Origin: Octopus sinensis
Taxonomy: Eukaryota
Direction: 5' to 3'
Length of the DNA: 64,000 bases
NCBI RefSeq assembly: GCF_006345805.1
Contig: NC_043000.1
Span: 159,340,001-159,404,000 of the forward strand
In this document: in pieces, positions 1-64,000 of the stretch
Layout: each line of letters starts with the position of its first letter
How positions within the stretch are numbered: position 1 is the first letter of the stretch
Program-made: the position numbers and the translations under genes
The notes under the pieces: generated by a model
What the model saw: the letters and a program-made list of their open reading frames with translations, nothing else
Told to the model about the DNA's origin: nothing
The model's database searches: none

Positions 1-269
1 AGGATCCATTTGGGGGCCTTGGAGAAAACTATGTTTTAACGTTTTGAGTTATTTGAGCCGGTCGAGGACTTTCCAACAAAATGATCCAAAGCATATTGCA
101 GGAATAATCAAAAGTACGAATTCGAGAGCTGCAGAGGCCAATACAATTCTTGAAGCGAAACCGGACAGCAATATCAAAACAGATTCACATGAAAAGAAAT
201 CCAGAAAATTAAATATACCCGCCATCAACTCTCAAAAAAACAAGAAAAGAAAAATCTAGATATCACATT

Positions 270-579
270 GTGGAAGCGCAATGGCCCAGTGGTTAGGGCA
301 GGGAAGATTGCGGTTTCGATTCCCAGATCGGACGTTGTGGTTATTGAACGAAAACACCTAAAAGCTCCACGAGGATCCGGTAGGGGTTGGGTGGCGACCT
401 CTGTTGTACTCTTTCGCCACAACTTTCTCTCATTCTCTCTTCCTGTTTCTTGAGTAACGCTGCGATGGACTGGCGTCCCGTCCAGCTGCGTGGTGGGAAC
501 ACATACGCCACAGAAACCGGGAAACCGGGCCCATGAACCTGGCTAGGCTTGAAAAGGGCGAAAAAAGAAAAGAAAAGAG
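270..579 (+). mobile_element. tRNA-derived SINE, family R, with V-domain-like tail
   Basis: The head GTGGAAGCGCAATGGCCCAGTGGTTAGGGC has A/B-box-like motifs (GGTTTCGATTCCC). The body is shared with the copies at 8302, 9670, 15544, 30643 and 56822. The tail contains GCTGCGATGGACTGGCGTCCCGTCCAG, resembling the V-SINE core. It ends in an A-rich tract, with TSD ATCACATT at 262-269 and 580-587. Confidence 0.85.
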
Positions 580-1012
580 ATCACATTATCTGTGATTACC
601 AAACTTAAAAATTCACTGTCTCGAGAAAGGGATTCCGTTTTTGAGAAATTTTGGATACTCGATCAAATACTTGTCATATGGCTACAGTATTTAATTATTT
701 ATCTTTGATGGATATATTCCAGTTAATTGAAAAAAGAAAAACATGCTTAACTCTTAATTTAAGTGACATATTTCTGGAGATATCGATACTGTCATTTGTA
801 GTATCAGATTAATTAAAATTTTTCGTGTTTAAAATCATATTAAGAAAGCAAAGCAAAATGTTTCATTCTAAGCATATGTGGTTTGAGTTGCAAGGGATTA
901 AGATATTATTTATTGCCGTTCTGGTGATACATCTCACAACTTGGATGGATTTAAAAGCATTTAAGCATTTGCAAGCGAGTCGCTTCCTCTGATTTTTCTG
1001 AAGGCGCAACGG

Positions 1013-1014
1013 AG

Positions 1015-1083
<69 letters not shown>
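1013..1083. repeat. (TAGA)n-(GA)n microsatellite
   Basis: Read directly from the sequence. Confidence 0.95.
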
Positions 1084-1241
1084 AGAACTTGACTGATTCT
1101 TGTCTGTCTACATTGAAGGAATGAAAGTTAAACTCGGATTTGCAAAGAGCCGGAACAAATACCACAAGGCACTTTCTCCGATTGAAGGAGGGGAGAAATA
1201 TTTAATCATCAATAAACTCGCCAATGAATTCCTTTCTTGGA

Positions 1242-1576
1242 AAGGTCTGAAATTTTGTGAAATGGGGATAGTCGATTACATCCACCCCGGTGCTCAACTA
1301 GTACTTATTTTATCCATCCCGAAAGTATAAAAAGCAAAGCCGACTTCGGCGAAGACAGACGAAATACCTATTTTCTTACTACCCACAAGGGGCTAATCAC
1401 AGAGAGGACAAACAAGGACATACAAACGGATTAAGTAATTGGTACTTATTTAATCGACCCCGAAAGGATGAAAGGCAAAGTCGACCTCGGCGGAATTTGA
1501 ACTCAGAACGTAGCGGAAGACGAAATACCGCTAAGCATTTCGCCCGGTGTGCTAACGTTTCTGCCAGCTCGCCGCC
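1242..1576 (-). mobile_element. SINE family M dimer (younger unit joined to an older unit with a different tail)
   Basis: On the minus strand the head is GGCGGCGAGCTGGCAGAAACGTTAGCAC with B box GAGTTCAAATTCC. The core CCTTTCATCCTTTCGGGGTCGATTAAATAAGTACC resembles a Meta-type domain (from memory). The junction GAAATACCTATTTT is at 1361-1374. Confidence 0.85.
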
Positions 1577-4500
1577 CTTAACTCACTTTTAAATTGATAA
1601 CATATATACACGTATAGGTGAGAGCTCATGCGCAGGCATTGCCCATGGTTAAAATGTTCGCTTCTAGATCAACTTGCTTCGGTTTCAGTCCGACTAATTG
1701 ACAGCTCATCGTGTGTGTTTGTGTGCATGCGTGTGAGTGTATATATGTATTCGGGTATGTGAGTGTACTTATATGTGTGTGTTTAATCAAAGGATACTGT
1801 AAACTACAAGCTATCAAAAGAATTCACTGCAGACTAGGGGGGAAATTGATAAAGAACTTTTGTTTTCTTTTTATATAAAACCGAATGCTACAAATAGATA
1901 TTGTTTATCTCTTTATGGGAGGTCGTCAAACATTAAAACAACATTGTTAATTATGCCATTAATGAGCAAATGAAGATGGAGCGTGAAAGAGAGAGATGAG
2001 AGAGGTGAGACAGTTACCTAGCAATCAGAAAAACAATAACAACCAAAACATGACAGTAGAAAGCGACACTTATTTGTAAAGTAAGAAAAGTAATTTCTAG
2101 AGTGAAAAAGGAATAATAAACCTAACCTATATAAATATAACATTCAACTTCTGGAATGTCTTTTTCTTCTCTCACAAAAAAAGAGAAGAAAATAGATTCG
2201 TGAAGATAATTTTTAAGATACACAAGTGCTCCTATCCAATTAACTTTCAATTCTCTTTTATCTTTGTTCATGTCTAATAATCTAAAATATTTAAATTGTT
2301 TTTTTATTCCTTCTAAATTATAACGTATTTTTAATATAATTTTAAATATTTTATTATTGTACATCCTTTATTTTAAAATCGATATTATTTTTTTACAAAG
2401 AGCAAACGAACCATGTTATTATTTAAAAGAAATGTAGAACAGAGTTTCATTATTACTTTGCTGCAGAAAATAAGTGCCATGGCAAAATTTGAACTTACAG
2501 CCTAATTAGCGAAAATTATACGTAATTGAATAAGAATAAATGAAAAAACACACCACCTACAAAAGGTGATTTATCATTATTCTTGCAATTGCTTTTTCCT
2601 ACACTACAAGGCAACACTGATAGTAATAACTGTGGAAGTTATTTTAATGCCTGATGATCTCTCATAAGGAATGAAACTATACATATTCGTGGAATTCAAT
2701 TATTTTAAAATGCTTTACACACACACACACGTATGGTCACTTTACATGCTTATATGAAATTATATATATTTTGCATATTTATATGTAAAGATAAAACATA
2801 AATATATACCCCACAAAAGAGAATTATTTAACTTTTTGGTGTAATAAATATCAATTTATGGATAATCAACCTTTTCTTTTTATTGTGGGTAGACATATCT
2901 TCAACGTTCATAATTTGTTTTCTGCCTGTTTGTGTAAAATAAATGAGCTCTAAATGAAGATTCGAATAGAGTTCGTTGATTCCATTTTCTTAGAGTTTAT
3001 CCCCGGTACTGGAGCACTTTTCAATGCATCCATACAGATATATTCATACATAATAGTATATATGCATAAAGGTATGCGAACATAGACATGTACATACACG
3101 AGTGTATATATAAATGTGTTTGGGCGTTTGCATACATGGCGACAATGTATGTTGTTGGCAATTAGTTTTGCTGCCATTCGAAAAGAGTACACCCTAAGCA
3201 GCAACCCAACCTCTGAAACCCTACTACTGATAAACTCTAATACCCAGTATGATATATAGTCTTTAACGCATTTTCTTCATAGCCGTCTCCCATATCTATA
3301 TTTCTTAACCAACTTTCCTCTTCTCACTGTCAACACTTAGGATTTTCAGCTTCAGATTACTCTTCATACACCATTTCAGCTTCGTGATATTTCCCATTCC
3401 CCCATCAGCTGTCATTGCTTGTTAGTAAGTAATTCTATACGCGGGTGGGTTTACACCCAGAAAGGAATGAAAGAGAAAAATCCACCCTTAATTTGGGGGT
3501 AATATTTCTGTATTGAGATTTATGCTTTTACTCCCTGAATTTGTTTTCTTAGTATTTGGAGGAACTTTTTATTTTCAAGGTTTTATTTCATTCTTTGGGC
3601 AACACTTTATATGTTACCGTTCTGACTGCTTCACCTGATGTTTGTTAAGTACAAAGGGGATGAAAGAAGGGGGATGAAAGTAGAAGGATGAAAGTAGATA
3701 TACTAGAAATAAATACTAGAGTATACTCGGGAGTGAGAGAGAGGGAGGACGGGGGTGAGCGAAAGAAGGCTCATGCGTATATATGTGCGTTGGTACAACA
3801 TTGATACATCGATTTTCTAATCATGCACAGATGTTCTCTCTAAACTGCTAGACAAGAGATTAACATTCTGTCCTTTCATGAACGTGGTTTCACGCCCATG
3901 TACAATGCACACAGTTCCCAATATCCTAGCTCTCAAAACAACTTCTGTGTACGAAATGATACTTATACAGTTCTTGTGAACATTGGCTAGACTTAAAAGA
4001 AAGAAGAAAAACAAACACAAAAAGATAAAGAAAGACCTGTCTATTGCTAGTGGTAAATAATGTCCCAATGTAAGCGAGATACTTATTGTTTGTTTTATTT
4101 TATAACCTTAACAAGCTTGTTCGTTTAAGACTAGCTCCGCAGCATTTTGGATTTATTACGCAAATTTCACACAATTGCAAATATTTAACCAGAAGATAGA
4201 GATAGTGTACAAACAGAAAAAAAAAACGCAGCTAACTTCCCTTGCCCGTATATAACATTGATTGTTAACAAGTAGAGAGTATGTATATAACATTGATTAT
4301 TGTAAGCAGAGAGTACGGAGGCACAAATGTTTTCTCAAATGATACATTATGCCATATTGTGTTTTTCTGTAGCCCTTATCTAACATAAATCACCAGAGAA
4401 CAAAAGATTTCAGCTGTGCTATACACAGAAATAGACGTAATGTTAAAGGCAAGCCTCTTTTCTTTTTCTTTCCTTCACTAAATTTTCACTTTATCCCGAG

Positions 4501-5620
4501 GGAGCCTCTACGCACCATCTCCCAAGCTCTATTGCATCACATATTATTGTTTTAAAACGTTCAATAATGTAGTCGAATCTTTCCGTAGTCGATAAAGCAA
4601 AGTACACGTCAAGTGCTGGGATTAGCCGACGATGGCAGTATCGCGTATAGTTGAAACTCAGTGAGTGAAGCCAGTGAAAAAGAGAACTCCTTCCCTCAAC
4701 AGAAAAAAACTAAATGTACACAGGAAGATTTAGGTATACAAGATAAATAGCTATTTACACAGACAAGTTAAAATAGCCACATAGATAAACATGTTAAAGC
4801 GTGCACAAATGTATTCAAGTATGCATATGTGTGTGATTGTGAGTGTTACTAAGAGGTATAATCCATCCAGTGGGTGTATATAGAGTTTACCTTCACATAA
4901 TTTCACACACAAGGTAACGATTGACTTAAGGCTGTAACAAATCACATTTGCGCAAGATAACATATAGTGGAATCGAACCCGGGACTTTGTGGTTACGAGG
5001 CAAATTACTAAACCATTCGGCTGTTCTCCTAACACAGACCCATATACATTAAACAGTAATAAAGATATACATAAATATTTAAAACGTTATATAAACCATC
5101 TTAGTTCTCTGTCTGTCTGTCTCTCTCTCTCTCTCTCCACACACACACATGTACACACATACATAGATAAATTGATCTTCAGCTGGATGAGTGGAGAAAC
5201 AGAAATGTGGACATGATGAATAGCCAATGACATCCTGTTAACTGTGGCATTTATACGGTATTAAGGCCAATTTTTTTGAAAATTCATTTGGCTCTACTCA
5301 AGAAGGTCAAACGAATGAGGTAAATGCTAGAAGGGTAATACAGTACATTGAGAAGATTCAGTGAATGTTAAAAGGCAGATTTTATCAAAGTGGTGAAATT
5401 CTTTGTAAGTGGTCGTCTGATATTTTCAGGAAAATCGCGCTGATTTCTAACATAAGTGCGATGGTATAACAGCGCTAAATTAAATGCCTAACAGTATTTT
5501 AATATCTGTTGATAATATTTTGAGATTACATTCCACCAGAATTAGCATTGGCTGTTCTAGAAAAAGTAAAATAACTTACAAGGTATCTATTGAGTTAACT
5601 CAATAATCCATATATAATAT

Positions 5621-5770
5621 ATCCTTTCTACTATAGGCATAAGGCCTGAAATTTTAAGGGAGGGGTCGAGTCGATTACATCGATCCCAGTGTTCAACTGA
5701 TAATTTTTCATCGACCCCGAGGGGATGGAAAGACAAAGTTCTCCACGGCGGAAGTTGAACTCAGAAGTGG
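5621..5770 (-). mobile_element. SINE family M, 5'-truncated, alternative tail
   Basis: The core matches other M copies. The minus-strand tail is ...AAAATTTCAGGCCTTATGCCTATAGTAGAAAGGAT. Confidence 0.75.
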
Positions 5771-5789
5771 GAGCAAAATGATACTGTAT

Positions 5790-7081
5790 ACTAAGGAGTG
5801 TCAAAAATTATAAGCACTCTTGTTTTCTCAATGCATTTACACAAAAGTAGGGGGTAAACAAGTACGTGATTTTTCTCCTTCCTTCTCGATGCACTCGGTC
5901 CAGCGGTCCACAACCTTGCTTATTCCCCCCCCCCCCCACAAGAAGGTTTTGGTTGGTCGGGCAATCATTTATGCACCGCTTCCTTCACATCTTCAGCCGT
6001 AGGAAATCGACGACCTCGTAAGCCATCTTTGAGCGGACCAAAGATATGATTGTCGGAAGAAACGAGATCTGGGCTCTAGGAAATGTGTTCCAGCACCTCA
6101 AAACCCAATTGGTTAATGGCTTCAACGGCATGGGTGGCCGTGTGTGTGCGTGCATTGTCGTGCAACAACAAAACCTTCTCCGACAATAGGCTTCGGTGTT
6201 TGGTGCGAATTGCTGACTTCAGTGTGTTGGCCAGCAAAGCACTGTATCTTGCACTGTTGATCGTACAACCCTTTTCCAGGAAGTCTGCCAGTATAGGCCT
6301 TTTTGAGTCCCCCAAAATAGGTTAGCATCACCTTTCCCGCGGAAGACTGAGTCTTGAAATTCTTCATCGCTGGGGAGCCAGGATATTTCCACTCCATAAT
6401 CTGTCTTTTGCATTCTGGCTGATAATGATGGCCCCACGTTTACTCTCTTGTTATAATTCTGCTCAAAAATCCCTTGCCCTCATGGTAGTGATCAAATAAA
6501 CGTTTGCAGACTTCAAGACGTTTGCCCTTATTCTCTGCAGTAAGCTCTCTTGGCACCCATCTTGCACAGACTGTATGGAAGCCGAGCTCATTGTGGATGA
6601 TTTAATGGGCAGAACCATGACTAATTTCCTCATCGATGATAACTCACCGGTTCACCATCACATCTCTCGAGCTTGCTGAATCTTCTCATCAGTGGTGGAG
6701 GTTAACGGGCGTCCTGCTCCTTCTTCGTGCGTCACACTTACCCGGCCACTTTTAAACTTCTCGACCCACCCATACACACTTCTATGCGGTGGTACACTAT
6801 CCCCCTAATGTGCTAAAAGCCTCCGATAAATTTCAGCCCCTGACACACCTACTGACCAGAGAAATCGGATCACTGTTCTTTGTTCTTCTTTGGTGCATTT
6901 TGCTAGCGGAGCGACCATGCTTACACTGTAAAGCCAGAAAGAAAAATGCCGTGATCAGGCTCAAACTTCGATCACTTGATCACACTAATACCAACTATAA
7001 GCACGCATGCGCAGAAGGCAGTGTGATAAAAATAAAGATATGTTATGGTGAAAGTGCAGATAATTTTTGACTTCCCTCGTA
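5790..7081 (-). mobile_element. Full-length, inactivated mariner (DD34D) transposon
   Basis: TIRs of about 28 bp (TACGAGGGAAGTCAAAAATTATCTGCACT at the right end; degenerate copy at 5790-5818) with TA flanks. The minus-strand transposase starts at ATG 6918: MVAPLAKCTKEEQRTVIRFLW..., EWKYPGSP, SAGKVMLT, HDNART, SPDLVSSD. It carries stops and frameshifts, and the first catalytic D region is mutated. Confidence 0.93.
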
Positions 7082-7456
7082 TATGTGTATGTGTGTAAGA
7101 ATATGTTCCCACCTACGTTTTGTTTAGTGTTGAAACATGAGAGAGAAAGAGAGAAAGGGGGACAGGCAGACAGAGAGAAGTGGAATGAAAGAGAGTGACC
7201 AAGGGAGAAAGAAAGGATTTTAAGATGTGGGAGGATGAGTAAAAGTGGAAGTTAAAGTAGGCATGCGAAAGAAAGACGAAAGAATATGAAGCAGTGGCAA
7301 AGTGTGACGTCACTATTTCTTAGGTTATCGAATCTTTTTTTAATCCTTCTCTCTGAGTCGAAACTGTTTCTGAAATGCATAAAATAAAGGAATCATAATT
7401 TAAAAGGATTAGTATTTTGCAACAAGAACAAAGATTGTTTTCTCTGTATATATGTA

Positions 7457-7856
7457 CTAGCAGTATCGCCCGGCGTTGCTCGGGTTTGTAAGGGAAATAA
7501 CTATATAAGCATTTTTAGAGATGTAAAGTATAATAGCCATTACAATATGGCTAACCACAAAGGGGGGGGGGGGTGTTACTGTAGCTTTTTACGTTCTGAG
7601 ATTTAATAATACATTTTTAGAGAGTTACTTCCCTTATATAATTGCAAAAAATGCATTAAATATGGGAAAAAATGATAATTTTTTTTTTAAATCGTAGACT
7701 CATCGTAGACGCGCGCTAATACCCAGAAGGGCTCGATATGAATCACGACTATAAGATACCTGCTTTTGGTTAAACTGCACCGCAGAATGTGGGAGTAGTT
7801 AGGAATCTAAATCGTAGGAGACAGACACCACACAACCTTACTTTTATATATATAGA
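7457..7856 (-). mobile_element. Non-autonomous Helitron
   Basis: On the minus strand it starts A|TCTATATATATAAAAG and ends with a GC hairpin (CCCGAGCAACGCCGGG) then CTAG|T. The same terminus occurs at 27374 and 42224. Confidence 0.8.
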
Positions 7857-8301
7857 TATGTGGGTGTACGTAAGAACAAGCTAACTGCAATTAAAATAAT
7901 ATAAATAATTAAATTAAGAATGTTACTCATTCTACCTGTAATTAGATTGCAGCCATACCTTTAAAGTAGTACTATGGTCGAAAATATCGACCTCACAATT
8001 TATTTTAAAGTTTGGTACATATATTATTGGACCGCTATGTTATGATATATCAACAACAGCAATGTTCCTGGCTATCAATTCCACTCAATGAATTTACCAA
8101 CTTGAAGCTATAGAAGACTACAGCCCAAGGTACTATGTTGCCAAATCAAGAATCCTACAGTATGAAGCGAACTTTTTAGCCCCAAGACCAAGCCAGTATT
8201 ACTGATATTTGTTTTCCTTTTCAAGAATGCAAGGGTCAGAGAGACAGCCACTTATTGCAAAAGGAGGGACTGTGGATTCAAGTCTAATTATATGAACTTC
8301 C

Positions 8302-8686
8302 GTGGAGGCGCAATGGCCCAGTGGTTAGGGCAGCGGACTCGCGGTCGTAGGATCGCGGTTTCGATTCCCAGACCGGGCGTTGTAAGTGTTTATTGAGCAA
8401 AAACACCTAAAGCTCCACGAGGCTCCGGCAGGGATGGTGGTGATCCCTGCTGTACTCTTTCACTACAACTTTCTCTCACTCTTACTTCCTGTTTCTGTTG
8501 TACCTGTATTTCAAAGGGCTGGCCATGTCACTCTCTGTGTCACGCTGAATATATCCCCGAGAACTACGTTAAGGGTACACGTGTCTGTGGAGTGCTCAGC
8601 CACTTACACGTTAATTTCACGAGCAGGCTGTTCCGTTGATCGGATCAACCGGAACCCTCGTCGTCGTAACCGACGGAGTGCTTCCA
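8302..8686 (+). mobile_element. SINE family R, full length, tail type B
   Basis: tRNA-like head and shared body, ending GACGGAGTGCTTCCA. Imperfect TSD of about 12 bp (TATATGAACTTC/TATATGAAATTC). Confidence 0.92.
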
Positions 8687-9289
8687 CTATATGAAATTCT
8701 ATTTGAGATGATAATAAGGGTATAGTACTGTTCATTAAGATTTGTAACCCACGTGGTTGCACGCTAGCTGAATAATAATAGGGACAGATTATACTTTGAC
8801 GGAAAGAGGAAAAAATAACATAACTCTCAAGGTGGAAGTGGTAAGGACTTCATCTTTTAGCTCTCCAAAAAAAGGGCACATTCAATACTACCTATCTGGA
8901 GTTTAGGCCATTTAAACAATCAAATGTTTTAACTCTCCTGGGAGACTCACGCCGATTGACCGGTCCAAGTGATACAAGCTGAAAGGACTTTAAAGCCGAC
9001 CTATCGGCCCCATGGAACAAATGTTGAGAATGGTTGGTTTTGAAATGTAATAGCTATCCAGAGATGTCAATAGAAAAACAAGTTTGGTCTTTTTGGCTAC
9101 ACATATCAAAACATCGTGTGTCTCAAAAAGGGTTAAGCAAAATACAACGTTAAAAGAAATTATACATGTTTCATTGTTGTCTATAAACTCCAAGCATTTT
9201 AAAGTTTTCAAAATAGCCGTTAAAATTTCATGGACATGGCTACTATATGCATACATAGATATAAGTAAGGTCTTGGATTAGATATCACT

Positions 9290-9545
9290 GTGCGGCACCT
9301 TGGACAAATGTCATTTTCTGTAACCATGAATCAACTCATAACTTAGTGACTGAAACTGGGAAGTGTAAAGAAGCCAGCTGAACAGATTGGACAGGTAATT
9401 CAAATGGAACAGTGTGTCACAGTAACTGGATCACGCTGATTCCACGTGAAGATTATGCTACGGTTATACGACTCTGAAATTCTCAGCCAGATAACTCTTT
9501 AATTCATGAGCAGGTAACCCAGTGGAACGAACAGCTGTATCCCCA
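9290..9545 (+). mobile_element. Old chimeric SINE (CORE-like segment plus family-R type-B tail)
   Basis: CTGTGCGGCACCTTGGACAAATGTC resembles the family C CORE segment. Downstream GTCAC..TCACGCTGATT..TTAATTCATGAGCAGG resembles tail B. Highly diverged. Confidence 0.5.
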
Positions 9546-9669
9546 ACGTGGAGCGATGGAGATCTACCATGTCTAAGTATTATATATGTGTGTTAAATAT
9601 TAATATTTTGTTTAACTGGAAACAAAATAAAAAAAAAACAAACAAGCCCACCATCACTAACAATGGATA

Positions 9670-10019
9670 TGGAAGCACTCCGTCGGTTACGATGACGAGG
9701 GTTCCGGTTGATCCGAATCAACGGAACAGCCTGCTCGTGAAATTAACGTGTAAGTGGATGAGCACTCCACAGACACGTGTGCCCTTAACGTAGTTCTCGG
9801 GGATATTCAGCGTGACACAGAGAGTGACAGGAAGTAAGAGTGAGAGAAAGTTGTGGTGAAAGAGTACAGCAGGGATCACCACCATCCCCTGCCGGAGCCT
9901 CGTGGAGCTTTTAGGTGTTTTCGCTCAATAAATACTCACAACGCCCGGTCTGGGAATCGAAACCGCGATCCTATGACCGCGAGTCCGCTGCCCTAACCAC
10001 TGGGCCATTGCGCCTCCAC
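9670..10019 (-). mobile_element. SINE family R, tail B, with a small internal deletion
   Basis: Near-identical reverse complement of 8302-8686 lacking about 35-40 bp. TSD ATCACTAACAAT on both sides. Confidence 0.92.
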
Positions 10020-10359
10020 ATCACTAACAATATCAGCAGAAACAAAGCCACGGAAATCACGGCATGCATTACGATTTCAAGTAACAACAATAACAACAAC
10101 TACGACCATCGCTTCCACCAGTCAGCGGAGAAATGAGTAATATTAGCTCATACTTCGCTTCAATAGGAACTGAAAAATAACACCCGACAACAAAGACAAA
10201 AACACCACCAAAACAATAGCATGTCATACCAACACCCATTTTGACTGAGGAGAAGGTCAAGTCAACAGGAAATAAAAGGCTAAATCCAACAATATAATAG
10301 AAAGTAGGAACAGGGGAAAAGAAATTGGGAAGTAATAAAATATTAGGCGTATATCATTG

Positions 10360-10609
10360 AAATTATGTACAAATATTTATACACACACAAATACATACAT
10401 GCATGTACGTACATATATCTGTGTGTGTATATATATTAATAGGTGTGTGGTGTGTGTCTATGTATATATATATATATATATTGCTGTATCTATAATTACA
10501 TACGTGTAAAACTATCTATCTATATACGTATATACATATAAATATATATGTACATATATATACATAGACACACACACACATATATATATACAAATATATA
10601 CATATATAA

Positions 10610-10642
<33 letters not shown>

Positions 10643-10890
10643 CATACACATATATACATAGGCATATATACATACATACACACATATACATAGGCATATA
10701 TACATACATACACACATATACATAGGCATATATACATACATACACACATATACATAGGCATATATACATACACACATATACATAGGCATATATACATACA
10801 TACACACATATACATAGGCATATATACATACATATATATACACACACACATATTATATATATATATATATCACAAATTTATATACACATA
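10360..10890. repeat. Compound (TA)/(CA) microsatellite containing a 30-bp minisatellite
   Basis: The unit CACATATACATAGGCATATATACATACATA is repeated about 6 times at ~10648-10830. Confidence 0.9.
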
Positions 10891-10892
10891 TT

Positions 10893-10995
10893 TATCTATA
10901 TACATGTTTAATGGTATCTAACTCTAACTCCTCCCACACCGTCCAACCGATTTTAATGATTTTTTGCACATACGTAGATCATATGCCTTGCAATT
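10893..10995 (+). mobile_element. Helitron-like 5' fragment
   Basis: It starts TCTATATAC and contains AACTCCTCCCACACCGTCCAACCGATTTTAATGATTTTTTGCAC. A similar segment occurs in reverse in the other Helitron-like copies. Confidence 0.45.
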
Positions 10996-10999
10996 CAAA

Positions 11000-11096
11000 T
11001 ATATACATATACACATATATACATATACATATATATATACATACATACATACATTTATATACATACATATATACATATACACATACACACATGTAT

Positions 11097-11132
<36 letters not shown>

Positions 11133-11168
11133 CACACACATATATATATATATATATACGTATGTGTG

Positions 11169-11201
<33 letters not shown>

Positions 11202-11430
11202 GTATGTATATATATACATACATATATTTATATATATATATATATGTATATGTATATATATGTATATCTATATATCTATATGTATATATATATATATGTA
11301 TATCTATATATCTATATGCATATATATATATGTATATATATATATCTATATGCATATATATATATGTATATATATATATATATGTATATATATGTATATA
11401 TATGTGTGTATATATACATACACACACATT
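11000..11430. repeat. Compound (TA)/(CA)/(TG) microsatellite
   Basis: Read directly from the sequence. Confidence 0.95.
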
Positions 11431-11431
11431 T

Positions 11432-11981
11432 GACTCAGACTGCCCTCTTCGAGCTGTTAAACATGGTGGAGGATCTGTGAAGCTGTGAGGGTGAGGGTCT
11501 ATATCTTGGAAATCCGCTGGTCCAATGGTTTCCCTTCATGGTAGAATTAATAGTCAAGACTATTTAAGCATTTTATGTGATCAAATTCATCCTATGTTGC
11601 GGAACTGTTTCCAGAGGGAAACGCAATATTTCGGGACGATAACTCACACAGCTAAAGTTGTTACTGAATTGCACGAGGAACATTCTAGTGAAGTTGAACC
11701 TCTTATCTGGCCACCACCATCACCAGATTTCAATATTATTGAACATTTATGGCGCATTTTAGAAAAAGGAGTCGATAACCTCCACCATCATCACTACAAG
11801 AACTGGGGACTGTTTTAGCTGAAGAATGGACAAAAATTCCTTTGGAAACAATTCTAACTTTGTACAAATCCATATCTCGTAGCATTCAAGCTGCAATTAC
11901 TGCCAAAGGCGGGCCTACCCCATATTAAAATAAGTTTGTTTGAAATTTTAAGGTGTTTCCTTATTGTGTCCAACTCATGTA
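11432..11981 (+). mobile_element. Tc1-like transposon, 3' half (decayed DD34E region plus right TIR)
   Basis: It translates to [40 protein letters not shown] and AKGGPTPY*. It ends ...TGTCCAACTCATG|TA. Confidence 0.88.
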
Positions 11982-12171
11982 TATGTGTATAAGCTGGAAG
12001 TGGAAATAGCACAGAAGTAAGTATAGTATAAAACTTTTCAATTTAAGAGGGAATTGATAAATTATATAAAGAAAATATTACCGGTTTCGATGTATCTCAT
12101 CCTATGAAATATCAGTAAAAATTCATACACAATTCCAACACAATGTAAAGCAGTTCATCTTCCGTCTGGGG

Positions 12172-12181
12172 TTAAATATAT

Positions 12182-12231
<50 letters not shown>

Positions 12232-12312
12232 TATATATATATACACATATATACATAGACATACAAATGCACACATACGTATATATGCATATATATATAC
12301 ATATATATATAC

Positions 12313-12395
<83 letters not shown>

Positions 12396-12412
12396 TATAT
12401 ATATATATATAC

Positions 12413-12459
<47 letters not shown>

Positions 12460-12558
12460 TGCACACACACACACACATATATATATATAACATATATACA
12501 TAGACATACAAATGCACACATACGTATATATGCATATATATATACATATATATTATAC

Positions 12559-12592
<34 letters not shown>

Positions 12593-12596
12593 CAGA
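12172..12596. repeat. Compound TA microsatellite with an internal block duplication
   Basis: The block CATAGACATACAAATGCACACATACGTATATATGCAT occurs twice, about 247 bp apart. Confidence 0.9.
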
Positions 12597-13145
12597 CAAT
12601 AAACATACGCACGCAATATTCAAATGTTATTATTTATAGCTTTATGTGTATATATGAGCGCTTCGAGATATGTTATTTCACCGAAGAATTATTTCACAAT
12701 GTCTGAAATGTTTATAAAATTTTTATGAGGTCAACAATATATTTGTGTCTATACATGCTTACATGTACATACGTAAACTTAAATTCATGCATATTTTTAC
12801 ATGCATAGAAATGCCTGCAACACACAAACACACACAGATCTCAGGGTATTTTAAAACCCTGGAACCTGTTATTCCCAAGAAATCAGCAGTATATAAAATT
12901 ACATGTTGCAGAAATTTTGAAGAAAAACTAAAAACTTTATGTTTATTATTTCTTTTTTATATTTCAACTCTCTTATTTAGTGATTTAAAATTTTGGTAAT
13001 AAAGAACCAAAAATCATGAACAAAATATATTAGATTTAGAAAAACATGTATTGCTATAAAGAAAACTATTAATCTGAAAAACGTCTACAAAAATACTTTC
13101 CTGAATACTAAAAAAATATATTTCAATCAGATCATTTTTCTACTT

Positions 13146-13455
13146 TTTTCAGTCATTCAACTGCGGCCATTGTATGGCACAACCATAAAGGGTTTGACAA
13201 AAGATATCGACCCCAGTACTACTTCTTAAATCCAGTACCTATCCTATCGGATTTTTTTGCAGAACAATGATATATATATTTACGATTGACGTAAATAAAC
13301 CAACACCGACTACCAAGCAGTAGCGAAGTGGGTAGTCAAACACACAGATTCATTCATACACACTCACACACAAACACACACACGCACATATATGTATATA
13401 TATACGATGGGCTTCCACAGTTTCCACCTACCAAATTCACTTACAAAGCATTGAA
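13146..13455 (-). mobile_element. SINE family C, partial
   Basis: Diverged match to 40060-40420, including the tail and the segment after the internal CA repeat. Confidence 0.7.
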
Positions 13456-13554
13456 CAACCTTTCCATATTAGAAAACATTTGCTTAAAGCACCGTGAGTG
13501 GGAGTGCAAAATGAGCTTGTTGATCACACATTCATGTCTTCACCTATATCGAAA

Positions 13555-14560
13555 CTAGTATCTCAAGAAGCATACGTTACTGATGGTGCTGTTGCCAAAA
13601 GTATATGGAAATTTTGCAACAAAATTTCTTACCGCATAATATAACCCTCTCTGCATCGATGGAAATTGGAGGAATAATATCAAGAATAGAAACAGTCTCC
13701 ATAACTTAACATTTCTATGCCCAATAATACCAAACATCTCATCCTATTTAAGAATGTTTTTTGGATCATAAGATGACTGAATGTTCTTTTAATCGAATGT
13801 TCATTTTCAATAGCTTTGTTACTAGCAACACTTAATCTCTTGAGCAGTTATAGCTTTTATAGGACACCTATAATCTCAGGCTGATTTATCTTAGGCAGCT
13901 TATAATTAATGAGGTGCAATTAAAATTTTCTCGTATTGCATTCCTTTACATCTTGGTAACTGAAATATTAGTAAGCCTCACAGGCTTCCATTTTGAAAAG
14001 GGCTGTTTAACCTGGTTGTTGTAAATAGTTTTGAGTTTTTCGGAATACAAATACAACTTATTTTTACAGACATTTAGATGATCTCAGAATGGAAGCAAGG
14101 AAAGTATTGAGCTTTGAAATTGTGAGATTAATGCATTCGTCGCTGACGAAGAAGACTGATGCGAAAGAATAACTTAATAAGTTTTTCGTTATGTAACTTT
14201 TCTGTTACTTTTGTATTCCACGAATGCCGTTGGATTTCAGTTTGCCACAGAGTCTGTTTTGCTAGGTCTAGTCAAAAACGCTTTTGCCGTCCACGGCTAT
14301 GACATTTGTTTTGACCATTTTCCAAGTTTGGCAAAGGAGAATGAGAACTGAGCTGATTTTTATTTTTGTTTTTAATATCAGATTTTGTAATCGTTAATGG
14401 ACTGCAGATTCGATCAGTCTTTCTGAATTATGCAGTGAGTTAATAAATTAATATTCAACTTCCAGAGAAAAATACACAGAAAGAGAGCTTAACTCCCAGA
14501 TACCACATCATCAATTGATCTTCGATGCGAGCAGCAGAGGTCATTGATAATAATCAATTT
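13555..14560 (-). pseudogene. Decayed hAT transposase (C-terminal dimerisation region)
   Basis: Minus-strand frames give ILDIIPPISIDAERV and GNSTISNVCFLRY*, resembling the hAT C-terminal motifs TIPPTSVEAERAFS and TLDxLCFLRxYF. The extension to ~14560 is weak (stop-interrupted frames). No TIRs were found. Confidence 0.5.
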
Positions 14561-15543
14561 TTTATGGCTTCGAGGTTTCATAAGTCGAAATAACAATATT
14601 TTTATTTTGGATTAAATTAATTTCTGCAATGATAATATTTCGAAATATACACTCACTAGCGCTCTTTCTTACATACATACCAGCATAAACACAGTCTGAT
14701 AACGTAAAAAGTATACACACATATATACAACTTTGAATTAGCATTCGATACACAGCACAAATCTCTGAAGATGTATATCACGTTCTGCTAAATATTACGT
14801 AATGTAAAACTGACAATTTCACTCTATTCTCTACTAATGACAAGAATACTGAGCCATATTAGTAGGTTCTTGTAGTTGGTGGAACCTTTATGTCTGTATT
14901 TAACCAGATTAACAGTTTCAAAGCAAAACAAAAAAAAAAAAAATCATAATCAAGCTAAACAGACCGAATGCCTACAATACGAACGAACGTATACATAGAC
15001 AATATATTCGGAATTGGTGTAAAACTAAAACAAATACTTGAAAATGTATACCAAATTAATAAATATTTCCATTTTATTAACATCACAATTCCCCATTCCT
15101 TTCTGTTTGATGTGTATGTATGTGTTTGCGTGTAAAAAAGATAGATATACTTATATTTCGTATGTTCATTTATTATTCGTTTATACAGGTAAATGTTTAT
15201 GGTATTTAGTTATATAATGCAAATAACAGGTAAAAGTTTACAGTGTCTATATAATGATTATAATAATTAAAAGTTTATAGTGTCTATATAATGTACATAA
15301 ATACTGTTGTTCTGAGCTTACATACACACCAAAAAAACATACGTTTCTATAGAACTTGAGTGTCAATAATATAACAAATTATGGTGTTTGTTCTTCAACT
15401 GAAAAGTTTCAACTGGAACTAAACATAAATGGAGATGCCGTCGGAAATTGCGAAAGAAGAAAAACAAATATACCATCAAATAATATAATTGATGAATGAT
15501 AATGTGTAAGTGTGACATTTGTTTAAATATTGCATTTAATACT

Positions 15544-15924
15544 GTGGAGGCGCAATGGTCCAGTGGGTAGGGCAGCGGACTCGCGGTCGTAAGAACGCGG
15601 TTTCGATTCTCAGACCGGGTATTGTGAGTGTTTTTTTGAGCGAAAACACCTAAAGCTGCACGAGGGTCCGGCAACGGGTGGTGGCGAACCCTGCTGTACT
15701 CTTTCACCACAACTTTCTCTCACTCTTTCTTCCTGTTTCTGTTGTACCTGTATTTTAAAGGACCAGCCTTGTCACGTTCTGTGTCACGCTGAATCTCCCC
15801 GAGAACTACATTAAGAGTACACGCGTCTGTGGAGTGATCAGCCACTTGCACGTTAATTTCACGAGCAGGCTGTTCCGTTGATCGGATCAACTGGAACCCT
15901 CGTCGTCGTAACCGACGGAGTGCT
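15544..15924 (+). mobile_element. SINE family R, full length, tail B
   Basis: Close match to 8302-8686. Confidence 0.92.
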
Positions 15925-16065
15925 AAAGATACAAAGCAGTGTGTAATGACAGTAAAAGAGCCTTATTGGAATGACTAGCCTTGATCTTCTCTCAATAAGT
16001 TGTCTTTTTGTGTTGAAAACATGAGTTGGTGATAAGATTTCTATATTGACAATGGTTCTCTTATT

Positions 16066-16452
16066 TGTTTGTCATTTGACTGTGGCCATGCTGGAGCATC
16101 GCCTTTAAAGGATTTTTAGTCGAACAAATCGACCCTAGGACTTTCTTTTTAAACCTAGTACTTATTCTATCGGTCTCTTTTGCAGAACCACTAAGTTAAA
16201 GGAACGTAAACACACCAACGCCGGTTGTCAACGGTGATGGGGGACAAACACTAGGATACACACACACACACACATACACACACACACACACATATATACG
16301 GCAGGCTTCTTTTAGTTTTCATCCACCAAATCTACTCACAAGACTTTGGTCGGCCCGAGGCTTTCGTAGGCGACACTTGCCCAAACTGAACCTGGGGCCC
16401 AAGCTGAACCTGGGGCCATGCAGTTGGGAAGCAAGTTTCTTAACACACAGCC
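16066..16452 (-). mobile_element. SINE family C (CORE-like)
   Basis: It contains CTTGGGCAAGTGTC (CORE-like), an internal (CA)n, and the tail TGCTCCAGCATGGCCACAGTCAAATGAC. Confidence 0.85.
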
Positions 16453-16643
16453 ACATATATATCTATATAATGTGTGCGTGTGTGCTGGCGTATATATATT
16501 TACATATGGATCTTTACTGAAATGTATGTTCTTCTAAATAACTGTGAAAGGTCACATAATTTTACCAAACCTATCATGTATCAAGCGCAAATACATGAAA
16601 TTGTGTGTATAATTAATAATACACACATGCGTATCTCTCTCTC

Positions 16644-16692
<49 letters not shown>

Positions 16693-17129
16693 GAGTGAGT
16701 GTGTATGCTTGTGTTCAAATCAAAACATAATCGTGTGTTATGAAACTCGATTTCTTTTCCAGCAAAATCTATGTCGCGCCATGGTATTGTGTGAAAACTT
16801 GAGTGCAAATAATTACATACACACATTGCCGTTGTCATCAGCTGCTTCTCGTATCCGAAAATTCCAGCTTGTTCCTGAGTGAATAGTTCCCCTCATATTT
16901 ATGGCGTTGAATAACTGGGAAAGCCAATCCTTCCGTGAAACAGTTGGGAGGGAAATGACGATGCCAAGGAAAAGTTGACAGAAGATGTGGTTATTCTTGC
17001 TGTATTTTGCATTTAAAAAAAAAAAATTGTTTAAAATTTATCTTTTACATTATTTTATTTTTCAACTATTTTTTCTTTTCACTTCAAAAGGCCCACTTCT
17101 GTCGCTAATAAAGTGATAGCAGTTGTAGC

Positions 17130-17805
17130 GGTTCTGGATTTAAAATTTATTGTTTTTGGTCTCATATCATCTTTGAGAATATAGTCGGTCTTTTGTAACT
17201 ACAGAAAGGACTTCATGCCGGTCTTTTCCCAGTTGTTAATTCAGTGCAGGGCATTTGACAAAGAAAACTCTATCCTTTCATTCAAAGTATCTTAACCATC
17301 GTATTTGATGTTTCAACGTGGTTGATTTTGCGTTTCAATTATTGGCTTTTCCAACACATCATCGTTGTTATGATTACGTGGTCTTCTAATTTGTTGTTAA
17401 AATGGTGTGGAGCTTTCGTTGTTGAAAATGCTCCAGATTTTTGAGGCCTCGACAATGAAGTATGTATGTTTAACACCCGTATTATAATGTTTAGATGACG
17501 ACAGCTTGACAGACGATAAGTATGATATTTTGTGTGTGTGTGTGTGTGTGTGTGTGGTGAAGGTAAGGTGCTTGTATTGCTGTTTACTAGTCTTTTACAC
17601 ATTGGAAGAAAATACTTCCAGCACAGAAAAAAAAAACATCTTGTCTGAATGATGTTTAAAGCAAGAAGGTGAGGACTTGATTTCCTTGATGTTCAATGTG
17701 GAGCCGAGCCGATCATATGCAATGCTTAACTGGTTCATATAGCTCCCGATGTGGGGAAAAGAGACTGACGCTCTCATCTGAGTATCAAAGCGCTGAGACA
17801 CGTAA
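17130..17805 (-). pseudogene. RTE-clade LINE ORF remnant (RT C-terminal region)
   Basis: Minus-strand frames give YSDES (YADD-like), AYDRLGSTLNIKEIK, L*YGC*TYILHCRGLKNLEHFQQRKLHTIL and ELTTGKRP. It is interrupted by (TG)n at ~17531-17556. Confidence 0.65.
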
Positions 17806-17871
17806 ATGCTAAAAATGTGTCTATATACACACATATATATGTATCTGTATGCGGTGTGTGTATGTGTGTAA

Positions 17872-17873
<2 letters not shown>

Positions 17874-17966
<93 letters not shown>
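17874..17966. repeat. (GA)n microsatellite
   Basis: Read directly. Similar tracts occur at 19244-19318 and 16635-16680. Confidence 0.95.
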
Positions 17967-17968
<2 letters not shown>

Positions 17969-18089
17969 TGTGTCTGTGCAAGTTTGTAGGTGCAGGTTCG
18001 AGTCCCAAGGGCAGTTTTTGATCCTTTCTATCCAAAAGGGCTTGTCAACTTAATGTCTATAAAGTTTATAAAATTCTTATAATGTCAAC

Positions 18090-18122
<33 letters not shown>

Positions 18123-18349
18123 ACTCACACACACACACACACACAATTTGTACTTCAGCATGCTAGTTGAAATGAAAATAGAACATGCGTATCAAGTTAT
18201 ATAGAGTCTAGACATTTCACTCCGAAGAATGGCCGAAATCATATTATTAGTCTCAACTTAATCTCACTTCTTAGCAATATACATACATTTTGTTTATGTG
18301 TCTAATTCGATATAGCTGACTACCCTAATGTAAACAATATGTGTACTTG

Positions 18350-18409
<60 letters not shown>

Positions 18410-18636
18410 TATGTGTATATATATGCGTAGAAACACGTCCACAGCCATTCTCTTGTCCCCACATATTCATACTGCACAGGGTGTTTATAAATTATGCTTA
18501 CAACGTCCAAAAATATTGTATCTATTGTATCCATATATGCATGTAATAAATCTCCAAAAAATGAAGTACAAACACAAGAAAAAACACAACGCGAAGACGA
18601 GGTACAGGCAAAGTATGAGCAGACGCTCACGGAAAG

Positions 18637-18674
<38 letters not shown>

Positions 18675-18679
<5 letters not shown>

Positions 18680-18899
18680 CTTTACTACCCACAAGGGGGT
18701 AAACATAGAGAGGACAAACAAGGACAGGCACACGGATTAAGTCGATTATATCGACCCCAGTGCGTAACTGGTACTTATGACCCCGAAAGGATGAAGGGCA
18801 AAGTCGACCTCGGCGGAAATTGAAGTCAGAACGTAGCGGCAGACGAAATACTGCTAAGCATCTCGCCCAGCGTGCTAACGTTTCTGCCAGATCGCCGCC
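18675..18899 (-). mobile_element. SINE family M monomer with tail A
   Basis: Full head, core and tail ending AGTAAAGAAATA, embedded between (TA)n tracts. Confidence 0.92.
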
Positions 18900-18901
18900 T
18901 T

Positions 18902-18934
<33 letters not shown>

Positions 18935-19241
18935 TATATGCTCTGTGCGTCTAGGATTTAGATGGCTACCCACTGACGAACCTTGCCTGGGCAAACATAT
19001 TCTGTATGTTTTGCTAGAAAGAGGTAGAAACGGATCAGTCTGGGATACATCTATAATGGTAAATGTTTTTGATTTTCATTCCTTTGATGAATTTATCCCT
19101 CTTTGTGTTTCTAGCACTTGCTTCCTTATTTGGGAGCCTTTATTATATTTCTATACGAAAAATACATTGTCTAATGACTAATTCGTCTTTTGTGCTAGGC
19201 CACTGGTAATAACTTATGTTATTATCCTTTTTAATTATATT

Positions 19242-19321
<80 letters not shown>

Positions 19322-19881
19322 TGTATATATGCGTATACACACATTGGCATTCATTAGTCGTCTTTGTTGTTCAAATATGTGCCGCATACATGCTTTTAGG
19401 CAACTACATGCTTTTAGTCATATTCTTATGCAATTATGAATTAAAATGCATGTGATGATGATGTGTGTGTGTTCGCAGACATGCGCTCGTGTTGACATTG
19501 GGTACGTATCGTATTTATTGTCAGATACATTTCCCTGTTGTTCTTACTGTAATTGCGAGGCCGAAAGTTTTGGGAATGAGAAGACAAGGAGAGAATAATT
19601 CGCGTCCAGATAGAGTAAAAAACAACTAAGGAGACTCTAGGAATGATCTGAAGCGTGGATTAAATAGCCGTGCTAAGCAGGCTGGGATAAGGAACGGCAA
19701 ATAAGACAAAAGAGTGAATATGCTGAAGGAATATACGAACAAAATATATAAGAGAGAGTGTAAATAAAAATGAAATACTGTAAAGTCAGGGGAAGAGAAA
19801 AAATAACTGCTAAAGGTTGAGGGTGAAGAAATATTGACTAATGAAGTTAAAAGAAACTGGAAGTAAAGACATAGGAGAAAT

Positions 19882-20301
19882 GGATCTTTTCGGTTTGAAC
19901 GGCAGTTTTTAACATAATTTCTAGGTAACTAAAAAAAATTTAAACTTCGTATACTGGTAGAATGTGTTTATAAAACATCTTTTTCTCTTGGCTCTATTGA
20001 GAAAATTCTATAGTTTGTAAGATATTTGTTGTTTGTTTTCTTCAAATTCTGCTATTTCAACCAATCACTGACGTCTGTTGAGGTAAAAATCATTCTGTGT
20101 CGTATGAATATGTCCCTCGTTTAAGAAACAGATTGGGTTTATTTACATTTGTGAAGAAAAAAAAAGATACCCTTCCCCCCACCCATAACCCTAACCCTAA
20201 AACAGATTGAAATGCAATAGATCAATACTAGGGTCATAATTATGGGTGACAATTTCATATGACACCGCTAGAAAAAACTGCCGTTCAAACCGAAAAGATC
20301 C
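19882..20301. mobile_element. MITE with 28-bp TIRs and an 8-bp TSD (Merlin- or hAT-like)
   Basis: The TIR GGATCTTTTCGGTTTGAACGGCAGTTTT is perfectly inverted at the right end. Flanks are GGAGAAAT and GAAGAAAT. It contains internal TAACCC hexamers. Confidence 0.85.
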
Positions 20302-21713
20302 GAAGAAATTTACATACACTGGCATATACGGTTTTTATTCTATTCTGCCTATGTATAAATATCTACGCATGTTTACACATGTTTGCATACGTATACTTAT
20401 GTAGATGTGTATATGATACTTTATGTATACTTATAACATTTACAATGTCCAAGTGTGTGTGTGTGGGCGTACGTTATGATCCACGGCCCTGACTGAAGTT
20501 AGGCACCCTTATATCAATAATAACATATTTAGAAAACACAGTGATTGAACCATTCTTATTTTTAAAGAAATCTATTAAGAACTAAATCATAATTTTGCAT
20601 ATTAAAAAGAAAAAAAATTGTCTGAAGTATGTGGCTATATCGTATGCAGGGTTAAGCTGTAAGTCTAAAGTTTGAAGGTGAACGAAACTTGAGTTTGCTG
20701 TGGAGATATCCAGTAGACGAGGACAGCGGGTAGAAAGATTATCATGAGGAGGTATTGAGTGTAAAAAAATTTTTGACATTTTTCGTTAATCCTCGGAATT
20801 ATATGATAACATTAACTTTCTAAAAGTACTTTAAGTAACCGAGAAACTGAATCGGGGCAAATTTTAAGCCAACTGTTACGGTTACGTATTTATCTCCGTT
20901 CGAAATTATCAAGACGTAGTTACATGTAGATCGGTCATGGACAAACTGTGGCCCGAGAGACTTTCTGAATAGCTTCCATACCGAAAAATTATCATTGATC
21001 TGTTTTCGTAGTTGTGTGGCCCAATTGTTGATGGTCTCATGCAGCCTGTTTCTCAAAACTCCTCGCCCAGCCCTGATTACGAGATGAAACATGACATGAG
21101 GTAGCGTGGGGTATATTAGGGTAAGCTTGGAAGCAACAATTTCACAGCTATACTCACATTCGTTAAACCTATGCTCATCTATTTCAAAGCTATAACAGAT
21201 TATAGCGAACCTGAGGTAACTGTTTACAGGAAAGATGCTTCAAATTTTGAGAGCTATGTGTCTTACAAATAAACATATTGCAAAGCTAGAAACTTGATAC
21301 GGTCTCTTGCTTGGTAAATCTGTTGCACTTGTCCAACCACTCAGCTTATTATCCAGTACACACACACACACCACACACACACACACACACACAAAGGCAT
21401 GTGGTCTTTCAAGCTCTTTTCTCTATAGCTTCACAGTGGTCTTTCTATTCAGAGGGATCATGAAACGAAGGACAAAACAACATGGAAAACCCCTGTAAAA
21501 CGAACAAAGAAAGGAAGATCTAAAGAGATTGCTAGATATTATTGTAAAAAATGGCAGCTGTTTTAATCATACGATTGAGATATAACCACAGCATTCTCAA
21601 TTTCCCTGATTTTCGTATTTGCTTTGGCGTTTCAACTAGGTTTTTTTTTTTTTTAAATTCCGATTATATATATGAAGCGAAGATTAAATGCAATGATAAA
21701 CTCCTAAACTATG

Positions 21714-21759
<46 letters not shown>

Positions 21760-22219
21760 GCACGCACAATTTTAATCTGTGTAATCCTACATAACATGAC
21801 AATATATTTATTTTCGTATCGTTCGCGGCACTGGTTTACATATTTGCTATAGGAAGGTGCGAGATCCCGTAGTGATATTACACGATATCAATTTATAAAA
21901 TACAACAAAATATACATTCAATCTTATCAATACTGTACTCCTATGGGGTTCATTTATATATGTACGTCTTTTTGAATCTGTGTACAGAGAGCCCGTTCAC
22001 CTCACACGCACCAGACTACGAGGTATATTGCTATTCCAGTCATTAGTGGAATGGTCAATCAATTCAATCATTGAGAAAACAAGACATCTCAGGGCCTTCT
22101 TAGACTTCTTAATTGGTACATATTCGTGATAATTGATTCTGCACATTTTCTCTATAAGTCTGTATCAAGCGCGTACTTTTAATTATTTTGCGCTAATGAA
22201 AACATGCGCTATCCACTTT

Positions 22220-22286
<67 letters not shown>

Positions 22287-22793
22287 TTATGTGTGTGTAT
22301 ATACGTGTGTGTGTGTGTGTATGCATAAATACATGCACATACACACTCACAAACGTACACAAAAAGCAAAGCAGAAGGGTAGGAATGGAAGAAAATGGGT
22401 GTGTGAAAGCTATCAGAATCAAAAGTAACTCATTACTAAGTAAATTAGCTGATATCAAATAGCCAGTTATTTAATTAGAATCTGTAATTAACAATGAACT
22501 TGGTTCAGATCAGTTACTATGATGAGAAACCGTTTAAGAAGAGGAATCTCGCTGAAATAACCTCGCAGAATAGAAGTTCCAGTGTTGCGTGTGTATGAGG
22601 AGAATACATGTGATGGGAATCGACCTAAAATTGCATTCTCGGAGCAAACCTTCAGATTGGCTGAATACTGCGGATCGATAAGCGATCATAAACAACAAGT
22701 GAGAGGCGGTGGCAGCAGCAGCTGCTAAGAACGCGCATCACGAAGCGTGAACTGCTAATAGTACAATGCGCTACTCCGAAATTGCTTAACACT

Positions 22794-23460
22794 TATTTCT
22801 TTACTGCCCACAAGGGGCAGCACACAGAGGGGACAAACAAGGAGAGACAAACGTAATAAGTCGATTATACCGACCCCAGTGCGTAACTGGTACTTATTTA
22901 ATCGACCCTGAAAAGATGAAAGGCAAAGTCAACCTCGGAGGAATTTGAACTCAGAACGTAGCGGCAGAAGAAATACCCATTTCTTTACTACCTACAAGGG
23001 GCTAAACTCAGAGAGGACAAACAAGGACAGACAAACGGATGAAGTCGATTATATCGACCCCAGTGCGTAACTGGTATTTATGTAATCGACCCTGAAAGGA
23101 TGAAAGGCAAAAAGTCGATTATATCGATCCCAATGCATAACTGGTATTTATGTAATCGATCCCGAAATGATGAAAGGCAAAGTTGACCTCAGCGGAGTTT
23201 GAACTCAGAACGTAGCGGCAGACGAAATACCCATTTCTTTACTACCCACAAGGGGCTAAACACAGAGAGGACAAACAAGGACAGACAAAGGGATCAAGTC
23301 GATTATATCGACCGCAGTGCGTAACTGGTACTTATTTAATCGACCCCGAAAGGATGAAAGGCAAAGTCGACCTCGGAGGAATTTGAACTCAGAACGTAGC
23401 GGCAGACGAAATACCACAAAGCATTTCGCCCAGCGTGCCAACGTTTCTGCCAGCTCGCCG
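22794..23460 (-). mobile_element. SINE family M trimer
   Basis: Three units, of which only the 5'-most has the A-box head. Junctions are at 22970-22983 and 23224-23237. The middle unit has a ~65-bp internal duplication. A single TSD, AATTGCTTAACACT, lies at 22780-22793 and 23467-23480. Confidence 0.92.
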
Positions 23461-25551
23461 ACCTTGAATTGCTTAACACTGACTATGGAATGATGAAAGA
23501 GCAATATGGCGTTTTTCGTTGAGTTCTGCGTTTCTGTAACCCAAGTTCCGGCAGATAGAGTTTGGAATGCGAACGGGTGACAAAAGATGATGCGCACGAG
23601 ACTCACTTTAAATGTAGTCGTTGCTCCGAATATGCCGGGGATCGATTCCCGTCACACACACAGTACACTGTATGTCCTTTGCTTGTTAAAATAGATGTTG
23701 CCAATCGACATCTACCTCATCAGGCAATACTCGTAGTGAGGATAACAATTATGGTGTCCGCCTTGAAGACAATTATTAAAAAAAAAAGAAAAGGCAAATC
23801 TTAAAACCATTGGGTATTAAAAATGATTTTAGATTATTTTGGCATAACCCAACAAGTTCGTATTCAGAGTAACCTAAACAAGTTACCTACGCACAGCTAA
23901 TGAACACAAGTTATACTATTGTTCCCAGTATTTACTGCACCCTTATTCCTCATCTTTAGTATTTCTTTGTCCCTAATAACTACTGCTAGTTAGCCGTTGA
24001 CCCTACCTTGTATCCATCCGTCTTTTTTGGCAGGCTTTGTTTTTGTTCTGTTAGTTCTGTAGCAATCTTCTACACCAGGCTGTCTTGGAAAAGCCGATTT
24101 ATTCACCGACATCTCAACACTGTAACAAGTTGTACTAACTTACATTATACCCGTAACACTCATTAATGTCGTGACGTAATGTGAATATAAGTAGACATGT
24201 GTATATATATAATCTTACAGGAAACAATAAATTCATAAACATACATATGCATCCATGTAGGCAAACGTGTATATAGATTTACATAAATAACAAATATCGC
24301 ACCACATCCAAAGCCTTAGTATTAGAGACACACCAATCTAATTGCCAAAATGTAATTACAGCAACAAAACCTTCCGCTGAGATAATTGTAAAAGCCTAAT
24401 AAATTTGCTCGTTTACTGAGCAATAATAAATATTTGCCAACAGCATCGAAAATTATATACAGTACTTAGAACATAACATAATACTCGCAGCACTATTAGG
24501 TTTTCAGTTCCGGTTAAACAGAATGAATTTCCCTCGCTGTTTCTAGACATCTGGTTATTGAAGGAAAGCAGAACAGGCAACAGTCAACAATACGCTGAAA
24601 CCTTGCTGATACACGAGGCCTATGTCACAGCGGATTAAAGATATGCAGCTTATGCTTAGCAAAGAAATACCCAGATGCAGCTACTCATGAGGTTAAGCAA
24701 AAAAAGATGAAGTGCTATTCGAGTGCAAGCATAAAAGATGATTACACCTGCAGACCAGAAAACCTGGAAACCAGCACCAGTATGGACATGTTGGATGCTA
24801 CGCTATCAGGGCAATAATTTTCCCCTGTGTGTAAACACTACATTGCATAATGCACAAGCCCTACACCACATCTCACAGAATACTAATTTCTCTCTCACCA
24901 ACAATTTAGAAGTGCATTGATACTTTATAAAGAGAGAACACGAAAATGATGGCTATTAACTGGACTACACAACGGGGAAGAAAATTACGTGCAACCACTC
25001 GACTTGCAAGCAATAATAACTCAATCTTTCTCCCCTTATATCACATCCTGTTGTATTTAAAATGATATATTGCACAATGTAATCCAAGATATACTGCGCT
25101 TAGTAAACAAAGCAGCTGGATCGCTCGATTATTGCTCGATTATTGCTTACAAGACGCGGGAAGCAACAACGGCAGACAAAGATAAAAACAATTCTAAAAC
25201 AACCTTGAAACATGCCTAAACAGGTTGGACAGCTAATGCAATAATATATTCGTCAGCTGCTACATACTAGCCTAACAACAGACTTCTAAGTTGAAATGTA
25301 TAATGAGGCCTCAGTCTAAACTGAAGTGTTTAATATTTTTGATGTAATGGGTATCTAGGTCATTCCCAAAGCTTGATTGGCTACTTCGTAGCTAAAACGT
25401 TGAAGTAGTGATACAAAAGAAAAAGAAAAATGCAACCTATTTATTTAGTGTAAAGAAATGACTTTAGGAAGCTTTCCCAAACTGATGAAATTGATGCAGT
25501 TGATGTTTGTTTAATTTCAATAAATGAATGCATGTAGGGAAAACGTGAAAG

Positions 25552-25944
25552 AAAACGGCAGTTTTCAACACAATTTCTAGTTAACTAAACACTTTTAAAC
25601 TTCGTATACTGGTAGAATGTGTTTATAAAACATCATTTTTTCTTGACTTTATTGAGAAAATTCTATATGTTGTAACATATTTCGACTTTAATTTCGATTA
25701 TTTCGGCAATTTTAACCAATCGCTGACCTCCATTTGGGGTGAAAACATTCCGTGCTGTATGAATATGTCCCTCGTTTAAGAAACAGATTGGGTTTATTTA
25801 CATTTGCGAAGAAAAAAAGATACCCTTCCCCCACCCCTAACCCTAACCATAACTCTAACCCTAACCCTAAAATAGGGGTGTCGTATGAAATTGTCACCCA
25901 TAATTATAACCCTAGTATCGATCTATTACATTTCAATCTATTTT
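25552..25944. mobile_element. Second, rearranged copy of the 19882-20301 MITE
   Basis: Collinear with copy 1 through the TAACCC tract. The last ~75 bp are inverted and the right TIR is missing. Confidence 0.85.
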
Positions 25945-25959
25945 GTTTTACTCAACATC

Positions 25960-26590
25960 ATAATTGAAGGAGAGAAGTGCAGAAGTTTGATCTGTTCTGC
26001 TTTTAGTGTTTGAAGCCACTGAAGAAAGCTTCTTCTCCTGATCTGTAAGCAGGGGATGAAAAGTCGATGTATCTTTAAATTACGAAAACGAAACTCAGTC
26101 CAAGGAATGGCGTTGCACCTCATTTTCAAGGCCAACCAAATTTAAGAGCAAGTGGTTGGCGCATAAAGCCACGGTGACTATTTTTGGAGATGATAGGTGC
26201 TCCATTCTCTTTGACTTTCTAAAATGTGTACTGTGAACAGTAAGAAGAACATAGAGATACCACAAACATGTTTATAAAAGCCATTAGGAAAAATGCACCG
26301 AACGAGAATCTGAAAATGACCCACATTCACCATGACAATGTACTGCCACCCGCATCTTCGACAAGTGAGGTAATCAGCAAGTTGGACTCTACAGCTTGGA
26401 TTGGCACCCTTCGATCCAATGAAAGACAGTTTTCAAAAGCAAAAAATTGATGACATAGACGAGGCGAAAGTATTTGTGAAGGAGAGGGAACACAAGTACG
26501 CACACGAATTTTTGTCAAATATAGTTCGAGTGTGGTGTTCAGCGATGGCCAAAATGCATCACTTGTGAAGGCGTCAACGCTGAATAGTAG
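25960..26590 (+). pseudogene. Old mariner transposase remnant
   Basis: Frames give GDEKS..ETQSKEWR..RPTKFKSK..KATVTIFGDD..ILFDFL, HHDNV and RWPKCITCEG. Confidence 0.7.
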
Positions 26591-26999
26591 ATTTGTATAA
26601 AAGATTTGCTCTATAAATATGTGCGATTTGAACGAATTAAGTCAGTTAATAAAGGAAGTCATGCCAACTATTGCACTATTATCGGTAAAACAATTGTGTC
26701 TTTGTGTGCGTATATTTATTTTTGTATGTATGTTTGTCTATTTCATATATTGAATTTACATTTGATATTTTTTGGCGAAAAATGTTTCCTCGGGAAAGTA
26801 TATATAATTTTTTAAAAACAGCCAATACTTAACAAAAATATAAATCAAGCAAAATTATTTTACTGTTTTATCATGTCTCCAAATAGTCTTTGTTTTTTCT
26901 GATTATCATTTTAGGATTCGTGTGTGCCATATTCTGTGCAATAACACATCATAATCTCTCACTGAATCTTTTTAATTGCTGTTATATATATATATATAT

Positions 27000-27315
27000 A
27001 TATTCTCGACTTATGACCGAGCTCCGTTCCGACTGATAGGTCGTAAGTCTATCTGATCGTATGTCGGATTAACATTTTTCAATACTATTTTCATTCAAAC
27101 TCAACTCATACTCGGGAGTGACTGAGTGAGAGACAATAGCAAGCAGCGGGTGCCTGGGTCTGAGGGAAGCATACGTTGCCAGATACTGCCATAGTTATCG
27201 TATGCGCAGCTGACCAACGTCAAAAATCGATTTTTATTTTTTAATTAATTCAGTTTTTGTGGTCGTAAGTGCGATTGTCTTTAGTCGTATAGGTCGTAAA
27301 TCGAGGAGAAGCTGT
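27000..27315. mobile_element. pogo/Tigger-like MITE
   Basis: Inverted ends TTCTCGACTTATGACC and GGTCGTAAATCGAGGA, resembling Tigger-type CCTCGACTTACG termini. Confidence 0.55.
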
Positions 27316-27373
27316 GTGTGTGTGTGCACGTGCGTATGTGTTATATATATATATATAAATATATATATATATA

Positions 27374-28429
27374 CTAGCAGTATCACCCGGTGTTGCTTGG
27401 GATTGTTTCTATTCTTCAGAATTGGAATTTTTGAAAAGTAAAAATTTTGCATTATGCAACTTGTTATTCTCTTCAAGTGAACATTTTTCCAGTTGAAATA
27501 CACCGAAAAATGGTGACACAGCAGTCAAAAATCGTAAAAAATAGGGATTTTCATAGAAAAAAAGCACCTTTTTGAAGTAAATAATTTTTGGTGTTAACAT
27601 GGTCCAATTTGAATTTTATCTTCTACAGAATGAAGAGCAAACCTATCATACTCTCAATTTTGGTCAACTTGCGCTGCAGGGTCTCGAAGGAGATAGTGTT
27701 ACTTGAAGGCTACCAAACCTGCCACACACAGACAACTTCAGCTTTATATATATAGATTTGCTACACGCTACTTTCCATCCTTAATAATGAAACTTGGTAG
27801 ATCCAAAAGTTAAACACACAGACACAGAAGTTGAGTTTTATATATATAGATTTCTCAACGGGGATTTCAGGGGAGAGCTTCAGGGAGTCGCTGGTGATGT
27901 ATCGTGATGATCAAAAATCCGGCCAACTAAAATTTGATTAAAATGATTCAAACTGCAGACTCAATGCAAAATGGTCACATTTAATTCAAAGCGTTAAAAA
28001 TGTTATGAAAATAATTGGTATGTGTTCACAAAGTCCAAACGATTAATACGAAAAAACCCTCCAGACTACATCCCAGAAATTCATTTCTTTGCCGAATTTC
28101 TACAATGTTTACGGCGATTCGTTTTTATCTCTTGATTTTTTATTTTTCATGCAATTTACGCATGCTTGCACGCGTGGTGAAAACAGTTCACGTCAAACAG
28201 CTGACTGAGTACAGTTCACTATTCAATGCATGGGATAAGGCCTAAACAAACACATTATCGATTTTTGTACTTGCGAGATGAATTTCGGAACAGAAATAGT
28301 GCAGTTCAATTTTCATTCGCCTAAACTTTAAGTGACCCATTTTTGGTGGTTCTACGATTTGTTGGCTAGGAGGAGATGTGCCGGGAAGTTAAACACACTG
28401 ACACACAAGTTGAGTTATATATATATAGA
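27374..28429 (-). mobile_element. Helitron stack with three 5' termini and one 3' hairpin-CTAG end
   Basis: The CTAG end is at 27374-27377. TC-starting termini (plus strand TATATATAGA|T) lie at 27756, 27850 and 28429. The latter two share AAGTTAAACACAC.GACAC..AAGTTGAGTT. Confidence 0.7.
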
Positions 28430-28432
28430 TAT

Positions 28433-28646
28433 GAGTAAATGTAATTACAAGCAAGTTAGGCAAGTTCATATACAAAAAACATTAAATACGTCCGACTTAC
28501 ACAGAATAGAGATGTCAAGATATAATCTCTATTCGATGTAAGTCGGAATATTTTTATATGTATATATATGTACATTTTTTGTATTAAATTTATTAAATGT
28601 CTTTTGTATAGCGACTTGCCTAACTTGCTTGTCCTTACATTTACTC
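28433..28646. mobile_element. Foldback MITE with a nested internal hairpin
   Basis: Inverted arms of about 50 bp (GAGTAAATGTAATTACAAGCAAGTTAGGCAAG...), with an internal hairpin at 28491-28547. Confidence 0.75.
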
Positions 28647-28732
28647 CTCAACTTGCTCAAGTTCAAATCTCTTGAGGACTACGAATTGTATTCTATACAG
28701 AGAATACCTGTCTCTAATCCATAAACTATATA

Positions 28733-28943
28733 GATCGCCATGTTGAATCGCTAGCTTCTGCACGCATTTTTTTCTCTCCTCGTTTCTCACCGTGTTTCTT
28801 TTCTGTGTATCTTTCTGTTGAAGAGCGTAGGCTCGAAACGTAAAAGACTTGTTTTATTTATATTCCTGAGCGCCATACTAATACAATTGTTTGTTTGTAC
28901 TCCACCTGCCTTCGTCTTTTGTTTATTTTCATAAAGCTTCCCG

Positions 28944-28945
<2 letters not shown>
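28733..28945 (+). mobile_element. Penelope-like pseudo-LTR or retrozyme-like fragment
   Basis: It carries the CTGNTGAAG..CGAAACG signature typical of PLE pLTRs in a pyrimidine-rich context, followed by (TA)n. Boundaries are approximate. Confidence 0.55.
28810..28847 (+). ncRNA. Minimal type I hammerhead ribozyme motif (A6U variant, probably inactive)
   Basis: TCTTT CTGTTGA A GAGC-GTAG-GCTC GAAA CG TA AAAGA. Helix I is TCTTT/AAAGA, helix II is GAGC/GCTC, helix III is the palindrome ACGT, and the predicted cleavage site follows A28842. Confidence 0.6.
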
Positions 28946-28997
<52 letters not shown>

Positions 28998-29717
28998 AGT
29001 TTACTGTTCTAAAATAATACATCGAAAAAGCTGCATTGGAGAGGGGACAAAGTCCAAAACTACAATTCTAAAGCAGTTTCAAAGTGAAAAAAAATCATTA
29101 TAGTAAAACTAATTTGTTTGTTTTCTGAATGAAACTCCGCTACAAATTTTAATATTTCAATAAGAAAAATAAATTCTAAACGATTTAACCGAATTTTCAT
29201 CCACCAAGTATCTCATATCACGTTATGTTGTTGTTGTTGTGTGTGCGCGTGTGAGAAAGTATCGCTGGTATTACCTGGATGAATGCATGATACGAAATAT
29301 ACGCCTAACATCTACAAATGAATAAAAAAAATATCAATTTAATATGAATCTATCGTTTTTATGAGAGACAGCTGGAAGGAAGGTATATAATACATCGTTT
29401 AGCCTATTTCAATTATGTGACTTTATTTTAAAATTGTACGCTCTGGCTTAAGTATCAGTAGTCGCTTCTCTTCTACCTCTCCGACTCTCTCCCTCTTTCT
29501 CTCTCACACACATATGTATGCATGTTCGTGTGTGTGTGTGTAATAACAGCTGAAAACTATCTCTGTTATAATTACTAAAAGTATCATCTTCCAAATCTTC
29601 AAATTATAACAGAAGAAACTTCAACATTTATTACATTATTAGTTGTGACCTTTTTTTACTCTCGAGTTCGTGTTTTACAGTTTTGCTTGTATTCACTAAG
29701 TATCTCCTTATCTTATC

Positions 29718-29763
<46 letters not shown>

Positions 29764-29765
<2 letters not shown>

Positions 29766-29872
29766 GAATGCAAGATACGAAATACACGCCTAACTTCTAC
29801 ATATGGATAAAATATATCTGTTTAATATGACTATATATATATATATATATATATATATCTGTTTAATATGAC

Positions 29873-29944
<72 letters not shown>

Positions 29945-30010
29945 ATATTAAACAGATATATTTTATCCATATGTAGAAGTTAGGCGCGTATTTCGTATCT
30001 TGCATTCATA
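29764..30010. repeat. Near-perfect 70-bp inverted repeat around a (TA)n spacer
   Basis: 29764-29832 is the reverse complement of 29941-30010 with one mismatch. A 20-bp partial duplicate lies inside the TA tract. Confidence 0.9.
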
Positions 30011-30455
30011 CTTACGCGCACACGAGCACACACACACACATACCTATAGAAGAACATGTAAAGTGATGTTTTTTACGGTAAAAGTCTGTCCTGATTTGCA
30101 TTTACGACGCCAAACATTGTCACTTGATTTTAACACATGGACGTAGCAGGGAATCCACAAAAATTTCTAAGACCAGTCATGTGACTATCTTCTATCAATC
30201 AAATCCTATTGAAGACAGAAACTAATGTGAGCCATAAAGACCTATAAAAATAAAGCAAGCCTCAAACACTAGTCAGAAGCAGGACAGCTGTGACATAAGC
30301 CACGTGTTTCCACTTGAATTGTTTTGAAAATCAATGTAAACTGTGAAACCAGTTAAAGCTTTAAATATATAAATAAAAAATATTTTAACTATTTTCAGTG
30401 CATTTTCAACTTCTTTTCTCCTATACATCTACCCATGTGGAATAAAATAGCTTTG

Positions 30456-30498
<43 letters not shown>

Positions 30499-30592
30499 AA
30501 CATATATATATATATATACATGTATATATACAAATATGTATACATACATACAAGAATGTGTGTGTGTGTATATATAAATATGTATACACACA

Positions 30593-30642
<50 letters not shown>

Positions 30643-30643
<1 letters not shown>

Positions 30644-30929
30644 GGGGGGGACGCAATGGCCCAGTGGTTTGGGCAGCAGACTCGCGGTTTCGATTCCCAG
30701 ACCGGGCGTTGTGAATGTTTATTGTGCGAAAACACCTAAAGCTCCACGAGGCTCCGGCAAGGGGTGGTGGCGATACATGCTGTACTCTTTCGTCACAACT
30801 TTCTCTCACTCTTTCTGCTGTTGGCCTGCTCGCTTAGCCAGCGGGATGGCGTCATTTGAAGGCTAAAACAATGCGAAGCGCATTGTGACCAGCGATGTGT
30901 AGCAACATCTGATAGCCTGGTCGGTCACG

Positions 30930-30934
<5 letters not shown>
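30643..30934 (+). mobile_element. SINE family R, tail type C
   Basis: R head and body followed by CTGTTGGCCTGCTCGCTTAGCCAGCGG...GGTCGGTCACGGTGAT. Flanked by (TA)n. Confidence 0.9.
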
Positions 30935-30994
<60 letters not shown>

Positions 30995-33559
30995 TATATA
31001 TATGAAAAGGTTGAGCTCTGTTTCATTTACTTTGAAGAGCTCCAAAGGGCTATTTCTAACAAAGACGCTTCATATTTTGTTGGTAGCCTACTGGCGTAAG
31101 ATTCTTGCGAATATGAAATTATTATATATATATGGTGTGTGATGAGAATGTATGGAAAGGTATCCCACAGAAACTCAACAAACTGTTGAAGATGGATACG
31201 AGATGTTAAAATTTGAAAAAAGTATTTTAATATATACATACGATCGTTTCGAACAGAAATATTAACATGTAAATAACATGGTAGAATAATTAGAAATTAT
31301 TTTAATTAAATTAATCACATATCGCTGTTCTCCTCAGTGCGAAAAAGAAACAAAAAATATTTATAGGGCCCAAAATTTCTCAAAACCTTTACTTCAACGA
31401 AACATAAAAAAAAGCCAAAAGGAAAACTTCATCGATAGCAACAACCCAGTCTTCATTGTACAAAAACTACAAGCTCACGTACATAGTTTCTTCTCGCTAC
31501 AGTTTCTACCGTTACTACTGTAGCATCTCTGCCTCTGAAATAATTAGCTGCATATTCACACAAGCCCAACTGACGAAATATCTTTATCTCACCTTTACTA
31601 TGTGTCATCTCCCAAATCTCAGACCTACACCTTCTCTGGTCTGAACATTTCATCTATTCGTTTCTCCCCAAAACTGCCTGCAATTGCACCTCCTCCACAA
31701 ACGTCTGTGTGCAGACACAGACCTACCTTTAAAAGTAAACATCACCCAAATAAATTTTGTTCTTTTCTTAGCTAGCAAAGCAAAGAAAAAAAACTAAAGC
31801 AAAAGCATTTAGCTTTAAATATGTAGCATGGTCTACTAGAAGCTCCGTTGCAATTAGCAGCAACGAAACTGTAAAATTAAATAGAGATTCGTTAGCTTGT
31901 GATGCTTAAGTTCAACAGCTAATAAATAGCTCGAAGTGAGATGATCTCCAGTTGTATGATTTGCCGAAGACTTTCAGCATGTACATAATATGTAATTCTT
32001 CTGTGGTTTCTGTAGTATCCAATAGCTAAATGGAATAAATATAATATACCATGCTCACAGACACAATGAAAGTTCAGCAACTAGAGATACACTGAATAAC
32101 CAAGAGTTAGTAACCCGACACCGCATCCGACAAGCTATTTCACTACTCATACAACATATTACACCATAATTCATTTAGAACCCAACATTTAGGACATGTT
32201 TATTCTCCGTCATGTTATGATGATCACTTGTTCAAATAACAAAAGACTTCGAGTAATAAATCTTTCACAAAACGAAAATGTAATTGGTTTTATTGTATAG
32301 CACTGTAGTTATTTGTTTGACTTATGGCTGCATTCGGTGTCGTTCTGCACAAAGAACACTTCATGATTATGTGAATGTTTGTTTGTTTGTGTGTTTGTGT
32401 GTGTGAACTTAAAACAAAAGCTTACACACACCCTCACCTTTTTCGTCTTCCATAATGACAGCATTTAACATTCCATAAATATTTAAATGTTGGTTTGCTT
32501 ATAATAAATATAAGTCTATATAGAAACACACATACATATGCTAAGACACCATGCACGCACGTATGAACACGCACAAACACGTATTATATACATACAAGTG
32601 TAAATATACATGTGCGTGTATACAAATACATTTCTGTAGGCATACATGTGTGGGTGAGAGAGTGTGCCTGTGAGTGTGTATACGTGTGAGCATGAATGTG
32701 TGCATGTGTGTGTAACATAGGATGATTATTAGAATGTGGGTTGGGTTTCCGTCACTTATACTATAAACACTTGAGGTTATAACATTGAAACATAATAACT
32801 CAGGTCAAGTCAACCTCATAAAAAACTAGAGTTCAGTGTCGTAAATTTAAAATTTTTAACTGCCACATGCTGTGAAACTAACCGCTAACATAATTTATTG
32901 TTTAAAATTCGTTGTCAGACAACACACAGTCATTTTTATTAGTGTGTGACGTGCATGTGAGCTTGTGCGCTTGCGTATAATGTACTTATGTCTCTGTGTA
33001 GCAGCTTCATTTTGTCATCTGCTCAGAGCTGATTTTGTACGTAGACAGTGAAATTATATTAGTAAACTGTTTCGAGATTTCCAATGAAATATTTCATAAG
33101 GTAAATAAAAATGGAAAACAATACAGAACATATGAGTTAATTCTAATAATTCTATTTACGAAGGTAGTTCCATATGGTATTTCTAGTCATAAGGATATAT
33201 ATCTTGATATATTTCTGGATTATATGAAAGTATGAAAATTATGGATTGGTTTATAAGATACACAGCCAGTCCAAAGTATTTAAAACTTATACTGAATCAA
33301 TAATCTATTTGCTCTGGAAAAGATCACATAATATTAGCCGTATACTAAATAACATATATGCTCTACTACATGATGTAAGAGACTGAGAAATCATGCATGA
33401 TTCTGAATGAACCGAATCAAAATAAATAACTAACATTTTCAAGCGGTTGATAAACCGGCAGGTTCTCTCTAGAAGTTATAGCTCCTGAAAATTGTATCAA
33501 TTTATGGTAAGAATTACATTTATAAGGACATACATCTGTTATCTTTCACGTTTCTTGTT

Positions 33560-33885
33560 AAACTCATTGGACTACGGCCATGCGAGTGCACCAACTTGAA
33601 GTGTTTTGATCAAACAAATCGAGACCAGAGCCTAATTTTTTAAAGCCGGGTACTTCCTCTATTGGTATCTTTGGCCGAATCACTAGGTTGTAGAGGATGG
33701 AAACAAATCAACACCGGTTGTCAAGCGGTTGTGGGAGAAAAACACACACATATATACGATGGACTTCTTCCAGTTTCCATCTACCAAATTCATTCACAAA
33801 GCTTTGGTCGGCCCCGGGTTATAGTATAAGACATTTGCCCAAGGTTCCACACAGTAGGACAAAACCCGGAATCATGTTGGAGTCA
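33560..33885 (-). mobile_element. SINE family C, diverged
   Basis: Collinear match to 40060-40420. Confidence 0.75.
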
Positions 33886-34061
33886 TTGGTAACCTGACTT
33901 TGATATACACGTCTGGATTCTGGTCGTAAAAGCATTTATATGACACAAAATTCAATGAGACAAAATAGCTTTTTGAAGTCCTGGACTCACAGTTTGATGG
34001 CTCCAACAAATGGATGTGTGAAAGAGTACTAGTAGATACATCTATACACTGATAACTAACG

Positions 34062-34096
<35 letters not shown>

Positions 34097-34218
34097 ATAT
34101 ATATATAATTGAAAAATAGCATAAAATCTTTATAAGAATTTATCAAGTAGTTAGCGTGAAAACCTCTTAAGGGAAAAATCCATCAATTATTCCTCTTAAA
34201 TATATTTACTTACATTAA

Positions 34219-34746
34219 ATGGCATTACTATACATAAATGCCTCACGCTAGGAGGGACTCTTAAAGTAAAAACTACCATAATAAATAAACACATTGTACC
34301 GAACTCGAGAGAATGCAACTCTCGAAGCGAGCATTTTAAAAACATAATTCAGCTGCATATCATATGATTTCATAATTAGTGCACAAAATGCACTTTTTAA
34401 TCGTCAGTGCAAGCATAATTCAAGATACATAGAATGAACAAAAAATCAACATACCACACAAACACCAAATGTATCCAGCATAGTACATAGAATTGTTCAC
34501 ACTTATAAACCTATGTAAAAAGCGGGCTTTTCGAATTGTTTCTTGAATTATGCTCGCACTGACAAATAAAAAGTGCATTTTGTGCATTAATTACGAAATC
34601 ATATGATATGCAGCTGAATTCTGTTTTTAAAATGCTCGCTTCGAGAGTTGCATACCCTCGAATTCGATACAATGTATTTATTTATCATGGCAGTTTTGAC
34701 TTAAAGAGTCCCTCCTAGCGTGAGGCATTTATGTATAGTAATGCCC
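34219..34746. mobile_element. TTAA-flanked MITE with ~200-bp TIRs (Kolobok- or piggyBac-type)
   Basis: The arms at 34219-~34415 and ~34540-34746 are reverse complements. TTAA lies at 34215-34218 and 34747-34750. The purine-rich terminus (GGGC on the intact right end) fits Kolobok better. Confidence 0.8.
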
Positions 34747-36079
34747 TTAATATAAGTATATATATATATATATATATCACATACCTACAAATGCAAAAAT
34801 ACGCCATAGATACCTATACTCAAACACACACTCTTGTTATGCAATTATTTACATAGACCCATATTTATTAATGTACTTTCAGCTATATGTATGCACTGGT
34901 GTATATATCACTATATGTTCACTCAAATATAGAATAACTATGAATGCATTCACGTATATAACGTAATGCCTTACAGTATTTAGCTAATTGACTTACCTAT
35001 TTTAGTGCTCAATAAAATCTCTATCAATCAAATATTCGGATTGATATACTTTTATATAAATCCCTCAGAAACTTGTATTGTTGTATTTGTTATAAATCAT
35101 TACATTTAAGGATTGAATGATGGAATGGTAGCAACGATAGTTACGACACTTCACAAACCAAATTTAAATTAGGCGAGAGCAAACTCCGTTAATTTATTAT
35201 AACCATGGGCATATATTAAAAATTATTTTTATTACTAATCATTAACCTTTTTTTTTTTTCATGAAAAATTTATAAAATTCCTGTAATGCATTTCATTTAT
35301 TGAAACACATAGAGAAGAGATAAGAGATATTTACAGAAGAGATAATCTTCAGAATTTTCTGCTGAAAATGCTGAATTTGTATTCATATTTTTAGTAATTT
35401 TTTTTATGGGATATTGAAGAAAACCTGTGAACTCAGCATTTTTAACGGGAAATTCATGTATACAAATAGTGCATGATTTCCAAGGCTGGCGAACTTGTAT
35501 GTTACCTTATGTCTATCTTGCATAAACAGATTTTCGAAGTATGCACAGTTTAGATTTGTATCGCAGAATTTTTCTTTCAAAAATAATCTAAATATTTACG
35601 AAAATTCTTATCTGTTTCAAACAGCTGATACAGTGTTTGACAATGTTCGTAGTTTTACGTATTTCCAAAACAGACGGACTGAATTCCTGCAAAGGAAGCA
35701 AGCGAAATAGTGGAGTACTGCTGTAGTTCCATTTAAAAATTAGGTCACTCTTAACGCACAAATTAATTACTATTGGTGTTCTAAGCATGATCACCCTGCT
35801 CATGACAGCCTTACCTAATTTATCTCTTCTTTTGTAAGTCGGTACGCAAGAATATATAGATGGAAATTTGGTTGATCTATACAATGCCAAGATGTAGCGA
35901 AGAACCAAGTTAATACAATACCGAACAATCAACTGAGGAGATGGCCTTAACGTAACGCCGCGTTGTGTTCCTGTCCAAGACACCTAGATATCAAACACAT
36001 AGACCACCTAGTTATAAAGAAGTAACTCCTACGAGGGAACTTCAAAGTGGTCGATCTACCAGCTGCTAAATAAATACCT

Positions 36080-36205
36080 AATTGGTACTTATTTCACTGA
36101 CCCCGAAAGGACTTCTCAGCGGAATTTCAACTCTAACTCCAAAACGGACGAAAAACCACAAAGCATTTTGTCCGATATGCTAACGATTCTACTAGCTCGC
36201 CGTCT
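36080..36205 (-). mobile_element. SINE family M fragment
   Basis: Diverged head plus part of the core. Confidence 0.65.
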
Positions 36206-36246
36206 TACTACTACTACTACTACTACTAAAAATAATAATAATAATT

Positions 36247-36625
36247 GAGAAAGAAAGCAAATTCTGCGGGATCTTAGATATAGCATACCTAGCTTACAAC
36301 AAGGTATGCGATAAGGAAGAAAGAAAAGTCGATAGACATGACAGGTTAGCTTGGGAGGTTAAGTAGTTTTGGTTGAGGAAAAAGTAGGTAGTAGTACTAA
36401 CAATTATCGCAGCCCTGGAAACAATAAGTAAAATCTTGAGAAGTACATGGAATAAGTAGGGGCTGCAATAAGGTTGGAGCACTTGCAGAGAACAACACTG
36501 CTTGGAACCGCTCGAATAATCCGGAAGATGCTCGAAAAATAAGAGGTGTTACCTAAGTTCACTGGTAGTGAACAGCTGACACCGTAGTGCATCTCCAGCG
36601 TTAGAAGCTGTGCAAAGGTGGTGGT
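36247..36625 (+). mobile_element. R4/Dong-like RLE LINE, 3' fragment 1
   Basis: It translates to FCGILDIAY..KEERKVDRHDRLAWEVK..LQRTTLLGTARIIRKMLEK*. TAA repeats lie on both sides. Confidence 0.8.
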
Positions 36626-36638
36626 AATAATAATAATA

Positions 36639-36695
<57 letters not shown>

Positions 36696-36700
36696 ATTAT
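36626..36700. repeat. (TAA)n(TGA)n(TTA)n tract
   Basis: Read directly. The tract is shared between the tails of two opposed LINEs. Confidence 0.95.
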
Positions 36701-37255
36701 TATTCTATTGGCCACAAGGGCTCACTTAAATAACATTAAAGACAAAAACAGGACAATACAATGAGCTTTCGCGTGTACGCAATATAAATAACAGTTAAAA
36801 ATTGAAGAAATTAAGATCCTAATAGGGGTGGCACACGGGTTCCTGAACAACAGGGCAAGAGTCGTTCTCTATTCAACAAACTTGCTACAAGGCAACACTT
36901 CCCTCTCCACCCTCAACTTCCAGTCAAACTTGAAAAAGTTGATGAGGGCTTGACCAAAGAGGAAAGTGTCTGTCTTTAGCCCTTTCAAACGGGTTCACCA
37001 TACTAGCTCTTTCGCTACAGTCACTAGACAAATAAAAATTGCCCCCCCCCCGGCCAAAAGAGGGAGGTAGAGCAATCTTCAAAATGGATTCAGCTGATAG
37101 CCGAATCATTCCACACGCGATAGCAGGTGTTCGACATATACCCATAGGTCAGCAATACTCGGGTAGTGGACTAGGGCGTGCACAACGGTTTCATCGATCT
37201 GGGCGCACCTTGGCAAATATAAAAACATTGTACATGAAGAAAAAAGTTTCATCAA
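36700..37255 (-). mobile_element. Tx1-like LINE 3' fragment
   Basis: The minus strand gives PRCAQIDETVVHALVHYPSIADLWVYVEHLLSR..RLSAESILKIA..LVTVAKELVW*TRLKG, a zinc-knuckle region of L1/Tx1 type. The 3' UTR ends GAGCCCTTGTGGCCAATAGAATAAT. Confidence 0.7.
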
Positions 37256-37299
37256 TGTGGACTATAGTATGAAGAATATTTGGTAAACAGTGACGAAGA

Positions 37300-38250
37300 A
37301 TTGCTACAATGTACAGCAGACGATATGGGTATAACTGCAGATGAATCGATTGGTTAGGAGATGTTTAACGAAAGAATCGAAGAGAAGAGAAAGGAGGATC
37401 TTCTGGAAATGAGAGTGCATGTTCAGTTTCAAAGAGACACACTGATATGAAGGGTAACAACACCGTGGGTATGGCTTAAGCAAGGCGATATAAAGCGTAC
37501 CGCTGGAAGCCTTATAACTACACCATAAGACTAAACTCTTGCAGCCAATTAGGTTAAGTATAATATGTACGAAACTTCTGGCACTCAGAAATGCAGGTTC
37601 TGTGAAAAGAATTAGAAAATGTAACCCATTTGATAAACGGGTGTAAGAGCCTTACGCAAAAACAATGCAAGCGTCACCATGATAAAGTTTGAGGGTGCCT
37701 TTATTAGATTTTATATCGTAAATACCAACACAAAGTAACAAAATATTGGCATGAGCATGTTCCGAGCCAAGTAATGCAGGAAGATGGGAAAACAACCAAA
37801 TGTTGGGATTAGCATTTTCTAACTAAAAAAGTAACTGAGCATCACTGACAGGATATGGTCGTATTAAACAAGAAAAGAAATACTGTTAGATCATTGACGT
37901 AGCCATACCAAATGATATGAATATAGCGTGTAAAGAGGTTGAAAACATCATCTAGTAGGCCAAAATGAAAGTGGAGATGACCAGGCTGTTTGGAATGCGA
38001 GAGTTATATAAAACTGATACCAGCTGTGATGAGGTATTTAGGGTCAATCTCATTCAAACTTCAAGTCTTCTTAAAGCGCTTGCGAATACCTTCTAAGATT
38101 GGTGATATACAAAAATCGGCTTTCTCGGGTAAGTACTGCGCACATTTCAAGGAAAGCATTCTGAAGTCTTTGTTGTGACTTGGCAGAGACTAACTACTCC
38201 GGTGCATTTTACATCTACACTGTGTGAGAAAGTAATAATAATAGTACTAA
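37300..38250 (+). mobile_element. R4/Dong-like RLE LINE, 3' fragment 2
   Basis: It translates to WLKQGDIKR..KCRFCEK..ENVTHLINGC..RHHDKV..WHEHVP..IIDVAIPND..IQKSAF, covering the CCHC knuckle and RLE. It ends in a TAA tail. Confidence 0.85.
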
Positions 38251-38255
38251 TAAAG

Positions 38256-39330
38256 TTGATGCCAAAATCCGAAAGCTAATGACAATGCATCGTTTGCATA
38301 AATCAAAAGCAGACATACTAGCTCGATTATACCTTCCGCGATTAAAAAAAATCGTTTGCGGGTTAAAACAGTACCAACTTTCATAGAAAATTGCAACCAT
38401 GGAATTCTCTGCGTCCTTGCAACAAAGAAACGATTGAATGTTAAAACTGGGTCTCAAACAAAAAGATACCAAAAAGCTGCACTCAGTGACGAAAGATGCA
38501 ATAATATACCTTCTGGAAATGCAGCAAGATGAACCAGTACTGGAAGAAAATGTGTCTCCAACAGAAAATAAAAATAAAATAAACATATAACTAAACAAAT
38601 CAACCTTTATTACACTAAGAAGAAATAAGAGTAAAAATCCACAGCCTAGTAAATGCCCAATTAGAGCCAAGGATCGTGGTGAATACCAAACTCTTACCCA
38701 TCAGAGGCTGGTATACTCTGGTCCCCAGCCGGAAACTGAGGGTTATATTATTGCTGCTTAGGATCAGCAATAATATAGCAGAAAATATCTAGAGAGAATC
38801 AATGACATAATCTCTCGATGCGGCCGACTGACATCAGCAAAATACTTGGAACGACATGGCAACACAGCTCACTACGTACATTGAACCAATGTGCCGGACA
38901 TACCAATCAGTTGATGGGGGACATAGCATATCACGAGTTGTGCAGGGTGCTGAAGTTAACATTATTTGGAATTTCAGAGTTTAGACTGATCGGGAAATTC
39001 AAACTAACCAACCAGATAATGTCAAAAATCATATGGAAAAGATGTCTGTTAATGAATGCTTCAGTCTCAGCTGACAAAATACATTTGAGAAAACACTTGA
39101 GAAATTGAACAAATATAAAGACGGAGAGATAGAAATCAGAAGAATGTGGCATCTCAAAGCGACAACTTTACCTATTGTTACTGGGGAACTTGGAATGACA
39201 GTAAAAGAGGCAAACAAATAAGTTTACCAAATTCTTAGCAAGCCCTAGATAAGTGAATTGCAAAAATATCGTTCTCATGGGTACTTCATATATTTTATGT
39301 GAATTCCTCTCCATATAAATGCAATCTTAT
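38256..39330 (+). mobile_element. R4/Dong-like RLE LINE, 3' fragment 3
   Basis: It translates to DAKIRKLMTMHRLHKSKAD..RLYLPR..ETEGYIIAA*DQ..EKLNKYKDGEIEIRRMWHLK..LPIVTGELG..VLMGTSYIL, with many stops. Confidence 0.85.
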
Positions 39331-39977
39331 TCATTCAGTTTTATTATAAAGTTTATAAAAAAAGAATATTTTTTATAGCATACTGATTTTATAACAGCAG
39401 ATTTTCGATTGCGAGACACCTCATCTGTTTGTACATCTACATGCAGAAACTTACTGTCCCTTGACGTCCCTGGTTGAGTTTTAGTTATAAACTGAGCTTA
39501 AGTTTATACCCAACTAGACTCATATTCTTGTTTCTTTCTCGTAAGGATAAATATGAATATCCGAAAGTCTTTCTCTTCTATTTCCTTTATCAAGTTCATT
39601 GTAATAATTTTCTGTTTATACTTCTTGCACTGAGAACAGTGATATATAATTATTTTAATTTAATTTAATTAATTTAATTATTTCTGTTCAACCATGAATT
39701 TCCATGATTCTAATATCGCTGTACCAAACGATAAAAATTATCTTCAGGTTAACATCTTCTCTTCTCCATTTTAAACAGGTTTGTTGAGCTTTATGGGATT
39801 AATTTCCATAAATTTACATAACACACAAAATACAAGTATTATCTTCATATTCGCAAACTTACTCCAGTAAGATACCAGCAAACCAAGAATCTATATTAGA
39901 AATCGTTTTTGGAATCCTCCAAATTAAAGGACGAAATATGATACAACCTTTTCACATGTATTTGTACATATACATAT

Positions 39978-40038
<61 letters not shown>

Positions 40039-40059
40039 TATACATATATATACATAAAT

Positions 40060-40420
40060 ATACTCTCCCTTTTACTTGTTTCAGTCATTTGATTGTGGCC
40101 ATGCTGGAGCACCGCCTTTAGTCGAGCAAATCGACCCCAGGACTAATTTTTTGAAAGTTTAATACTTATTCTATCGGTATCTTTTGCCGAACGGCTAAGT
40201 TACGGGGATATAAACACACCAGCATCGGTTGTCAAGCGATGTTGGGAGGGACAAACACACACACATATATATACGACTGGCTTCTTTCAGTATCCGTCTA
40301 CCAAATCCACTCACAAGGCTATAGTTGGCCCGAGGCTATAGTAGAAGACACTTGCCCAAGGTGTCACGCAGTGGGACTGAACCCGGAATCATGTGGTTCG
40401 TAAGCAAGCTACTTACCACA
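40060..40420 (-). mobile_element. SINE family C (CORE-like), near full length
   Basis: tRNA-like head (GGTAAGTAGCTTGC..GGTTCAGTCCC), CORE-like GACACCTTGGGCAAGTGTC, internal TA/CA tract, and tail GGCGGTGCTCCAGCATGGCCACAATCAAATGACTGAAACAAGTAAAAG. Confidence 0.9.
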
Positions 40421-40422
40421 CG

Positions 40423-40454
<32 letters not shown>

Positions 40455-41368
40455 AATATACATATAAATACATATATATACATATATATATACATATATA
40501 CATACACACACATATATATATATACACACATATACATACATATATATATATATACACATATCCATACATACATACATATACACATATACATACATACATA
40601 TATACATACATACATATACACATATACATACATATATTTATATACACATATACATACATACATATATTTATATACACACATACATACATACATATATATA
40701 TACACATATACATACATATATATATATACGCATACACATACATATATATATATACACGTACATATATATATACACACATACACATACATATATATATATA
40801 CACATACATATATATATACACATATACATACATACATATATATACACATATACATACATATATATATACACATATACATATATATATATACACATATACA
40901 TATATATATATACACATATACATACATATACATACACATATATACACATATACATACATATACATATATATACATACACATATATACACATATACATACA
41001 TATACATATATATATACATACATATACATACACATATACATACATATATATATACACATATACATACATATATATATATACACATATACATACATATATA
41101 TATATACACATATACATACATATACATATATATATATACATACATATATATATATACATACATATATAAATATACAAATATACATACATGCATATACATA
41201 CATATATATACATACATATACATATACATACATTACATATACATACATACATATGTATATATACATACATATATATATATATACATATATACATACATAC
41301 ATATATACATACATACATATGTATATATACATACATATGTATATATATATATACACACACACACACAC
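40420..41368. repeat. ~950-bp compound (TA)/(CA) microsatellite
   Basis: Read directly. It generates the spurious 240-360 aa YI/VC ORFs in the track. Confidence 0.95.
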
Positions 41369-42155
41369 TGGCAGCTGAGCCCGGTTTCACCTGGTCGGTT
41401 TGGATGATGTGGCTGTAAAACCTGTTCCCAGTAAGAATTCGAATTATTTGCGCACGCTTACGTTAAAAAATGTTGGAATTACTCTTTTCTCTCAAAACGC
41501 TAAAAATAACTAACAAAAAAAAGCAAGATTCAACCAAATGAAAAAACCCAAAATACTAAGCAAACAACGATGAACTATCCCACTTCCATTGCTTGCGCAC
41601 ACGCACACACACACAAACATACACATACACACACATTCACATACTCCCCTTTTACATACACACACATATTCCCACAATGTTGAAACGCTGTTTGATTTAT
41701 TTTTTTCAGCGTACACTACCAAGTATGACACCACCCCTTCCTTCTTTATTCATTTATTACCCCTTCCTTTCTCATTCATAAACACAAGAGTATCATTATA
41801 ATGGATTTTCATGGGAGTTATGAAAAAATACAAAGCCCAGCATCACCACTGAATCATTTTACACAGGAGTAATGTTTCGTGCAGTTCCACTCAGCCGTTT
41901 GACCACGAATCGCAAGACAAGAAAGAATTGCTCATTTTAAATTTATATGTATAGATATACATACATGAATATATATGTATACATATATCTACACACACAC
42001 ACACACACATATATATATATCTTTACATATACATACATATATATACATATATATATGTGTGTATATATACATGTGTATGTGTATATATGTGTATGAATAT
42101 ATGTGTGCATGTATATATGTATATATATGTATATATCTATGTATATATGTTTCTG

Positions 42156-42222
<67 letters not shown>

Positions 42223-42223
42223 A

Positions 42224-42610
42224 CTAGCAGTATCGCCCGGCGTTGCTCGGGTTTGTAAGGGAAATAACTATAAAGCATTTTTAGGGAGTTATAGCCAAAA
42301 AATAGAAAAAACTGGAAAAAAAATTATGGTAAATTTTTTTGAGAGTTAAAAAGGTCGAGTTGCGTCCCCATGACAGTCTGTGGTTTGTGTTTCTGATTCT
42401 CGACCCCATGTCGAATTTATCGATTTTTTTCAGAACTGGGGGAACTTTTCAAAATTTTCGCTGCGTTAGTTTTGAATTATGACATTGGGCTATGTGTGTG
42501 TCAAGTTTCATCAGAATCGGTTGAAAGCCGTGGTCAGGGTGAGGGTACGAGAAAACAGACACACAGAAACACACACAGACAAACTGCCGTTTATATATAG
42601 AGAGAAGAGA
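42224..42610 (-). mobile_element. Non-autonomous Helitron
   Basis: Its 3' terminal ~65 bp are almost identical to the 7457 copy, but the internal sequence differs. Confidence 0.78.
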
Positions 42611-42619
42611 TACTATTAC

Positions 42620-42890
42620 CGTAAACCGACCAAAGCCTTCTGAGTAGATTTTTTACACGGAGACTGAAAGAGGGCTGTTGTATATATGTGTGTATTTGTT
42701 TGTGTGTGTCTGTGTTTGTACCCATCATCGTTTGACAACCGATGTTGCTGCTTTGATGTGCCTGTAACTTAGCGGTTTGGCAAAAGAAACCGATAGAATA
42801 AGTACTAAGCTTACAAAGAATAAATCATGGGATTTATTTTGTCAGACGAAAAGCGTTGCTCCAGCGTGACTGAAACAAGAAAAACAATAA
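42620..42890 (+). mobile_element. SINE family C, 5'-truncated
   Basis: GACCAAAGCCTT..ACTGAAAGA..(TG)n..CGATAGAATAAGTACT..CTGAAACAAG. Confidence 0.75.
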
Positions 42891-45437
42891 AACAATACAT
42901 ATATATATATACACACAAACACACACATATATATATATATATATATTTATACATATACATATATACATTTATATATATATATTTATACATATACATATAT
43001 ACATTTATACATATACATACATACATTTATACATATATATACATTCATACACACACACATATATATATATATACATACATAGTATATACATACTTATACA
43101 TATATATATACATATATATACATACACACACGCACATATATATGTATGTATGTATATACACACACGCGTGTGTGCGTGTATATACTTTCAGAGAAAATAC
43201 ATACACAAATACAGACATACATGCGTACACATAATATAAGAGGGGGAGAGAGGGTGTGAACTATCATCATATTGCTGGAAATTCGAAGAGGAACCTTTCA
43301 CCTTTATTCTAAAGTTTCCAAACACCACATCATTCTAAATCATCCACACAACACACACCTCTTATCCGTGCCCCTTTCCCCGACCCTACTAAAAAAAACC
43401 GCATCCTACTCGCCTTGTATCGTTAAGTTTGTCGCCTACATTCTCAGATATATATTAACAGCAACATGGCTGTGGGTGGGTGGGGGGGGCGATGGTGTGG
43501 CGCTTAAAGAGGTATTTCCTGTATCTAAAAAGAGAACCGTGTATAAAATAGAGCAACAATGACAACAACAAGCAGAAAAGTAATAATAAAACATATATTC
43601 ATAGCTAATACATGCTGAGAAATGTACCAATATTATAGCACCATTTAAAAGCTACCTACCGTCATCATACCCTGGGAGTAGAGAATACAAAGATGTTTGA
43701 GGTGGAGATGGCTTCATTCCCATCATAATTTTTCTCTGTGTGCTCATGAGTGTATGTTTGGGCCCGTGTGTATTTGTAATATCTGAGTGCACAGAGCGTT
43801 CACACACACACACACACACATGTATATATGTACGTATTTGTGTAAGGATGTATAAGTGAGTACCTATGTGCCAGTGTTTCGAGTGTATTTAAGTGGAAGC
43901 GTTTGCACTTAGGTTTGTATGCTTGCACTTACATGAATGTATCTGAACCTCGAATAGAATATTTGTACTCGAGGGTATTCGAATGCTGTGTATGTGTCGA
44001 TACTCGTGTGTGTGTGTGTGTGTGTGTGTGTGGTGGGGCGTGTACATGTATGTGTGGATACGACACCAGTTCTCCCAGCCCCGTTGTTATTGAGGGTTGG
44101 TGCATAATTCAAGCAAGGTATTGATAAATTTACACCTGGAAAGTTCGACAGTTGATTGTAGCTAATATGTTCTATTTACATACACTCAACAAGTATTCGA
44201 ATTAGTCAAGTTTGAGCCTTCTAAACCAGCATATACAATCCAATGTAATTGTACCTGAGCGATAGAGCAGACTCCTTTACGATGTACAATTTGGAAGTCC
44301 CTGAAACTTTAGGTCGTATTTTTCAATATCAGCTCAGAATGACCACTCAAAATATAATGGGTTATATAACAGTTCTAAGTAGTTTTGTTTGCATAATATT
44401 TCAGTCTACTATTTTCGTTTATTTATTTATTTTGCAAATTTCTATCAGATGTTACGAAAAATTTTGTGATTTGACATTTCTAAATCAGCAGTATAATATC
44501 TAACTTGTTGGAGAAGATGGGTTTTAATAGTGATGATATTTATGATGTCTCTGAATAAGTTGTACTGATTATGAACTTCGGGATCAGCTCTAGAAGTTCT
44601 TTCCGTCATCTATGAGTGGCGTGCATATCACATATTTGTATGTTAGCCACTGAAAATACGGACTTACGGTAAGAGACTGATCAAACACTTCTATCAGAAC
44701 ATATGACAAAAAGAATATTTATGGACAATTGCTCATTATCTATTCATAATATAAATTTACATCTGTACATATAAGTAATTAGTGCATTTGGTTTTATCAC
44801 AATATTTTGTTCATGTATTTATCGTATGTAAGCAATAAGTTTAGATATTCCAAATATTTGTATTATTTTATGCCTTTACTGCTTTCAGGCGTTGGTCTAT
44901 AGCTAGGTGTAGGCATCGAATTTAAAGGATTTTAGTTGGCTATATTGGCCGCAGTAACTTTTTCAGTCTGCATATAGTCTATAGATTGCGTCACTTCTTC
45001 ATATAAAGGACCGAATTATGAATTATCGTTTTATGCATATATATGTATTGATGCACATTGTTACATACATACATATATACAGACATACGTACATATATGG
45101 ATGCATGCATACATGATAGACTTGGATTTAGAGTGAAAATGATGGCGTAACTCGATGCAGAACAAATACCCCAATGAACAATATTCGTAAAGTACCGTTT
45201 TCCTCTTCTCGCTGTGATCCAGATAGTTTTGATGATATACATCTAAACATATGGGGCAGACTTCAGCACAGTTTCTATTTATGAAATACCGCAAGCAAAA
45301 TTTATGTCATGTCCAATTAAATAAAAGATAGATTCATACGGTACCGCACACTGGTATCGAACCGGACACCATGTTTTCTTAGTAACGTCATTCCTAACAG
45401 CACAATCATCTCTGCACTAACACAGATGTATTCATAT

Positions 45438-45496
<59 letters not shown>

Positions 45497-46384
45497 CACA
45501 TAATACAAGTACGAATATACGTACTGGCACTCACAGATACACACAGATGGATACGTATATGCGTACACACACACACACAAACACACAAGTGCATACACAC
45601 TCACACACATAAATGCGGATTATTTTCAAACCTACCCCGTCTATTTATGTAGACATCGTTTCCATTCCAATTACTCTTAAATGCTGCCTCTCCAGCAATC
45701 ACTATATTAAATGACGCAATGAACTTTCAAACGCTCCACCACCAACATCATCATCATTAGCACAGCTACTGCTGACAACAACATCAACCCAAATAGTATC
45801 AGTACATCATCATATTCTTTCCTTTATCTTTCTTTTTGCCTCTTCCGATCGCGCTCTGCAACCTATGTGCCGGTTTAAAAATAATTCTAGCGTGTAAAAT
45901 AAACAAGAACGAAAGTCATAAGATAATCACGTGTAATAAGATAATAGCGTGTAATAACAGTAACGAGATCAACGTTAATAGCGGCAGCAAGCACAACAAC
46001 TACAACTACAACAGAAACGAAACAGAATGCAAATTAATACGCGAAAGCAGATACTAAAATGTTGTTAAGGAAAACCACATGAAAATAAAAGCAAGATAGG
46101 AACAGACACAATTGAAACAACAAAAGCAAGAACCAAGGCAGTAATAGGAGCAACATTAAAACAATAAAGACAATAACCTTAATCACATTAGCGATGATAT
46201 CAACAGCTGTAATCTCATGAAAACAGCAGCAATAACTATAACATAATTATCTGAACAATAACAATTGTCACACACAATGCGAAGGAGGAACAATAAGGAA
46301 GGTGATAGAATAACCACCGCAGTGGTAACAGTAAGGATATACTGACAACAGTAATAACAAGAACAATAATATATTTTATGATGT

Positions 46385-46577
46385 AGGCACAAGGCTTTCA
46401 ATTTTGTGGGAAGGGGGTCCAGTCGATTTACATTGACCCCTGGGTTCAACTGGTACTTATTCAACTGATCCCGAGAGGCTGAAAGGCAAGGTCAATCTCC
46501 ACGGAATTTGACCCCCAGAACGTAAAGTCGGCAGAAATGCAGCGAATCATTTTGTCTGGCGTGCTAACGATTCTGCC
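46385..46577 (-). mobile_element. SINE family M with alternative tail
   Basis: Head, core and a GCCTTGTGCCTAC-type tail. Confidence 0.8.
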
Positions 46578-47695
46578 TTAGGATAAGCTGCCGTAATGGT
46601 ATTCCTAGCATGGATATATTCCCATGGCTCTCTGTGGTGTACCTAGAAGTAATTATTCTTTCTTCAGAGAAGAACACGCTGCACTAGCATGTAAGAGCCC
46701 ACGAACGACGGTGCCGTTGAAGAGATTGGCACACAGGGCACTTTCTCAGCTCTATTTTCAGTACATCTTTAATTGAGACAGGCGTCTTTCAATCTGCTCT
46801 AGTAATATCAAGGAAAAGAAAGTGAATGATATAAAATCTCAACGATCACATTTAATAAAATGTTGCCAATGCCATCGATCCCATGAGGCGGTGTTGACAA
46901 TTCTAATAAAGTGCTGAGTATTCATGATTCTATAACCTTGTTTGACAACTATCTTTGTTTCTTAGTTTTGCGTTGATGAATGTGCGTGAGCGTGTGTGTA
47001 TGTGTGTGACCCCACGCGCTCATCTGTACATTTCAGTTCACAATCATTGCAGTATATATAAGTAAGCCCAAGTTACCATACATGCCGGCATATAAGACAG
47101 TTGCCGAAGATGCCACGCAATGGTACCGAACCAGGGACCATGTGGTTGCGAAGCAAACTTCTTAGATATTCGACCATACTATACACTTGACCAGGCTATC
47201 GCATACTCTTACACATCGCTGGTCACAGTGCGTTTCAATTCTTCCCTTGATTGCGTTTTTCTTTGGGGGGGGGGCATTTGGGCCCAAAGTTTGACTATGT
47301 CGACTTGGCATCGTCTTGAGATCATCCGGTTAGTTTCCTATTTCTTGGATGCCGCTTGACAACTGCACGGGTTAAACTGTTGTCTTTGAAGCTTCTGATT
47401 CACAGCGGCACTTGTGATTCGCTATTCTGCGATCACATCGTTTACTCCATTTACTTTTCAAATTACCTCCCTTAGGATAAGCTGCCGTAATGATATTCCT
47501 AGCATGGATATATTCCCATGGCTCTCTGTGCTATAGCTAGAAGTAATTATTCTTTCTTCAGAGAAGAACACGTTGCACTAGCATGTAAGAGCCCACGAAC
47601 GATGGTGCTGTAGAAGAGATTGGCACACAGGGCACTTTCTCAGCTCTATTTTCAGTACATCTTTAATTGAGACAGACGCCATCCAATCTGCTCTA
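46576..47695. repeat. 226-bp direct duplication (46576-46801 and 47470-47695)
   Basis: About 12 mismatches in 226 bp by manual alignment. Confidence 0.92.
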
Positions 47696-48481
47696 ACTCG
47701 ACAAGATTTCAATATTCACGCTTCAGCCCATACCCATTGTCTGTCCTAAGCAAATACACTCCTTCACCTGCGCAATTTCATCGCCACCTCCCTTTATTCG
47801 GTCTTGTGCTTATGCTCTCGGACCGCTATTGTATATACATACATAAATTACACAACTGCGCGCGCACAATCCAACATCTGCAATAATCAAAAATACAAGC
47901 CACGCGTGTGCGTACAACACACGTATTCCCGAAGATATTTACACATCCATTCGTAAAATACCTCTGCTCACCAACATGAGAAAATATAATAAACTATTTC
48001 AGCAGGAGGAAAGAAAAATGAAAACAAATACCTCATTTCTCACACTAGACATCAATAATAGGCATAAGATCTCAGCTTAACTTCACCACCTCTATTACAG
48101 AGAAACAACATTACTACTGATAAACCATGCTACAAAGCACCCTATCCGATCCCTCTGTTTTGCTAGAAAAGTAATAGCTGCTCACAAACGCCACCCAGGC
48201 CCCACACACTTCCACACGCAGCCATACACCTAACATTCACACAGCTTTTAAGAACCATGGTGACATCCATTTATTTTAACAACTGAATCCACCCGGAGAT
48301 TGTTAGTGGTGGGGCAGTTTCTGAATCAGCGCCGCTTCACTCTCACACTACCAATCTCATATCTATTTCGTTAGCAAAATATTTACGTTTCGCGAGTAAA
48401 TTGGTAAGGATTGGTGAAACAATGATGACGGTAGTATATGAATTTATGCAATTGATAATGATGAGAATGAACAACATCAAA

Positions 48482-48513
<32 letters not shown>

Positions 48514-48514
48514 T

Positions 48515-49088
48515 TTCAAATTTTGGCACAAGCCCAGGAAGTTCGATGGAGCGGGTAAGTCGATTACATCGACCCCAGCGCTCAAGTGGTACTCTTTCTA
48601 TCGACCGCGAAAGGATGAATAATGAAGTCAATCTCGACGGAATTTCAACTTAGAACGTAAAGAGACGAATGAAATACCTATTTCTTTACTACCCACAAGG
48701 GGCTACACACAGAGAAGACAAACAAGGACAGACAAAGGGAATAAGTCGATTACATCGACCATAGTGCGTAACCGGTACGTAATATATCGACCCCGAAAGG
48801 ATGAAAGGCAAAGTCGACCATGGCAGAATTAGAACTCAGGACGTAAAAACAGGTGAAATACCTATTTCTTTATTACCCACAAGGGGCTAAACAGAGGGGA
48901 CAAACAAGGACAGACATAGGTATTAAGTCAATTACATCGACCCCAGTGCGTAACTGGTACTTAATTTATCGACCCCGAAAGGATGAAAGGCAAAGTCGAC
49001 CTCAGCGGAATTTGAACTCAGAACGTAACGGCAGACGAAATACGGCTACGCATTTCGCCCGGCTTTCTAACGTTTCTGCCAGCTCGCA
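48515..49088 (-). mobile_element. SINE family M trimer (two tail-A units plus an older unit with a TTA tail)
   Basis: The junction GAAATACCTATTTC occurs at 48671-48684 and 48855-48868. Confidence 0.9.
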
Positions 49089-49090
49089 AA

Positions 49091-49125
<35 letters not shown>

Positions 49126-50036
49126 CATTGCTAAAGAAGTTAGAGCCGTTAGTATTCTGAGTTCAAATAACACTGAAGTGAACTTGCGTTTCATCCTTTC
49201 GAGGTTGATAAAATAATGTAACAGTCAAGTATTACAAAAATCGGCTCATGTGGAGTGTAATGTTTCGCCTGAAGGCGTTATCATCCATGCAGCTTGGGAA
49301 AGTAAGCGAAACTGACGTATACACGAATTAGTTGGATGTATATGTATTTGAGAACAGATTGACTCAGTTGTACACTAAAGTTGCATAGGCGTCGAACACG
49401 TTTACACCATCCGCTGTCCCGGTAATTTATAATCTAGCGTCTCCTTTAATTGAGGTGTAACTATTTCAGAAGTCCTATAAACGGACTTCTAAATTTCTCT
49501 TGACCCGCCAGGCAAGTTTTCTGGGAACAATTACCGTGTGTGTGTGTGTGTTGGGTATATTTCTAGAGGACTGCCACCACGCTATGAACTAATCGTTACC
49601 AACTCTTTGCTATACATATTTGTTCATTCATTCGAGTCATATTCAAAGGCAGACACACTTTTCCACTCTTGGAAATGCTTAAAACTAAGTCTGCCGCCAC
49701 ACGCTTACCTCCTTAGGTTCATTTTAAAACATAAATGCGAAGAGCATGTTAAGAAATAACTTACCTTCGCTGCGGAGGATATAGTTTCCCAGCATGAAAG
49801 GGGCAAAGTAAATATGTGCCCTTTACGGTTGTCAAGGGGTGCGGTCCAGGAGTTAGGAGGTTAGTGCGTGGCGTTAGATTAGGTTTTAAACATTTGCACT
49901 TTCATATTATTGCAGAGTTAGTGAGAGTGTTTCTACCTATATAAATGTTACAATTGAGAAAGTATGTTTCTCATAAGCAAACAGAGGCGTGTTGTGAAAA
50001 GTGGGTAACGAAAAAGATATTAAAAACGTGATGACA

Positions 50037-50067
<31 letters not shown>

Positions 50068-50664
50068 TATATTACGAATTTGTGGTGTAAATTTGTATAG
50101 AATAATATATCCGTTGAATAAAGTTAAAACATGGTCTGGTTTTCACATTTTGTATTATCATATTAGAAAATTTTTTTACAGTGTCGAAGTTTATTAAACA
50201 TGAAAAAGATATTTTGTAATGTTCATAAAGTTCAATTAGTGCTTTCATAACTTCGTAGTAATCATCAGATTTCAAAGTGCATTTAACTGAGAGTTGAGAG
50301 CTTGACAACTGTAGTAAAATGACTGACATCTTCCTTTCTATACCTCTTAGAAGGCTCCAACAAGCTGAATTTTTTGAATACGGTTTTGACCAATCCGCAT
50401 GCAGCTTAAACGCCACGGTTTTCCGGATGTGTCGATATTACGGGCATAGATCCCGCCTTTATTTTAGCTAATTAGATTGCGGTTTTATGAATGAGCAAAC
50501 TTAGTTGGTTTCAATCGTTTTAATTTCAATTTGTGTGAGTCTTCTGTAATGTGTTTCTGTTCATACGTTAAAGATATTTTTCAATCCACATCATGAACTG
50601 GTTGTTATGTTATTGCTGTTATTTCCGTTCAGACCATGCTTTAAATTTATTCAACTGATACATA

Positions 50665-50706
<42 letters not shown>

Positions 50707-50875
50707 CATATATATATATATACATACATACATATATATATATACATACATACACACACAATTATGCTTTAAATTCTATTCACTGTTTGCATCGTGCGTG
50801 TGTATATATGTATTTTCTCTCTCTCTATACACACACGCATATACGCATAAGTATATTTAAATATAATCGATTATA

Positions 50876-51096
50876 TAAGAGGGGCTGCTGAAAATTTCTT
50901 GTCTTTAAGGGAGTCGTGAAAGGCCTGGTTAGAGGCCCAACATTTCGAGTTCTTTTAGAGGGCTTAGAAAAACTGAAGGACTGCTGCAATAAGTCTGTGA
51001 ATCTGAGAGGGAAATATGTTGAATAAAATCATAATTAACTGATTCCCTTGTATTTTCTTTTACCCAAAGCGAGGAATTTTTCAGCACCCCCTTGTA
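50876..51096 (+). mobile_element. Mariner-derived MITE
   Basis: TIRs of the form TACAAGGGGGTGCTGAAAAATTCC. The interior retains the transposase C-terminus LEKLKDCCNKSVNLRGKYVE*. Confidence 0.8.
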
Positions 51097-52049
51097 TACA
51101 AATATCATTTAGGTGCATGGATACACACGCACACACACACACAGGCGCATTTCTACCTAATTCATTGATATTTGTTGTCAAATCCTGCCAAATCTGCAAC
51201 AAGTAAAGTAAAAAATCATCCACCCGTAATTAAGTTAGCGGTGAGATAAGCTCCTGCTATTGTGCTTTAGAAATGGATGACGAATTTCCACGCAATACGA
51301 AATGTGTGTAAAGAATGAGGAATGAAAAACTGCGAAACAATTTACTGTTCGAATATTACTCGAGAAGTATTTCGTAAACTATGCTTATAACAATGTACGA
51401 ATGAGCTTAAATGTAAATTAAACAAAATGTCTCGAGTATAAATAGCGGACGCAGCTCATTAGATTGACGTATCCGGTAACTCCCGGGAAAACGAGGCTTA
51501 TCCCTTGGTTCCGTTCTCATAATTGTTTCACCAATCCAATAACAATACAAAGTATGTAGCCCTTAAAACGGTTTGTCTGCATTTACAGAAAATAGCGAAC
51601 TATCTTACAGAGGATCGTATTTTTAGCAATTCCCAATAAGTTATGAATACCCAAATTCTGAATTCAGTTATGTAATAACATGAAATTAGTTACTCGGTAG
51701 TAAGAATTCAAATAAAGTAGCCTCGAATAGGGCTTTAATGTATTTCCAGAGTATATAGAACATAGGAGGATTTACTAATAAATAATAGTACGTATACTAA
51801 AATCGTGAAGAATGTTACGTAATAACAGGTTAATCTGATATAAGATAATAACAATTCAAAGTAAATAACTTTGAAAAGGACTTTTGTGCATTTCAAGTCA
51901 CTAACCGAAATAAGTGGATCTATTGTTTAGGAAAATAATTTACTTGTTTAAGGGTTGTACTGGATAAATTGTGAAAATAACTCTAACAATTCAAATACTA
52001 AGAAATAAGCATACTCAATTTCCTTTTTACTAAATAATTTACGAACATG

Positions 52050-52330
52050 ACTGGGTTATTTCCCTTAGCTACATATTAGGATCCCTTCCAGGGGCGAATG
52101 GGTTATTTCCCTTGGTTTTTAAAATAAAATATATTATATATCTAAGGATCCCTTCCAGGGGCGCTATTATCGATTTTTTTTTCAACAATCCGAGTATGTC
52201 ATGAGGTTTTGAGAGATGAATTCTACTCACGGGTCAAGTTTCATCAAAATCGATAAAACGATGTAGGAGGAGTTAGCTAACAACTCCACAAACACACCCA
52301 CAGACAGAATTTCCGACATATGTAGTAGAT
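52050..52330 (-). mobile_element. Helitron-like fragment with an internal duplication
   Basis: It contains AAGTTTCATCAAAATCG..GTAGGAGGAGTTAG..CACAGACAGA..TAGAT, as in the other Helitron-like copies. TGGGTTATTTCCCTT..GGATCCCTTCCAGGGGCG is duplicated. Confidence 0.5.
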
Positions 52331-53633
52331 AACTAAAGGCGGATTCACTTATAGAAACTTTTATCGGGGATGAAACCCCTAAGATCTACGCACAATACTG
52401 TATCTCATGAAAGCATTGACTAATTCTATATTCTTTCTACATAATTATTTTACCCTGTATATTATATATTTGTAGTTGAAAAGATTGTAATATAGAGTTA
52501 ATTTATTCGAACCATTGACGTATCGAAGTGCAGTAAAATAATACGAACGATAAACCATTGAGCTTCAAAATCGTCACCCACTTCAACTTATCTGCACGAA
52601 GTTTCCATGAGATAAAGAAATCAACTATACAAAAAGCTTATCTTACGCATTTAATAAAGTTCGAATAAAAATACCATTACTGTTTTACGATAAAAGTTTC
52701 GATAATTTTCACTTATCCAAAGAAATTCTATATAAATTATTGATAACACATACCTTGGCGGAAAAGAATGAAAACCATCCAGAGAGGACAGAAAATTTGC
52801 CTTAGAAATTACTTTACATGAGCCTTTAAGATGTATGAATAGTATACTCAAGGAAGTGGGTATTTCAAGTTCTATGCTACTTAGGTAAATGAATGATAAG
52901 GGGCTGATAGATAAATAAGGAATATAATTCAGTAAAGGAGATTATTCGACACAAAGGGGCGATGATGTGGCTAAATATCTAATGTATTCAAAAATACTAA
53001 AAGCAAGCAATTTCTTTTAGGTGTGATGATGTCTGCTGTCTGGCTGAGAACAATTAAAATCGTTATTAGTCCTAATTAGGTACAATGATAAATTAGTTTG
53101 GTATGAACTTGGTTGAATCAATATCAGGATATAACAGGAGTATATTTTATTGAGCTTGGATCAATGAAAATTAATGCAATGATAATCATCTGTAGATTCA
53201 TCTCTGTTTAGTAAAATGTTTTCTTTCTCACTACCATCTCCGATATCGGTAATCAGTTAAAACTAATAAAATTATTTGTTTCAAAATAAAGATTTCTTAA
53301 AAATTATTTAAGACATGACTTTGTGTGACCTTTATGCATTTTCTCAAATCATATTATCTTCGAGTGTGATCTGATGGAATCCCAGTTACTGATAATCGCG
53401 TATCAAGTTAAGTGTTTTACAAATATGTAAAGATTTAAAATAAAAATAAGAACAGTGCACAATATTTCAAGCATGTATTTGAAATTACATACATCAATTT
53501 CAAATTACCAGAAGGAACAGGTACAGTATATAGATTTCAGTAGATGCAGTATGCATCTCTGTCACTGTCATACAATTAAGGTGTGTCTAAAACGTCATCA
53601 TGGATTTTCATATGTGACGACTATATTTTGCAG

Positions 53634-53727
53634 ATGGTCAAGCAAACTATGTTGCTCCGCACTCATTGAACAGCGATCATATGACCCTTGTTCGTATTCG
53701 TGTTCAAGGGTCTGCACGGTGTATGAA
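53634..53727 (+). CDS. Candidate internal exon of an unidentified gene (94 nt)
   Basis: Acceptor ATATTTTGCAG|, donor GAA|GTAAGA, and open frame (D)GQANYVAPHSLNSDHMTLVRIRVQGSARCM. No homology was recognised, so this could be chance. Confidence 0.25.
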
Positions 53728-56700
53728 GTAAGAAGTAACATAGAGTAAATTGAATAAGTCATTTATAAACTGAGGGAAGCATAACTGATAAAACTGGGAA
53801 GCATAAATAAGGCAGACCGAGTGTGTTGGCACATCCACACCTCTAATACTATTGAGAATTGGATGCCTTTATATCATTGATATTTACGTCAGTAAGTTAT
53901 TAATATGCTCGAAGTGATATAAAATGTTTCGATCAACGAATGCAACGCAGCATCGTTGAGAGTACAATATACGAAACCTTAGGTATCTAACCTAACACTT
54001 TATCAACTCGATAATGTGCAATTTAACATTCTTTTTTTTTTTCAAACTGATACTAGCCATCCATTGTGCTTCTCTGCGATTGCTCTCTGCATTTCGCTCT
54101 CCATCATACATTATATGTTTCTCCCATGGAAAGTTTACTCCTCTCCATCAGTATCTTTCAATCTCCGTCAATTTTCTACCGCTTAATCTCTCTCGTTCTA
54201 AAACAGAGTCCAGCTTCATTCTCCACACCTTCCTCTCCCCCTCCATTTCTTCTTTTGAATGTCTCAGTCTTTCTACTGTTGTATATCGTTTTTACGGTCT
54301 TCTTTTATTCCTCTGACTGTTATACCCATGTGCTCCCTGTCGCTTTTTTTCTCTGTTTGCTGGCCAGTTTCGAAACATCTTTCCATGTCTTCCACACATG
54401 TGTATATCAACACACACGAAAATGTGATTTAGTCAAACAATGAATTCAAATTTCTCCTATGACATCTGTTGCTTCCATTCAGCTGTGAAAGGCAAAGCAC
54501 TCCGCCGACAATTTTGATATGCCTTTCTACACCTACTCACACACATACAAATGCGCATCAGAACAAGTTACTGAAAGATCCTACGGTGAAGATATAATTT
54601 ATGATCACACTGTCAAATAACATAAATGAGGGAGAATATATGGTTACTAGATCTGCTAGAAATGGCAAGGAATTTTCCTTCAACCGACTCCTATGTGTAA
54701 AAGAAACTGAAATACTACCTTGAATAACATAGTCCTAGCTATATTGTATCTTACAAAATAAAACAAACAATCACGTATGTCTTTTGGTAACAGCTGACGT
54801 GAGGTTAAAAAAGACAAACCACACACTCACACAGAACTGGAACAAAGGAAACAAAAATAAGCCTAAATAAATAAATAAATTGCTTGCAAAACAATGACTT
54901 TTCAAAATAAAAGTAAAAAATATTGATTTCTTGCATAAGCGCAAATTCAGAAATTTGGGGGAAGAGTTAGTTGATTATATTGATTCGCGTAATTCACTGA
55001 TACCTTATTTTAACGACCAGCATCAAAAACAATTTCGTTTATTTGTTACAAGGGCACAGGAGGTTATGGGTACTATAAAGGCGAAATATATTGAAAGACA
55101 ACAAAGAAACAATGGAACAGATAATAAAGGGGTAATATCAACAATGACACGTTAATAAACAAACCTAATAGTACAGAACAAAAACCTTCTTAAAACAGAA
55201 GAGAACCTACGTGATTCTCTCTCCCTCAACAGTCACAAACTCAGATTACCCTGACCACAATGATATTCGAAGTGCTTTCGCCGTTCACATACAGCCATAT
55301 ACTGTGGGCCATTTTAACCACGCATATCTCGCCAATCTAACACATCGTTCAGAAAACTTACTGACAGGTAATACCTTCCTCTCTAACTAGACCATCTTCC
55401 TCAAAAATTCGTTATTAATGACGACGAGGAATTGTCTCGATTGAAAAGTTCTGTAGACTTGTCGATAAAGTCCACCTTACAACTCCCTCGGTGTCAGCCA
55501 GCCAGTGCGGGCCTCCAAGTTTAGCTTTGCAGATTCGACGCAGAATTCATTCGGCATAAACCATTTTGATATTTAGAAAATTTTTATTTTCATTTTACAT
55601 GAAAAACTAAATTTTTTAAGAACATTGGTCATAATTACCAAATGTAAAACTAAAAGTTATATATTCGATAAATAAACTTATACATCAACTTAGGCCTGCA
55701 CTTGACCCAGGATTGCAGCTTACCGACACGTAACTACACCTGTTTCCTGTCATCGTTGTTCAGTAATGACTACAGATAGATTCGGTTTAGAAACCTCAAT
55801 GTGGGTCTGTGCGTCATCAAAAATGGTAACTCGAAAATGGAGCCAATCCACCAGATCCAGTAGTTTGGAAATGATGTAAGGTAGTTGCAAACGAATGCAA
55901 ACCAAGAACTCCAGTATTTACACAGAGACAAAGCAGAGAAACGGCATTATTAGGCACTGCACTCATTGTAGAGTACTTTCCACTAAACCAATTCGAAACA
56001 CTGCTCATATTCTAAAGCATGTAGACATGTGATCTTGATGTGTAGTGGAAGCACACAAAATTATTGCTATAAAATAATTATAACAATTTCTAAAATACGG
56101 GGTCAGAAATTTGGGGTATAAATTAGTTAATTATGTCTATTCCAGTTTATAATTTCTACTTTACTGTATCGACCCTGAATGGATGAAAAGCAAAGTTGTC
56201 GACAACATTATTTGAATTCACGACGTTAAAGTTACACAAAGAGATAATGCAAAATATATTGGCCAATGCCTGTATGGTTGATACAAATATTAAGATTAAA
56301 TACATAAATAAATAAACTGTCACTAAAATGAAATAAATTATAGTAAATACAGAGAAGACATTTCAAATGACAAGAAAATCATAATAAATGATGTGGTACA
56401 GATGTTAGAGGTGAAAGTTAGTGGTTACATTTCTTTGTTGAACACTTTATAATATGATTTATCACCAACTTCTATTCAGTATTGTTGCTGTTACTGGTGT
56501 TATTGGTGTTGATGTCATGGTATAACCTATGTCTGTATTTGAAATTAAAAACTAAAAAATTCTTCTGTTGACAGATTTATTACACACCTGCTTATATGTA
56601 TGCGTGTGTGTGTGTGTGTGTGTGTTTGTATGTGTGTCTGTAGGATAAAATACACAAATGAGAGGAATAATAGTACTTAGATAAACTAGTGTTGTTTTAT

Positions 56701-56821
56701 TGTACAGTTTCACACGTTTTAACGTATTTATCAAACGATTCTTGCCATAACGAAACTTTGGCGTGTTCTAAGCTCTCAGCTATAATAAAATGCCATGCAC
56801 ATATATGCAAATGATTATATA

Positions 56822-57120
56822 TCACCGTGATCACCGTGACCGACCAGGCTATCAGATGTTGCTACACATCGCTGGTCACAATGCGCTTAGCATTGTTTTA
56901 GCCTTCAAATGACGCCACCCGCTGGCTAAGCGAGCAGGCCAACAGAAGAAAGAGTGAGAGAAAGTTGTGGCGAAAGAGTACGGCAGGGATCACCACCATC
57001 CCCTGCCGAAGCCTCGTGGAGCTTTAGGTGTTTCTGCTCAATAAACAGTCACAACGCCCTGTCTGGGAATCGAAACCGCGATCCTACAACCGCGAGTCCG
57101 CTGCCCTAACCACTGGGCCA
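56822..57120 (-). mobile_element. SINE family R, tail type C
   Basis: Reverse complement match to 30643-30934. The tail ends in tandem CACGGTGAT. Confidence 0.9.
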
Positions 57121-58157
57121 TATATATATATTAACAATGAGGCATGAAAGAAGCAGAGAGGTAATGGGTGCCGGAGAGGAGAGTTAATATGTATAATAGG
57201 GGGAGAGAGAGATGGCGAAAAAGTGACAGAAAGGAGAGGCAATAAAGAGAAACACGAATGGACGAATAAACTAAGAAAGAGAAGAAAACGAAAGATAACA
57301 GAACGAAAGAATGAGATAAATGAGAAGAGCGATAGTAACGCAGTACATGAAACACAATGTTTCCACCGCTTTATGACACAATCTATACTTTCTCTATGGA
57401 TGTGAAATTCTAGGTTCTGAACTCAAAATTCTAGTCCTAATATGGTTTAAATAAACACTATTACGTAACCTACCACGATGGCAAGTGCATCGTTATTATA
57501 CTGTACATTACATAAATTCAACATGCCGTCTAGGTGTTACGAACAAACAAACGGCAGAACATCAAACTAGTTGATAAACTCTGCCAACATAAAATAAAGA
57601 GTCGAATCCCCATGACTTAGTTGCACGCACGAACACACACATTCACCAGGGTATAGTGATGAGCGATAATTGTTTTAGCGAACTACCCACTTCCAAACGC
57701 AAACATAAAAATCTCCCACAAAGAATCTTCCCTTTGGGGCCATTTAAACAACCACCCCACAGCTCTCCTAGCCGTTTGCTCTAAGTTTAGCTCAAGGGCT
57801 GCTCTGTTGTTATATTTCAGAAGAAGCGTGTATAAACACTTACAGTTATTCGCCTTACATAAATATAAATATATTATAGTTACTCATACACGAAAACGTA
57901 TGCACACGAGTGAATACTACACAAACGCATACATATTGCTTTTGATCGTATACATGATCATACATACACACACACAATATAAACAACGTTCCTACGTAAC
58001 TTCCCAAACATAAAATAACGAGAATGTACAGAAACTACAGTAAACTCTCTCCTTTCACACACACACACACACACACACACCTTATCACAAACAAGATTAC
58101 CAACCAAATGTAATTTCTGTCATAGCTCAGCGCGAAAGGAAGAACTATATGGAAACA

Positions 58158-58169
58158 TGCGCATGCGCA
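58158..58169. promoter_or_regulatory. Perfect NRF1/EWG-type palindrome TGCGCATGCGCA
   Basis: Exact 12-bp consensus in apparently unique sequence. Function is unproven. Confidence 0.3.
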
Positions 58170-58413
58170 CTAACGATTTTTTAAACAACACAAATGACAC
58201 CATAAAAAAAAAGTGTAACTGTAGCATCTATGGTTTGATCGCACAATTAATATCAACGCCATAAAGTCAACCATGAAAAACACACGCTAATGGCTGTCAT
58301 GCCGACCGAGAGCCTGAAAACTGTATTTCGAACTATAGAAACTGCAATCAGATTTCCTTTAAATGATACGCTAGCATCTTTTAGAAAAAAGACGACATTT
58401 GTTAATTTAGACA

Positions 58414-59589
58414 TACACTGGCGACAATAAATTTAAGACCGATGACAAAAGTTCTATTTCTTATAAAATATTTTGTTATTAACACCATACAAATTATTGT
58501 CATCGTTTACACCTTATGCAGAATTTATTTCTCTTTCGAATGATGCAAATAATAACTTTATACAACTTGAAATATTCGAATGCTAAATTAATATAAACGT
58601 TTCAAATTTACCGGCAAAATTAGTTTAAGACCGTATCATTATAATTTTATTTAAAGCTTAAGCTTGTAGCAAAAATGAGCAACAAGAACGAAATACATAT
58701 TTGTAATTTGTGCTGTAGCCTTTATTCTTAATAAATGGATGGAATTCTTCGGTTGGGTGACGTTTGACTTATGCTTTACCATCTGATCCTAATATACAGA
58801 TGCGTGACTCGTCACTCCAAAGGACCCTGCACCAATCTTCGGCAGTCCATTGAGCATGGCTTTTTGCGAAATTAAGGCGTTTGAGTCGATTTCTTTCGGA
58901 TATTACTGGCTTTTTCCTAGCGAGTCGTCCATGTAGTCCAAATTCTCTCAAACGGTTGCGGGCGGTTTGTGGTGTAAAAATAACACCATTCTCGTTGGAC
59001 AATTGCCAACGGCTGTCAGCATTCGGTTGCCTTCCGAAAGTCAGTGGATTCGACGGTCCAACTTGCGCCGTCGATTTTTTTGGGGCGCCAGTCCTTTGTC
59101 GATCTTTATATTGACCAGTCTCCGAGTATAACTTCCACTCTTGCATACAAGCCGTTTTACTGCGCTTTAGTTGCTTGCCGATGTTCGAAAAATAAACTTT
59201 TGCTGGTGGAGTAATACGATTTTTGCTCATGTGACTGGACTGAGGCTACATTTTTTTCCCATTATTAATCAATTGTATAATAATGTTAAATTATAACACT
59301 ATATAGTACGGTTAGGCTAGTTGTGTGAACACCCATTTTGGCAAAAACATTTGCATACACATTACATAGTCTTAAACTAATTTTGCCAGAAAAATTGAAA
59401 CGTTTATATTAATTTAGCATTAGAATTCTTCAAGTTGTATAAAAATAGTTATTCTCTGTATCATTCGAAAGAGAAATAAATTCTGCAAAAAGTGTAAAAG
59501 ATTAAAATAATTTGTATGGTATTAGTAACAAAATATTTTCTAAGAAACATAACTTTTATCATCGGTCTTAAATTTATTTGCGACGTGAC
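58414..59589 (-). mobile_element. Tc1-like transposon with IR/DR ends and an internal deletion
   Basis: Inverted repeats of about 220 bp (58416-58636 and 59366-59587), each with TTTAAGAC motifs at both ends. ORF 59230-58769 encodes an HTH region and WTAEDWCRVLWSDESRICILGSDG. The rest of the DDE domain is deleted after EEFHP. Confidence 0.9.
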
Positions 59590-60489
59590 GAAAAATCAAT
59601 TATCAGTCTTACTTTGCTTCTGCTGTTGTATATAATAGTTATCTGTTCCTATTTTGTAGCGCCTAGTTACAGCAAGACCAACAGTCGAAAGATGCGAACC
59701 GGTGACCTTTACTCTGCTAGCTATCACTAATGATTCTCTCAGCTGCAGTTTGACTAAGATTTACTATAACATATACAAACCAACGAAAGAAAGTATATAG
59801 TCACTCAAACAACAACAAACAGTAGTCAGATCATGGTCAATTACACTCTTCGGTCATATAAAAGGCAGACATATTATATAATTTCATTTTACATCAGAGA
59901 TGTTTGAATTACAGGTGCGTTGGCCGCATACTGCCAATATGTTCTACTTGTGAAGATAAACTATGCCACTTACGAGATTTTGTGAGAGTTTGGAAATATA
60001 TTTGAATATAATATATTTGAATTTTACCTTCTGAATGGGTGCCACAAACAAAATCCAAACAGAAAGCGAATATATGTATGTCATACGTTTAATAAAGAAT
60101 GCACAAATGAATATTTACAAATATCACAAGCACTGCAATGTGCCTGATATGCAAAGACATTGCTGCTGCTTTAAGAAGTAGTAAATTTGAATAGAAAATT
60201 TTCAGATCAAGCAATTTATCAGAAAACCAACAATGGCACAAGAAATAACCCATTTGCATAAATAGTTAGTCACTAGTTGGCCACGTGCCGTCAAAAATGA
60301 CGGCTAATTGTAGTATTTTATATATAAAAAGGGTACAAAACGGTGAAATAAAACCCAAACAGCGCTCCAACTCCGTGTGAGTATATGAGTGTGCATATGT
60401 ATACAGTGATATGTATGAGTAGCATAGTCTGTAGCAAACGCGGTTTCTATACTTTGTTACAGCTCTCTTCCTTTTTAAGTTTGTCAGTT

Positions 60490-60574
<85 letters not shown>

Positions 60575-60917
60575 AAATGCGCTTTGATTTTTTTTTCGCC
60601 GTTGAATTTTCACCAGCTCACTTCCATTGGTGGATATATAAATATATTTTACACACACACAAACACATTAGCATAATCATACTGACCAATGTGTGTAGCC
60701 ATTTTGCTATACATATATATACACAGACGCTGTTCAGTTTGTCCTCACCCCTTCCTTTGTCAGTCATCTCTTGTGACTGACAAAAACACAAGAGAATTAT
60801 ATATTAGTAGATTTTATTACTTTTGCCGAATGTGGTTCCTTACAAACCATACTGATATGTATGTGACCCTCATGGAAAAGATATTGTCCCGCTCTGATCC
60901 TGATAATACTAAAATAT

Positions 60918-62191
60918 TAGGCTTCCCGGAAAGTCCTGAGCGTTTTTAAGCAAAATCTTTTAACGCTTCTTTGAACACATCTGAAACGTGACACAGTAAA
61001 AACTTCGGCGTTGCATGAAGTGGTAGTGCATCTCTTATTTGTTCCGGACTAAATATAAATTTATCTTTCATTCTGATTACCCTTTATTGACATTTGGAAT
61101 GAATAACCAAAAACTTTACATTCGCATTGTAATGCTTTTCTTTCTTAAAACAAAAAAAGGAGAAAATGGTGCAAAAACTCGCAAAAACATTTGTGAAGTT
61201 AATGGTGATAATGCTGTAGGTGAATCAACTGTTCGAAGGAGGTTTGCAAAATTTAAAGCTGGAAAGTTTAGCCTGGAAGATAACAGTCGCAATGGAAGGC
61301 CTTCAAAATTCGATGAAGATGTTTTGAAGGCAAAAATCGAAGAAAACTCAAATATCATGACTAGAAAACTTGCAGAGGAGCTGCAAGTTACTAAAAGTAC
61401 GGCTCATGAAACCCTAGTGAAGCTAGGATACATTTCTCGCTATAATGTATGGGTCCCTCATAGATTCTCAGAAAAGAATTGCTTGGACCAGTATTATGTT
61501 GCTGATATGCTTTTGAAACGGAATGAAAACATGCATTTTTTTAAACAACTTGTGGAGATGAAAAATGGATTGTGTACGAAAACAATGTGCGAAAAAGATC
61601 CTGGAATCTGCGTAAGGATCCCTCCAAACAACAAGCATAGACGAATATCCATGTCAAAAAAGCTATGTTTAATGTTTGGTGGGATCATAAAAGCATTATT
61701 TATTACGAGATTCTCCTTCAAAACCAGGCCATTAATTCTGTCGTCAGCTAGCTAATTTAAACCCCAAAATCAAAGAATTGAGTCAGGAGATTGCCAACAG
61801 GAAAGGAGTAGTGTTCCAAAAAGACAATGCACGACTACATGTATCTTTCGCTACCCGAACAAAATTACATGAAGTTGGCTGGGATCTCTCACCCTATTCA
61901 CAATATTCTCCTGATATTGCACCATCCGACTACCACTTGGTTTTGTCTAGAGAACTCATAGCAAGGAAAAACATTTAACAATTTAGATGGGGTCAAAATG
62001 CATCTAGATAACTTGTTTCTTCAAGAACGGGTTAAATTTTATGATGATGGAATATTTAAATTGCCTGATAGATGGGCCAAGTTCATTAATGATAATGGAA
62101 ATTATTTCATTGAATGAAATGTATTGAAAGGTCAATTATTCATATCCCTTTTTGCATTTAAAAAACCGCTCAAAACTTTCCGGACAACCTA
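60918..62191 (+). mobile_element. Full-length, inactivated mariner (cecropia/Hsmar1-like)
   Basis: TIRs TAGGCTTCCCGGAAAGTCCTGAGCG and CCGCTCAAAACTTTCCGGACAACCTA. The transposase spans 61099-62117 with WVPH, GDEKW (after a frameshift), DNAR and YSPDIAPSDYHL motifs, plus frameshifts. Confidence 0.93.
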
Positions 62192-62299
62192 TCAAATAAT
62201 ATGGTGTAGGTAAGTCTGATCAATGAGTGCCGATTTGAAGTTTTAACAATATTCAACTTCAAATTATTCTTATTTCTTTAAAATTTGTTTTTGCAAATC

Positions 62300-63150
62300 A
62301 TGCAATCATACAGGAAGCCACTACAAAAGTTTAATTTGAAGTCTGCTTATAAAATTGACTTATAAGGAGAAATTTTAACGGACAATATGTTTGATGCTGC
62401 TCACAGCTTGTGTCAAGAAGCTGAAATTGAAGCTAAATCTTAGTCAAGAAGAATGTCATTTCATAGAATGCGCGAGAGCAGCTACTTCAGGTTAGCAATT
62501 CGTTTGTGTGGAATTCACTAGCATTAGATGAGAACACAAACATACCATGCACAACACTGTATTTGAAACAGGAACTGATGACAATTTTGCAATTAGTGAA
62601 GAGTAACTGACAGTTGAACCATTAAAAAAAATCAGGGGCTGGCCAAGATTTGTATGGCAGTGTTTAATATCTCTTTGAATTGATCTAGTTTACCTTAGAA
62701 CAAGTTGACAATCATTATAACATAAAGCGTACTTTCACAAACAAAAAACATGCCGGCCTCATAAAGCAGTTCAACAGAAGGTGAAAAATAGCACTTCACT
62801 TTATCATTCTATAGCATTATCCACTACGAAAGTTTGCATAAATCTATCCTGCATTTTAAGCATGTGATTGATCCTGTACTATGTGTTATTAAATTGATCA
62901 GAACCAGAAGGCTAAATCACAGATAATTCAGAAGTTTGGCTTGATGGATGATATGAATATTTAGATGTATTCTGTCATAGCAATGCGTATTGGTTAAAAC
63001 TGGGAAATGTTGTGCAAAAAGTATTGAAACTAAGAGAATAAATTGTGTTCTTTCTTGAAATGAATAACAGTTATGCATTTTAAAACAACACGAAAATGAT
63101 AGAGTGGCTGTGCGATTTAGAGTTCATAGTTCACTTTCGACAATTTCTTA
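62300..63150 (+). pseudogene. hAT (Buster/SPIN, GTF2IRD2-like) transposase fossil
   Basis: Frames give SLALDENTNI, GTDDNFAISEE, GQDLY, HVIDPVLCVIKLIRTRRLNHR, WLKLGNVV..LRE*IVFFLE and EWLCDLEF. Confidence 0.8.
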
Positions 63151-63199
63151 ACAGCGAAGTCTACCATGATGAGGCAAAGTCCTTTGCACCTTTGCGACC

Positions 63200-63400
63200 A
63201 TGTCATTGATACAATTCTAGTAGAACTGTGTAAGTGGCTTTCTAGAAATAACAATAAAACTTCACTAAGTCACACTACTTTCTTTAAAAAGGAAGGAGAC
63301 AAAAAAATAATGTTGTTCTGCAGAGGGCAGTACATAACAGGAAGGCCATGTCTGGGATCTCTTTGATCGCATGCCTAGCCGAGTGCTAAACAAGAACAAC
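63200..63400 (+). mobile_element. Old SINE-like repeat with a CTAAACAA(C/G)AAC tail
   Basis: Diverged similarity to segments at ~25000-25120 and ~54630-54750. Confidence 0.4.
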
Positions 63401-63802
63401 AATATTACTGCCATCAAAAACACTGCTAATAACATCGGATATGAAGCTAAAGAACAACAAACACCACACAAAAAAAAAAAAAACTCGAAGAAAGCAATAA
63501 TATATGGTAGTCACTGCTACAAATAGAAACAATGGTTTCCGCTAAAGAGCCAACAAGGAAGTCGCTACGCGATGACCCATACAATTAGAAATAGTAGCCA
63601 ATATCTTCGTCAAATAGCGAAAGCTTCCTGAAATGATATTCTACTGCAGTAGATTCTAAACTTTTTGACTTGCTACTTGATTGGCTATCAAATATAAAAT
63701 TATATATCGTACTTCGCATGGAGAATTTCAAGAAAACAGTTTTAAAGTTAAAGCTTTAGAAGATAAATAACTGTTACTTGCCTTGCTTTATTAAACATAC
63801 AA

Positions 63803-63963
63803 GGCGCAGGAGTGGCTGTGTGGTAAGTAGCTTGCTAACCAACCACATGGTTCCTGGTTCAGTCCCACTGCGTGGCATCTTGGGCAAGTGCCTTCTGCTA
63901 TAGCCCCGGCCGACCAATGCCTTGTGAGTGGATTTGGTAGACGGAAACTGAAAGAAGCCTGTC

Positions 63964-63964
<1 letters not shown>
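63803..63964 (+). mobile_element. SINE family C, 5' portion, followed by (TA)n to the window end
   Basis: GGCGCAGGAGTGGCTGTGTGGTAAGTAGCTTGC head and CORE-like segment. Confidence 0.9.

Positions 63965-64000
<36 letters not shown>

What the first reader, a model, noticed from the sequence alone, without database searches (positions are those of the whole stretch)
22780..23480. SINE trimer with a fixed hairpin junction inside a single TSD
Seen: three family-M units lie head-to-tail. Only the 5'-most unit has the first ~45 nt (A box). The other two start at the same internal position (minus strand GGTATTTC), directly after the previous tail (...AAAGAAAT). One 14-bp TSD (AATTGCTTAACACT) encloses all three. 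The tail end GAAATA is complementary to the internal TATTTC, so the consensus junction is a hairpin (one mismatch at this locus) and the SINE RNA could form a panhandle. Inference: the reverse transcriptase may jump from position ~45 to a new 3' end, making a multimeric cDNA in one event, like a rolling circle. Repeated site-specific insertion into the same position is the alternative.
Basis: partly seen in the sequence, partly recalled or inferred. Interest (0 to 1): 0.75.

Follow-up and report, generated by a model that had tools for sequence, protein, structure and literature searches.

The report
Octopus SINE arrays with fixed junction
A short retrotransposon (SINE) of Octopus repeatedly forms head-to-tail arrays whose later units always begin at the same internal base, probably because new copies insert at a preferred site in the head of resident copies, although a one-step reverse-transcriptase jump is not excluded.

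Summary
Window 22794-23466 (minus strand) holds three units of a 232-nt Octopus SINE between perfect 14-bp direct repeats. Only the 5' unit has nt 1-48. The other two start at G49 (GGTATTTC), right after the previous tail.

The junction is fixed in all 6 cases found in 216 kb of Octopus DNA: two more arrays in this window and an O. sinensis dimer inside one 17-bp TSD. G49 is the first base of the 3' arm of a conserved head hairpin, and the tail mimics the 5' arm.

Rolling-circle or same-RNA copying is contradicted, because units within arrays belong to different subfamilies or families. Older-looking units lie 3'. The upstream partner always carries the M tail. No solitary unit starts at 49. 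One non-array M copy also sits directly 5' of GGTATTT (p about 7e-4).

My best reading (confidence 0.4) is repeated insertion at this preferred site in resident heads, with the 5' end joined through homology. That keeps the original TSD. An intermolecular RT jump (0.27) and multimeric source genes (0.2) remain open. Only a genome-wide census and orthologous loci can settle it.

The parts
22780..22793 (.). 3'-side copy of the 14-bp target-site duplication (AATTGCTTAACACT on the + strand)
   Evidence: Family D4, 100% identical to 23467-23480. It abuts the tail of U3.
22794..22977 (-). Unit U3, the 3'-most unit (consensus 49-232, subfamily 'd'). Its tail ...GTAAAGAAATA abuts the TSD.
   Evidence: blastn/nhmmer 49-232, 92.4% to consensus. 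About 14 differences in 184 nt. It shares the TTATT and GTGTG variants with the second unit of array B.
22978..23231 (-). Unit U2, the middle unit (consensus 49-232 plus a 70-bp internal duplication). Base 22978 is the G between its tail and U3.
23042..23181 (-). Two tandem copies of a 70-bp segment (consensus 99-168) inside U2. The copies differ at 6 of 70 sites. The junction makes a T5 run.
   Evidence: TRF period 70, 2.0 copies, 91% matches. The ends lie beside the two TCGACTT repeats at consensus 94 and 162.
23232..23415 (-). Body of unit U1 (consensus 49-232). Base 23232 is the G between its tail and U2.
   Evidence: Only 4 differences in 184 nt from the consensus, the least diverged unit.
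23416..23466 (-). Head of U1 (consensus 1-48 plus 3 extra 5' bases, CAA), with an A-box-like GAGCTGGCAGAA. Present only in the 5'-most unit.
23404..23431 (-). Head hairpin: 5' arm at consensus 33-44 (window 23420-23431), loop at 45-48 (23416-23419), 3' arm at 49-60 (23404-23415). Downstream units begin at the first base of the 3' arm.
   Evidence: RNAfold of the consensus. The isolated hairpin gives -18.3 kcal/mol, z = -3.0, and the O-family version -14.3, z = -3.3. Pairs are kept in 18 heads mostly through one-sided changes, and the covariation term is weak.
23467..23480 (.). 5'-side copy of the 14-bp target-site duplication
48512..49087 (-). Array B. U1 is an M unit of subfamily b (48863-49087, consensus 6-232). 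U2 is an M unit of subfamily d (48679-48862, consensus 49-232). U3 is a unit of the related O family that starts at 49 and ends ...CCAAAATTTGAAATC(ATT)n (48512-48678). Both junctions read AAAGAAATA|GGTATTTC.
1245..1579 (-). Array C. U1 is a full M unit of subfamily a (1369-1579, with an internal 22-nt deletion). U2 is an O-family unit starting at 49 (about 1245-1368). The junction reads AAGAAAATA|GGTATTTC.
18675..18901 (-). Solitary full-length M copy inserted in a (TA)n tract. It serves as a reference monomer.

Best explanation
Family M is a 232-nt SINE of Octopus. It has a head with A- and B-box-like motifs, a conserved core, a tail ending ...GTAAAGAAATA with no poly(A), and TSDs of 14-21 bp.

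I propose that its integration machinery (the unidentified partner LINE) prefers to make the first nick just 5' of RGTAT / GGTATTT. The SINE carries an excellent copy of that site at positions 49-56 (GGTATTTC), at the base of the head-hairpin loop. New M copies therefore often start reverse transcription at a nick between positions 48 and 49 of a resident copy of M, or of the related O family, which has the same head.

The second-strand nick normally falls 14-21 bp downstream. The upstream DNA end then carries resident positions 49 to about 65. The growing cDNA is homologous to that stretch and to the whole resident head. The 5' end is therefore joined by annealing instead of non-homologous joining.

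The product is [head + new body 49-232][resident 49-232]. It is seamless, has no new TSD, and is still flanked only by the TSD of the first insertion. A further hit at the head or at a junction adds another unit.

Shown here: the fixed junction, the single outer TSD, the target motif at independent M insertions, the mixed and ordered composition of arrays, and the hairpin position.

Inferred: that the nick falls at 48|49 of resident copies, that the 5' end is resolved by homology, and that the units entered at different times.
For: (1) Fixed junction. All 6 junctions in 215,885 bp of Octopus DNA join an M tail to consensus position 49.

(2) Target preference seen outside arrays. At L007 15212 an M copy truncated at position 69 sits directly 5' of GGTATTTA, inside the antisense core of an inverted SINE. 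With 41 non-head GGTATTT sites among about 432,000 positions and 7 non-array insertions, p is about 7e-4. The solo copy in L003 has a TSD starting AGTATAT. The other flanks start AGTGTTA, TATATTA, (TA)n and (ATT)n.

(3) The upstream partner always has the M tail. The downstream unit is M in 4 cases and O in 2. The abundant Q family shows no Q-to-Q arrays among about 25 copies.

(4) Polarity. The order 5' to 3' is a,a',d in the trimer, b,d,O in array B and a,O in array C. Private changes rise from 4 to 9 to about 11 in the trimer and from about 4.5 to about 17 in array B. CpG transitions are 0 of 12 in the trimer's U1 body against 3 of 12 in each of U2 and U3 (read).

(5) Four arrays have four different compositions, which argues for recurrent assembly from the pool of resident and active copies.

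(6) No solitary unit starts at 49, whereas truncated solo copies start at 41, about 45 and 69.

(7) A single outer TSD in both testable arrays, 14 bp and 17 bp, is what this model predicts.

(8) Precedents. A LINE that carries internal copies of its own target forms 3'-to-internal joins at those sites (Zorro3, PMC3510499). Insertion into the same locus has been invoked for SINE-derived satellites (PMC10702118). Chimeric L1 formation through homology with a resident L1 is from my own knowledge (Gilbert 2002, Symer 2002).
Against: (1) The heads of arrays B and C are M-type (GAAAC, GGGCGAAAT), not the O-type GAATC expected if the resident O head had simply been kept. The model then needs heteroduplex repair or branch migration that replaces the head.

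(2) Both trimer junctions have G where the other four have A. Two independent insertions would both have to come from a rare G-ending source.

(3) Trimer units U1 and U3 share a private G-to-T change (CCTCCG) that U2 lacks.

(4) The L004 dimer shows no age gradient: about 5 against 4 private changes, and U2 has lost fewer CpGs.

(5) No unresolved product such as [1-62][1-232][49-232], and no upstream unit with a deletion after about position 62, was seen among the 6 cases.

(6) Heads are occupied far more often than other sites: 6 of 14 against 1 of 41 for other GGTATTT sites and 0 of 8 for other GGTATTTC sites. Something beyond the 8-mer must help.

(7) The target preference rests on a handful of insertions, and the partner LINE and its endonuclease are unknown.
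Confidence: 0.4

Rival explanations
1. One-event intermolecular template jump. During one target-primed reverse transcription the RT copies a SINE RNA from its tail to G49. It then continues on the 3' end of another SINE RNA, and the last template is copied to its 5' end. The stop at 49 would come from one of three causes: an RNA 5' end made by cleavage in the hairpin loop, a hard stop at the structured or modified head, or the cDNA end ...GAAATACC resembling the preferred DNA primer.
For: A single TSD surrounds whole arrays. Only the 5'-most unit has a head, and it is M-type even when the 3' unit is O-type. Junctions are clean, tail end to G49, with no microhomology, as in end-to-end jumps of non-LTR RTs (own knowledge: Bibillo and Eickbush 2002/2004; review PMC2881922 listed). 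G49 is exactly the first base after the loop of a strong head hairpin. The same G at both trimer junctions fits two templates from one source. Mixed arrays are possible if templates are different RNAs.
Against: No solitary unit starts at 49. If RNAs ended there, run-off copies should be at least as common as jumps, but the count is 0 against 6. The acceptor is always an M tail although O-like and Q copies are more numerous. Arrays B and C would require an RT that starts on an O tail and then picks M RNAs. Divergence rises 5' to 3' in two arrays, whereas one event predicts equal ages. The L007 insertion next to GGTATTT would be a coincidence (p about 7e-4).
Confidence: 0.27
2. Multimeric source genes. 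A dimer or trimer arose once or a few times, by any mechanism. It is transcribed as a whole by Pol III from the head of the first unit and retrotransposes as one element. The junction is then fixed by descent, and each array has one TSD.
For: The consensus unit and the junction contain no T4 terminator, so read-through of a fresh array is possible. Dimeric and trimeric SINE families are well known (PMC4758252; SINEBase PMC3531059). Downstream units of a source gene are free to decay, which could mimic an age gradient. The two G junctions of the trimer fit inheritance from one source. The upstream units of array B and of the L004 dimer are the same subfamily, with the GGGTAATAAAG tail variant.
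Against: Four arrays have four different compositions. Downstream units group with contemporaneous monomer subfamilies: L004 U2 with the solo copy L004 18798-18990 that still has positions 41-48, and trimer U2 with type-a monomers. They do not group with each other, so the junction formed several times or the arrays recombined heavily. Arrays ending in an O tail would need another LINE partner. The model does not explain why the junction is at 49, nor the L007 target.
Confidence: 0.2
3. Post-insertion DNA duplication. A monomer inserted, and positions 49-232 were later duplicated by unequal crossing-over or replication slippage.
For: The same locus carries a 70-bp internal tandem duplication beside short direct repeats. 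Once a dimer exists, unequal exchange can change the unit number. This could explain the two identical G junctions.
Against: The only direct homology between the tail and the head is GAAAT. Exchange there would give ...AAAGAAAT|GCTTAGCGG..., which is never seen. The same junction recurs at 4 loci with units of different subfamilies and families. The middle trimer unit is not a U1/U3 recombinant, because it lacks their shared T variant.
Confidence: 0.05
4. RNA-level joining before reverse transcription. SINE RNA is cleaved in the hairpin loop, leaving a 5'-OH at G49. An RNA ligase (RtcB-type) then joins it to the 3' end of another SINE RNA, and the multimeric RNA retrotransposes once. A self-cleaving ribozyme or retrozyme-like cycle is a variant of this.
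For: There is a precedent: U6/L1 chimeras are made by RtcB ligation before retrotransposition (PMC6789731). The junction is precise and lies at a loop boundary. There is a single TSD.
Against: No hammerhead, HDV-like or other ribozyme, and no tRNA, was detected in the trimer even at E up to 10. The upstream RNA would need a 2',3'-cyclic phosphate exactly at the tail end. The objections from age gradient, missing 49-start solo copies and M-only upstream partners apply as for the jump model.
Confidence: 0.05

Closest known systems
Octopus tRNA-derived CORE-type SINEs (OR1/OR2/OK; Ohshima & Okada 1994, cited in PMC4824008 and PMC4758252)
   Same: The host genus is the same: an M-derived ORF protein is annotated in O. 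vulgaris, and M copies occur in O. sinensis and O. bimaculoides. Both have a head with A/B-box-like motifs, a conserved central domain, a non-poly(A) tail and TSDs.
   Different: I could not compare with the published OR1/OR2 sequences because they are not in the tools. The resemblance of the core to the CORE domain is from memory. Arrays with a fixed internal junction did not turn up in the papers I searched.
Dimeric or trimeric SINE families (Alu, Twin, MEN, CYN and others) and plant SINE homo- and heterodimers
   Same: Head-to-tail units lie within one TSD, and only the first unit's promoter is needed.
   Different: Those families are fixed compositions inherited from a master and are usually whole monomers joined by a linker. 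Here the downstream units all lack the same 48 nt, the unit number varies from 2 to 3, and every array in the sample has a different subfamily or family composition.
RT template-switch or RNA-ligation chimeras (U6/L1, PMC6789731; R2 end-to-end template jumping)
   Same: Two RNAs end up in one insertion with one TSD, and the upstream partner's 3' end is intact at the junction.
   Different: In U6/L1 the downstream breakpoints are scattered; here the breakpoint is a single base. The upstream partner is always the M tail. The age polarity and the target-site evidence do not fit a one-step event well.
Target-specific non-LTR retrotransposons, and elements that carry their own target internally (R1/R2, Tx1, Zepp; Zorro3 with internal poly(A), PMC3510499)
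   Same: A sequence preference at the first nick leads to insertion into other copies of a repeat. Zorro3 forms 3'-end-to-internal-target joins at high frequency.
   Different: Nested insertions normally split the target and leave a TSD around each new copy. Here the products are seamless, which requires the 5' end to be resolved through homology with the resident copy. Chimeric L1s in cell-culture assays are an analogue (own knowledge).
SINE-derived satellites of squamate reptiles (PMC10702118)
   Same: Tandem repeats made of part of a SINE. The authors name unequal recombination and insertion into the same locus as possible starts.
   Different: Those are long, partly homogenised arrays at few loci. 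Here there are many short arrays of 2-3 units, each inside a TSD, with a base-precise junction.

Membership tests
SINE (non-autonomous, LINE-mobilised retroposon) | Short, non-coding, dispersed in many copies | tested here: met
   13 M tails and about 25 related head/core copies in 216 kb from three Octopus assemblies. The unit is 232 nt.
SINE (non-autonomous, LINE-mobilised retroposon) | Target-site duplications flanking the insertion | tested here: met
   14 bp for the trimer, 17 bp for the L004 dimer, and about 21 bp with 2 mismatches for the L003 solo copy.
SINE (non-autonomous, LINE-mobilised retroposon) | Head derived from tRNA, 7SL or 5S with an internal Pol III promoter | tested here: inconclusive
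   A-box-like GAGCTGGCAGAA and B-box-like GAGTTCAAATTCC are visible. ARAGORN and Rfam find no tRNA, even at E up to 10.
SINE (non-autonomous, LINE-mobilised retroposon) | 3' region shared with a partner LINE | not testable with these tools
   No LINE with the M tail occurs in the 216 kb held. Every M-tail match is attached to a SINE body.
CORE-SINE superfamily | Central CORE domain homologous to that of MIR, OR1 or OR2 | not tested
   The resemblance is from memory only. The 27-nt core motif recurs exactly in two unrelated eukaryote-like metagenome contigs, so it is a widely conserved domain.
Multimeric SINE family propagated from a master | The same unit composition recurs at independent loci | tested here: not met
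   Four arrays have four compositions (a,a',d / b,d,O / a,O / b,c). The sample is small.
One-event template-jump or rolling-circle product | Units of one array are copies of the same or contemporaneous templates and are equally old | tested here: inconclusive
   A single shared template is excluded by the mixed subfamilies and families. Private changes rise 5' to 3' in two arrays and are flat in one. The numbers are too small for a firm test.
One-event template-jump or rolling-circle product | A single TSD around the whole array | tested here: met
   The sequential-insertion model with homology-mediated joining also predicts this.
Site-preferring non-LTR insertion | A recurrent sequence motif at the 3' junction of independent insertions | tested here: met
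   GGTATTT follows 7 of 13 M tails, including one outside any array. RGTAT occurs at 2 of 7 non-array insertions. p is about 7e-4 for the L007 case.
Site-preferring non-LTR insertion | Each inserted copy is flanked by its own TSD and splits the target | tested here: not met
   There are no internal TSDs and no split head. The model needs homology-mediated 5' joining.
Retrozyme or ribozyme-bearing tandem retroelement | Self-cleaving ribozyme (hammerhead, HDV-like and others) in each unit | tested here: not met
   Rfam gathering scan of the window and an E up to 10 scan of 22700-23560 returned no ribozyme family.
SINE-derived satellite DNA | Long homogenised tandem arrays | tested here: not met
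   Arrays have 2-3 units that differ by 7-12%.

The most novel reading that the evidence does not exclude
The arrays are made in a single integration event. Once the nascent cDNA has copied GGUAUUUC (positions 56 to 49), its 3' end ...GAAATACC is the same sequence as the DNA primer left by the element's preferred nick. The LINE RNP, loaded with another M RNA, then re-initiates on the cDNA as if it were a target site. The SINE would carry a built-in re-priming signal that programmes multimeric cDNA synthesis. An equivalent reading is that RNAs are ligated tail-to-G49 before reverse transcription.
Probability: 0.25. Interest if true: 0.75.

Novelty: new variant of a known kind. Interest (0 to 1): 0.55.

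Why it matters
If M really carries its own preferred integration site, it is a SINE that targets its own family and builds seamless tandem arrays. That would be a concrete, testable route from dispersed retroposons to tandem repeats and satellite DNA. It would also show that a single TSD around several units need not mean one event.

If the arrays are instead made in one step, the fixed jump point at the base of a head hairpin would be a natural system for studying template switching, or RNA ligation, by a non-LTR reverse transcriptase.

Either way there are practical consequences for annotating cephalopod genomes, where SINEs are very abundant. Array units are easily miscounted as 5'-truncated insertions. 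SINE-derived ORFs are already annotated as proteins, for example P0001.

Tried and rejected
1. Collecting more copies from metagenome contigs with the core motif gave two hits, both unrelated eukaryotes with only the core motif. Scans of genome contigs and viral contigs with the M tail gave nothing.

2. A protein-database search with the translated SINE gave one protein, P0001 of O. vulgaris.

3. A search with the window's mariner ORF gave six usable Octopus loci, L004-L009. It also gave two ENA loci that are not octopus and hold no SINE copy (L010, L011).

4. I tried to reach the orthologue of the L004 dimer through exon 1 of the neighbouring transporter gene. The search returned only unrelated short proteins.

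5. Looking up a window ORF to place the window in an assembly found nothing on record.

6. The tRNA and ribozyme hypotheses for the head or unit found no Rfam or ARAGORN support.

7. A long-range pairing of positions 49-55 with the core AAGUACC showed two compensatory cases against four broken ones, so I dropped it.

8. Unequal crossover at GAAAT microhomology predicts a junction that is never observed.

9. The idea that the dimer is inherited as one unit rested on array B and the L004 dimer aligning at 90.6% over 417 bp. On inspection only the first units are the same subfamily; the second units differ.

10. The test of TSD-pair identity at positions 49-65 between adjacent units was uninformative, because there are too few variant sites.
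Full report
**What is there**

The finding lies on the minus strand. Between two perfect copies of AATTGCTTAACACT (22780-22793 and 23467-23480) there are 673 bp made of three units of one repeat.
- The 5'-most unit, U1 (23232-23466), is full length.
- U2 (22978-23231) and U3 (22794-22977) lack the first 48 nt.
- U2 and U3 begin at GGTATTTC, one base after the previous ...GTAAAGAAAT.

That intervening base is G at both junctions here. It is A, the normal last base of the tail, everywhere else.

U2 is 254 bp rather than 184 bp. It contains a 70-bp tandem duplication (23042-23111 / 23112-23181, consensus 99-168). The two copies differ at 6 of 70 sites, and their ends lie beside the unit's two TCGACTT repeats.

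**What the element is**

The window is AT-rich and full of microsatellites and transposon remnants. The translated repeat matches a 116-aa 'hypothetical predicted protein' of Octopus vulgaris that is mostly SINE. M copies occur in O. sinensis and O. bimaculoides loci.

The 232-nt consensus has these features:
- A-box-like and B-box-like motifs;
- a core whose 27-nt centre recurs exactly in unrelated eukaryote-like metagenome contigs;
- a tail without poly(A);
- TSDs of 14-21 bp.

ARAGORN and Rfam detect no tRNA or ribozyme, even at permissive thresholds. It is most likely one of the octopus CORE-type SINEs of Ohshima and Okada (cited in PMC4824008 and PMC4758252). I could not test that identity.

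**Is the junction fixed?**

I assembled 215,885 bp of Octopus DNA: the window plus L003-L009. It contains 13 M tails. Six of them are followed by position 49 of another unit:
- the two trimer junctions;
- two junctions in a second array at 48512-49087;
- one junction in a third array at about 1245-1579;
- one junction in an O. sinensis dimer, L004 5540-5954.

No junction lies at any other position. The L004 dimer sits inside one perfect 17-bp TSD. The other two window arrays lie in or beside microsatellites and have no readable TSD.

**New structural points**

RNAfold places positions 33-44 and 49-60 in a 12-bp hairpin with loop 45-48. On its own this hairpin gives -18.3 kcal/mol (z = -3.0). 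The O-family version gives -14.3 (z = -3.3). In 18 heads the pairs are mostly kept through wobble or one-sided changes, but the covariation term is weak.

Downstream units start at the first base of the 3' arm. The M tail (GGGTAG...GAAAT) imitates the 5' arm, so each junction rebuilds a weaker hairpin of -7.3 kcal/mol.

**What the arrays are made of**

Diagnostic sites define M subfamilies a, b, c and d. A related family, O, has the same head and core but a different tail...CCAAAATTTGAAATC(ATT)n. The compositions, 5' to 3', are:

| Array | Composition |
|---|---|
| Trimer | a, a', d |
| Array B | b, d, O |
| Array C | a, O |
| L004 dimer | b, c |

Units of an array are therefore not copies of one template. 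This rules out rolling-circle copying or re-copying of the same RNA.

The second unit of the L004 dimer groups with a solitary type-c copy that still has positions 41-48. The trimer's downstream units group with type-a and type-d copies. The junction thus seems to have formed repeatedly rather than once.

Private changes rise 5' to 3' in the trimer (4, 9, about 11) and in array B (about 4.5, about 17). They are flat in the L004 dimer (5, 4).

**Target-site evidence**

Seven M tails are not followed by a SINE unit. One of them (L007 15212; the copy is truncated at 69 and has no TSD) abuts GGTATTTA in the antisense core of an inverted SINE. There are 41 GGTATTT sites outside SINE position 49 in about 432,000 strand positions. 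The chance that one of seven insertions lands there is about 7e-4.

The L003 solo TSD starts AGTATAT. The others start AGTGTTA, TATATTA, (TA)n and (ATT)n. M insertions therefore prefer |RGTAT / TAT-rich sites, and positions 49-56 of the SINE are a near-perfect example.

**Weighing the mechanisms**

*(a) Sequential insertion at 48|49 of resident heads.* The usual second nick falls 14-21 bp downstream. The upstream end then carries resident positions 49 to about 65, to which the new cDNA is homologous. Annealing gives a seamless [head + new body][old 49-232] that keeps only the old TSD. This explains several things:
- the fixed junction;
- the single TSD;
- the M-only upstream partner;
- older families at the 3' end;
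- the divergence gradient;
- the varied compositions;
- the absence of solitary 49-start units;
- the L007 case.

It is strained on several points:
- the heads of arrays B and C are M-type;
- the trimer has two G junctions;
- trimer units U1 and U3 share a variant that U2 lacks;
- the L004 dimer shows no gradient;
- no unresolved product was found.

*(b) A one-event intermolecular RT jump.* This explains the M-type heads and the clean junctions. It does not explain the absence of 49-start solo copies, the M-only acceptor, the polarity or the L007 case.

*(c) Multimeric source genes.* These fit the lack of internal Pol III terminators in the consensus and the two G junctions. They do not fit four different compositions in four arrays.

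*(d) DNA-level duplication.* This predicts a junction that retains GCTTAGC, which is never seen.

*(e) RNA ligation (cf. PMC6789731).* This lacks any ribozyme or end-chemistry support.

I put these at about 0.40, 0.27, 0.20, 0.05 and 0.05.

**Comparison with the known**

Dimeric SINEs, template-switch chimeras, target-specific non-LTR elements and SINE-derived satellites (PMC10702118) each share some features. So do elements whose internal target copies become preferred join points (Zorro3, PMC3510499). None combines a base-precise internal junction, a variable unit number, mixed subfamilies and a single TSD. I found no description of such arrays in octopus in the papers searched. I rate it a new variant of a known kind.

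**Limits**

There are only four arrays and 216 kb. Subfamily consensus sequences rest on two or three copies. Age estimates rest on a few substitutions. The partner LINE is unknown. The decisive tests are a genome-wide census and orthologous-locus comparisons, as set out under decisive next steps.

Noticed in passing
window 23042-23181: A 70-bp tandem duplication sits inside the middle unit (consensus 99-168). The copies differ at 6 of 70 sites. The ends lie beside the two TCGACTT direct repeats of the unit, and the junction makes a T5 run (a Pol III terminator) in the middle of the array.
   Followed up: yes
L007 15049-15340: An M copy truncated at position 69, without a TSD, abuts GGTATTTA in the antisense core of an inverted O-like SINE that has lost its own 3' part. 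It looks like an insertion with a target deletion at the same motif as the array junction.
   Followed up: partly
L009 8252-8846 (O. bimaculoides): A chain of three 5'-truncated SINE pieces in one orientation: Q family 322-396, then M 46-232, then Q family 22-407. The first Q tail lacks its terminal repeats, and an assembly gap follows. It remains unexplained; possible readings are a deletion between neighbouring elements, a jump, or nested insertion.
   Followed up: partly
L001 78-104 and L002 1630-1656 (metagenome contigs): The 27-nt core motif TTTGCCTTTCATCCTTTCGGGGTCGAT occurs exactly in two contigs that otherwise share nothing with family M. This indicates a SINE core domain conserved across distant animals.
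   Followed up: partly
window 23256-23606 (-) and L003 10001-10351: An open frame runs through the SINE. In O. vulgaris, a 116-aa 'hypothetical predicted protein' (P0001) consists mostly of translated M SINE, which is probably an annotation artefact.
   Followed up: partly
window 58769-59230 (-) and 61039-61755 (+): Remnants of Tc1/mariner-type transposases. The second has its best matches in 'SETMAR-like' proteins of O. bimaculoides and O. sinensis at 59-72% identity.
   Followed up: partly
window 40067-40421, 16055-16454, 33551-33880, 63802-63994 and others: A second, more abundant SINE family (Q, about 408 nt, tail ...ATGACTGAAACAAGT(AAAAGAGT)n, with an internal microsatellite). About 25 copies occur in 216 kb, with no Q-to-Q arrays. 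Many copies are 5'-truncated around positions 15-23.
   Followed up: partly
L009 3980-4590: Three old O-like SINEs lie side by side in one orientation after an (ATT)n tract. Their heads are partly present (starts at about 23, 6 and 15), so this cluster is not the position-49 junction type.
   Followed up: no
window 10500-12650 and 40300-41400: Kilobase-scale (TA)n/(CA)n-type microsatellite tracts produce long spurious ORFs in several frames.
   Followed up: no
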